A stretch of DNA of 64,000 nucleotides, from UHGV virus genome UHGV-0134996. One strand, given 5' to 3'. Shown here in pieces: positions 1-64,000 of the stretch. How positions within the stretch are numbered: position 1 is the stretch's first letter; each line of letters starts with the position of its first letter. The DNA comes from a virus. The notes beneath the pieces were generated by a model that saw only the letters and a list, made by a program, of their open reading frames with translations, made no database searches and was not told the DNA's origin. Made by a program: the position numbers and the translations under genes.

Positions 1-674
1 TCAGCCAGTTCGGCAGCCAGGCGCAGAGCTTCGGGCAATGTTTGGGGGATCGCTGGAGAAGCAGCGCTAACCTGCTGCAACTCCTCCAGCTTGTCGATCA
101 GCGAACGGCGGACCGCTTTTGACTCGCGCGCGGCGACTCGCAGGGCTTGTTTGAAAGTCATGGTGATAATGTCTATGTTTGCACCATTTTTGCGACCTAC
201 ACTTTTTGTGTAGGTCTCACCTTCAAGCTCATCTACAACCTTCTCAATAAACTTATTATTTCTTACTAATGGTTCCCCACATAACTTACGCGCCTCATTA
301 ACCATCTTTAACAGCGTCTGGCTGTCGATTGTGTCTCCGGTGTTGGGGATAGCATCCATGACCGGTGCTGGTGTGGTTGCTGTCAAAGGCTTTGTAACGA
401 CAACATCTGGTTTGCTTGCTTTCATTCTGTGTGCCTCCTTGCGTGTTTCGGCTGCGACGGTTGCGTAATTCAGATGCCCCTGTTCGAGCAGGTATTCGCG
501 GATATCAGACAACAGAATGCGGTGAACAGCGTTCTTGTCCTTTCTCCGGTAAAGTTGTTTGGTGATCATGAAGTAGTTGGCAATAACACCCGGTATATCC
601 CTGGTACTGATACAGGATGTGTGCTGTTCAATTGCCTCAATCATTTCTTCACGGGTGACTAATGACGTTCTCAT
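1..674 (-). CDS. ant: Antirepressor Ant-like (immI-like copy 1), N-terminal ~224 codons; gene runs past window start
   Basis: ATG at 674-672 (minus), open frame to position 1; ~70% aa identity over aligned region to complete 346-aa Ant-like ORF at 51153-52193; clear nucleotide similarity to 51520-52200. Confidence 0.7.
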   Translation of the reverse strand, partial: MRTSLVTREEMIEAIEQHTSCISTRDIPGVIANYFMITKQLYRRKDKNAVHRILLSDIREYLLEQGHLNYATVAAETRKEAHRMKASKPDVVVTKPLTATTPAPVMDAIPNTGDTIDSQTLLKMVNEARKLCGEPLVRNNKFIEKVVDELEGETYTKSVGRKNGANIDIITMTFKQALRVAARESKAVRRSLIDKLEELQQVSAASPAIPQTLPEALRLAAELA

Positions 675-892
675 CGTCCCTCCTGAGCAGAAGTGTTAAC
701 AGGGAGGCACCAGTAACTGAGAGAATTGCGCGAGTTAGTTGAAAAACGGGCAGTAAAAATGCAGGGGCCATCAGGCAATTGAGAGCGTGCCTCATCTTCT
801 GTCGGTGCAATAACGAAGTGATAGTGACGTTTTTGGCAGGAGTAAAAGCGCCAGATAAATTCAGGATGAGTTGGGGTAGGGATAGTAGCCAT
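671..892 (-). CDS. icd: Icd-like small protein (Ash family, cell-division inhibitor), copy 1
   Basis: 73-codon ORF MATIPTPTHPEFIWRFYSC...; stop overlaps ant start (ATGA coupling); paralogue of 52190-52411. Confidence 0.6.
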   Translation of the reverse strand: MATIPTPTHPEFIWRFYSCQKRHYHFVIAPTEDEARSQLPDGPCIFTARFSTNSRNSLSYWCLPVNTSAQEGR

Positions 893-894
893 AT

Positions 895-1130
895 TGGCAG
901 CCTCCTTAGACGTTGGTATGTAACCACCGCAGAAGAGACCAATCTTGCTGGCGGTGGACTGTACGGAGTTGGCCTTACTGGCGTCCAAGGTAACCAGCCT
1001 ACCCGAAGGTAGCCCCATACAGCCCACCATTGTAGAGGTGTGCGTGTACGCCGATACAAAAAAAAGACGCGAGCGGCGTCTGTATCGCCTTAGACTTAAG
1101 CGGGAGGCCAATCCCGGCACCCGTTTTAAT
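895..1130 (-). ncRNA. Candidate c4-like antisense RNA / immI leader (copy 1)
   Basis: Lies upstream of icd as c4 does in P1 immI; UUCG-loop hairpin at 998-1011 conserved in position with copy 2 but with a different stem; boundaries not determined. Confidence 0.3.
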
Positions 1131-1211
1131 GAGGTGCCTGATAAGCATAAACCGAAAATGCCTCAAGGCGCAAGAGGTCAGGTTCAATGTAACATCGGCA
1201 GTCAAAAAACA

Positions 1212-1228
1212 CAATTTATTAGAGCAAA
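1212..1228 (-). promoter_or_regulatory. C1-repressor operator-like 17-mer (15/17 to ATTGCTCTAATAAATTT on minus strand)
   Basis: Plus strand caatttattagagcaaa; sits between pacB stop and immI copy 1. Confidence 0.6.
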
Positions 1229-1231
1229 TAT

Positions 1232-2716
1232 TTATTCGTTAAGCCATGCAAGAGCTTCATCAACCTGCGCTTCGTCTTCGACGCTAAGCACTTCATCCTG
1301 GGGAACATAATCCGCCAGCATAGCGAAACAATATGTATCCCAATGGTCTGGTGAGTGCAGGTTGAGTTTTTTCTTCATATCCTCCTTACTCATCACCTTC
1401 CATTGACCTGCGGAGTTAATCCCTACAGGGATTTTCGACGCTTCCTCAATAGTTTCATTACCCTTATCCAGTCTCATACGACCAGATTTTACTGCCTCTG
1501 CGGCTTGAACGTTGGCATAAGCACGTTTATCAAAGTACAGGCTCTTATCTTCACGGCTATGCATCTTTTTACCCCAGCGTATACGCTGTACGGTAATACC
1601 ATAATGCTCGTACATCAGATCCGCCGTTGCTTTACCCAGGCCATCGCCGTCTATCGCTATGGTGATATTTGGGAATCGCTCAGGATTGCATTCTGCGAAA
1701 ATTTTGGCGGCAAGCTGCGTTTCTGTAACGTCTGTGTATTCCAGCATTCGATAGTTGATTACACGGCGTTTATTTCGCTGGCCGGACACCATCATGATAT
1801 TGATAACGGACTTATCCCGTCCCGTACCACCAGCAACGTCCACACATGCAAGCCAGCCCCATCCTTTTGCAATCTTGACTTTCCGCCGCGTTGCACGTTC
1901 AACCTCATCACGCCCAAGAAGGAAGCCATCCTGTGATTTAGGGAATAGGCCGCGTACCTTAATCATGTACATAGGGTTATCACGCCCGCCGTACTCCGCC
2001 AGCTTCATTTTGATAAATGCTGGCGTTACCAGCGGTGATTCCTCACTGTTAAGCGTGATCGCCGTATAAACGCCATCTGGGTTACCAGGACGCTTGGCCA
2101 GTTTATGGTGAGTATCGTAGAAATAGCCGCTTGGGCGTGTAGGCTGTGACAGTAATAAGATGCGGTTATCCTGTCCGGTAAGAGCACCGGTGATGATACC
2201 GAAAGCTCTATCACTGACACCGGAGGCTTCATCGATAATATACAGAAGATGATCTGCGTGTTCACCGGCGAGAGCTTCTTCACTTCCCAGACGAAAGCCC
2301 TTCGGTACTACAGTCCATACACCTTTACCAGTAACCTCATAGAAAGCGGTTTCTGTCAGAACAAAATAATCAGCAAGCCATGGAAAACGGCTGGTGGCAG
2401 TAGCCCAGTTTATCTTGATGTACTTGAATATACCGGTCATTACCTGCTGAATTTTGTTCGCAACGATAATGGCGCGGGCACCGGGATACATGATTATGAA
2501 CAACATGATCATGATAGAAGTCATGTCTGATTTCCCGGTACCGTGACCAGACGAAACAGATGTCTTGCTACCCTGTTCCTGCACAGACTCAATAATCAGA
2601 TCCTGCTGCCAGGTAGGTGTTTTGCCGAATAAAACATCAGCGGCCGCAATCCAGTCATAACGATATAGCGCCACCAGCTCGCGCCAACGTGGATCCGTTA
2701 CGCAACTTCTGGCCAT
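1232..2716 (-). CDS. pacB: Terminase large subunit (PacB-like)
   Basis: 494 aa; Walker A-like GHGTGKS near N-terminus; directly downstream of and overlapping pacA stop; size matches P1 PacB. Confidence 0.85.
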
Positions 2717-3909
2717 TAATCATCATCCCCGTATAGCTTGCGGGTAACTTCTTCGTCTTCCTCCTCGTCTTCGTCCAGGTCTTGTTCCAGCCATGGGTCG
2801 TTTGATACACCTTCAGTATCAACATCTCCATAACCGCCTGTATCAACGATATCGGCGATTTCTTCCCTACGCTGCTCAATCCACAATGCGGCATCGGCGC
2901 GGCGGTTGGCGGCCCGTTCTCGCGCAACTTTGTCCAGATCGTCAAGAGAAGGGCCACCGACGGCTGTTTGCCTTTCCTCATCATCGGTATTGGTCTTAGG
3001 AGCACGCAGATCGGCTTTGATTTGCTCCAGCATCAGGGGCGGCACTTTCCCGCCATGCGCCTCGATGAATTCAGCTGCTTCCAGCACTGACCAGTTATTT
3101 TCACGCTTTCGTTCGTATGCCAGCTTAACAATGCCAGCTTGCCCCATAGATAAAGCGTGCTTTTCCGCCTCCCGGCTTTCTTTTCGATAGTTATTCCGGA
3201 TGCTGTAAATGGTGTTGATCAGGCTGCTTATCTGCGCGGAACAGCTGTTTAGCATGCTCGCGATACGATATTCAGGCGGAGTCCCTTCACCATCGTCTTT
3301 TTGCTGATCGCGCATTTCCTGCACCAGACGAATACACGTATCCCTGGCGTTCTCCAGCATAAGGAGATGAGAAAGAGACTTTTCAAGAAGAGTGGTTTCC
3401 AGAACATCGGCCCCGGACCGACGCAACATAGCGCGCGCGGCCTTCCGCGCTTCAACGTTATCTATCAGGTAATCGTCAGCTTCGAATTCAAAGCGTTCAC
3501 CATCATCATCCAGGGTGTCGCGTTCCAGGCGATCACGTAAGGTCCGGTGGGCGCGGGTGATCACGTCATGATCATCAGAACGATCATTTATGCGCTTATT
3601 CTGGCGCTTCGCGTTCTCGACTGCGGCACTGACAACAGCATTAACTCTTTGTTTTTCAGCCATTTCAGCCACAATGTGATCACCTGCATGTTGATCATTA
3701 GCGTGATCAATGATCATGCTTTTTAGTGGTTTTCTGACAGGCTTATTTGGCTTACGGCTGTCCGCTGTTCCGGTGTCTTCTTTGAATGCACGGAGATAAC
3801 GACGTGCGGTGTTTGGGTTGAGATTAAACTCGGCGGCATATTGTGCGATGGTGTAACCACCATCTCGCGCCAGGCGAGCAAAATTCTTCTTGTGATCGTC
3901 CCAGGTCAC
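2716..3909 (-). CDS. pacA: Terminase small / pac-recognition subunit (PacA-like), GTG start
   Basis: 397 aa with N-terminal HTH-like segment and acidic C-terminus; AAGGAAG RBS before GTG; contains the pac-like GATC cluster. Confidence 0.75.
3557..3716. other. pac-like packaging site inside pacA: seven GATC-containing hexamers in two clusters (3 + 4)
   Basis: GATC at 3558, 3570, 3582 and 3678, 3693, 3705, 3712, mostly as TGATCA; matches the P1 pac architecture (Dam-methylation-regulated). Confidence 0.7.
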
Positions 3910-3995
3910 TTATGCTTCCTTTCGTATAAAACTCTTTTTGACGCGAGGGTAACGAAAGTCACATGTCAAAAGGCCCGGAACGGGCAAGCAATCAA

Positions 3996-4448
3996 TCAGA
4001 TACGTGCGGATGTGGCATTACCGTAATGACGGTGCTGACGGACCACCTTATTGAAAAGTTGACGCGCCATCACCCAAGGCTGGTGCTCCCGGCGTTCCTT
4101 TTCGTCCTGCGTCATATAGAGTTCGTTCTGGAGTTTTTCATCAAACCGGCGCGGAGCGCGGCTGCGGCGAAAGAATTCAGGATTCAGAGAGTGGATCTGA
4201 AATCTACGTGGGCGTGTACTGTCATCAATCAAAACAGACGAATACTTAGACACAGCGATAGCCTTTAAGCGCAGATAAACATCGCGCTTATCGACATCCA
4301 GATGCGGGTATTCCTTTTCAAGAATTGCTGCGAGTTCTTTCGCTGATAGAAGAGATTTAGTGCGGATCATGTAATCCGCAATCTCGTACGATGTTATTCG
4401 TGAGTGATTTATTTCCATGAAGTGGCGTCCCTGCCAGTTAAGTAACAT
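3996..4448 (-). CDS. lpa: Lpa-like protein (late-promoter activator position), HTH-like segment
   Basis: 150 aa; AGGTGA RBS; located between pdcB-like and pacA as lpa is in P1; preceded by operator-like site; assignment by position and size. Confidence 0.45.
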   Translation of the reverse strand: MLLNWQGRHFMEINHSRITSYEIADYMIRTKSLLSAKELAAILEKEYPHLDVDKRDVYLRLKAIAVSKYSSVLIDDSTRPRRFQIHSLNPEFFRRSRAPRRFDEKLQNELYMTQDEKERREHQPWVMARQLFNKVVRQHRHYGNATSARI

Positions 4449-4518
4449 CCTGTCACCTACTGATTAGCCCATGTCAACTAATCAACGTGGAATATAATAC
4501 CCTCGATTAAAGAAATAG

Positions 4519-4535
4519 CAATACATTAGAGCAAT
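4519..4535 (-). promoter_or_regulatory. C1 operator-like 17-mer (14/17)
   Basis: Plus strand caatacattagagcaat upstream of lpa-like gene. Confidence 0.5.
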
Positions 4536-4536
4536 T

Positions 4537-5580
4537 TTATCTAACGCTCGACGAGTGACTTGTGATAGCGCCGACTCCAAGCGCGTAATCAAAGAACAAT
4601 CGTTGATGCATCGCCAGCCTACCGTGCGTCTTCTCCCAATTATCGCGGTCACGCTCAATATCACGCTGGCATGACTGGCACAGAGGAATAGCATAAATGT
4701 CATGCGCGCATAATCGACTATGACGAACGATATAAGGCGTAATGTGAGCGCCAGCTCCCGCAGCTCCACAGCCACAGCATGGACGGGAAGCCACAAAGTC
4801 CATGTACTCGGGCAATTTTAGCGATTGAAGTTTTGGTATTTTGAAATGCGCCATACCTGGGTCGGAGTCAACATCCACAGGGCATACTTTTGCACGCATC
4901 GGCGCGGCGCGTTCTTCCATCATCTGAACATATGCTGTAGCGCGATCGTCATACGGGCGAATATCCGCCTCTTTCAGAGGTCCGCTATCCTGCGGAGTAG
5001 CCTTCATCTTATTTATTGATATGCGGCAGACTTCTTCCGGCATCAGGTGCATCATGTTGCGCATGAAAGCCCACCAGCACAGCTCCTGAATACTTAAATC
5101 ATGGCTATTTGAAAGGCCCATTTCCTGACGGGCGACATCCAGTATCCAGTTAACGCGATTATTGTGCAGCGTTTCTTTCAGCTCATTAAAACCACGCATC
5201 CGGTAATGGTTATCGTGATGCCAGCACAACAACACCGCGCTATTGTCTCGTTCAGCGTGGACAATATGGTTGTCACACCAACTACGATCTGCGGCCTGGC
5301 ATTGACCCTCTTTCCTACGCAACCACGCCACCAGCGCGTCAATTCCACCAATACGGCGAAACAGTTCATCGCTGTTAAAAAACGGCTGCAACGCCTCATT
5401 TGTTGCCATGGTTTGCTCGGTAACAACGAGGCCGTCTTCCATGTGCTCGATTAACTCACGCGGCACCGGCTCCATAATAAATTTACGGCCAGCCTCCACC
5501 AGCTTTCTGACCTCCTGATCCACTTTGAACGTGGCGACGCCAAGCTCTTTTTGTACAAAGGGAGTAATTACGGCTTTCAC
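4537..5580 (-). CDS. DUF968-like protein with C-terminal Cys/His (HNH-like) cluster (PdcB position)
   Basis: 347 aa; CGCGAAG...HSRLCAHD...CQSCQ motifs. Confidence 0.5.
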
Positions 5581-5607
5581 ATCACACCTTTCATCACTGA
5601 TTGGGCT

Positions 5608-5808
5608 TTATCTGCTGCCCGGCATTCTCTGTTTAAGCACAACCATTTCCTGACGGCATAACACAGCAATAGCGGTCCTGGCACCAATTTGCTTACCAAC
5701 CAGGTATTGCTTTACCTCGCGGCGACTCACGCCATCAAGAAGCATCTTTAACGCTTCACGGGACAATTTGTTGTATTTACGTGCCATTAATCTACTCCGC
5801 GGAACCAT
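5608..5808 (-). CDS. Small basic protein (PdcA position), possible DNA-binding
   Basis: 66 aa ORF downstream of doc. Confidence 0.35.
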
Positions 5809-6172
5809 ACAATCTACGTAACGTGTCGGCGACAGAAGATACAGATATCTCTCCTGTCGCAGCCCCTACGGTAAGGTCTGCCAGTTCAGGTGAATCAAAT
5901 ACCTGCACCCCGTTACGGCGTAGAAATAACAGCGCACTGTTTAGCGCGGTACGCTTATTGGCATCATTGAATATATGCCCTCTCGCTGTAGCCACCAGGT
6001 AGGTGGCGGAGACTTCGAAAAGGTCGGTGATCTCTTCGTAGGCAACTCTGGCCTGAACTCTCCCGATAATGGCCTCTGCCCTACCCGGATCTGACATTCC
6101 CGGCAGGCCGCCGTAGCGGTTTATATTCGCATCATGAAGCGCAATAAGTTCTTCCGGTGATATATGCCTCAT
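5792..6172 (-). CDS. doc: Doc toxin (Fic/Doc family, death on curing)
   Basis: 126 aa; strong recall of Doc sequence ([14 protein letters not shown]...); overlaps phd stop. Confidence 0.9.
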
Positions 6173-6393
6173 TATCGGTTAACCAGTTCCTTGTTGGTGG
6201 AGTCCAGGGTGTCAAACAGGGATGCAAATTCAGCATCCAGCGCCGCTTTTTTGTAGGCTTCGAAAGTAGCCTTGCTGACAATTACTGCTGGCTCACGGCC
6301 TCTGCGGGTGATTTCAACCTCTTCCCCGGCTTCAACATTGTTGAGCACTTCAGAAAGGTTGCCGCGCGCGGTACGGAAGTTAATGGATTGCAT
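6172..6393 (-). CDS. phd: Phd antitoxin (prevent host death)
   Basis: 73 aa [18 protein letters not shown]...; classic phd-doc order. Confidence 0.9.
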
Positions 6394-6414
6394 AAACACC
6401 TCATGTACTCGTTA

Positions 6415-6424
6415 TGTGTACACA
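6415..6424. promoter_or_regulatory. Palindrome TGTGTACACA in phd promoter region (candidate Phd/Doc operator)
   Basis: Perfect 10-bp palindrome ~22 bp upstream of phd ATG. Confidence 0.45.
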
Positions 6425-6465
6425 ATTATAAACCTCACAGGCATAAAGCACCAGCACTTTGCAGC

Positions 6466-6855
6466 TTAAATAACCGGACAATCATCAAATTCCCCACTTC
6501 GGGCATCATTGATGACATGAGTGATCACACCAAAAACAGCATTACTGCCCGTGTATCCATCGTCATCTACTGGTAACGCCTCTTTCTTCCCGGTGCTTAA
6601 GTCCTCCAGGTGCTGGCGCGGATACTTCCTGTATCTCTTTATGCGATATTCACCCTCCATAGCGCACACAAGCAGAGAACCATCAACCGGAGTAAGCGAG
6701 GAATCAACCACCAGCAAAGCACCCTGCAATATTCCCTCACGGTGATGGCTATCAGCTGCCCGCATGAAGTAGGTCGCTGAAGGATGTCTAATTATCTGCT
6801 GATCAAGAGAAATTCGGCTTTCAACATAATCCGCCGCAGGAGAAGGGAAGCCCAT
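6466..6855 (-). CDS. humD: UmuD-like S24 peptidase (HumD)
   Basis: 129 aa; GFPSPAADYVE...HPSATYF motif as in UmuD; no umuC partner. Confidence 0.85.
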   Translation of the reverse strand: MGFPSPAADYVESRISLDQQIIRHPSATYFMRAADSHHREGILQGALLVVDSSLTPVDGSLLVCAMEGEYRIKRYRKYPRQHLEDLSTGKKEALPVDDDGYTGSNAVFGVITHVINDARSGEFDDCPVI

Positions 6856-6873
6856 AGCGTTTTACCTCAATGA

Positions 6874-6893
6874 TACTGTTTATTCATACAGTA
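6874..6893. promoter_or_regulatory. LexA (SOS) box TACTGTTTATTCATACAGTA
   Basis: CTGT-N8-ACAG at 6876-6891, ~21 bp upstream of humD start. Confidence 0.8.
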
Positions 6894-6978
6894 TACATTG
6901 AAAAGGCATAGTTTGTGAAAGCGGGGTTTGTAGGCGCGCCACGCTGGGGGCTAATCACATTTCTCCCCCATCTTGCCG

Positions 6979-7230
6979 TTATTTTTTTGGTGCATCCTCG
7001 TTCTGATACACCGGATCGCTCCCTTTTGGCAACTGGAGGCTTAACTGCCGGTAGTGCCGTAGCCGTTCCATGAAATAGGCGCGCAGGTTTTCCGGTTGCT
7101 CACGGGCCACCTGCTCTGCAATCACAGGTATATTCAGCCGTTCTTTGTAAGCAACGCCGCTGGCGGCAAGGTCTACGTTCACCTTGTCTCGCTCTTCCTG
7201 GCTTTTAGCTGCTATATTTCGATCTGACAC
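6979..7230 (-). CDS. hot: Hot, homologue of DNA polymerase III theta subunit (HolE-like)
   Basis: 83 aa; [43 protein letters not shown] aligns with E. coli HolE. Confidence 0.8.
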
Positions 7231-7262
7231 AAGAAACCTCCAGGAGTTAGTGGATCAGGCAC

Positions 7263-7613
7263 ATGCACAATAACGTTCTCAATGTTAGCCGTTCAATTCA
7301 GACAATCAGAGACTGCACCAGTGTGGTGGCATCAATCCCGTTGCGGAACAGCATAGACGAACTGCAAATTCGTGTATTGAATCCGAATCAGGCTAATAAG
7401 CAATTGCGCTTTATTTTGACGCTGAAAAGTGAAACAGAGGGGATAAAGCACAGAGTAAAAGTGTTTTCTGAGGCCATTCTGCTTAATGGGAAGCTCCGGC
7501 ATCTGGTAAGGCCAGAACGTCAATATCCTGACGTCCTGGCGCGTGAAAAAGACCTTCTTTCTGAAGTTCAGGATAGGGTGATCGATTTCGTCAAATGCTA
7601 TCCCCTGCATTGA
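7263..7613 (+). CDS. Hypothetical protein (isolated plus-strand ORF; may be non-coding)
   Basis: 116 aa ORF, weak RBS, overlaps a minus-strand ORF. Confidence 0.2.
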   Translation: MHNNVLNVSRSIQTIRDCTSVVASIPLRNSIDELQIRVLNPNQANKQLRFILTLKSETEGIKHRVKVFSEAILLNGKLRHLVRPERQYPDVLAREKDLLSEVQDRVIDFVKCYPLH

Positions 7614-7882
7614 GGGCAGGTGTTCCCTTCCGCAAAGTAGGGAAAATTGCTATCAAGTTCATCACACCATCTGCGATGGTCGTAGCACCAAAACGCCTCC
7701 CACGGTGCACGGAAATACTTCATCCACCAGGACACTCGATCAGGTATATCTGCTGGTGGCAGTTCTTCTGGCAATAATTTGCCTGATAATTCCCTTTCCG
7801 CCCGCGACAGCATTTTTTTGAGGCTCGCGTTCTCTTTTTCAAGCTCATCTACGCGCACCTGTAATTCAGCTTTCGTTGGCAT
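7598..7882 (-). CDS. Hypothetical protein, Trp/Cys-rich C-terminus
   Basis: Start at MPTKAEL within 7598-7963 ORF. Confidence 0.35.
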   Translation of the reverse strand: MPTKAELQVRVDELEKENASLKKMLSRAERELSGKLLPEELPPADIPDRVSWWMKYFRAPWEAFWCYDHRRWCDELDSNFPYFAEGNTCPQCRG

Positions 7883-8546
7883 GGTCCACCTCATGCTTTT
7901 CAGCCACCAGCGGCAATAAAGCCCTGGCCATCTTATGAACCAATAGTGCATCAATAATGCCAAGCGTATGCCCCGGCTTAATGTTTAATGCCGCCTCAAG
8001 GCGACACCTTTCCAGGCCACTTTTCTCGGCTTGTTTATGATGATCTGGTGTAATAACGTCGCCCAAAACACGGCTAATTCTTTCTCGTAATTGCTGGGTG
8101 CCAGCACACTTGATCGCTGTATCGTGGAGACGGTTAACCAGTTCGCGATAAACATGCGGCTTAATTCGGATACGTTCACCGGTGACGCCCTTTCCTGGTG
8201 CTGGCACCGAACTATCCGGAATATCCGGATAGTTGCCAGCCTCGTAAGCTACCCGCAGCCAGTGCATGAATGTTTCAGTGGACACACAACCACAGTCCAC
8301 ATCGATTTTCCCGCGTTGCTGTTCCAGCCAATGCTCAAAATTCAATCTACACGTATTACTTTCATGTTGCTCTTTTTGTCTCAAGGCCAGCACCTGTTGG
8401 GCCAGTTCCAGAACGATACCGGGTGACGCTAACCTCTCAAATTCCAATAAATAGTTTGCGTCAGGATGACAAGTAGCCTCGCCTGCAAAAAATACCAATT
8501 GCTGTAAGTATGCTGTCGTTAGAGTAGTCATTTCTTTTTGCGCCAT
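7866..8546 (-). CDS. Hypothetical protein (island early-region gene)
   Basis: 226 aa ORF in minus-strand operon. Confidence 0.4.
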   Translation of the reverse strand: MAQKEMTTLTTAYLQQLVFFAGEATCHPDANYLLEFERLASPGIVLELAQQVLALRQKEQHESNTCRLNFEHWLEQQRGKIDVDCGCVSTETFMHWLRVAYEAGNYPDIPDSSVPAPGKGVTGERIRIKPHVYRELVNRLHDTAIKCAGTQQLRERISRVLGDVITPDHHKQAEKSGLERCRLEAALNIKPGHTLGIIDALLVHKMARALLPLVAEKHEVDHANES

Positions 8547-8902
8547 TTCTTTTCACATTCCTTAGTCCATTTTTCAATGTTCATTTTGGCAATATCAGTC
8601 ATTCCATCACCTAAGAAATACTTTTTCCGGTACGTCTTGCACTTAAACCACACTACAACAGCCACCAGCCAGAAAATAAAAGGCCATACGGCAATACCAA
8701 CTCCAGCCGCGATAAAGCCCAATATCCATAAATGAAGCTCTCCAACTTCTGTTTCCGGCAATATTCTTAAAGAATTAAACAGCAGGCTGAACGAATGGTC
8801 GTATGCATTGGCAGTATAAGACATGCAATCCATATAATTAAAGTCATAGCCTGCGGCTGCCGCCCATAATGGGCGGTCAAGAAAATGTTTTAGTGTCATC
8901 AT
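8528..8902 (-). CDS. Hypothetical membrane protein
   Basis: 124 aa, hydrophobic segments LWILGFIAAGVGIAVWPFIFWLVAVVVWF, basic C-terminus. Confidence 0.4.
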   Translation of the reverse strand: MMTLKHFLDRPLWAAAAGYDFNYMDCMSYTANAYDHSFSLLFNSLRILPETEVGELHLWILGFIAAGVGIAVWPFIFWLVAVVVWFKCKTYRKKYFLGDGMTDIAKMNIEKWTKECEKKWRKKK

Positions 8903-8908
8903 ATTAAT

Positions 8909-9202
8909 TTAAGGTTCAGACCAGTTATCTTCAATAGCAATGCTTAATCTTTGTAGCCATTCTGCTAATTTCAGCATTGCTTCTCTTTCGCTTAAACCAC
9001 ACGGAAAATCATCAAGCGATATTGTTGGCTTGAAGTTTCCCAAATTATCCATTTCAACGGTCAGATTTTGCTCCAGAACGGTATTTCTTACACGGCTATT
9101 GTGCCGAAGCAAATATACTGAACGTGATTTATTGGTTTTGTGGTCGAACGTATATTCGGTAAGTATCATCTGACTTCCTCCATGATTATTACCGCGCCAC
9201 AT
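8909..9202 (-). CDS. Hypothetical protein
   Basis: 97 aa ORF. Confidence 0.35.
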   Translation of the reverse strand: MWRGNNHGGSQMILTEYTFDHKTNKSRSVYLLRHNSRVRNTVLEQNLTVEMDNLGNFKPTISLDDFPCGLSEREAMLKLAEWLQRLSIAIEDNWSEP

Positions 9203-9225
9203 AATTACTCCGTGTTAATTGAAAT

Positions 9226-9528
9226 TTAGCTATTAATCTTCACTTTTATCGCGAACACCTTTACCGGTTTATCACCGAAGTGTGGTTGTGTGATTGTTTT
9301 TATTTCATATCCGTTATACGGGACGTCAATTCTGCGACTGAAGTCTTTGCGCTTCGGATATCCCTTTGTGATAATCAGGCGGTAATACTTACGGTTAACG
9401 AGGCGCTTATTCCAGTAGTCATTACACAGGCGATACTCTTCCGTTTTCTCCCCGCGAATCATGGCATCGAAGTATTCACCTTTAACGGCAAGTTGCAGGT
9501 TAGCCATTACCTCACCTCCAGTCTCCAT
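9226..9528 (-). CDS. ASCH/PUA-like small protein (DUF3850-like)
   Basis: 100 aa; LQLAVKGEYFDAMIRGEKTEEYR pattern. Confidence 0.4.
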   Translation of the reverse strand: METGGEVMANLQLAVKGEYFDAMIRGEKTEEYRLCNDYWNKRLVNRKYYRLIITKGYPKRKDFSRRIDVPYNGYEIKTITQPHFGDKPVKVFAIKVKINS

Positions 9529-9770
9529 ACCGCCTGACCAATCCGGCTGGCATGGGTATCTTTGGATACTGTTCCGTCTTTAGCCAGCTCCATAAGAATT
9601 TTGCGCAAATCTGCCGAACGCCATTCTTCATCAGGAAATGCCTTCTCCATTGCCAACCGCAGATTCCAGGTTGCCATCCTGAATGGATATTCCCCGCCGA
9701 GAGCTTTATCTTGCAGGGCAGCCCGGGAACGCATCACCTGCAAAACCTTCTCTTTTACATCCATCATTTC
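9507..9770 (-). CDS. Hypothetical protein
   Basis: Start chosen at internal MMDVKEK to limit overlap with upstream gene. Confidence 0.3.
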   Translation of the reverse strand, partial: EMMDVKEKVLQVMRSRAALQDKALGGEYPFRMATWNLRLAMEKAFPDEEWRSADLRKILMELAKDGTVSKDTHASRIGQAVWRLEVR

Positions 9771-10621
9771 GCCTCCTGCGGCGGTTCTGGTAGCGGCATC
9801 CAGAACAAGGCGTTCCCTAACCACGATAAAGTGCCGTCGCTCAACTCCACGTATTCCCCTTGTACCTGTCCTGCCATATACTCGCCGTGCTTTGAATAAA
9901 TTAAAATCCAATCATCTTGAGGGGGCATTCGCTCACTACAGCTTATCCAACCATCCGGAGTTACCGGAGAGTTGCCTGCCAGTCTACGCAAAACAGCCTT
10001 AACAGCCTCAATACGGTCATCATCGTAACTTTCCGCCGTATCTATGCGGTCGAGCATGATGATTGCGTTATCAATATCAGGATTGCCGGTCCACTCATTA
10101 CCGCGATTGGATTCGGCAGCCTGGTTGCCGCGTACTGGTTGATTGTCGGCTTTACCCAGTCTGTCGTCGCTGCATGAATGCCCTTCCAGCCAGGCCAATG
10201 CTTGTCGCATGAAATACGCAATATGTTTGCCGTGGTAATCGTCTTCATCGATGTGAAAAGCGATACTACGAATGTATTCAATTGCGTTTTCAATGGCCTC
10301 TAACGCTATCGGCGCTGGCGGAGTGGTATATAGTTTTCGACATTTGTATATCCAACCGGCATGGTCAGGCGTGTCTGTAAAACGCAAATCGTCTTCGTAG
10401 CACTCACGACTACGTTCTTTCCATTCCGTCCACGGAACACCGCTATTCCAGGTGGGGCGAGTGCAGGACTGATACAGAACAGGCTCTGCTTCCAGCGATG
10501 CCAGCACGATACGCGCCAGTTCTTCCGCTTCTTCTGCTGGCAGTACAACGTTGCTATCAGGTCCGTATGTTTCGCGCCACTGCTTGATTGTCAGCAGTCG
10601 CTCTTTGGTAATAGTGATCAT
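9764..10621 (-). CDS. DUF551-like protein (lambdoid ea-type)
   Basis: 285 aa; C-terminal W...SCSERMPP...W pattern. Confidence 0.45.
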   Translation of the reverse strand: MITITKERLLTIKQWRETYGPDSNVVLPAEEAEELARIVLASLEAEPVLYQSCTRPTWNSGVPWTEWKERSRECYEDDLRFTDTPDHAGWIYKCRKLYTTPPAPIALEAIENAIEYIRSIAFHIDEDDYHGKHIAYFMRQALAWLEGHSCSDDRLGKADNQPVRGNQAAESNRGNEWTGNPDIDNAIIMLDRIDTAESYDDDRIEAVKAVLRRLAGNSPVTPDGWISCSERMPPQDDWILIYSKHGEYMAGQVQGEYVELSDGTLSWLGNALFWMPLPEPPQEAK

Positions 10622-11133
10622 GCCGCGTTTCCTTCTTTCTTATTAACAATTACACCGTCATATATTTCATTAAGGTGCCCTCTCAACTCCATGCGCCTTA
10701 ATGCAGATAACATGTAATCGCATTCAACCTGCTTATTCCCAATAAAAGGTTTATCTTCAGGGTTACCCCAACAGCAATTACCCTTGGGCCACCCATGTAC
10801 TTTCCGTACTCTTCCGTTAACAACGTGAAGTAATCCCCAGCCAGGTGGTAAATCCTCAATTGAAATAATTCCCGGCTCACTAATAAAGAATCGCCAGTCG
10901 CCCATTCCAAGAGACGGATTTTTACGAAAACGCTTTTTTCTATCTGCCAACAAATCAGCACGAGAACACTTCGCCTCTATCAGGCATGATGCTGAATTTC
11001 TGAACCCCATAGCATCTGGCTGTTCTCCGGTACTGGTTACAGCTATAAAGCGGTCATGAAAACAAACCTTGAACCCGTTGCGCTTAAGGAACTTGTACGC
11101 AATCTGACAGAGTTCGCGGTGTGTTAACGCCAT
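10618..11133 (-). CDS. PD-(D/E)XK-type nuclease-like protein
   Basis: Start MALTHREL; D...EAK motif (DAMGFRNSASCLIEAKCSRAD). Confidence 0.4.
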   Translation of the reverse strand: MALTHRELCQIAYKFLKRNGFKVCFHDRFIAVTSTGEQPDAMGFRNSASCLIEAKCSRADLLADRKKRFRKNPSLGMGDWRFFISEPGIISIEDLPPGWGLLHVVNGRVRKVHGWPKGNCCWGNPEDKPFIGNKQVECDYMLSALRRMELRGHLNEIYDGVIVNKKEGNAA

Positions 11134-11134
11134 A

Positions 11135-11323
11135 TCACTCTCCTTTAGTGCGCAAATGGTTTTTCCAGCGGTTTTGCGCCGCGCTGGGCTTTTTGCAAAA
11201 ACCACAATCCATCATCCCGTAATATTTCATCAACCCCATCCGTCGGTTGCTGAGTCTCACCCACTGCCAGACGCCAGGAGCGTTTCTACGAACTAACAGA
11301 ATCTTTGCTTTACGGTTTTTCAT
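11135..11323 (-). CDS. Small protein, MKNRKAK paralogue B (62 aa)
   Basis: ATGA-coupled to upstream paralogue. Confidence 0.3.
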   Translation of the reverse strand: MKNRKAKILLVRRNAPGVWQWVRLSNRRMGLMKYYGMMDCGFCKKPSAAQNRWKNHLRTKGE

Positions 11324-11496
11324 CTTACTGCGTACCCTTTCTTCCGCCTGTTCTGTGACGCAGTAGGCTTACGCTTTGCGGCAAAAGCCACCTGACCAAA
11401 TGGATGGAGTACCGCTATCTTATGGTTGCTAATAACCAGCTCCACCACACGCACAGGTCGCTGTAAAAAAAGTCGTTTTGCCTTACGGTTTTTCAT
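11320..11496 (-). CDS. Small protein, MKNRKAK paralogue A (58 aa)
   Basis: Same first 7 codons as 11135-11323; ATGA overlaps on both sides. Confidence 0.3.
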   Translation of the reverse strand: MKNRKAKRLFLQRPVRVVELVISNHKIAVLHPFGQVAFAAKRKPTASQNRRKKGYAVR

Positions 11497-11588
11497 CGCT
11501 TTGCTCTCCTGCGTCTCTTTGCTGCTCGTCGTGCCGCTGCAATACCGGTATGGCGGCGCTTTGGTGCCGGGATGATGTTGTCAGCCAT
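11493..11588 (-). CDS. Arg-rich 31-aa peptide
   Basis: MADNIIPAPKRRHTGIAAARRAAKRRRRAKR; stop overlaps next ATG. Confidence 0.2.
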   Translation of the reverse strand: MADNIIPAPKRRHTGIAAARRAAKRRRRAKR

Positions 11589-11668
11589 CAGGACATGTGG
11601 CTTTGCAATTAGCGCAGAAGCCCAAAAACGAGTCGGGTACGGTAACAAGCCGATACATGCCACACGCA

Positions 11669-12424
11669 CTACTCACCTCCGTTGATGCGAATGCCAGCGG
11701 CACGGGAATCATTCCATCGCTTTACTTCTTCACGAATTACGTCAATGCATTCTTTCGAATCCATTAGGTAATCTTCATCAAAAAGCCTTTCCTGTTCGTT
11801 TTCTATCGCAACAATGATTGCTTCAACTAACTTTTGTGCCTGAGAACCACTTTCTAACTCTGCAATGCGCTTCTCTGCGGCTTCCAGCTTCTCGCGCATA
11901 TCGTCAACGTACTCGACCAGAGATCCGCCAGCAGGAATTTCGCACTCCTCGACCAGTTGGAAGTAGATATCAGCTGCGGCCCGTGTGTTGCTATGCCTAG
12001 CGTCGCCCATCTCACCTTCACGAAGAGCATCGCGTTCGGCGGTAAGATTGGCTATTTTGCTGTCTTTGCCTTCCAGCTCAACGCGAAGCCTCCCTACCGT
12101 TAGCGCAATTTCCTCGTTCTCCTGGTCACGGCGTTTGATGTATTGCTGGTTTCTTTCCAGTTCATCCAGTAATGCCGTCACGGTAGCTGGATTGGCTGCG
12201 GCGATGAATTCAGCATTGGCCTGCTGTTCTATTTGGAAATCTTCATCGAAACCGCTTTCAGGATGCGCTCCTTCAATTCTGCAAATGGGAATATATCCAG
12301 CAACCTCGCGATGAATTAGTGCATCATCACCATCAAATCGTCCCTCTCCATATTCGAGCGACCACACACCACACGTTGCTTTCTCTGCCTTTTCACGCAG
12401 TGCCTGATAGTCAATCTTGCTCAC
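11669..12424 (-). CDS. Ea22-like family protein (coiled coil)
   Basis: N-terminus MSKIDYQALREKAEKAT typical of lambdoid Ea22-like proteins. Confidence 0.6.
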   Translation of the reverse strand: MSKIDYQALREKAEKATCGVWSLEYGEGRFDGDDALIHREVAGYIPICRIEGAHPESGFDEDFQIEQQANAEFIAAANPATVTALLDELERNQQYIKRRDQENEEIALTVGRLRVELEGKDSKIANLTAERDALREGEMGDARHSNTRAAADIYFQLVEECEIPAGGSLVEYVDDMREKLEAAEKRIAELESGSQAQKLVEAIIVAIENEQERLFDEDYLMDSKECIDVIREEVKRWNDSRAAGIRINGGE

Positions 12425-13155
12425 TGGTTGCCTCCTTTGCGAAGCTGGGCAGCAAAGTCAACTAACCACTCAGTCATTTCAACCTTCCCTACCAGGTCTG
12501 AACCAGGGTGCATACAGCAATCACTCTGCGCCGCTTTGAAATCCTTATACTCATATTCTTGGGCCACCAGATTTTTTGCAGCTTCTATAGCAGCATCCAC
12601 CCCCTGCGCCCGGACTTCAGCCAAGAAAGCGTCGGTGGCTGACATATTTCCTGTTGCCTTCATGGCCTTCAAAATAACCAGAACGCCATCTCGCCCAACC
12701 ACCTCAGCGATAACCTCGGTGTTGTCGCCAACAACATCGCAGAATGCCTGAACTGCCTTACGAGCCAGCTCATTCTCCACTGCCAGCGCCGTGCGATTAC
12801 CCTCCAGCTCTGCAATGCGCTGTTTTGCGGCATCCAGTTCAATCGACAATTTTTCCAACTGCTCTTGATGCTTCTTGTATTCCTGATATGCGTGCCAAGA
12901 CTGACCTTTGCGCACACTATCAGTGATATCAGTAATCTGTTCTGGTGTTAGCGTGGTCAGTGGCTGTGATGGGAAAATAAGCACTTTCCCGGAATCCCAA
13001 TCAAAACCAGCGTGAATTGACTGAACCTCAACTGAAGGTGTTGAACCAATGCTGCCAGGCGAATGAACAACGATTGTTACATCCATATCGCGACGATGGC
13101 TGTGGTTGTTGGACAAAATACGATTCACCAACTCAGAAAATTTGGAAATTTTCAT
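12421..13155 (-). CDS. Ea22-related mosaic protein (shares C-terminal module with 13439-14149)
   Basis: C-terminal ATDAFLAEVRAQG...RKGGNQ parallels ATDAFLAEIRAEA...IRKGSSQ. Confidence 0.45.
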   Translation of the reverse strand: MKISKFSELVNRILSNNHSHRRDMDVTIVVHSPGSIGSTPSVEVQSIHAGFDWDSGKVLIFPSQPLTTLTPEQITDITDSVRKGQSWHAYQEYKKHQEQLEKLSIELDAAKQRIAELEGNRTALAVENELARKAVQAFCDVVGDNTEVIAEVVGRDGVLVILKAMKATGNMSATDAFLAEVRAQGVDAAIEAAKNLVAQEYEYKDFKAAQSDCCMHPGSDLVGKVEMTEWLVDFAAQLRKGGNQ

Positions 13156-13475
13156 GCTGATTCCCCTTTCTCTGCTCTCTCCTGTCGGAACATCACTATC
13201 ATCAGGTCGCCTTTTGTCGCTATCCTGGCTGTTGTACCTGGTTCAATGCGGCTAAGCTCAAATGCGTCATAGAACGCTTCTAATGCCTTCTGGCGTAGTT
13301 CCTGTTTGCGCCGTTTTTTCCACTGTTTTAGGAAAATGGAACCCAGCCATCGCCATGTGCGGGACATGATGTAAAGCCAACCGAGAAGTGCCAGACCGGT
13401 ATTTAGGAGCGTATCGATCGTTATTGTCGTGTCGATATTCACTGGCTGCTTCCTTTGCGAATCTGTTCCGCCCAT
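13152..13475 (-). CDS. Small membrane protein
   Basis: 107 aa, hydrophobic segment LNTGLALLGWLYIM. Confidence 0.3.
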   Translation of the reverse strand: MGGTDSQRKQPVNIDTTITIDTLLNTGLALLGWLYIMSRTWRWLGSIFLKQWKKRRKQELRQKALEAFYDAFELSRIEPGTTARIATKGDLMIVMFRQERAEKGESA

Positions 13476-14149
13476 TCTTCAAGGGATTTCTCCGCATATT
13501 CACCAGACAGGCCATCAATCGGATGCGCTTCATTAGCCAACTCTTCTTTCGCTGACAAAATCATGCGTGTAACGTCGAAAACTTCACGCAAAGACTTATT
13601 GATAAATCCGTGATTGAACGCAGCAGCAAGACGGCTGGCGGTATAGTTAATCCCCTCGTTGCGTGCTTCCGCACGAATTTCAGCCAGAAAAGCATCGGTA
13701 GCTGGAGTTTCGCTGTGGTGCAGGGCATCGTTGATAATCATTGCAGCAACTCCGGCCTGCCCTGCATCCGTGACCGACACATGATCAAGAGTTACAGCCA
13801 TTGCGAGTTTCAGCCCGGCGTTCTCTGCCACCAGAGCCGCGAGCTTAGTCTCAAGCGGTGCTATTCGGCACATAGCATCAATATTTGTGTCCTCCAGGCG
13901 CTTAATTTCGCCCAGGAGTGCCAGCGCAACTTTTGGTGGGATAGCCGCGATATAACGGGCATTAGCACCAGCATTCCTTTGCCCATCAATGCCAGGCCAG
14001 TCAATAAAGTATCCGCAATGCCTACCCTCAGACGTGCGCGCAGGATAAATGCCGTTATGACCCGGCAAAATATATGCTACCCATTCATCTTGCGTTGCCT
14101 GTTCCGCCGCCTCGCGCAGTTCTTGATAGTCAATTGTCATTCTCGCCAT
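13439..14149 (-). CDS. Ea22-like family protein
   Basis: N-terminus MARMTIDYQELREAAEQAT. Confidence 0.6.
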   Translation of the reverse strand: MARMTIDYQELREAAEQATQDEWVAYILPGHNGIYPARTSEGRHCGYFIDWPGIDGQRNAGANARYIAAIPPKVALALLGEIKRLEDTNIDAMCRIAPLETKLAALVAENAGLKLAMAVTLDHVSVTDAGQAGVAAMIINDALHHSETPATDAFLAEIRAEARNEGINYTASRLAAAFNHGFINKSLREVFDVTRMILSAKEELANEAHPIDGLSGEYAEKSLEEWAEQIRKGSSQ

Positions 14150-14781
14150 CCTTCACAGTTGTAATCACGACAGCCTTCAAAATCATATGGGCTGTACTGC
14201 CAGGTGATTTTTCCGCAATGCGGACAATTCCAACGCACCTTCCCGCTTCGCGACTTCTTTCTTCTGTTCTGCTTTTTCAACCAGTCAGGCATGATCAAAC
14301 CTGCGCCCTGAACCATTGTTCTGCGGTTAAAGTTATTGATATTGAACGTCCGGCGCTTTGCTGCATCAGCAATGGAAAATGGCAACCAAACTATTCCTGG
14401 TTCGTTTTTGTTGGCGACGCTAAAGATGGTCGCTTTACTGAAGTCATCTGTTGGCAATCCACCGTGTTGAAGCCAGTAAACATCGTTGCCGTTCCAGCTA
14501 CCTTTTTTGTAGGCCACATACGCAGTGCAATCTGACTCAATCAGGCTTTCTGTAGGGATGTACTGGCAATCAACGTGCCACACAGCCATTGCATCCACAC
14601 TATCGGCACAAACAGGCTGATCGATATCTCGCCCACAATTCCAGGCTTTTTGGGCTTCTTCCAGCGTGTAAACATGAGCGCGATCGATATCAGAACTGTA
14701 ACCATTGCCGTTATGGCAATGGAATGAGGCGTTATTACCCACAGTTTCACGCAAGCACATCATGTAAAAACGGTTACTCAC
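14137..14781 (-). CDS. Hypothetical protein with C-terminal zinc-ribbon-like Cys cluster
   Basis: 214 aa; RWNCPHCGKITW...CRDYNCEGW. Confidence 0.4.
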   Translation of the reverse strand: MSNRFYMMCLRETVGNNASFHCHNGNGYSSDIDRAHVYTLEEAQKAWNCGRDIDQPVCADSVDAMAVWHVDCQYIPTESLIESDCTAYVAYKKGSWNGNDVYWLQHGGLPTDDFSKATIFSVANKNEPGIVWLPFSIADAAKRRTFNINNFNRRTMVQGAGLIMPDWLKKQNRRKKSRSGKVRWNCPHCGKITWQYSPYDFEGCRDYNCEGWRE

Positions 14782-14989
14782 TGGATGCCTCCCAGCAAAT
14801 TTGTCTTATATAAGAACTGTTAACGCGCTTTACTTTCCCGTCGAACTCCAGTTTCTTTAGACGACGCAAAACGTATGCCGTTTTGAGTGTGCGATATTTA
14901 TCCCTAAGCCAGTTGGTCACGACGTAAGTCATACAGCGCCCGTGTTCTTCCAACACCCGAACTATTTCTTCGTCGGTTGGCTTGCTCAT
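14774..14989 (-). CDS. Small protein, possible winged-helix DNA-binding
   Basis: 71 aa. Confidence 0.3.
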   Translation of the reverse strand: MSKPTDEEIVRVLEEHGRCMTYVVTNWLRDKYRTLKTAYVLRRLKKLEFDGKVKRVNSSYIRQICWEASSE

Positions 14990-15207
14990 TTTGTCGCTCC
15001 TTCAGCTTTCTCTACTTTCGCTGCCATGATTTCCAGCTTTTGTGCTGCCGATGCCGCTAACCTGTGAAATTCTTCATCTGTTTCAACTGGAATTGGTACA
15101 AACCTGACACCAATTTGAGCAAGGCTATGCGCCATTTCGAGACTTGCTCTTAACTCTGCTGGGGATGCTTTATTCAGGCCGACTTCCTCACAAATAACTG
15201 ATTGCAT
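14986..15207 (-). CDS. Small hypothetical protein
   Basis: 73 aa. Confidence 0.3.
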   Translation of the reverse strand: MQSVICEEVGLNKASPAELRASLEMAHSLAQIGVRFVPIPVETDEEFHRLAASAAQKLEIMAAKVEKAEGATK

Positions 15208-15216
15208 ACGCTCGCC

Positions 15217-15942
15217 CTACTGAATACGCTCAAACTCGATTACCCAAACCCAGGGATTAGCGCTCCAGCTTTCTTCGCCGTAGATGGATTCCCACAGGCG
15301 CTGGAACGCAACCTTGGCCATTGCGAAATCCCCCTTGGGAGTAAGGAATGTTCCCGGGTGATCAGGAAGCAAACTTCCAGCAGGCGGAACACCCTCATCC
15401 CTTGCATCGCATTCGCTGATATCGTTCAACCGCTCAACGCGCACGTTGGTAATTTCCACCAGGATGCGTGATGCCCATCGCGGCATGTGAATTGATGGAC
15501 GCCACCCACCATCAAACTTTTCATTCACAGTGTGAGGTTTCCAGTCGGCATCATCGGGTATCGACCATAAACCGTAATCACCAGGCTTTTGCTCACAACT
15601 GGCCCGATAAATCCTTGCTGCGTTCTTCTCATCGCCACGACAAAGGTTGTCGTTCCAGTCCACACTGCAACCATCTTCATTGCCTAATATCGCCCATGTT
15701 TCACGAACCCAAATTCGATCGCCGACGATACCAAAGGGGCAATTGAAAACACTGCTTACACCATCAGCCCCGTACCACTGAAAACCTGCACCAATTTTTC
15801 TAATCATCACTGGTGCTTCTGGACCAACTTCCGCAGGCTGATTTTTCATTATCCGCCGCGTCTGCGTTTTCCTTCCTTCGAGGATGGCTCGGACCATCTC
15901 ATCGTTGAAAATCATGCCGCGCTCTTTCACTTCGCCTTTCAT
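15217..15942 (-). CDS. Hypothetical protein, ASCH-like N-terminus
   Basis: 241 aa; MIFNDEMVRAILEGRKTQTRR; an upstream 28-codon hydrophobic ORF at ~15950-16036 may be coupled. Confidence 0.45.
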   Translation of the reverse strand: MKGEVKERGMIFNDEMVRAILEGRKTQTRRIMKNQPAEVGPEAPVMIRKIGAGFQWYGADGVSSVFNCPFGIVGDRIWVRETWAILGNEDGCSVDWNDNLCRGDEKNAARIYRASCEQKPGDYGLWSIPDDADWKPHTVNEKFDGGWRPSIHMPRWASRILVEITNVRVERLNDISECDARDEGVPPAGSLLPDHPGTFLTPKGDFAMAKVAFQRLWESIYGEESWSANPWVWVIEFERIQ

Positions 15943-16120
15943 GCATCCCCCTTACCCATGCGCGACGATGCCGCCAAAAGTGATAGAGAACAGCCAGAAA
16001 TAGATCGCGGCCATAATGATTTTGAATGCCGTGTTCATATTTTCAGCTCCTGTGATTGATTGGATACATGCCGCGCCTTGCGGCATGTTTTTATTTTCAC
16101 TTTCTCTGTTTTAAAAATCA

Positions 16121-16137
16121 AGATTTATTAGAGCAAT
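16121..16137 (-). promoter_or_regulatory. C1 operator-like 17-mer (16/17)
   Basis: Plus strand agatttattagagcaat; overlaps stop codon of HAD gene. Confidence 0.65.
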
Positions 16138-16643
16138 TACTGTTGATGGAGAAGCGCGTTTTCATACTCCCTGACCATTAACGTAAGTACGCCGTGACTC
16201 CTGAAAACACGCGCCACTTCAATCTTATCTTCCAGCGCGAACGCGATTTTACTTAGACCAATTTTCTTAAGGAGAGCAATCTTTGCTGGGCCGTCATTTC
16301 TGTCATCGGTGGCAGGACGCATAGATAGCAAAGGCTCAGCCCCGTTTGTTACGTGCTTACGCAACCAGGCTCGTGTTTTATCCCTGGCTATCTCACAGCG
16401 CCCGGTTACAAACCAGACCGTGTAAACGTTAAATAACTGGCGCACCATATCAATAACTGGAGTGATGGGAGCATCAGTGTCACAGGCAAGGTTAAACTCG
16501 TTCCAGTGCTCTGTTAATGCACCTTTGCCAGGTGGTGGAAGCAAATGCAGCCTGTCTTCCGTTGCCTCTGATATCGTCCCATCAATATCGACTATGACGA
16601 TATACGGACGTTCCTGGTGTGCGTGTTTATTGAAAATACTCAA
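16137..16643 (-). CDS. HAD-superfamily phosphatase-like protein
   Basis: 168 aa; motif I IVIVDIDGTIS. Confidence 0.6.
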   Translation of the reverse strand: MSIFNKHAHQERPYIVIVDIDGTISEATEDRLHLLPPPGKGALTEHWNEFNLACDTDAPITPVIDMVRQLFNVYTVWFVTGRCEIARDKTRAWLRKHVTNGAEPLLSMRPATDDRNDGPAKIALLKKIGLSKIAFALEDKIEVARVFRSHGVLTLMVREYENALLHQQ

Positions 16644-16716
16644 ATGCCCTCCTCATTGGACGAAAAAAATGCTGGTGGGACGCACTCCACCAGCATTAAA
16701 AGTGACACTGTAACTA

Positions 16717-17979
16717 TCAGCGAACGTAAATAGTGCCGCCGTTCTCTTTTTCCCATGCATCGCTACGTGCATAGCAAACATCGAGAAGTCTTCTTGCCGC
16801 TGTTTCCTCTAAACCCAATTCGACAACCAACTGCTCATGACGGCGGGTAACCACATCAAACAGGGTATGCAGCCCTTTATTGGCCAGTTCATCAATGAAT
16901 TCCGGTTCGAACGGTAGCTCTGCATCTGCCAACATAACCTCTTGCGCCCACTCGACACGGCGGACCAGTTCCGGGCGGCGGCTTTCCATCTCTTTACAGA
17001 TCATTTCATGGAAGAACTCTACCCAACCTTCCGGCTGGAACTCGCGGAAAATGGCCAACGGCTGGAAGTTTGGCATCAACCATTCGTTGATACGTATATC
17101 AATGGCATAGCCCATGTCGCAGCAGAACTGATAAGCAAAGTCCAGCTTAGAAACGATATAAGGACGCTCGTTATTGAACTCTTTAGGCGATGAGATCCCA
17201 TAAGCCAGGAGGCGCGGGAAGAATGAGATTTGCCCTAACGTCGGATGGAGTTTGCTTGCAGGGAAACGGCGCTCAGTAATGCCATACATTTCCTTCTTGA
17301 GCGTCGCAAATTTGGCGTTTTCATTAACCAGCTCGGTAACCTCTGCTTTTTTATTAGCAAATGCCACGCGCGCCTCGCTTGCATCTTTAATAGCCTTTTT
17401 GAGCTGTTGGTTAAGGTCGACAATCTGCTTACGCAGTTCCTGTCGCTCGCTTTTGGCTTTGTTATAGCGTTTCTCAAGGTTAAAAGGATCAAGTTTCATG
17501 ATCTCTTTATATTGAGATTTTAGAGTTGAAATCTGTGAGTTCCGCAGCACAACCATCGCGGTCATTTCATTGAGTTTTGTTTCCAGCTCAATGCTTATAC
17601 GTTCGGCATTATCAGCACGCTGGTTGGCGTCATGCGTCGCATCTTCGATCGCGTCCTGTTGCTGGCGTTTCAAATGTTCAATTTCCAGCTGAAGCTCTTC
17701 AATTTCTTTACCCTTCAGACCGAGATCCAACTGCATATTTTCAGCTGCATCTACCAGGGAGTTATGGCTATCAGCTTCTGCGTTATAAACATCAATAAGC
17801 TGTGCGTGAAGCATCTCCGCTGACTGAACCGCATTATCAAAAAAACGTGCTGTGAGGTCATCACAACTAACGCGGCGTTGCGCGGCCCGGATGTTCTGGA
17901 TAATGGCCGGGATACCGGCATTCAGGACATCAGGGATAGATACATTTTCGATTGATTGGTTTTGTGCTGAAGTGCTCAT
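16717..17979 (-). CDS. Coiled-coil protein with ~190-aa C-terminal globular domain, function unknown
   Basis: 420 aa; heptad-rich N-terminal 230 aa. Confidence 0.45.
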   Translation of the reverse strand: MSTSAQNQSIENVSIPDVLNAGIPAIIQNIRAAQRRVSCDDLTARFFDNAVQSAEMLHAQLIDVYNAEADSHNSLVDAAENMQLDLGLKGKEIEELQLEIEHLKRQQQDAIEDATHDANQRADNAERISIELETKLNEMTAMVVLRNSQISTLKSQYKEIMKLDPFNLEKRYNKAKSERQELRKQIVDLNQQLKKAIKDASEARVAFANKKAEVTELVNENAKFATLKKEMYGITERRFPASKLHPTLGQISFFPRLLAYGISSPKEFNNERPYIVSKLDFAYQFCCDMGYAIDIRINEWLMPNFQPLAIFREFQPEGWVEFFHEMICKEMESRRPELVRRVEWAQEVMLADAELPFEPEFIDELANKGLHTLFDVVTRRHEQLVVELGLEETAARRLLDVCYARSDAWEKENGGTIYVR

Positions 17980-17980
17980 T

Positions 17981-18199
17981 TCAAAGTTCCGTATTAGCTT
18001 GTGCTTCGGTCATTTTTCCTAAGTATGAAGGAGGAAGGACTACGCAATTTGTATCCAGTCCCTCACCTATGGCAGCCTGTAAAATTCTGGCTAAGGTGAG
18101 TCTCTTGTTGCGATACCTGGTGATGACATGCCTGATACCGCCGGTCGGCGTAACAAAGGCGATCAGCCAGTAGTGATATTTCCGTCGGAATGGCCACAT
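17981..18199 (-). CDS. Small hypothetical protein
   Basis: 72 aa ORF abutting the 420-aa gene. Confidence 0.3.
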   Translation of the reverse strand: MWPFRRKYHYWLIAFVTPTGGIRHVITRYRNKRLTLARILQAAIGEGLDTNCVVLPPSYLGKMTEAQANTEL

Positions 18200-18213
18200 A
18201 GTGCACCTTGTAG

Positions 18214-18230
18214 ATTGCTCTAATAAAAAA
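18214..18230 (+). promoter_or_regulatory. C1 operator-like 17-mer, inverted orientation (14/17)
   Basis: attgctctaataaaaaa on plus strand. Confidence 0.45.
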
Positions 18231-18254
18231 CGTGATGAGTGTACATCACGTTTT
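18227..18254. terminator. Bidirectional intrinsic terminator hairpin
   Basis: aaaacgtgatg-agtgta-catcacgtttt, A/T runs on both sides; follows the glycosyltransferase operon. Confidence 0.6.
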
Positions 18255-18262
18255 AAAAATAT

Positions 18263-18279
18263 GGAATTATTAGAGCAAT
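18263..18279 (-). promoter_or_regulatory. C1 operator-like 17-mer (14/17)
   Basis: Plus strand ggaattattagagcaat. Confidence 0.5.
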
Positions 18280-18280
18280 A

Positions 18281-18982
18281 TTATTCTGATTCTCGCTCAA
18301 AAAATGAGCTGATAAGGGGAAGCCAATCCTCTGACACTTCGCGAGGTCGCGGTTTGCCGTGGAAAAAGATTATTCGGCAGTCTTTTGGTAATGCCCCATT
18401 CCCCCTGGAGTAACGCGCGCTCGCATATTTTGAACCTGGTTCCACAACATCGGCCTTGTAACTTACAAACCATCCTGGATACAGATCCTGAAATGCTGGT
18501 GTATCATCGCCCATAACCTTTCGTAAGAACCCCTGATCACCCCAGCATTCAGTAGTAACACAACGAGCAATCCAACCTTCCGGATCTTGCCAGAATGCAC
18601 TCCAGATATGCGCTTTTACACTATTTGGTATCCACAGGGCACCGCTGCCACGATATTGTGGATGGTAAAAATCCCTAAGCATGGTGAAGCTGGTTGGTGG
18701 ATGCTCTAGGATTGGGCGTATATCACCGGCAATAACCGTGTCCAAATCCAGATAGAACAGATCATCGGTTATATCCGGTCGGAACAACTCTATTTTCGCC
18801 CACCAGCCACGGCACTTTTGCCACTGGTTGATCAATGGGACAACTTTGACGCCAGGTACATGTAAACGCTTCAGGTCTGTCAGGCAAATAATTTCATAGC
18901 CTTTTGGCAGTTGATTAACCAGCCACTGCACATCGGAAGCGTTATAGTCACCACCAGAGCGAAAAACTAAAGCAATCTTCAT
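18281..18982 (-). CDS. GT8-like (GT-A fold, retaining) glycosyltransferase
   Basis: 233 aa; DxD motif [12 protein letters not shown]; H..G.KP motif IFFHGKPRP as in LgtC/WaaJ-type GT8; no TM segment. Confidence 0.5.
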
Positions 18983-41542: not shown

Positions 41543-42544
41543 ATGTCAAAGAAAAACAGACCAACAATTGGGCGAACCCTTAATCCTTCAATATTAAGCG
41601 GATTTGATAGTTCTTCAGCCTCTGGCGATCGAGTCGAGCAGGTATTCAAGTTATCAACTGGTCGCCAGGCCACATTTATTGAAGAGGTAATACCTCCGAA
41701 CCAGGTAGAAAGCGATACCTTTGTTGATCAGCATAACAACGGGCGTGACCAGGCATCTCTTACGCCAAAATCATTAAAAAGTATCCGAAGCACTATTAAG
41801 CATCAGCAATTTTACCCTGCAATAGGTGTCAGACGGGCTACAGGGAAAATTGAAATTTTGGATGGTTCCCGGCGTCGAGCTTCTGCCATCTTAGAGAACG
41901 TAGGGTTGCGGGTTTTAGTCACGGACCAGGAGATCAGCGTTCAGGAAGTGCAAAATTTAGCGAAAGACGTTCAGACAGCATTGCAGCACAGCATTCGAGA
42001 AATAGGTCTGCGTTTGATGCGAATGAAAAATGATGGGATGAGTCAGAAGGATATTGCAGCCAAAGAAGGGCTGTCTCAGGCGAAGGTCACGCGTGCTCTC
42101 CAGGCAGCGAGTGCTCCGGAAGAATTAGTCGCCCTTTTCCCTGTGCAGTCGGAATTAACCTTTTCGGACTACAAAACGCTTTGTGCTGTTGGCGACGAAA
42201 TGGGGAACAAGAATTTAGAGTTTGATCAGCTTATTCAAAACATATCCCCGGAAATAAACGACATCTTATCCATTGAAGAAATGGCCGAAGATGAAGTTAA
42301 AAATAAAATCCTGCGCTTGATAACAAAGGAAGCCTCACTACTCACGGATAAAGGTTCTAAAGATAAGTCCGTAGTTACTGAATTATGGAAATTTGAGGAC
42401 AAGGATCGCTTTGCAAGGAAGCGCGTGAAAGGCCGTGCATTTTCTTATGAGTTTAATCGACTCTCAAAAGAGTTACAGGAAGAACTCGACAGGATGATTG
42501 GGCATATCCTTAGAAAGAGCCTCGATAAAAAGCCGAAGCCTTAA
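41543..42544 (+). CDS. parB: Partition protein ParB
   Basis: 333 aa immediately downstream of parA, followed by parS. Confidence 0.8.
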   Translation: MSKKNRPTIGRTLNPSILSGFDSSSASGDRVEQVFKLSTGRQATFIEEVIPPNQVESDTFVDQHNNGRDQASLTPKSLKSIRSTIKHQQFYPAIGVRRATGKIEILDGSRRRASAILENVGLRVLVTDQEISVQEVQNLAKDVQTALQHSIREIGLRLMRMKNDGMSQKDIAAKEGLSQAKVTRALQAASAPEELVALFPVQSELTFSDYKTLCAVGDEMGNKNLEFDQLIQNISPEINDILSIEEMAEDEVKNKILRLITKEASLLTDKGSKDKSVVTELWKFEDKDRFARKRVKGRAFSYEFNRLSKELQEELDRMIGHILRKSLDKKPKP

Positions 42545-42547
42545 ACT

Positions 42548-42635
42548 TTCGCCATTCAAATTTCACTATTAACTGACTGTTTTTAAAGTAAAATACTCTA
42601 AAATTTCAAGGTGAAATCGCCACGATTTCACCTTG
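42548..42635. other. parS centromere-like site
   Basis: ATTTCAC heptamers and TCGCCA hexamers flanking an AT-rich IHF-like spacer, as in P1 parS. Confidence 0.7.
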
Positions 42636-42768
42636 GATTTTACCTTCCTCCCCTCCTCCCGAAAAAATAAAAAAATTGCTTGTCACGAGAAAGTCAACAA
42701 GTGACTTTCAATAAAATCTCTTCCGAAAAGGGATTCACACAAGTGCCTTGTGTTTAAGGAAGAGTAAA

Positions 42769-44475
42769 TTGAGTAACTTACGCGAATACCAGAATCGTAT
42801 TGCAGATATCGCAAAACGCTCTAAAGCTGTGCTTGGCTGGGCAAGCACTGCGCAGTTCGGTACTGATAACCAATTCATTAAAGATGATGCCGCGCGTGCC
42901 GCATCTATCCTTGAAGCTGCACGTAAAGACCCGGTTTTTGCGGGTATCTCTGATAATGCCACCGCTCAAATCGCTACAGCGTGGGCAAGTGCACTGGCTG
43001 ACTACGCCGCAGCACATAAATCTATGCCGCGTCCGGAAATTCTGGCCTCCTGCCACCAGACGCTGGAAAACTGCCTGATTGAGTCCACCCGCAATAGCAT
43101 GGATGCCACTAATAAAGCGATGCTGGAATCCGTCGCAGCAGAGATGATGAGCGTTTCTGACGGTGTTATGCGTCTGCCTTTATTCCTCGCGATGATCCTG
43201 CCTGTTCAGTTGGGGGCAGCTACCGCTGATGCGTGTACCTTCATTCCGGTTACGCGTGACCAGTCCGACATCTATGAAGTCTTTAACGTGGCAGGTTCCT
43301 CTTTTGGTTCTTATGCTGCTGGTGATGTTCTGGACATGCAATCCGTCGGTGTGTACAGCCAGTTACGTCGCCGCTATGTGCTGGTGGCAAGCTCCGATGG
43401 CACCAGCAAAACCGCAACCTTCAAGATGGAAGACTTCGAAGGCCAGAATGTACCAATCCGAAAAGGTCGCACTAACATCTACGTTAACCGTATTAAGTCT
43501 GTTGTTGATAACGGTTCCGGCAGCCTACTTCACTCGTTTACTAATGCTGCTGGTGAGCAAATCACTGTTACCTGCTCTCTGAACTACAACATTGGTCAGA
43601 TTGCCCTGTCGTTCTCCAAAGCGCCGGATAAAGGCACTGAGATCGCAATTGAGACGGAAATCAATATTGAAGCCGCTCCTGAGCTGATCCCGCTGATCAA
43701 CCACGAAATGAAGAAATACACCCTGTTCCCAAGTCAGTTCGTTATCGCGGCTGAGCACACGGTACAGGCGGCGTATGAAGCACAGCGTGAATTTGGTCTG
43801 GACCTGGGTTCCCTACAGTTCCGCACCCTGAAGGAATACCTGTCTCATGAACAGGATATGCTGCGTCTTCGCATCATGATCTGGCGCACTCTTGCGACCG
43901 ACACCTTTGACATCGCTCTGCCGGTTAACCAGTCCTTTGATGTATGGGCAACCATCATTCGTGGCAAATTCCAGACTGTATATCGCGACATTATTGAGCG
44001 CGTTAAATCTTCTGGTGCGATGGGGATGTTTGCTGGTGCTGATGCAGCATCTTTCTTCAAACAGTTGCCGAAGGATTTCTTCCAGCCAGCCGAAGACTAT
44101 ATCCAGACTCCGTATGTTCACTACATCGGTACCCTGTTCGGTAACGTGAAAGTGTACGAAGTACCTGCTGGTATTTGTAAGAACTTAACGACTGAGAACA
44201 TTCAGTTCAGCTCGATGGATGTGCTGTGCTACGTCCGTGATGAAAATCCGGGTAAAGCAGGCTTCGTGACTGGTGATGCTGTCCCGGCTATCCCGTTCCA
44301 GCATCCGACCACTCCGGCGCTGGTCAACCGTACCACACTGTGGGGTTCGGCTATCAACGATATGCACCCACGCAACGGCGCTGATTACTTCACTCGTGTA
44401 ACGCTGACAATGGCCAAAAAAGGCGGGCTTAACTTTATAAGCGGCGACACGATTGATGCCGGTGACTCTGAGTAA
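42769..44475 (+). CDS. Large virion structural protein, probable major head protein precursor (gene 23 position)
   Basis: TTG start with AAGGAAG RBS (alternative TTG at 42748); assignment by position and size. Confidence 0.5.
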   Translation: MSNLREYQNRIADIAKRSKAVLGWASTAQFGTDNQFIKDDAARAASILEAARKDPVFAGISDNATAQIATAWASALADYAAAHKSMPRPEILASCHQTLENCLIESTRNSMDATNKAMLESVAAEMMSVSDGVMRLPLFLAMILPVQLGAATADACTFIPVTRDQSDIYEVFNVAGSSFGSYAAGDVLDMQSVGVYSQLRRRYVLVASSDGTSKTATFKMEDFEGQNVPIRKGRTNIYVNRIKSVVDNGSGSLLHSFTNAAGEQITVTCSLNYNIGQIALSFSKAPDKGTEIAIETEINIEAAPELIPLINHEMKKYTLFPSQFVIAAEHTVQAAYEAQREFGLDLGSLQFRTLKEYLSHEQDMLRLRIMIWRTLATDTFDIALPVNQSFDVWATIIRGKFQTVYRDIIERVKSSGAMGMFAGADAASFFKQLPKDFFQPAEDYIQTPYVHYIGTLFGNVKVYEVPAGICKNLTTENIQFSSMDVLCYVRDENPGKAGFVTGDAVPAIPFQHPTTPALVNRTTLWGSAINDMHPRNGADYFTRVTLTMAKKGGLNFISGDTIDAGDSE

Positions 44476-44535
44476 TCAGGGGAAGTTCTCCGTTTAACAT
44501 AGCGCCCCCGTGCGGGGCGCATAACAGGGAAAGTT

Positions 44536-46125
44536 ATGTCTCAATATTCAATTCAACAGTCATTAGGTAATGCATCCGGCGTCGCTGTTAGCCCGATCAA
44601 TGCCGATGCGACGTTATCTACCGGTGTTGCATTAAATAGCAGCTTGTGGGCTGGTATTGGCGTATTTGCGCGTGGCAAGCCGTTTACTGTTCTTGCGGTT
44701 ACTGAGTCCAATTACGAAGATGTTCTCGGCGAACCGCTGAAGCCGTCTTCCGGCTCACAGTTCGAACCAATTCGCCATGTATACGAAGCTATTCAGCAAA
44801 CGTCAGGTTATGTTGTTCGTGCTGTTCCGGATGATGCGAAGTTCCCGATTATTATGTTCGATGAATCAGGCGAACCGGCTTACAGTGCGTTGCCATACGG
44901 TTCTGAAATTGAACTTGATAGCGGCGAAGCCTTTGCTATCTACGTTGATGATGGTGATCCGTGTATTTCACCTACCCGTGAGTTAACCATCGAAACGGCA
45001 ACAGCGGACAGCGCAGGTAATGAACGCTTCCTCCTGAAACTGACCCAGACGACTTCGCTCGGCGTGGTAACGACCCTGGAGACACACACTGTGTCTTTGG
45101 CGGAAGAAGCAAAAGATGACATGGGCCGCTTGTGTTATCTGCCTACGGCTCTGGAAGCCCGTTCTAAATATCTGCGCGCGGTTGTTAATGAAGAGCTGAT
45201 TTCGACGGCGAAAGTAACAAATAAAAAATCGCTGGCGTTCACTGGCGGTACCAACGGCGATCAGTCGAACATTTCCACTGCTGCTTACCTGCGTGCGGTG
45301 AAAGTGCTGAACAATGCGCCGTACATGTACACCGCTGTTCTCGGCCTGGGTTGCTATGACAATGCGGCGATCACTGCGTTAGGTAATATCTGTTCTGATC
45401 GCTTGATTGATGGCTTCTTTGATGTCAAACCGACATTGACGTACACGGAAGCGATCTCTGCTGTTGAAGATACCGGTTTACTTGGTACCGATTATGTAAG
45501 CTGTGCTGTCTATCATTTCCCGTTCTCCTGCAAAGACAAATGGACCCAATCCCGCGTGGTCTTCGGTCTGTCTGGCGCGGCGTATGCGGCGAAAGCTCGT
45601 GGCGTCAAGAAAAACTCCGATGTCGGCGGTTGGCATTACTCACCGGCTGGTGAAGAACGTGCCGTCATTGCTCGTGCATCACTTCAACCGCTGTATCCGG
45701 AAGACACCCCGGACGAAGAAGCTATGGTCAAGGGCCGACTCAATAAAGTATCTGTAGGTACTTCGGGCCAGATGATCATCGATGATGCTTTAACTTGCTG
45801 CACGCAGGACAACTATCTGCATTTCCAGCACGTCCCATCCCTGATGAACGCAATCAGCCGTTTCTTTGTCCAGTTAGCCCGACAGATGAAGCATAACCCG
45901 GACGGCATTACTGAGTCTGGCCTGACTAAAGGGATGACCAAACTTTTGGATCGCTTTGTCGCCTCCGGCGCTCTGGTGGCTCCTCGTGATCCTGATGCTG
46001 ACGGTACAGAACCGTATGTGCTGAAAGTTACGCAGGCGGAATTCGATAAATGGGAAGTAGTCTGGGCCTGCTGCCCGACTGGCGTAGCCCGTCGTATCCA
46101 GGGCGTACCGCTGCTTATTAAGTAA
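44536..46125 (+). CDS. Probable tail sheath protein (gene 22 position)
   Basis: 529 aa; sheath-sized, upstream of tube-like genes; by synteny. Confidence 0.5.
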   Translation: MSQYSIQQSLGNASGVAVSPINADATLSTGVALNSSLWAGIGVFARGKPFTVLAVTESNYEDVLGEPLKPSSGSQFEPIRHVYEAIQQTSGYVVRAVPDDAKFPIIMFDESGEPAYSALPYGSEIELDSGEAFAIYVDDGDPCISPTRELTIETATADSAGNERFLLKLTQTTSLGVVTTLETHTVSLAEEAKDDMGRLCYLPTALEARSKYLRAVVNEELISTAKVTNKKSLAFTGGTNGDQSNISTAAYLRAVKVLNNAPYMYTAVLGLGCYDNAAITALGNICSDRLIDGFFDVKPTLTYTEAISAVEDTGLLGTDYVSCAVYHFPFSCKDKWTQSRVVFGLSGAAYAAKARGVKKNSDVGGWHYSPAGEERAVIARASLQPLYPEDTPDEEAMVKGRLNKVSVGTSGQMIIDDALTCCTQDNYLHFQHVPSLMNAISRFFVQLARQMKHNPDGITESGLTKGMTKLLDRFVASGALVAPRDPDADGTEPYVLKVTQAEFDKWEVVWACCPTGVARRIQGVPLLIK

Positions 46126-46134
46126 GGAAATACA

Positions 46135-46950
46135 ATGAGCAAAAACTTTTTTCAATCCGGGGCATTTTTGGGGAATGGACTGTCCCGTTTCGCTTTGAAC
46201 TCTGATCCTGTGCAGCTGATGGAGTCTGCCCGAGCAAGCGCTGAACCGCCAACAGATCCGGTTATCAATAATAATCCGGAACCGGCGGCACAGACTAACG
46301 ATAACGTTCCATCTGCCCCGGCTCCTGAGCAAATCCTGGAAGGGAAAGACGGTAAAGAATGGACCGTCGAACAGGCGCACCAGATGATTCTGGAAGCTGC
46401 AAATCGAAGTGCTATGCAGAATGCGTTGAGTGATGCGGCCGACGCCGTTTTCGCCTGGGCTGATAGCGGTGATCTGACTTTCGACTCCCTTGATGGTTTC
46501 GTTCAGGCTATCGCTGGTATCTCTGATGACGACGACTCCGAAGTTACAGAAGAACAGGACGATGCCTATAACGAAGCATGGGCAAATGTTGCTGACTTCC
46601 TCGCAGCATGCGGTGTAGATGATGACCTGATCGAAGCACTGGCTGACGATGAAGACGACGACGCAGCTGCTGATGTTGGTGCCTCTATCGCTGGTTTAGA
46701 TAGCGACGACCGCGACGAACTGGAAGCGGCGTTTGTTGTTGCTGGCACTTCTGATGAAATGCTGACTGAAGCATTTAAGAAGGTTGTTCGTAATGGTGAG
46801 ATCAAACTCATCCGTAAACGCCTGCGTAAAAAACGTCTGACTGCGGCTCAAAAATCGGCGCTGAAAAAAGCGCGTCGAAAAGCCCAGACCGGCGCGGCAA
46901 AACTTGCCCGCAAAAAGTCAATGAAACTGCGCCGTAAGCGCCTTGGCTAA
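46135..46950 (+). CDS. Acidic protein with basic C-terminal tail
   Basis: 271 aa; D/E-rich core, KR-rich last 40 aa. Confidence 0.4.
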   Translation: MSKNFFQSGAFLGNGLSRFALNSDPVQLMESARASAEPPTDPVINNNPEPAAQTNDNVPSAPAPEQILEGKDGKEWTVEQAHQMILEAANRSAMQNALSDAADAVFAWADSGDLTFDSLDGFVQAIAGISDDDDSEVTEEQDDAYNEAWANVADFLAACGVDDDLIEALADDEDDDAAADVGASIAGLDSDDRDELEAAFVVAGTSDEMLTEAFKKVVRNGEIKLIRKRLRKKRLTAAQKSALKKARRKAQTGAAKLARKKSMKLRRKRLG

Positions 46951-46985
46951 AGGAGGAGGCCGGAGAACTCCGGCCTTTAACTTGA

Positions 46986-47567
46986 ATGGCACCTATACCT
47001 TATGGGGTTTACAGCCAGGCTGACGGTGTATCGCCATTTCTGAAAGTTACTTTAACGAACTCTCAGTACCAGGTTACCGGATATATCAGCCAGGGGGCAG
47101 CAATGAACATGGCCCAGAATTGGGAAGCGCCGTTTACCGGTATGTCCATGGGGTCTGTTGCTGGTGCTTTCAGTGGTTTTGCGCAGGTTGGCACTGAAAC
47201 AACGTCGGTGGCCCGTTGGAACAGCTTAATGGTTTGGGAGGGGGGAACACCGCCGACTTTCACGCTGCCAGTAACTTTCATCGCTTTGTTTGACCCATTC
47301 ACGGAGGTTTCAGGAGCTATCGCCGCATTGTCAGCGATGATTAGCCCGGAACTTAAAGATGCCAGTATTGGTGGTCGAATCCCGGAGCGTGTGACGCTAA
47401 ACATTGGTCGCCGGATCAACATCATTGATGTCGCTATCCAGGACATAAGTTTCGATCTCGATGCGCCCAGGGACAGCAATGGGCATTTCCTGAAAAACAC
47501 CGTCAACCTCCAGTTGACCGGTTCTTCGATATATAACAGCTCCGATATTGTTCGGGCGTTCCAGTAA
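46986..47567 (+). CDS. Tail-associated structural protein (possible tube)
   Basis: 193 aa in structural operon. Confidence 0.4.
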   Translation: MAPIPYGVYSQADGVSPFLKVTLTNSQYQVTGYISQGAAMNMAQNWEAPFTGMSMGSVAGAFSGFAQVGTETTSVARWNSLMVWEGGTPPTFTLPVTFIALFDPFTEVSGAIAALSAMISPELKDASIGGRIPERVTLNIGRRINIIDVAIQDISFDLDAPRDSNGHFLKNTVNLQLTGSSIYNSSDIVRAFQ

Positions 47568-47578
47568 AAGGATTTTAT

Positions 47579-48088
47579 ATGGGGCACAATAACACTAAGG
47601 GAAACCGTAAATTTATTAAGGGCCGCTATACTGCCAACGCGGCCAAAGGCGAACGACTGGTATCTTCTGAATTCCAGCTCACTTTTGCAGGCCATGAAGA
47701 TATCAGCGTACTGGTTCGCACGTCGCAAATTCCTGAAATGACCCGCGAGGATGTGGAGGACTATGGTCCGAATGGTGTGAAGTTCAACCAGCACGGTCCA
47801 ATTCGAAACTCTGGGGAAATCCAGGTCCAGTGCGTGGAGACTATCGAAGGCGATATTCTTCAGTTCATTAAAGATCGCATTGCGGCGAAGGACTATGTTG
47901 ATATCACGATGGCTGCTACCCCTGAATCCAAATCTTCCGGGGTTAACGCTGTGACAAAAGCTGCTACAACAATTGAAATGTTGGACTGCAAAATCTACAG
48001 TGATGCAATCGACTTTAGTACCGAAGATGTGACTGCTGCTGTGCGCCCGTCACTTCGTATCGTCTACAACTGGATTGATTGGGATTAA
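47579..48088 (+). CDS. Tail-associated structural protein (possible tube)
   Basis: 169 aa; followed by terminator. Confidence 0.4.
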   Translation: MGHNNTKGNRKFIKGRYTANAAKGERLVSSEFQLTFAGHEDISVLVRTSQIPEMTREDVEDYGPNGVKFNQHGPIRNSGEIQVQCVETIEGDILQFIKDRIAAKDYVDITMAATPESKSSGVNAVTKAATTIEMLDCKIYSDAIDFSTEDVTAAVRPSLRIVYNWIDWD

Positions 48089-48107
48089 GAGTCATCCCTT
48101 GTATTTT

Positions 48108-48133
48108 AAAGCTCCTTCGGGAGCTTTTTTATT
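48108..48133 (+). terminator. Intrinsic terminator with UUCG loop
   Basis: aaagctcc-ttcg-ggagcttt + TTTTTT. Confidence 0.8.
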
Positions 48134-48203
48134 TGGAGAGGAAAGGGTGCATTGAGGATACCTGACACACGAAGAGTGGCGGGATCTCTCCCCGCCAGGT
48201 CTC

Positions 48204-48359
48204 TTACCTTTCAGATTCGTAGGCTGTGAAGACAGTGACCTCCGTCTGGCTGGTTCGGATTCGTACCTCGCAGAGGTCTTTCCTCGTTACCAGTGCCGTC
48301 ACAATGACGGTTAAACAGATGACGATCAGAGCGATTAATATCGCTTTTTGCTGCTTCAT
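48204..48359 (-). CDS. hok: Hok/Gef-family type I toxin
   Basis: 51 aa MKQQKAILIALIVICLTVIVTALVTRKDLCEVRIRTSQTEVTVFTAYESER; close to Gef/Hok. Confidence 0.85.
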   Translation of the reverse strand: MKQQKAILIALIVICLTVIVTALVTRKDLCEVRIRTSQTEVTVFTAYESER

Positions 48360-48417
48360 AGCCTGCTTCTCCTTGACCTTTTGGTCGGTAAGAGGCTAAT
48401 CTACGTATGCTAAGCAT
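48211..48417 (-). CDS. mok: Mok-like overlapping reading frame
   Basis: 68-codon ORF overlapping hok in another frame. Confidence 0.5.
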   Translation of the reverse strand: MLSIRRLASYRPKGQGEAGYEAAKSDINRSDRHLFNRHCDGTGNEERPLRGTNPNQPDGGHCLHSLRI

Positions 48418-48540
48418 AGATATGGCCTCAGATTAATGTTAAGCGTCTTGCAGGACGCGTAATGTTATCTGGGGCTTTCTTCTATCTGCTTTTCGGGTAA
48501 TGCCTGAAGCAGATAGCCTCAAGCACCCGCAACGATTGTA

Positions 48541-48786
48541 TCAATGTCTGGCTTTTTTTCTATAGAAATCACCTGGAAGGGTGAATATCCACATCAGAAG
48601 AAATGTTGCAGCAAACATGATCCCTAATGGCCAGACCGCGCCAAAGAAAATCCATACTAAGATCTCCTCTGCTCGTTCTTTGCGGTCGATATCGACAAGC
48701 ATTTTTCGGCTGATCATGTATACACAGAAGCCAATACAAACATATCCTGCAAAAGCGATCGCTAACTGTAAAAAATCAGATTGCAT
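48541..48786 (-). CDS. Small membrane protein (rlfA position)
   Basis: Two hydrophobic helices; start chosen at MQSDF. Confidence 0.35.
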   Translation of the reverse strand: MQSDFLQLAIAFAGYVCIGFCVYMISRKMLVDIDRKERAEEILVWIFFGAVWPLGIMFAATFLLMWIFTLPGDFYRKKARH

Positions 48787-48836
48787 CTCCGACCTCAAAC
48801 TGAAAACGCCAGGTGACTCCAGATTAGAGCAATCTA

Positions 48837-49682
48837 TCACCCTCTGAATCCTGCCGGTATACCCCATTGTTCGTTATCTTTATTTTTGGCTAAAACCGCA
48901 TTAAGAGCTTCGTTTACCGTCATGCAATGCGGCAGATTATCGAAGTTTGATATCCCGCCAATATCAGGAGAACGCTTGTCCTTCAGGTAAGCATATTTCC
49001 GCGCTGCCGCCTCTACTTTCTGCTTGAACTCATGTTTTTGAGCGCGTTTTTTGGATAACCGCAGATTGTCAGCCTTTGCTTTTGCCTCAGCGATCCATGA
49101 AATCAATTTTTTGAGTCTGGTCGTTCCGGCACCGCCGGAAACTGATCTTTTTGTTTTTTTAACTTGTGACTTCTTATTCTTTATTGCCACGTCATCCTGA
49201 CAGGGGGAGGGGGTATCATTTTGACATGGGGGTGTGGATAAAAAATTAAATAAAGCCAATGTCTTAGCGAGAACAGCTTTAACCTTGGTTGCCGCTGAAG
49301 AGATCTTTAATTTGCTTTCAATCAGCGCATTTTTGGCTTGTTGTGCGAAGGCCAAAAAGGATGGTGTAAACCGGTACAGGTTAGCGCGACGTTCACGGTG
49401 ATCGCCGATAACAATCTCTACAGACAGAATTCCTTTGTTTACAGCTTCACGGAATGCACGAACGACGGTTGATTGGCTATAACCAGTTTCTGCCGCGATC
49501 AGGCGGTGAGGCTTGTGAATGAAGTATTCACTGGTTGTTGCCGCGAGATTTGCACATTGCGACAGGATATGCCCGGCGCTACGGGATAGACCGGAGTGTG
49601 TTACAAAGCAGGCCAATTCATAGCCAGAAAAAGTAAAATCGCTCATCGTTATACAGCTCAGGAAAGTGACTTTAGCCAGCAT
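48837..49682 (-). CDS. repL: RepL-like lytic replication protein
   Basis: 281 aa directly downstream of kilA; by position and size. Confidence 0.5.
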   Translation of the reverse strand: MLAKVTFLSCITMSDFTFSGYELACFVTHSGLSRSAGHILSQCANLAATTSEYFIHKPHRLIAAETGYSQSTVVRAFREAVNKGILSVEIVIGDHRERRANLYRFTPSFLAFAQQAKNALIESKLKISSAATKVKAVLAKTLALFNFLSTPPCQNDTPSPCQDDVAIKNKKSQVKKTKRSVSGGAGTTRLKKLISWIAEAKAKADNLRLSKKRAQKHEFKQKVEAAARKYAYLKDKRSPDIGGISNFDNLPHCMTVNEALNAVLAKNKDNEQWGIPAGFRG

Positions 49683-49711
49683 TACAATGCTGGTGGTTCT
49701 TACTACGTCTG

Positions 49712-50512
49712 TTAGCGCGTTGCCGCGACAGGTACCAGCACACCAGCATCAAGCAATCGCTTCATCAGCCACTGCTGACCTTTGCCGGTTATACGAGTCG
49801 TGAAAGAAATCCTGCTTCCATTGCTTGTATCGATCACGGTTTCTTTAAGGGTGAAATACCCACGGGATATGTATTCTTGTTTGGGGACGTTCCTGCGTTC
49901 ACCGGTTGCGATCAGAATTCCGTTATCACGCAACCAGGTGAAGAGATAGTTTTGGCCCAGGCCGAGCACTTTGGCATAGTTGCCGATTAGAACCCCGCTG
50001 GCGGTAGCAACGCGTTCGGCGAATTCGACTTTAGGTGCATCCATCAGCATTTTTTGCTCCAGCCGTTGCTTTTGCTCTGCCAGGTCAGCAGCCAAACGGA
50101 GAGCTTCTGGGAGGCTCTTCGGAATAGCAGGTTGTAATCTTCCGGCTCGATAGTCGATAAATGTCTGGTTTACCTTCAGCCGAAACGCGGGAGAAATCCA
50201 GCCTGCGTACTCCACTGCGAGCAATTCATGGGCAAAAGTGCCGCCGCCACGGCCTTCGAACGAAACTATGCAATTCTGCATAGTTTCTTTTTCAAGCTCT
50301 TCGATGAGCTGTTTTGCTGACAGCGTTCTTAGCCATTGAGCTGGCGCTTTATGGGCACCGAGTCCGCTCGCTCTGTGTAGAGCATTAAGGTTGTAACGGC
50401 CAGCGCGGTCGGTCGTAATTTCAACACCACAAATAACGGGCAGAGTGGTTGAAGGATCGACATTTTGATGAAGGTTTGATATATTCATATCCGCATTGAA
50501 TGTTTGTTGCAT
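49712..50512 (-). CDS. kilA: KilA-like protein (KilA-N domain + Ant-type C-terminal domain)
   Basis: 266 aa; C-terminal half parallels Ant C-terminus. Confidence 0.65.
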   Translation of the reverse strand: MQQTFNADMNISNLHQNVDPSTTLPVICGVEITTDRAGRYNLNALHRASGLGAHKAPAQWLRTLSAKQLIEELEKETMQNCIVSFEGRGGGTFAHELLAVEYAGWISPAFRLKVNQTFIDYRAGRLQPAIPKSLPEALRLAADLAEQKQRLEQKMLMDAPKVEFAERVATASGVLIGNYAKVLGLGQNYLFTWLRDNGILIATGERRNVPKQEYISRGYFTLKETVIDTSNGSRISFTTRITGKGQQWLMKRLLDAGVLVPVAATR

Positions 50513-50581
50513 TTTTTCTCCAAATTTGCATCAACCTTCAATCACCAGCTCGAAATGGTGATTCTTTGCACTCAGAAAACA

Positions 50582-50598
50582 AAATTTATTAGAGCAAA
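50582..50598 (-). promoter_or_regulatory. C1 operator-like 17-mer (16/17)
   Basis: Plus strand aaatttattagagcaaa, ~70 bp upstream of kilA start. Confidence 0.65.
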
Positions 50599-50706
50599 TT
50601 TTTCCAGTCCGATCCAGATCGGGTTGGTCGATCTGCTCAGAAACCTGTCAGTTCGCTGGCAGGTTTTTTTGTATAAGGCGTTTTTCAATGTGGATTTGTG
50701 GCTGGC

Positions 50707-50741
50707 TAAAACGAAAAAGGCCACAGGTTTTACCCTGTGGC
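50707..50741 (-). terminator. Intrinsic terminator on minus strand
   Basis: ggccacagg-gtaaaac-cctgtggcc then UUUUUCGUUUU on minus strand. Confidence 0.6.
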
Positions 50742-51152
50742 CTGTTCGGGCGCAACGCGCTGCTGTTACACTGCGGAACTAACGCCCTCCAATGTTGTTA
50801 TGCAATGTGGAGAAGTGAGGCAATCACTGATGCCAACACAGAACTTGACGCTCCGATGATGACAGGAACAATGATGTTGGTCACAATCCACTTGCAAGCT
50901 TTTTGAAGAGTCATTACGAAGCTCCGCACACTTGCAACAGCAACTGCTTGCGGCTATCCTCTTGTTGATCAGACATAAGGAATGCCCTCGCTGGTTGCCT
51001 CCATGCAACGTTGTGGCGAGGGTTTTTTCTGTCTGGAGGCTACGCATCCAGGAGTTCATAACCCCCGCATAACGTTGCGCCTCCCCTGAAAAACAGGGTT
51101 GGGCATATCGTACACATGCCTGTAATTTATGGCAAATCTTGGTCTGAATACG

Positions 51153-52193
51153 TTAAGACAAGGACGCCACTGGTTTTAACAAGCCAGCATCAAGTAGCTT
51201 GCGAGTCAACCACTGCTGGCCTTTACCCGTTAATTGGGGCGTCAGCCGTATCTGGTAGCCATTTTCATCATCCAGCACCACTTCTTTCACCGTGAAATAC
51301 CCGGCGTTGATGTACTGTTGGCGCGGTACGTTTTTGCGCGCACCAAAAGCCATGAGAATGCCGTTCTGGCGCAACCATGAGAAAAGGGCGTTTTGCTTAA
51401 GTCCAACGACCTTTGCAAAGTTCCCGATCAGGATTCCATTAGCCACTGATACCCGGTCGGCAAAATCGACTTTAGGGGCTGCGGCCACCAGCTGTTGTTC
51501 CAGCTGCATTTTCTGTTCTGCCAACTCGGCAGCCAGGCGTAGAGCTTCTGGTAATGTTTGGGGGATCGATGGGGCAGGGGAGTTTGCCTGCTGCAATTCT
51601 TCCAGTTTGTCGATCAGCGAACGGCGGACCGCTTTTGACTCGCGCGCGGCGACTCGCAGGGCTTGTTTGAAAGTCATGGTTATGACAAGCATTGATGTTT
51701 TGTTCATTTTTTCCACTACACTTTTTGTGTAGTGCTCACCATCAAGCTCATCGAGTATTTTTTCGATGAATTTGTTGTTCCGAACCTCTGGTTCCCCACA
51801 TAACTTACGCGCTTCATTGACCATCTTTAACAGTGTCAGGCTGTCGATTGTGTCTCCGGTGTTGGAGATAACATGCACTGCTGGTGATGGCGTAGCTGAA
51901 GCAACAGGTGCTGGTTTTTCAACATTCAAATTATTACCGGTCATTCTGCGCGCCTCCTTTCTCATTTCTGCTGCCACTGTTGCGTAACGTAGACGTCCTT
52001 GTTCAATCAAATAATCCCTGATCTCGGCTATCAGTAGCCTGTTGATCACAGCCTTATCTGTTCGGGTATAAAAACGTCTGGTTATCATGAAATAGTTGGC
52101 AATTGCGCCGGGGATCTCCCGTGTCGGCATACAGGTTGTATGCAAAGCGATCGCTTCGGCTATTTCATTACGGGTGACGAGAGGTGTTTTCAT
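51153..52193 (-). CDS. ant: Antirepressor Ant (copy 2, complete)
   Basis: 346 aa; C-terminal Ant/KilAC-type domain; ATGA-coupled to icd. Confidence 0.8.
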   Translation of the reverse strand: MKTPLVTRNEIAEAIALHTTCMPTREIPGAIANYFMITRRFYTRTDKAVINRLLIAEIRDYLIEQGRLRYATVAAEMRKEARRMTGNNLNVEKPAPVASATPSPAVHVISNTGDTIDSLTLLKMVNEARKLCGEPEVRNNKFIEKILDELDGEHYTKSVVEKMNKTSMLVITMTFKQALRVAARESKAVRRSLIDKLEELQQANSPAPSIPQTLPEALRLAAELAEQKMQLEQQLVAAAPKVDFADRVSVANGILIGNFAKVVGLKQNALFSWLRQNGILMAFGARKNVPRQQYINAGYFTVKEVVLDDENGYQIRLTPQLTGKGQQWLTRKLLDAGLLKPVASLS

Positions 52194-52411
52194 AAACCCC
52201 CCTGAACGTTGGCAGAGAAGGGGAGGCTCCAGTAACTAAGTGAATTGCGCGAGTCAGTTGAAAAACGGGCAGTAAAAATGCAGGGGCCATCAGGCAATTG
52301 AGAGCGTGCTTCGTCTTCAGTTGCTGCGATAACGAAGTGATAGTGGTGTTTTTTACAGGAATAGAAACGCCAGATGAATTCTGGGCGTGCGCAAGGATTG
52401 GCATTAACCAT
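52190..52411 (-). CDS. icd: Icd-like small protein (Ash family), copy 2
   Basis: 73 aa; GAGG RBS. Confidence 0.65.
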   Translation of the reverse strand: MVNANPCARPEFIWRFYSCKKHHYHFVIAATEDEARSQLPDGPCIFTARFSTDSRNSLSYWSLPFSANVQGGL

Positions 52412-52640
52412 AGTTACGGCCTCACAATCAGGTTTAACAACCTGCTACCCGCTGCTAAACAGGTGGCAGGACGTGACGGGGTTAGCAGACTGGCGATTGT
52501 GAAACCAGCAGGCCGAAGCCTCCCCATCACGCCCCACCATAATTTGGGCGTAACGCGGTTTTACGGACACAAAAATACCGCAATATCGGATATCTGCGGC
52601 TGTCCGCACAATCATTCAGGCTGCTAAACCCGGTCGCAGA
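52412..52640 (-). ncRNA. Candidate c4-like antisense RNA / immI leader (copy 2)
   Basis: UUCG hairpin at 52510-52521; inverted GCTAACCCCG / CGGGTAGC pairs; boundaries not determined. Confidence 0.35.
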
Positions 52641-52725
52641 ATTTGCTACGACGGCGGAACTATAAGCCTGAACGATTAAAAGGTCAATATGATGCGAAAA
52701 GATAGCATTCGCGACTTAAAAATAC

Positions 52726-52742
52726 AAATCTATTAGAGCATT
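52726..52742 (-). promoter_or_regulatory. C1 operator-like 17-mer (15/17)
   Basis: Plus strand aaatctattagagcatt upstream of c4-icd-ant. Confidence 0.55.
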
Positions 52743-52838
52743 ATCTGATTAGTAAATACACAACTGGATCTAATAACCTCTTTTTTTTAAAGGCGAAAAT
52801 ATGTACCCTAAATGAGTTATAAGGCAGGTGAGGTTATA

Positions 52839-53486
52839 ATGAGAAAACTATTACTACCGTTATTATTTATGGCTGGGACTGTTAATGCAGCATCAAGCGT
52901 AAAGGAGATTTGTACCGATTATACGAAATACCTTGGGCACGTTTACGGCTTTGCTGTCAGTCAAGACGAATCCATGCGCAAGAAGTTACTGTCAGATATG
53001 AAACGCCTTAAACTTTCTGAAGCGATGGTGCAGCAAGAACTGTATAAAGTCGCAACCAACGAAAATGCTAAATATCAATATTCTCGCCTGTTAAATCCCG
53101 ACGCAAACGAGATCAATCGAAGCTCTTTCGATTATATGGTAAAGGCATGCGAAACCGCTCCTGATTTTGCTATTCCTAGCTGGGGTGTGCTGGTGGCGAG
53201 CAATGCCGTTAATAAAGAAGACGTTGGAAGAAATGGCATTGATTCAATCAGAAACTCACCGGGAATGCGCCATCAAAACGTTCAGGGTACGCTTGAAGAA
53301 CGGGCCAGGGGGCCGGGTACAAACTCCCCAATGGGAAACCTCTCCCCGGAGGAATTGCAAGAGTATAACCAACGGATGGAGCAGTATGAGAAAGCTGCAC
53401 GCGAAAAAATGGAACAACAAAAAAACGGATCTCTTAATACTTTCCAGCAAGGTTTAAAAGCGCTTAATTTACCCTATGAATGGTGA
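52839..53486 (+). CDS. Secreted protein with signal peptide (sim-like position)
   Basis: MRKLLLPLLFMAGTVNAASS signal peptide; AGGTGAGG RBS; shares peptide motif with Sit. Confidence 0.5.
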   Translation: MRKLLLPLLFMAGTVNAASSVKEICTDYTKYLGHVYGFAVSQDESMRKKLLSDMKRLKLSEAMVQQELYKVATNENAKYQYSRLLNPDANEINRSSFDYMVKACETAPDFAIPSWGVLVASNAVNKEDVGRNGIDSIRNSPGMRHQNVQGTLEERARGPGTNSPMGNLSPEELQEYNQRMEQYEKAAREKMEQQKNGSLNTFQQGLKALNLPYEW

Positions 53487-53537
53487 ATATATGGTGGTTA
53501 ACTAATTAAAATATTAATATCCAAAGGAGATAAATTA

Positions 53538-54014
53538 ATGCGCATCAAACGATTTTTACTAGTTATTGCTTTGCTTACTCCGTTTTCATCAATGGCAAAT
53601 GTAAGCAAATGGTCAACCGGCGAGACTCATGGTGTTCGTTCTTATGCTGTTTCCAGCAAAGATAATTATACGCTTACATTTGAGTGCGATGTTGGATTTA
53701 ATAATACGGATCCCAATCAAGTAGGAACACGACTACTCACTCTCATGAAAACAGAACCTGGCGGTGAGTCATTTGAGGCTAAAAAAGAACAAATAACGCT
53801 GAAAGTTGGTGATGATGAATATCCTATCAGTTCTATCGGTTCCTCTGTGGGTGATAGTTACTGGTATGGTTTTTGGTCAGATACCCCTGATATGGAAGTT
53901 AAAACATTCGATGCATACGTAGACGGAAAAAAAATCGCAACATTTACGCTACGTAAGGCCGCAGAGCTTTTCAACGCGGCACCTGAAGATGGCTGCCTGA
54001 AGCGCGCAAAATGA
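53538..54014 (+). CDS. Secreted protein with signal peptide
   Basis: MRIKRFLLVIALLTPFSSMA signal peptide. Confidence 0.5.
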   Translation: MRIKRFLLVIALLTPFSSMANVSKWSTGETHGVRSYAVSSKDNYTLTFECDVGFNNTDPNQVGTRLLTLMKTEPGGESFEAKKEQITLKVGDDEYPISSIGSSVGDSYWYGFWSDTPDMEVKTFDAYVDGKKIATFTLRKAAELFNAAPEDGCLKRAK

Positions 54015-54048
54015 CCTGTCACAAATGACTACTCGTAGAATCGGTTAA

Positions 54049-54639
<591 letters not shown>

Positions 54640-54649
54640 GGGAGCTGAT

Positions 54650-55261
54650 ATGGGGCTTAATGTTGCTTCAGTAAAGTCTTATGTATCTTCGGCATTAACG
54701 ACGACATTATTTGGCTCCGGCGTTGGTGAGCGGGAAGTTGGTAAGCTGACGTCAATCATCATGAACAAAATGTTGTTCGCGCAAGGATGGCAGTTCTCTG
54801 TCGAAGTTGATGGACTGGAGGGGGCAGACTTCTTTGCCAAAGACATTACCTACCACGATTACAGCATCGAATATGAAACGATTAAAATCGGCGGAGGGAA
54901 TATCCTTCAACCAACGGAGCGTTCGCCTGGGCAGATAACAATGATGGTCAGGGATACCGGTGATGGCCTTGTTTTTGACTGGTTTAATACGGCAAAAAGT
55001 CGGGTGATCAATCCGGACGGTACCGGGAATATACCGTCTAAATATTTGCTCAATGTGCGTATTTATCGGTTGCTGTCTTCCGGCTTAACCAAACTGGAAA
55101 ATGAGATGACGGTATTCCCGGTCACTACCGGCGATGTCACCTATGCGCGAGATCAGGTTACTGAATTTAAGTCATTCCCAATGACCTTCGCATTGCACAG
55201 CACGTTTAACCAATCCTCAAGTTCTTTGGCTTCCCTTCTGGGCTTTAGCTTTTCTCTTTGA
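54650..55261 (+). CDS. Hypothetical virion-associated protein
   Basis: 203 aa. Confidence 0.4.
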   Translation: MGLNVASVKSYVSSALTTTLFGSGVGEREVGKLTSIIMNKMLFAQGWQFSVEVDGLEGADFFAKDITYHDYSIEYETIKIGGGNILQPTERSPGQITMMVRDTGDGLVFDWFNTAKSRVINPDGTGNIPSKYLLNVRIYRLLSSGLTKLENEMTVFPVTTGDVTYARDQVTEFKSFPMTFALHSTFNQSSSSLASLLGFSFSL

Positions 55262-55275
55262 ATTAAGGAGCAAGG

Positions 55276-56157
55276 ATGCTTTTACCTCTTTTCCCGCTAC
55301 CATCGCGGCCAACTGAATTGATCCAGTTCCGTCAGCCGAATATTGCTGATGCGATGCGTTTCAACTCGATAACACCGGAGGAACAAGAACAACAGACAAC
55401 GGCGTATTTAAAAGCCTTGCTGGCTGAACCCGCGAAATATGATCCCCTGACATGGACGGCGCAGGACCGGATTACCGCGTTATGGTGGATATTTACTGGC
55501 TCCCGTGAAACACCGGTCGAGACATTCACCTACACCTGTAAACATTGCGGTAAAGAGCATTATTACGATTGCGATATGAATGCTCTGGCTGAAGATATCC
55601 AGGTCCTGGAAGTGGAACCGTTCATTGACGATATTGAGGTGTCTGTAGAGGGCGTGCCTTATCAATGGCGTATCGTGCCGCTTGATGGTTGGGCAATGGA
55701 AATGCTGGAGATGCGCCGTGCAGCATTGCCACCTGAAGACGACGCGGAATTCAAAGAAGCGATCGTTGATTTGCGTTTTTGGGAATTCGCTTATCAGTGT
55801 GAACTTTATAACGATGTTAGCGGTACTCGTGAAGAGCAGGCTGAGCGTCGTTATGAAACGATCAAACGGATGGCCATTGATACTGAATTTATGAAGCTGG
55901 CGGCACACATCCGGCTGGCTCATGAAAAGCTCGAACATGGTTTACCGTGCTACATCGATAAAGGCGAAATGCGTCTTCGTCTCCCGCCGCACAAATGCCC
56001 AAACCAGGATACAAAGGAGTCCACAGAGGGTGCGTATACCCGTCTGTGGGTGCCCTTTCGGGCTACCGACTTCATTCCACAGGTGGGGATTGAAAAGCTA
56101 TCAGACCTTAGTGTCCAACCTGGTTTTGTATGGGGGTATACCGATTCAGGACGCTGA
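55276..56157 (+). CDS. Hypothetical virion-associated protein
   Basis: 293 aa. Confidence 0.4.
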   Translation: MLLPLFPLPSRPTELIQFRQPNIADAMRFNSITPEEQEQQTTAYLKALLAEPAKYDPLTWTAQDRITALWWIFTGSRETPVETFTYTCKHCGKEHYYDCDMNALAEDIQVLEVEPFIDDIEVSVEGVPYQWRIVPLDGWAMEMLEMRRAALPPEDDAEFKEAIVDLRFWEFAYQCELYNDVSGTREEQAERRYETIKRMAIDTEFMKLAAHIRLAHEKLEHGLPCYIDKGEMRLRLPPHKCPNQDTKESTEGAYTRLWVPFRATDFIPQVGIEKLSDLSVQPGFVWGYTDSGR

Positions 56158-56238
56158 AAGGCTCACTGAATCCTATGCGTTTTTCCTGTTGGAGAAACTG
56201 GAAGAAAAACTTAAACCGAAGCGGTAGGCGATAAGATC

Positions 56239-59200
56239 ATGGAAAGAAAAAACGCCAACATTGACGATGTGATAAGGACGGTTGAAACCGCCAGCGCAAA
56301 AGAGCTGGAAGAGCTTGCAGGTATTCGGGAAGCCGTTGAAGATTTGAAAGGGGGGCGAGTTGCTACAGTTGATCCTGTCTCTCGCAGTGTGTCGGCATTA
56401 AATCGCACAATCGAAAATTCCCGGCCAGACTTTGTGGCCAATGCGCCATCAGTGGACCCTATTGTTGAGGCAATGAAACGGCTTAATTTAGGGGACGTTT
56501 CTCGTGTAGTTCAGGAGGATGTTGCTCTACAGGAACCGCAGGCCAAATCAACTACGCGAAAGGGTAAAAAACGACGCAAGAAGGCTATAACAGAAGATGT
56601 AAAGGCGCAACGGACCGAAGCAGCCGAACACGCTCGCGAAATGTTCGGTCAAAAAGGCGGTGCGCAAAAAAGCCAAAACCAACGCGATGCGCGTGGTCGT
56701 TTTATTGGAAAGTCAGGGAGTAAGGCCGCAGCGGAAGATGCCCGTGCTGAACGTGCTGAAAAGGCTAGGCGCAAAGAGGATGATGAGCGTCTAAATGCTG
56801 AATCAGGTTTATTAAAAAAACTGTCAAAAGTAGCTGAAGGCATAGGTAACCCTTCAGAGACTCGTGCCGTCGATGCGTTAGGTTATGCCGTTGCTGGTCC
56901 ATTGTGGGCAGCAGGGAAGGAGCTTGGCGGGATATCAAAAGAAGTTGGTGGATCGCTTAATGGTGCCAGAAAGTCTATTGCCGATGTGATTCGTGGCAAT
57001 GACGATAACAGCCGTAGAAAAGGTTTTTTTAGGCGTAAATCGCAAAATAGTGCCGATGTCGTTCAGGTTAACACCCAAAAACGGACGGTTCAGGAACTTC
57101 AGGAGCAGACCAGCGAAATTAAAGAGGGCAATGACAAGATTCTCCGCGCCCTTGATCAGATAGCCAAAAACACCGGTAAAAAGAAGGGCGGCTTGCTGTC
57201 CAAACTATTTAGCCTGTTAGGGAAGGGGGCCGGTGGCGTCGCGTCGTTGTTAATGGGGCGTGGCATGCTGAAAAAAGCTGGAGCACTCGCTTTTGGCGCT
57301 CTGGGGGCAAAGAAACTTGTAGGAATGCTACGCGGTGGTGGCAAGAAGACTCTCGCTCATGAAGGCGGAGATTTGGCTGCCCGGGCAGCAGGTAAACTTG
57401 GATTAAAGGCAGTTGGTAAAGGGGCGTTACGCGCAATTCCCCTAGTCGGCACAGTGGCTGGAGGTATTTATGATGCGGTAACCGGTTGGAATGATACAGA
57501 AGCGCAACGTCGAGCGTTTGGGCTTAAATCAGGACAAGATCCATCATTCCAGCAAAAAGCCGCTTATACGTTAGCCAATGTTCTTGATTTGGGGGGACTG
57601 GTATCTGGTATTAGCAGCGCTATTGGTGATGTTCTCAAATCACTTGGATTTGAGGATATCGGCAATATGTTGCAATCATTTTCGACGGAAAGTATTGCCC
57701 AGGCCATTGATAGCGGGGTTACCAACTTAGAAACATATATTTCTAACCTTGGCGACACCATTTCTACCAAGTTCGATGATTACACAGCAAAGATTGGTGA
57801 TGCTGTTTCAGCATGGTTTAGCGATACATCTAATAAGTTGCTTGAAAAGCTGGATGCCATAAAAGACTTCTTTACTGTCGATAACCTGAAACAGGTTTTC
57901 AGTGATGCAATTGATAGTGCAATTGACTTCATTAAGAACCCAGGGAAACACATTAAAGAGGCGGCTGGTAATATTTGGGATGGGGTTAAAAATTTACCCG
58001 GTAAAGCATTAGATGCAGCGGTTGATGCCGTTAAAAATACCCCTGCGGCAATGATTGTATCAAAAATACCCAATCCGATCGGCGAGGCTAATGCAAAAGA
58101 AATCACTCCAGAGTTAAAAGCTCCGGTTAATAGCCACCAGGAGACATCTGATTCTAAAACTGAATCCGATGCTAAACAGACTAATATTGCTACCCGCGTG
58201 ATAAATGCGGCACTGGACACGGCGAAAGATAGCAATAAAACAGTTAAAGAAACTGCCAATCAGATTATCAATGCAAATGCCGTAGAAACGGGCAATAGCG
58301 CGGTGCGGAAAATTGATTCAGCTATTGGACAAAATAGCTCGTCATCATCGTCGCGTAATACCACCGGCACTGGGAATGACATTCAGAAAGCTGCTGATAC
58401 CTACAATAATGGCAACTTAGATGTAAAAGTCGGAAGCCTTGGCGCTGAAGGTAAGGCAAATCTCGATAAGTTAGCTCCGTATTTTGCTGAACTAGAGAAT
58501 AAATATGGTCTTCCTGAAGGCACTCTTTACGCGATTGCTGCAACTGAATCTGGTGGTAATCCATACGCAAAATCCCAAACTGGTGCTCTAGGAATGTTTC
58601 AGTTCACGGGCATTGCTCGTGAAGAGACTGGCTTAGCTGAAGGTGAATCGTTTGATCCTGTGAAATCGGCAGAAGCTGCGGCTCTTCTCATGAGCAAGTA
58701 TCTGAAGCAAGCCAATGGAGACTTAAACGAGGCCATCACTGCATATAACGCTGGGTTTGGCACTATTAATAAGTGGAAAAAAGGCACCGGTGACTTATCG
58801 AAGGAAAACCGTGAGTACGCGATCAAGGTCAATACTCATCGTGCTCGCTATTTAGGTGGTGAAATCTATACACCTGGGGCAGGAGCACAGGGTGGGGCGC
58901 AATATGGAGTGAGGGGACAACTGCCTGATAACGCCGTTATCGATCAGTCTACTGGTCTGGCGTTTACCCCTGGTGATAGCCCGTTTGAGAAAGGCGGTCT
59001 GGTAGACAAAATCGGCAATGCTGTTGGCGTTAACGATCTGGTCAACAAATTCATGAATGGCCGGGGTATGCGTCGGGAAGTCGTTCAGGGAACGCTCGAA
59101 GAACGTGCACGAGGGAAGGGGACCGCAACAGCAGCTGGCAATGTGTATGTTGATACTCCGATGCCAGTTGAAGAGGCGCGTCCGGTGGCCAGCAACTCAA

Positions 59201-59631
59201 GTTACTTTGACCAACTCGGCGCACAAATGGGGATTGATGGACTATTCGATAAACTCCGCAACTCGCCGGGGATGCGGAAAAATAATGCGCCTGAACCAGC
59301 CTCCACGTCCCAGGTGACGACTGCCGCCAACGATTTGCAGCAACCAACCGGTCGTATGCAGATAGACGGGCAGGTTATTAGTGACCTTGGCGGTTCCGGT
59401 GCCAAGCCGACAATGCAGTTGGCTGATAATACCGTTTCACTTGATGGTGAAACGAAGCGGCTGTTTGCGCAGATGACCTCATTGCTTGCCAGGATTGAAG
59501 AGCACACCAAAGACTCGGCGAAAGGCCAGGGAACTGTCGTAAAGGTCAGCACGCCTCAGCCGGGCGTTATGCGCACGGTACCACTGTCAATTGATGATCC
59601 GTTGATGAATGACTACGCGAGAGTTGATTGA
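56239..59631 (+). CDS. sit: Sit-like structural injection transglycosylase / tape-measure-like protein
   Basis: 1130 aa; Gly/Ala-rich repeats; SLT motif ESGGNPYAKSQTGALGMFQF. Confidence 0.8.
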   Translation: MERKNANIDDVIRTVETASAKELEELAGIREAVEDLKGGRVATVDPVSRSVSALNRTIENSRPDFVANAPSVDPIVEAMKRLNLGDVSRVVQEDVALQEPQAKSTTRKGKKRRKKAITEDVKAQRTEAAEHAREMFGQKGGAQKSQNQRDARGRFIGKSGSKAAAEDARAERAEKARRKEDDERLNAESGLLKKLSKVAEGIGNPSETRAVDALGYAVAGPLWAAGKELGGISKEVGGSLNGARKSIADVIRGNDDNSRRKGFFRRKSQNSADVVQVNTQKRTVQELQEQTSEIKEGNDKILRALDQIAKNTGKKKGGLLSKLFSLLGKGAGGVASLLMGRGMLKKAGALAFGALGAKKLVGMLRGGGKKTLAHEGGDLAARAAGKLGLKAVGKGALRAIPLVGTVAGGIYDAVTGWNDTEAQRRAFGLKSGQDPSFQQKAAYTLANVLDLGGLVSGISSAIGDVLKSLGFEDIGNMLQSFSTESIAQAIDSGVTNLETYISNLGDTISTKFDDYTAKIGDAVSAWFSDTSNKLLEKLDAIKDFFTVDNLKQVFSDAIDSAIDFIKNPGKHIKEAAGNIWDGVKNLPGKALDAAVDAVKNTPAAMIVSKIPNPIGEANAKEITPELKAPVNSHQETSDSKTESDAKQTNIATRVINAALDTAKDSNKTVKETANQIINANAVETGNSAVRKIDSAIGQNSSSSSSRNTTGTGNDIQKAADTYNNGNLDVKVGSLGAEGKANLDKLAPYFAELENKYGLPEGTLYAIAATESGGNPYAKSQTGALGMFQFTGIAREETGLAEGESFDPVKSAEAAALLMSKYLKQANGDLNEAITAYNAGFGTINKWKKGTGDLSKENREYAIKVNTHRARYLGGEIYTPGAGAQGGAQYGVRGQLPDNAVIDQSTGLAFTPGDSPFEKGGLVDKIGNAVGVNDLVNKFMNGRGMRREVVQGTLEERARGKGTATAAGNVYVDTPMPVEEARPVASNSSYFDQLGAQMGIDGLFDKLRNSPGMRKNNAPEPASTSQVTTAANDLQQPTGRMQIDGQVISDLGGSGAKPTMQLADNTVSLDGETKRLFAQMTSLLARIEEHTKDSAKGQGTVVKVSTPQPGVMRTVPLSIDDPLMNDYARVD

Positions 59632-59987
59632 TGGCCAACAATAACGAAATTGATCCTTTGCTGACGCTGGAGTTATCCGGCGTAAAAACGTATGAGTCCC
59701 AGGAGGAGGCCTGGGGCGCTCGTTTATATGAGTGGCTAAACACTTATCAGGGTGAGGTATACGGAGATCCGTCATGGGGCAATGTTTTACCGCAGTTTAA
59801 ACACGAACCGACCAACTTGTCGCATGTTCAAATTGCGGTTGAGGCAATGCTGTTGCAAAAACTGACGGTAGATTTACCTGACATACCGATTTCTGGCTTG
59901 TCAGTAGCCGAGGGAGATGCTTTTGATAAGTTGAAAATATCCATTCGTATCAGGGATATAACTATCACACAGGACGTGGTGCTATGA
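59628..59987 (+). CDS. Small tail/baseplate-associated protein
   Basis: 119 aa, overlapping starts and stops. Confidence 0.4.
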   Translation: MMANNNEIDPLLTLELSGVKTYESQEEAWGARLYEWLNTYQGEVYGDPSWGNVLPQFKHEPTNLSHVQIAVEAMLLQKLTVDLPDIPISGLSVAEGDAFDKLKISIRIRDITITQDVVL

Positions 59988-61417
59988 GTAAAACAACACC
60001 GACTAAAGACAGTATTCGTGCAGAGTTTGAAGAGCTTGTCGAGAAAGATTCATTCTGGTCGAAGTTTGTCGGCTCTCAATTTGTCTCGATGCTGACATTG
60101 TTTATTACCCAGATTGTCTACAGGTGCTTTCAGTATGCCGATGCGGCACTGGCTGAAGGCTTTATATCGACCGCGACGCGGCGTTCCTCTATCCTGGCAG
60201 CGGCAGAAACGAATAGTTACGTTGGTACCAAGCCAACACCGTCATCCGGGATGGTTGAGATCACAGCCACAAGTGAAGATGCTCCAGCGGTAATCCCCAA
60301 AAACACGCCTTTAATATCTGACGACCAGTACCCTTACATGACTATGGATGTATGCAGGTTGGTTGACGGCACCGGTACGGTAGAAGTGGCACAGTTGGAA
60401 ATCCAGGAGGTGACATATACCGTTACGGCAGCCAAAGAATTTCTGGAAGTCGTGTTATCAAAGGCTCTCACTGCTGTCTGCTATAAGCTGGAAGTATTCG
60501 TGACGACCGATGGTAAGACCACGCAGTGGTCTTCCAGCACAATGTTCCGGTTAGCTGGTAGTAAAAGCCAGGTCTACGTTGAGTTTTATAAACCATCCGA
60601 ACAGTTGGGTGTTCGATTCGGCGATGGGCTAATTGGGCAAATACCGCCAGAAGGCTCGACAATTACGCTTAAGGTATGGTGCACCAACGGCGATATAACC
60701 CTGGTTGCTGGCCAAAACCTGACGCCTGTCGATTCTGCGGCTAATTTAGCTAATTTGATTTCAGTTAAGACAACGACACCTATAACCGCAGGTACCGATG
60801 CTGAAACAACGGAGATCACACGTAACCGTGCACAATATTACCTTGCCTATGATGATCAGGTTGTATGGGGCGGGGACTATACGTATTTTCTGGTTCGTAA
60901 CATCCCGGGGCTGTCCTGGGTAAAGGCATGGGGCGAAGGCCAGCAAGAGAAATTAGATGGTGCTTATAATGTTCAGAATATCAATAAGATATTTATTTCA
61001 GGATGGCATCCAAATAAAAGCCAGTCAGAGCTTGAAGAAATGATCCTGACTGCCTTTAAGAAGGTACCGAATGAACTGAACAAGAAATTCTCTTATAAAG
61101 AGGTCAGAAAACTACCATTTAAGATAACCATCACCGGACGGATATCGGCAAGCCTGACCATTGAGAACGTGACCGATGAGCTGAAGTCGGCACTGGAAAC
61201 AAAATTTGGGCGCGACTCAACTTTCTTTGATCCGAACCGCGTCGGAAAGTACATCCTGATTAAGAAAAAAGACGTTTGGGCGTTTATCGAAACGTTGGGC
61301 TATTTCCGCGACTTTTATCTGGAGTTTGTCGAGTGGAATGAGTCCAACGGCTTTTACGATTTCGTTTATCTGGATACAGGAAACTCCACCTTCAATATTT
61401 CGTATGAGGAGGAGTGA
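59984..61417 (+). CDS. Baseplate/tail structural protein
   Basis: 477 aa between sit and tail-fibre operon. Confidence 0.45.
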   Translation: MSKTTPTKDSIRAEFEELVEKDSFWSKFVGSQFVSMLTLFITQIVYRCFQYADAALAEGFISTATRRSSILAAAETNSYVGTKPTPSSGMVEITATSEDAPAVIPKNTPLISDDQYPYMTMDVCRLVDGTGTVEVAQLEIQEVTYTVTAAKEFLEVVLSKALTAVCYKLEVFVTTDGKTTQWSSSTMFRLAGSKSQVYVEFYKPSEQLGVRFGDGLIGQIPPEGSTITLKVWCTNGDITLVAGQNLTPVDSAANLANLISVKTTTPITAGTDAETTEITRNRAQYYLAYDDQVVWGGDYTYFLVRNIPGLSWVKAWGEGQQEKLDGAYNVQNINKIFISGWHPNKSQSELEEMILTAFKKVPNELNKKFSYKEVRKLPFKITITGRISASLTIENVTDELKSALETKFGRDSTFFDPNRVGKYILIKKKDVWAFIETLGYFRDFYLEFVEWNESNGFYDFVYLDTGNSTFNISYEEE

Positions 61418-62253
61418 TGCAACGTTCCTGGTTTAATAACCGGCTTACATCAGCTAAGCAAAAGTCATTGCTCTATAAATCATTGGCTGATTTGGTTCAG
61501 TCAATGATGGACACCTTTGTTGACCCATGGTTGGAGCGAATTACCAACCGGAAGTCTATTTTCTCCATGAGCAAGGAGGATCTGGAGACCAGGACAAATG
61601 AACTTGGCCAGTTTTTTACTATCAGAACGTCGAATTCATCTTCCGTTCCGATGTTGTTACAACAGCGGTTTGATGAGATCCATTTTAAGGGTACTGAACG
61701 CCCTATAAACCAGACAATTTATCGCGAATTTAACGGTATATCGGTTTTATGGGATCCCATATATGCTCCGGTGGACTTTGAACGTCATCCCTATGGCACG
61801 GTCCTGATTCCAGAAAGCACACTGGAAACTACCGGCGGCACATTCGGTGAGATGTTTCTGACTTCCAGAGGAATGATCAGTATTCCCATAAACGACCTGG
61901 CCCGGACAATGGGTATTACTGGAACGATAGATCAGTCCGCAATTACAGAAGAAATTCTCAGAAAGTTTAATCAGTTCGTAAAGCCTCTACTGCCACTGCA
62001 TATAGTGTTTGATGGGCTTACGCTCTATTTGTCGGTTGTTGTAAATGAACAGGCCGACATGATCACTTTGAATGAGATTTCTGATACCGAAAAAGCATTC
62101 TGCTGGTTTGAAACTTCGGATACAACTTCGCTTACTGAAGTTACGTTGATTAACGCCCCGATCACTGCAACGCCGGGCGGCACTATTGTGAAAGCAACGC
62201 CTACGTTTGATCGCACCCGCGCAGATGATTTGCTGTTGGATAGCGATGCGTGA
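61414..62253 (+). CDS. Baseplate/tail structural protein
   Basis: 279 aa; followed by 12-bp inverted repeat hairpin at 62266-62290. Confidence 0.45.
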   Translation: MMQRSWFNNRLTSAKQKSLLYKSLADLVQSMMDTFVDPWLERITNRKSIFSMSKEDLETRTNELGQFFTIRTSNSSSVPMLLQQRFDEIHFKGTERPINQTIYREFNGISVLWDPIYAPVDFERHPYGTVLIPESTLETTGGTFGEMFLTSRGMISIPINDLARTMGITGTIDQSAITEEILRKFNQFVKPLLPLHIVFDGLTLYLSVVVNEQADMITLNEISDTEKAFCWFETSDTTSLTEVTLINAPITATPGGTIVKATPTFDRTRADDLLLDSDA

Positions 62254-62331
62254 CAATCACCCCGTCCGCAGGGCGGGGTGACAAGTTACTTATCTTACAA
62301 TGAGGCTTCACAACATTGATTAGGGAAAATC

Positions 62332-62766
62332 ATGTCTGACGTCTCAACAAACCTCTATAAGAGTCAGTTGTTGGACTATTACTATCAGCGGCGCGCTGAA
62401 TCGTCCATTAACAAAGGCTCTCGATTTTTAATCAGCAAGGCCGTTTTCGGTACCAGTTCACTGGTTACTAAGAAAGGAGATGGCACTTATGAGATTGGAG
62501 AACTGCCAAAGGCTTTCGATCTGGCAGAACTGACCAGTCAATTTTGCACCATCAACCTCGTTCCAACCTACTCAGGCGGGATAATTACTGTCCGAATGGA
62601 CCTTGATCAAAGTCAGTTGCAGGAAGGGAAAAACTACCCATTCAACACTCTGGTTGTTCTGGATAACGAGAATAAGCCAATCGCCATTATTTGTGTCCAA
62701 GAAGACTCGCTGTATGTGGGCAAAACATATACCGCAGTTATGGCCATAAACTCGACTACAGCATAA
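62332..62766 (+). CDS. Tail-fibre operon first gene (R-like)
   Basis: 144 aa immediately upstream of fibre gene. Confidence 0.45.
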   Translation: MSDVSTNLYKSQLLDYYYQRRAESSINKGSRFLISKAVFGTSSLVTKKGDGTYEIGELPKAFDLAELTSQFCTINLVPTYSGGIITVRMDLDQSQLQEGKNYPFNTLVVLDNENKPIAIICVQEDSLYVGKTYTAVMAINSTTA

Positions 62767-62777
62767 GGATATGCTTG

Positions 62778-64000
62778 ATGAATGACGTTACAGTTGTTAC
62801 ATCGGTTACTTACCCATCACCCGAGTCGTTGGCTCTGGTGGCTGATGTGCAATACCACGAACCATATCTGTCAGCCGCTCTAAACCGAAAATTCAGGGGA
62901 ATTGTTGACCCAGGATTTTATGCTGGTTTCTTGCCTAAGCCTGGCGGTGGAATGAACCTGTTAATCACCTCAGTGGATGGAGATAAAACCGCTGGCGCGG
63001 CGTCAGTGGATATTGGTGAATTCTACCAGGTAACTATTCAGCATCGTAAGGATATCTCTCTTGCACTTAACGCAGGCAAGAAATATGCAATTGTGCTGAA
63101 GGGAAGATACCTTCTTGGAGAAGATACCTATCAGGTGAATACCGCGTCACATATTCATGCAGCTGAATTTGTTGCCAGAACCTATACCGATTCATATCAG
63201 TTAGGTGATGGGGAACTGCTGGTTTGTACGGTGAATATCCCTGCTGGCGTATCTACCATTACTCAAGAGATGATTGATACATCCGAGCGTATCAACCGCA
63301 CGATCGGCATTGATATTTCAGACTCTGTAACCAGTACCAGAAGTGATGTTGCTGCGAGTTCGCTGGCAGTTAAAAAAGCCTACGATCTGGCGAAAAGCAA
63401 GTATACGGCGCAGGATGCAAGCACAACGCAAAAGGGATTAGTTCAGCTCAGTAGTGCCACTAACAGTACGTCCGAAGTGCTGGCCGCCACACCGAAAGCT
63501 GTCAAGGCTGCATATGATTTGGCTAACGGGAAGTATACAGCCCAGGATGCAACCACGACACAAAAAGGGATAGTTCAGCTCAGTAGCGACACCAACAGCA
63601 CTTCTGAAACATTAGCTGCAACTCCAAAAGCGGTTAAAGCTGCATACGATCTAGCAGCCGGAAAGGCACCATCCAGTCATACACATCCCTGGAATCAGAT
63701 CACTGGTGTGCCAACAGCTTCATTGACAGCGAAAGGCATCACTCAGCTCAGTAGTGCCACTAACAGTACGTCCGAAGTGCTGGCCGCCACACCGAAAGCT
63801 GTCAAGGCTGCATATGATTTGGCTAATGGAAAGCAAGCGGCAGACGCTACGCTCACTGCTCTAGCGGCACTAGCTACAGCAGCAGATAAACTCCCTTATT
63901 TCACAGGTGTTGATCGTGCCGCGTTAACTGCATTGACAAGTGTTGGACGCGCCATTCTTGGTAAGACCAGTATTCAGAGCGTTCTTGATTACCTTGGTTT
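62778..64000 (+). CDS. Tail fibre protein (S-like), N-terminal part; continues past window end
   Basis: Tandem phage tail-fibre repeats (TQKG[IL]VQLSS.TNSTSE.LAATPKAVKAAYDLA) and THPWNQITG motif. Confidence 0.85.
   Translation, partial: MNDVTVVTSVTYPSPESLALVADVQYHEPYLSAALNRKFRGIVDPGFYAGFLPKPGGGMNLLITSVDGDKTAGAASVDIGEFYQVTIQHRKDISLALNAGKKYAIVLKGRYLLGEDTYQVNTASHIHAAEFVARTYTDSYQLGDGELLVCTVNIPAGVSTITQEMIDTSERINRTIGIDISDSVTSTRSDVAASSLAVKKAYDLAKSKYTAQDASTTQKGLVQLSSATNSTSEVLAATPKAVKAAYDLANGKYTAQDATTTQKGIVQLSSDTNSTSETLAATPKAVKAAYDLAAGKAPSSHTHPWNQITGVPTASLTAKGITQLSSATNSTSEVLAATPKAVKAAYDLANGKQAADATLTALAALATAADKLPYFTGVDRAALTALTSVGRAILGKTSIQSVLDYLG
63444..63826 (+). repeat. Tandem tail-fibre coding repeats
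   Basis: Exact 83-bp copies at 63444-63526 and 63744-63826 plus a diverged copy near 63590. Confidence 0.8.

Follow-up and report, generated by a model that had tools for sequence, protein, structure and literature searches.

The Sp protein of phage T4 is an exclusion factor that inhibits the tail-associated gp5 lysozyme, a peptidoglycan-degrading enzyme. Another T4 protein, Imm, acts on the tape measure protein (bioRxiv 10.64898/2026.03.06.709160). Ltp of TP-J34 and gp15 of HK97 are envelope proteins encoded by prophages; they act once adsorption has taken place and stop the injection of DNA (reviewed in PMC10883804), and for both the tape measure protein is the genetic target, changes in it giving escape (PMC10883804). 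The tape measure protein of P1 has been assigned as Sit (PMC9024508), which was not resolved in a cryo-EM study of the phage (PMC12810830); sit belongs to the essential genes and the sim genes are dispensable (PMC10695390). The slot that holds the sim genes is a recognised variable region (PMC9603915). Here we describe a gene at the sim position of the viral genome UHGV-0134996, analysed as a stretch of 64,000 nucleotides (the window), whose product shares a peptide module with Sit.

Results

The gene, which we call SimA-like, lies at 52839..53486 on the plus strand and encodes 215 aa. It was taken from the list of open reading frames and matches the profile phrog_3933 over its full length (E=9.8e-137, residues 1–215, 213 profile positions). 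The sequence GGTGAGG is found 6 nt 5' of the ATG at 52839; an alternative upstream ATG at 52812 gives a reading of 224 aa. The preliminary description had placed the gene at the sim position, and the gene order agrees with this, the c4/icd/ant immunity region being on one side and pmgC on the other, as in P1. A divergent regulatory region (52700..52838, no strand assigned) is homologous by alignment to the Oc4/Op51 stretch of P1, its function being assigned by homology only. Positions 52700–52978 are 94.6% identical to P1 47904–48182, for which the P1 annotation gives the C1 operator Oc4/Op51, the promoters P1c4 and P2c4 and a predicted PsimA. A sigma-70-like site lies at 52687–52659 on the minus strand.

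Judged by alignment, P1 simA has its complete, full-length counterpart in the 215-aa gene. P1 SimA matches exactly the first 45 residues of the reading from the upstream ATG (52812); P1 simA is a 52-aa remnant in which the first ~45 codons are kept and both the N-domain and the module described below are missing. A scan of viral contigs found long SimA-like forms at 45 loci and the P1-type remnant at 24. The sim locus is a hot-spot of mosaicism; breakpoints lie directly after aa 45, at ~aa 146 and at aa 161. Neither simB nor simC is present in the window, and BLASTP detects no homology between the SimA-like protein and SimC (best E=26). The neighbouring gene (53538..54014, plus strand) encodes a secreted protein of 158 aa assigned by PHROG profile to phrog_3429, a possible partner, with no similarity to P1 SimB or SimC. 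In related loci, the genes found at this position bear Pfam PF27224 (YfjT), and in five lineages a secreted YfjT-like gene lies beside the SimA-like gene.

Homologs of the SimA-like protein form 28 clusters, some labelled 'simA domain protein', and are confined to P1-like elements of E. coli, Salmonella and Klebsiella. The protein has no match in PADLOC and none above cut-off in Pfam or NCBIfam. It starts with a predicted Sec signal peptide, MRKLLLPLLFMAGTVNA (52839..52889, plus strand), in which direct reading of the sequence identifies a basic n-region, a 12-residue hydrophobic core and an A-x-A-type site, with cleavage expected after VNA and before the A that follows. The signal sequence of the preliminary description is thus of the canonical Sec type, and in the homolog alignment the pattern is kept throughout the family. 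The protein is probably exported by the Sec pathway and located in the periplasm.

The mature protein begins with an all-helical N-domain (aa 21–120, 52899..53198, plus strand), which is conserved, is modelled with confidence and contains two cysteines, Cys25 and Cys104, that are invariant in the homolog alignment; comparison of its fold was uninformative and gave no match to known exclusion proteins. The Sit-like module follows at aa 122–168 (53202..53342, plus strand; located by BLASTP against Sit 927–969). Its core is GIDSIRNSPGMRHQNVQGTLEERARGPGTNSPMGNLSP, and the segment GIDSIRNSPGMRHQNVQGTLEERARGPGT corresponds to aa 133–161 (nt 53235–53321). In the predicted structure, the module has a pLDDT of 45–57 and short helices at 133–138 and 152–156, and in the homolog alignment N139 and R144 are invariant and G142 and Q146 nearly so. 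A long C-terminal helix (aa 170–208, 53346..53462, plus strand, pLDDT 63–80) is variable or dispensable in the family, being replaced by Cys-containing tails or missing in forms of 163, 176 and 179 aa. The protein is composed of a disulfide-capable N-domain, a flexible tail bearing a linear peptide of ~40 aa, and a variable C-terminal extension. The 163-aa form, seen in at least 13 viral contigs, stops four residues past the module; NxxGMRxQ is present in all long forms, and many family members retain the first sub-motif alone. A homolog with 41% overall identity (P0039) retains NAPGMRHQAVKGSMAERARGDGT close to its C-terminus. No other part of the tail is as well preserved as the module.

The sit gene (56239..59631, plus strand) encodes 1130 aa and is identified as the tape measure protein, or structural injection transglycosylase, by phrog_2533 (E=0) and synteny with P1. 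The product has the characteristics of its type, being ~1100 aa long, with the SLT domain towards the C-terminus, and encoded between pmgB and pmgA. The SLT lytic transglycosylase domain at aa 748–857 (58480..58809, plus strand; Pfam PF01464, 4.6e-27) lies in a region, ~735–875, modelled by AlphaFold2 with a pLDDT of 80–94. The earlier naming of Sit as a transglycosylase and tape measure protein agrees with this domain and with the published assignment (PMC9024508). The monomer models of the C-terminal 255 aa are uniformly of low confidence.

A full copy of the module, NAVGVNDLVNKFMNGRGMRREVVQGTLEERARGKGTATAAGNV, is found by BLASTP at aa 927–969 of Sit (59017..59145, plus strand), with GMRREVVQGTLEERARGKGT corresponding to aa 943–962 (nt 59065–59124). 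It is kept in all 11 aligned P1-like Sit sequences, including the most distant (P0037), and conservation is 0.71–0.85 across aa 901–970 compared with 0.33–0.38 in the flanks. Its pLDDT is 31–43, with short helices at positions matching those in the SimA-like module. The preliminary description had the Sit module split in two; we find instead that the full copy is contiguous and is accompanied by an extra half-repeat, GIDGLFDKLRNSPGMRKN, at aa 998–1015 (59230..59283, plus strand; BLASTP, profile domain i-E 0.071). This half-copy has the first sub-motif alone (the xDKLxNxxGMR part) and sits inside an insertion of ~50–60 aa specific to the P1-subgroup Sit (~aa 971–1030, 59149..59328, plus strand), which in the Sit alignment is a gap in L003–L006, L054 and P0036, P0037 having a different sequence there. 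The alleles of the half-copy in P1-like phages are RNSPGMRKNN, INARGMRSNN and RNAPGMRKSN, and any sim-locus type co-occurs with any of them.

BLASTP aligns SimA-like aa 122–168 with Sit 927–969 at 49% identity over 47 aa (E=6e-9 with compositional adjustment) and finds the second Sit site at E=0.006. Cross-matches between the two proteins and their PHROG profiles are reciprocal (phrog_2533, 1.2e-7; phrog_3933, 7.8e-6). The existence of a common module of ~42 aa, the central claim of the preliminary description, is upheld by these matches. It is made up of two sub-motifs, phi-x-N-x-x-G-M-R-x-Q and then V-Q/E-G-T/S-L-x-E-R-A-R/Y-G-x-G-T. An exhaustive search of 1.84e9 representative proteins with the module profile gave 10 matches at E<=1e-3, nine of which are SimA-like or Sit proteins or their fragments; the tenth, a repetitive protein of 376 aa (P0040), we read as unrelated. 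This confinement to two families effectively rules out the common or low-complexity motif for which the preliminary description had allowed. No further copies were found within the window outside these two genes, host envelope proteins in the 1.84e9-protein search lack the module, it corresponds to none of the known motifs for peptidoglycan binding or for targeting, and the literature searched holds no report of it. By these alignments the SimA-like module is homologous to the conserved island of Sit just downstream of the transglycosylase domain. In both proteins it adjoins a confident domain, has variable or low-complexity flanks and is of low pLDDT, which could alternatively stem from shallow alignments (18 and 15 sequences). 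In the models both copies look like linear motifs.

The nucleotide similarity asserted earlier is present and is modest, with many synonymous differences. Between the SimA-like module and the full copy in Sit, 17 of 23 residues are identical with 47 of 69 nt (68%), and the half-copy matches at 27 of 42 nt (64%). Ten of the 17 identical residues are encoded by differing codons, a pattern repeated in two other lineages. Such heavy synonymous divergence excludes recent gene conversion and indicates long-term purifying selection; on this codon comparison the module is under purifying selection in both proteins. The identities of cognate and non-cognate pairs of modules (out of 23 residues) are 17 versus 16–18, 15 versus 13–14 and 16 versus 12–15, respectively, and the SimA-like and cognate Sit variants do not convincingly track each other across elements. 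The module is universal in the Sit sequences examined and the SimA-like gene is accessory; one distant P1-like contig has the module in Sit and no gene at the sim position. The copying would have been from Sit to the SimA-like protein.

Discussion

Our tentative reading of the shared peptide is that the SimA-like protein may serve as a decoy, displaying the Sit peptide and blocking the entry of related P1-like phages. On infection, Sit is ejected from the tail; by analogy with the tape measure proteins of other phages, the region following its SLT domain would then lie open to the periplasm. The resident SimA-like protein would present the same peptide there and take up whatever partner the Sit peptide needs, either an envelope component or Sit itself, and with this target occupied the DNA entry of superinfecting P1-like phages would be hindered. 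Export to the periplasm would separate the decoy from the cytoplasm, where the phage builds its own tails. That the Sit segment becomes accessible on injection, and the exclusion function as a whole, are what we infer from the comparison.

In support of a decoy are the significant, reciprocal similarity, its confinement to the two families, selection on the peptide and not on its DNA, the retention of the module within the tail, the linear-motif look of both copies, a Sit copy that is universal beside an accessory SimA-like gene, the signal peptide with the paired invariant cysteines, and the sim slot, which holds the superimmunity genes of P1; exclusion proteins that act on tape measure proteins (T4 Imm, TP-J34 Ltp and HK97 gp15) offer a precedent. 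Against it, the SimA-like protein is unrelated to SimC, whose gene alone among the sim genes has an annotated phenotype; it has no PADLOC match, none above cut-off in Pfam or NCBIfam and an uninformative N-domain fold; the similarity of cognate modules does not clearly exceed that of non-cognate pairs; half-copy alleles occur with every sim-locus type; and many family members retain the first sub-motif alone. Furthermore, exclusion by an element's own Sit peptide would hit mainly close relatives, a benefit that C1/C4 immunity partly covers. Since simC, the exclusion gene defined by experiment, is missing from the window and shares no homology with the SimA-like gene, exclusion by mimicry of Sit is a plausible hypothesis. 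Such an effect is impossible in P1 itself, whose truncated SimA has neither the N-domain nor the module. More doubtful is the wider suggestion that this is a previously undescribed form of exclusion, by mimicry of a docking peptide and not by masking a receptor or plugging the membrane, that the half-copy in Sit and the N-x-x-G-M-R alleles are traces of an arms race between decoy and target, and that the peptide marks a contact with the envelope that P1 needs in order to deliver its genome.

The lack of convincing co-variation bears differently on the alternatives. It is expected if both proteins bind a conserved host ligand, as they would if the module were an anchor holding the two at one envelope component, such as peptidoglycan or a protein of the periplasm or inner membrane, and had no part in exclusion. 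In that case the SimA-like protein would be a lysogenic-conversion or envelope-modifying factor, possibly acting with its YfjT-like neighbour, that gained its peptide from sit by recombination. The Sit module directly follows a peptidoglycan-cleaving domain, and the mosaic sim locus with its breakpoints and the secreted YfjT-like companion in five lineages also fit such an origin. We nevertheless think it rather unlikely, given that no known peptidoglycan-binding or targeting motif is matched and that the other proteins in the 1.84e9-protein search are without the module. An anchor would differ from a decoy solely in phenotype, and a ligand held in common with an essential injection protein would tend to disturb injection.

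The same lack of co-variation counts against direct poisoning, in which the module would be a putative self-association or oligomerisation element of the C-terminal region of the tape measure protein and the SimA-like protein would co-assemble with incoming Sit, with a dominant-negative effect on the transglycosylase or channel step. A homotypic interaction predicts that modules co-vary tightly within an element, and variants with NxxGMRxQ alone would be without half of the interface. This improbable reading does draw on the multimeric state of tape measure proteins in the tail lumen and on the low-confidence monomer models of the Sit C-terminus, as expected if it folds only in assembly; it requires no additional host factor, and T4 Imm binds a tape measure protein directly (bioRxiv 10.64898/2026.03.06.709160). 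Finally, a functionally meaningless chance or low-complexity match, or a recent gene-conversion tract, for which the short, G/R/E/T-rich segment and the second Sit match, weak on its own (E=0.006, domain i-E 0.071), might speak, is effectively refuted by the compositionally adjusted BLASTP score (E=6e-9) and reciprocal PHROG matches, by the profile search that found the module in two families only among 1.84e9 proteins, by its retention in homologs down to 41% overall identity and, for conversion, by the different codons at 10 of 17 identical residues.

P1-like phage-plasmids spread resistance genes in Enterobacteriaceae. A module that is conserved in every Sit examined and copied into a secreted accessory protein offers a precise, mutable handle on the poorly understood genome delivery of P1. 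If the decoy reading is right, mimicry of a target peptide would be added to the known mechanisms of superinfection exclusion and would help to explain the variability of the sim slot in these phage-plasmids. The finding that simA of the reference phage P1 is a truncated remnant corrects the reading of the P1 locus annotation.

Among known systems, the P1 sim locus, simA-simB-simC, resembles the window in its slot, in its upstream DNA (94.6% identical) and in products with predicted signal peptides; it differs in having simC, annotated as a superimmunity gene, whereas the window is without simB and simC. The activity targeted by T4 Sp resides, in P1-like phages, in Sit and adjoins the module. 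The module is of low confidence in the model containing the SLT domain, and Sp has no homology to the SimA-like protein. TP-J34 Ltp and HK97 gp15, a lipoprotein and a membrane protein, come from phages with non-contractile tails, are unrelated in sequence to the SimA-like protein and have no reported mimicry of a target peptide. T4 Imm, to which Pfam and PADLOC reveal no homology, is an integral protein of the inner membrane that binds gp29, its tape measure target, at a helical-bundle domain. Imm has no sequence copy of its target, whereas the SimA-like candidate is soluble, is predicted to be exported and bears a copy of a tape-measure peptide.

The sim locus of the phage

At the sequence level the phage is P1-like. 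Window positions 52700–54100 share 99.9% identity with Escherichia phage vB_EcoM-Ro157c2YLVW (Punavirus), and the gene order agrees with that of P1: icd/ant, a 215-aa ORF, a 158-aa ORF, pmgC, tub, pmgB, sit, pmgA and bplA. The 215-aa ORF (52839–53486, plus strand), which encodes the SimA-like protein, lies between icd/ant, on the minus strand 5′ of it, and the 158-aa ORF (53538–54014, plus strand) directly 3′. The sit gene (56239–59631, plus strand) is located between pmgB and pmgA. Its product, taken to be the tape measure protein of P1 (PMC9024508), contains an SLT domain at residues 748–857 according to Pfam; Sit could not be resolved in a cryo-EM study of P1 (PMC12810830).

The 158-aa protein is predicted to be secreted, belongs to family phrog_3429, has two cysteines and is without homology to either SimB or SimC of P1. 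The SimA-like protein may be its partner. The genes found at its position in four other lineages match Pfam PF27224 (YfjT, after the E. coli CP4-57 prophage gene).

A peptide module common to the SimA-like protein and Sit

The three peptide strings on which the preliminary description based a module shared by these two proteins were all found, essentially at the coordinates it reported. BLASTP aligns residues 122–168 of the SimA-like protein with residues 927–969 of Sit at 49% identity (E = 6e-9), and a second match runs from residue 134 of the former and residue 1003 of the latter (E = 0.006). The similarity is reciprocal at the profile level: the SimA-like protein matches the Sit family, phrog_2533, at 1.2e-7, and Sit, in the same residues, matches the SimA-like family, phrog_3933, at 7.8e-6. 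Chance as the source of the similarity is effectively excluded.

A profile made from six aligned module sequences, run with no word filter, found 10 proteins at E ≤ 1e-3 among 1.84 billion representative proteins. SimA-like proteins, Sit or fragments of either account for nine, and the tenth, a repetitive 376-aa sequence, is read as unrelated. The shared segment is therefore not a common or low-complexity motif, the possibility against which the preliminary description had wished its claim to be judged. Within the six-frame translation of the window, module matches occur in the SimA-like gene and in sit only. A homolog search with a 116-aa segment of Sit was uninformative, yielding just six proteins, all fragmentary or frameshifted.

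The module had been described as split in two in Sit. Alignment of eleven P1-like Sit proteins shows that this is wrong and that there is one full copy plus a lineage-specific half-repeat. The proteins share a single conserved island (residues ~ 901–970 in the window), which directly follows the low-complexity linker 3′ of the SLT domain. The full module, residues 927–969, forms the second half of this island and is present in all eleven, including the most distant (P0037). The similarity runs further when the more divergent Sit proteins are compared: the SimA-like GTNSPMGNLSP, for example, aligns with their GTTTSMGNVSP, which gives a module of ~ 42 residues. The second site, residues 998–1015, is an extra half-copy consisting of the xDKLxNxxGMR part only and lies within a 50–60-residue insertion confined to the P1 subgroup.

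The half-copy (window 59230–59283, with equivalents in loci L011–L079) occurs as three alleles, FDKLRNSPGMRKNN, YDKLINARGMRSNN (the P1 form) and FDKLRNAPGMRKSN, which in P1-like phages are independent of the type of sim locus. Two Sit proteins, P0035 and that of contig L049, are mosaic: they have the P1-type C-terminal region, including the half-copy insertion, together with the SLT-domain segment of the Salmonella-type Sit (L003, P0036), as compared with window Sit residues ~ 740–900. This combination implies that sit has recombined internally, at a point between the SLT domain and the island that holds the module.

The SimA-like family and P1 simA

P1 SimA (52 aa; 8113–8271 in the P1 sim locus, L001) and the SimA-like protein, read from the upstream ATG at 52812 (window 52812–52973), agree exactly in their first 45 residues and then diverge; the P1 sequence past residue 45 contains simB and simC. 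The restriction of identity to these residues indicates that P1 simA is a truncated 5′ remnant of a full-length gene, the simB–simC cassette having replaced both the remaining part of the gene and the gene next to it. Among IMG/VR contigs, 45 loci have long forms and 24 the P1-type remnant. The SimA-like protein bears no relation to SimC, the P1 gene product annotated as conferring superimmunity. Catalogues already list the family as hypothetical (phrog_3933, "SimA domain protein").

Its homologs are confined to P1-like elements of E. coli, Salmonella and Klebsiella. Fragments 98–100% identical to the E. coli-type gene were also seen on two genome contigs of ~ 2.8 kb, L008 and L009, from metagenome-assembled genomes that bear the names Candidatus Paenibacillus intestinavium and Bacillota bacterium; the most likely explanation is that P1-like plasmid DNA contaminated these bins.

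The family alignment begins with a signal-peptide-like N-terminus (MRKLLLPLLFMAGTVNA, then A after the cleavage point) and continues with a strongly conserved domain in which Cys25 and Cys104 are invariant. An almost invariant N-x-x-G-M-R-x-Q follows, and then alternative tails, which are either the Sit-like continuation V(Q/E)G(T/S)LxERA(R/Y)GxGT or unrelated and Cys-containing. A 163-aa form on at least 13 contigs ends four residues past the module and has a different cassette downstream, and a homolog that is only 41% identical overall (P0039) retains the whole module near its C-terminus. The variation of the tails and the retention of the module in short and divergent forms indicate that what the family conserves as its core is the N-domain together with the module, or minimally the first sub-motif of the latter. 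In loci with the 163-aa form, such as L037 6748–10258 (IMGVR_UViG_3300015177_000010), a different YfjT-like gene (168 aa) and a 394-aa ORF come after the gene; a 402-aa ORF immediately 5′ of it resembles an IS200/IS605-type TnpB by eye.

Age and co-variation of the two copies

Over the 23 best-aligned codons, the two copies in the window have 17 identical residues and 47 of 69 identical nucleotides. Different codons are used at 10 of the 17 identical residues, and at 8 of 15 and 11 of 16 in two other lineages. The divergence of the module is evidently old, with the peptide under purifying selection in both genes. Recent gene conversion is ruled out by the synonymous divergence between the two copies.

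Module identities of cognate versus non-cognate pairs in three lineages are 17 versus 16–18, 15 versus 13–14 and 16 versus 12–15 of 23, values from which co-variation is not demonstrable. Allele combinations across 69 viral contigs gave no convincing association between SimA-like protein and Sit. A GSMA variant of the motif is present in both of the most divergent proteins, SimA-like P0039 and Sit P0037, and is a suggestive hint of co-variation. The two were not found on one element: P0039 is on ~ 1-kb contigs only, and on the contig of P0037 the sim position is empty.

Predicted structure

AlphaFold2 predicts residues 21–120 of the SimA-like protein as a confident helical bundle (pLDDT 90–95). 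Its module scores 45–57, with short helices at 133–138 and 152–156, and is followed by a long C-terminal helix. In the model of Sit residues 735–1130 the SLT domain alone is confident, without a sign of the module docking or packing on it; the module region scores 31–43 and has short helices at equivalent positions. The shallowness of the two alignments (18 and 15 sequences) may also depress the confidence. The low pLDDT suggests that both copies behave like linear motifs in flexible regions.

No informative structural relatives of the N-domain were found, and the SimA-like protein gave no Pfam or NCBIfam match above cut-off and no PADLOC match. A borderline Pfam match of the helical N-domain (residues 24–109) to PTPlike_phytase, PF14566, scores 26.6 bits where the gathering cut-off is 27 and is likely spurious; the same family is precomputed for several homologs.

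Possible role of the module

A distant P1-like metagenome scaffold (L082, ERZ28622426, 6234–7421) has pmgC directly after bplB, without immunity or sim genes between them, and its Sit keeps the module, IDKARNAPGMRHQVATGSMADRAYGMGT, despite the empty sim position. Because of this, and because the module is universal in Sit, sit is essential whereas P1-like phages can do without the sim genes (PMC10695390), and the sim slot is a known variable region (PMC9603915), the simplest reading is that the SimA-like protein is an accessory protein in which a functional peptide of Sit has been copied.

An exported protein showing a peptide of the ejected tail protein would be well placed to hinder entry, and our best explanation, a tentative one, is that the SimA-like protein acts as a periplasmic decoy. 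This explanation has two live rivals. One, rather unlikely, is that the module is instead a shared peptide targeting both proteins to the envelope, with no role in exclusion. The other, direct co-assembly of the SimA-like protein with incoming Sit, is slightly less likely still.

Full-text literature searches found simABC listed as a variable region and brought up neither a motif shared by SimA and Sit nor a decoy of a tape measure protein. There are precedents for exclusion directed at tape measure proteins, in T4 Imm (bioRxiv 10.64898/2026.03.06.709160) as well as in TP-J34 Ltp and HK97 gp15 (PMC10883804). No copy of the target is present in any of the three, whereas the SimA-like protein of the decoy proposed here carries a peptide of Sit.
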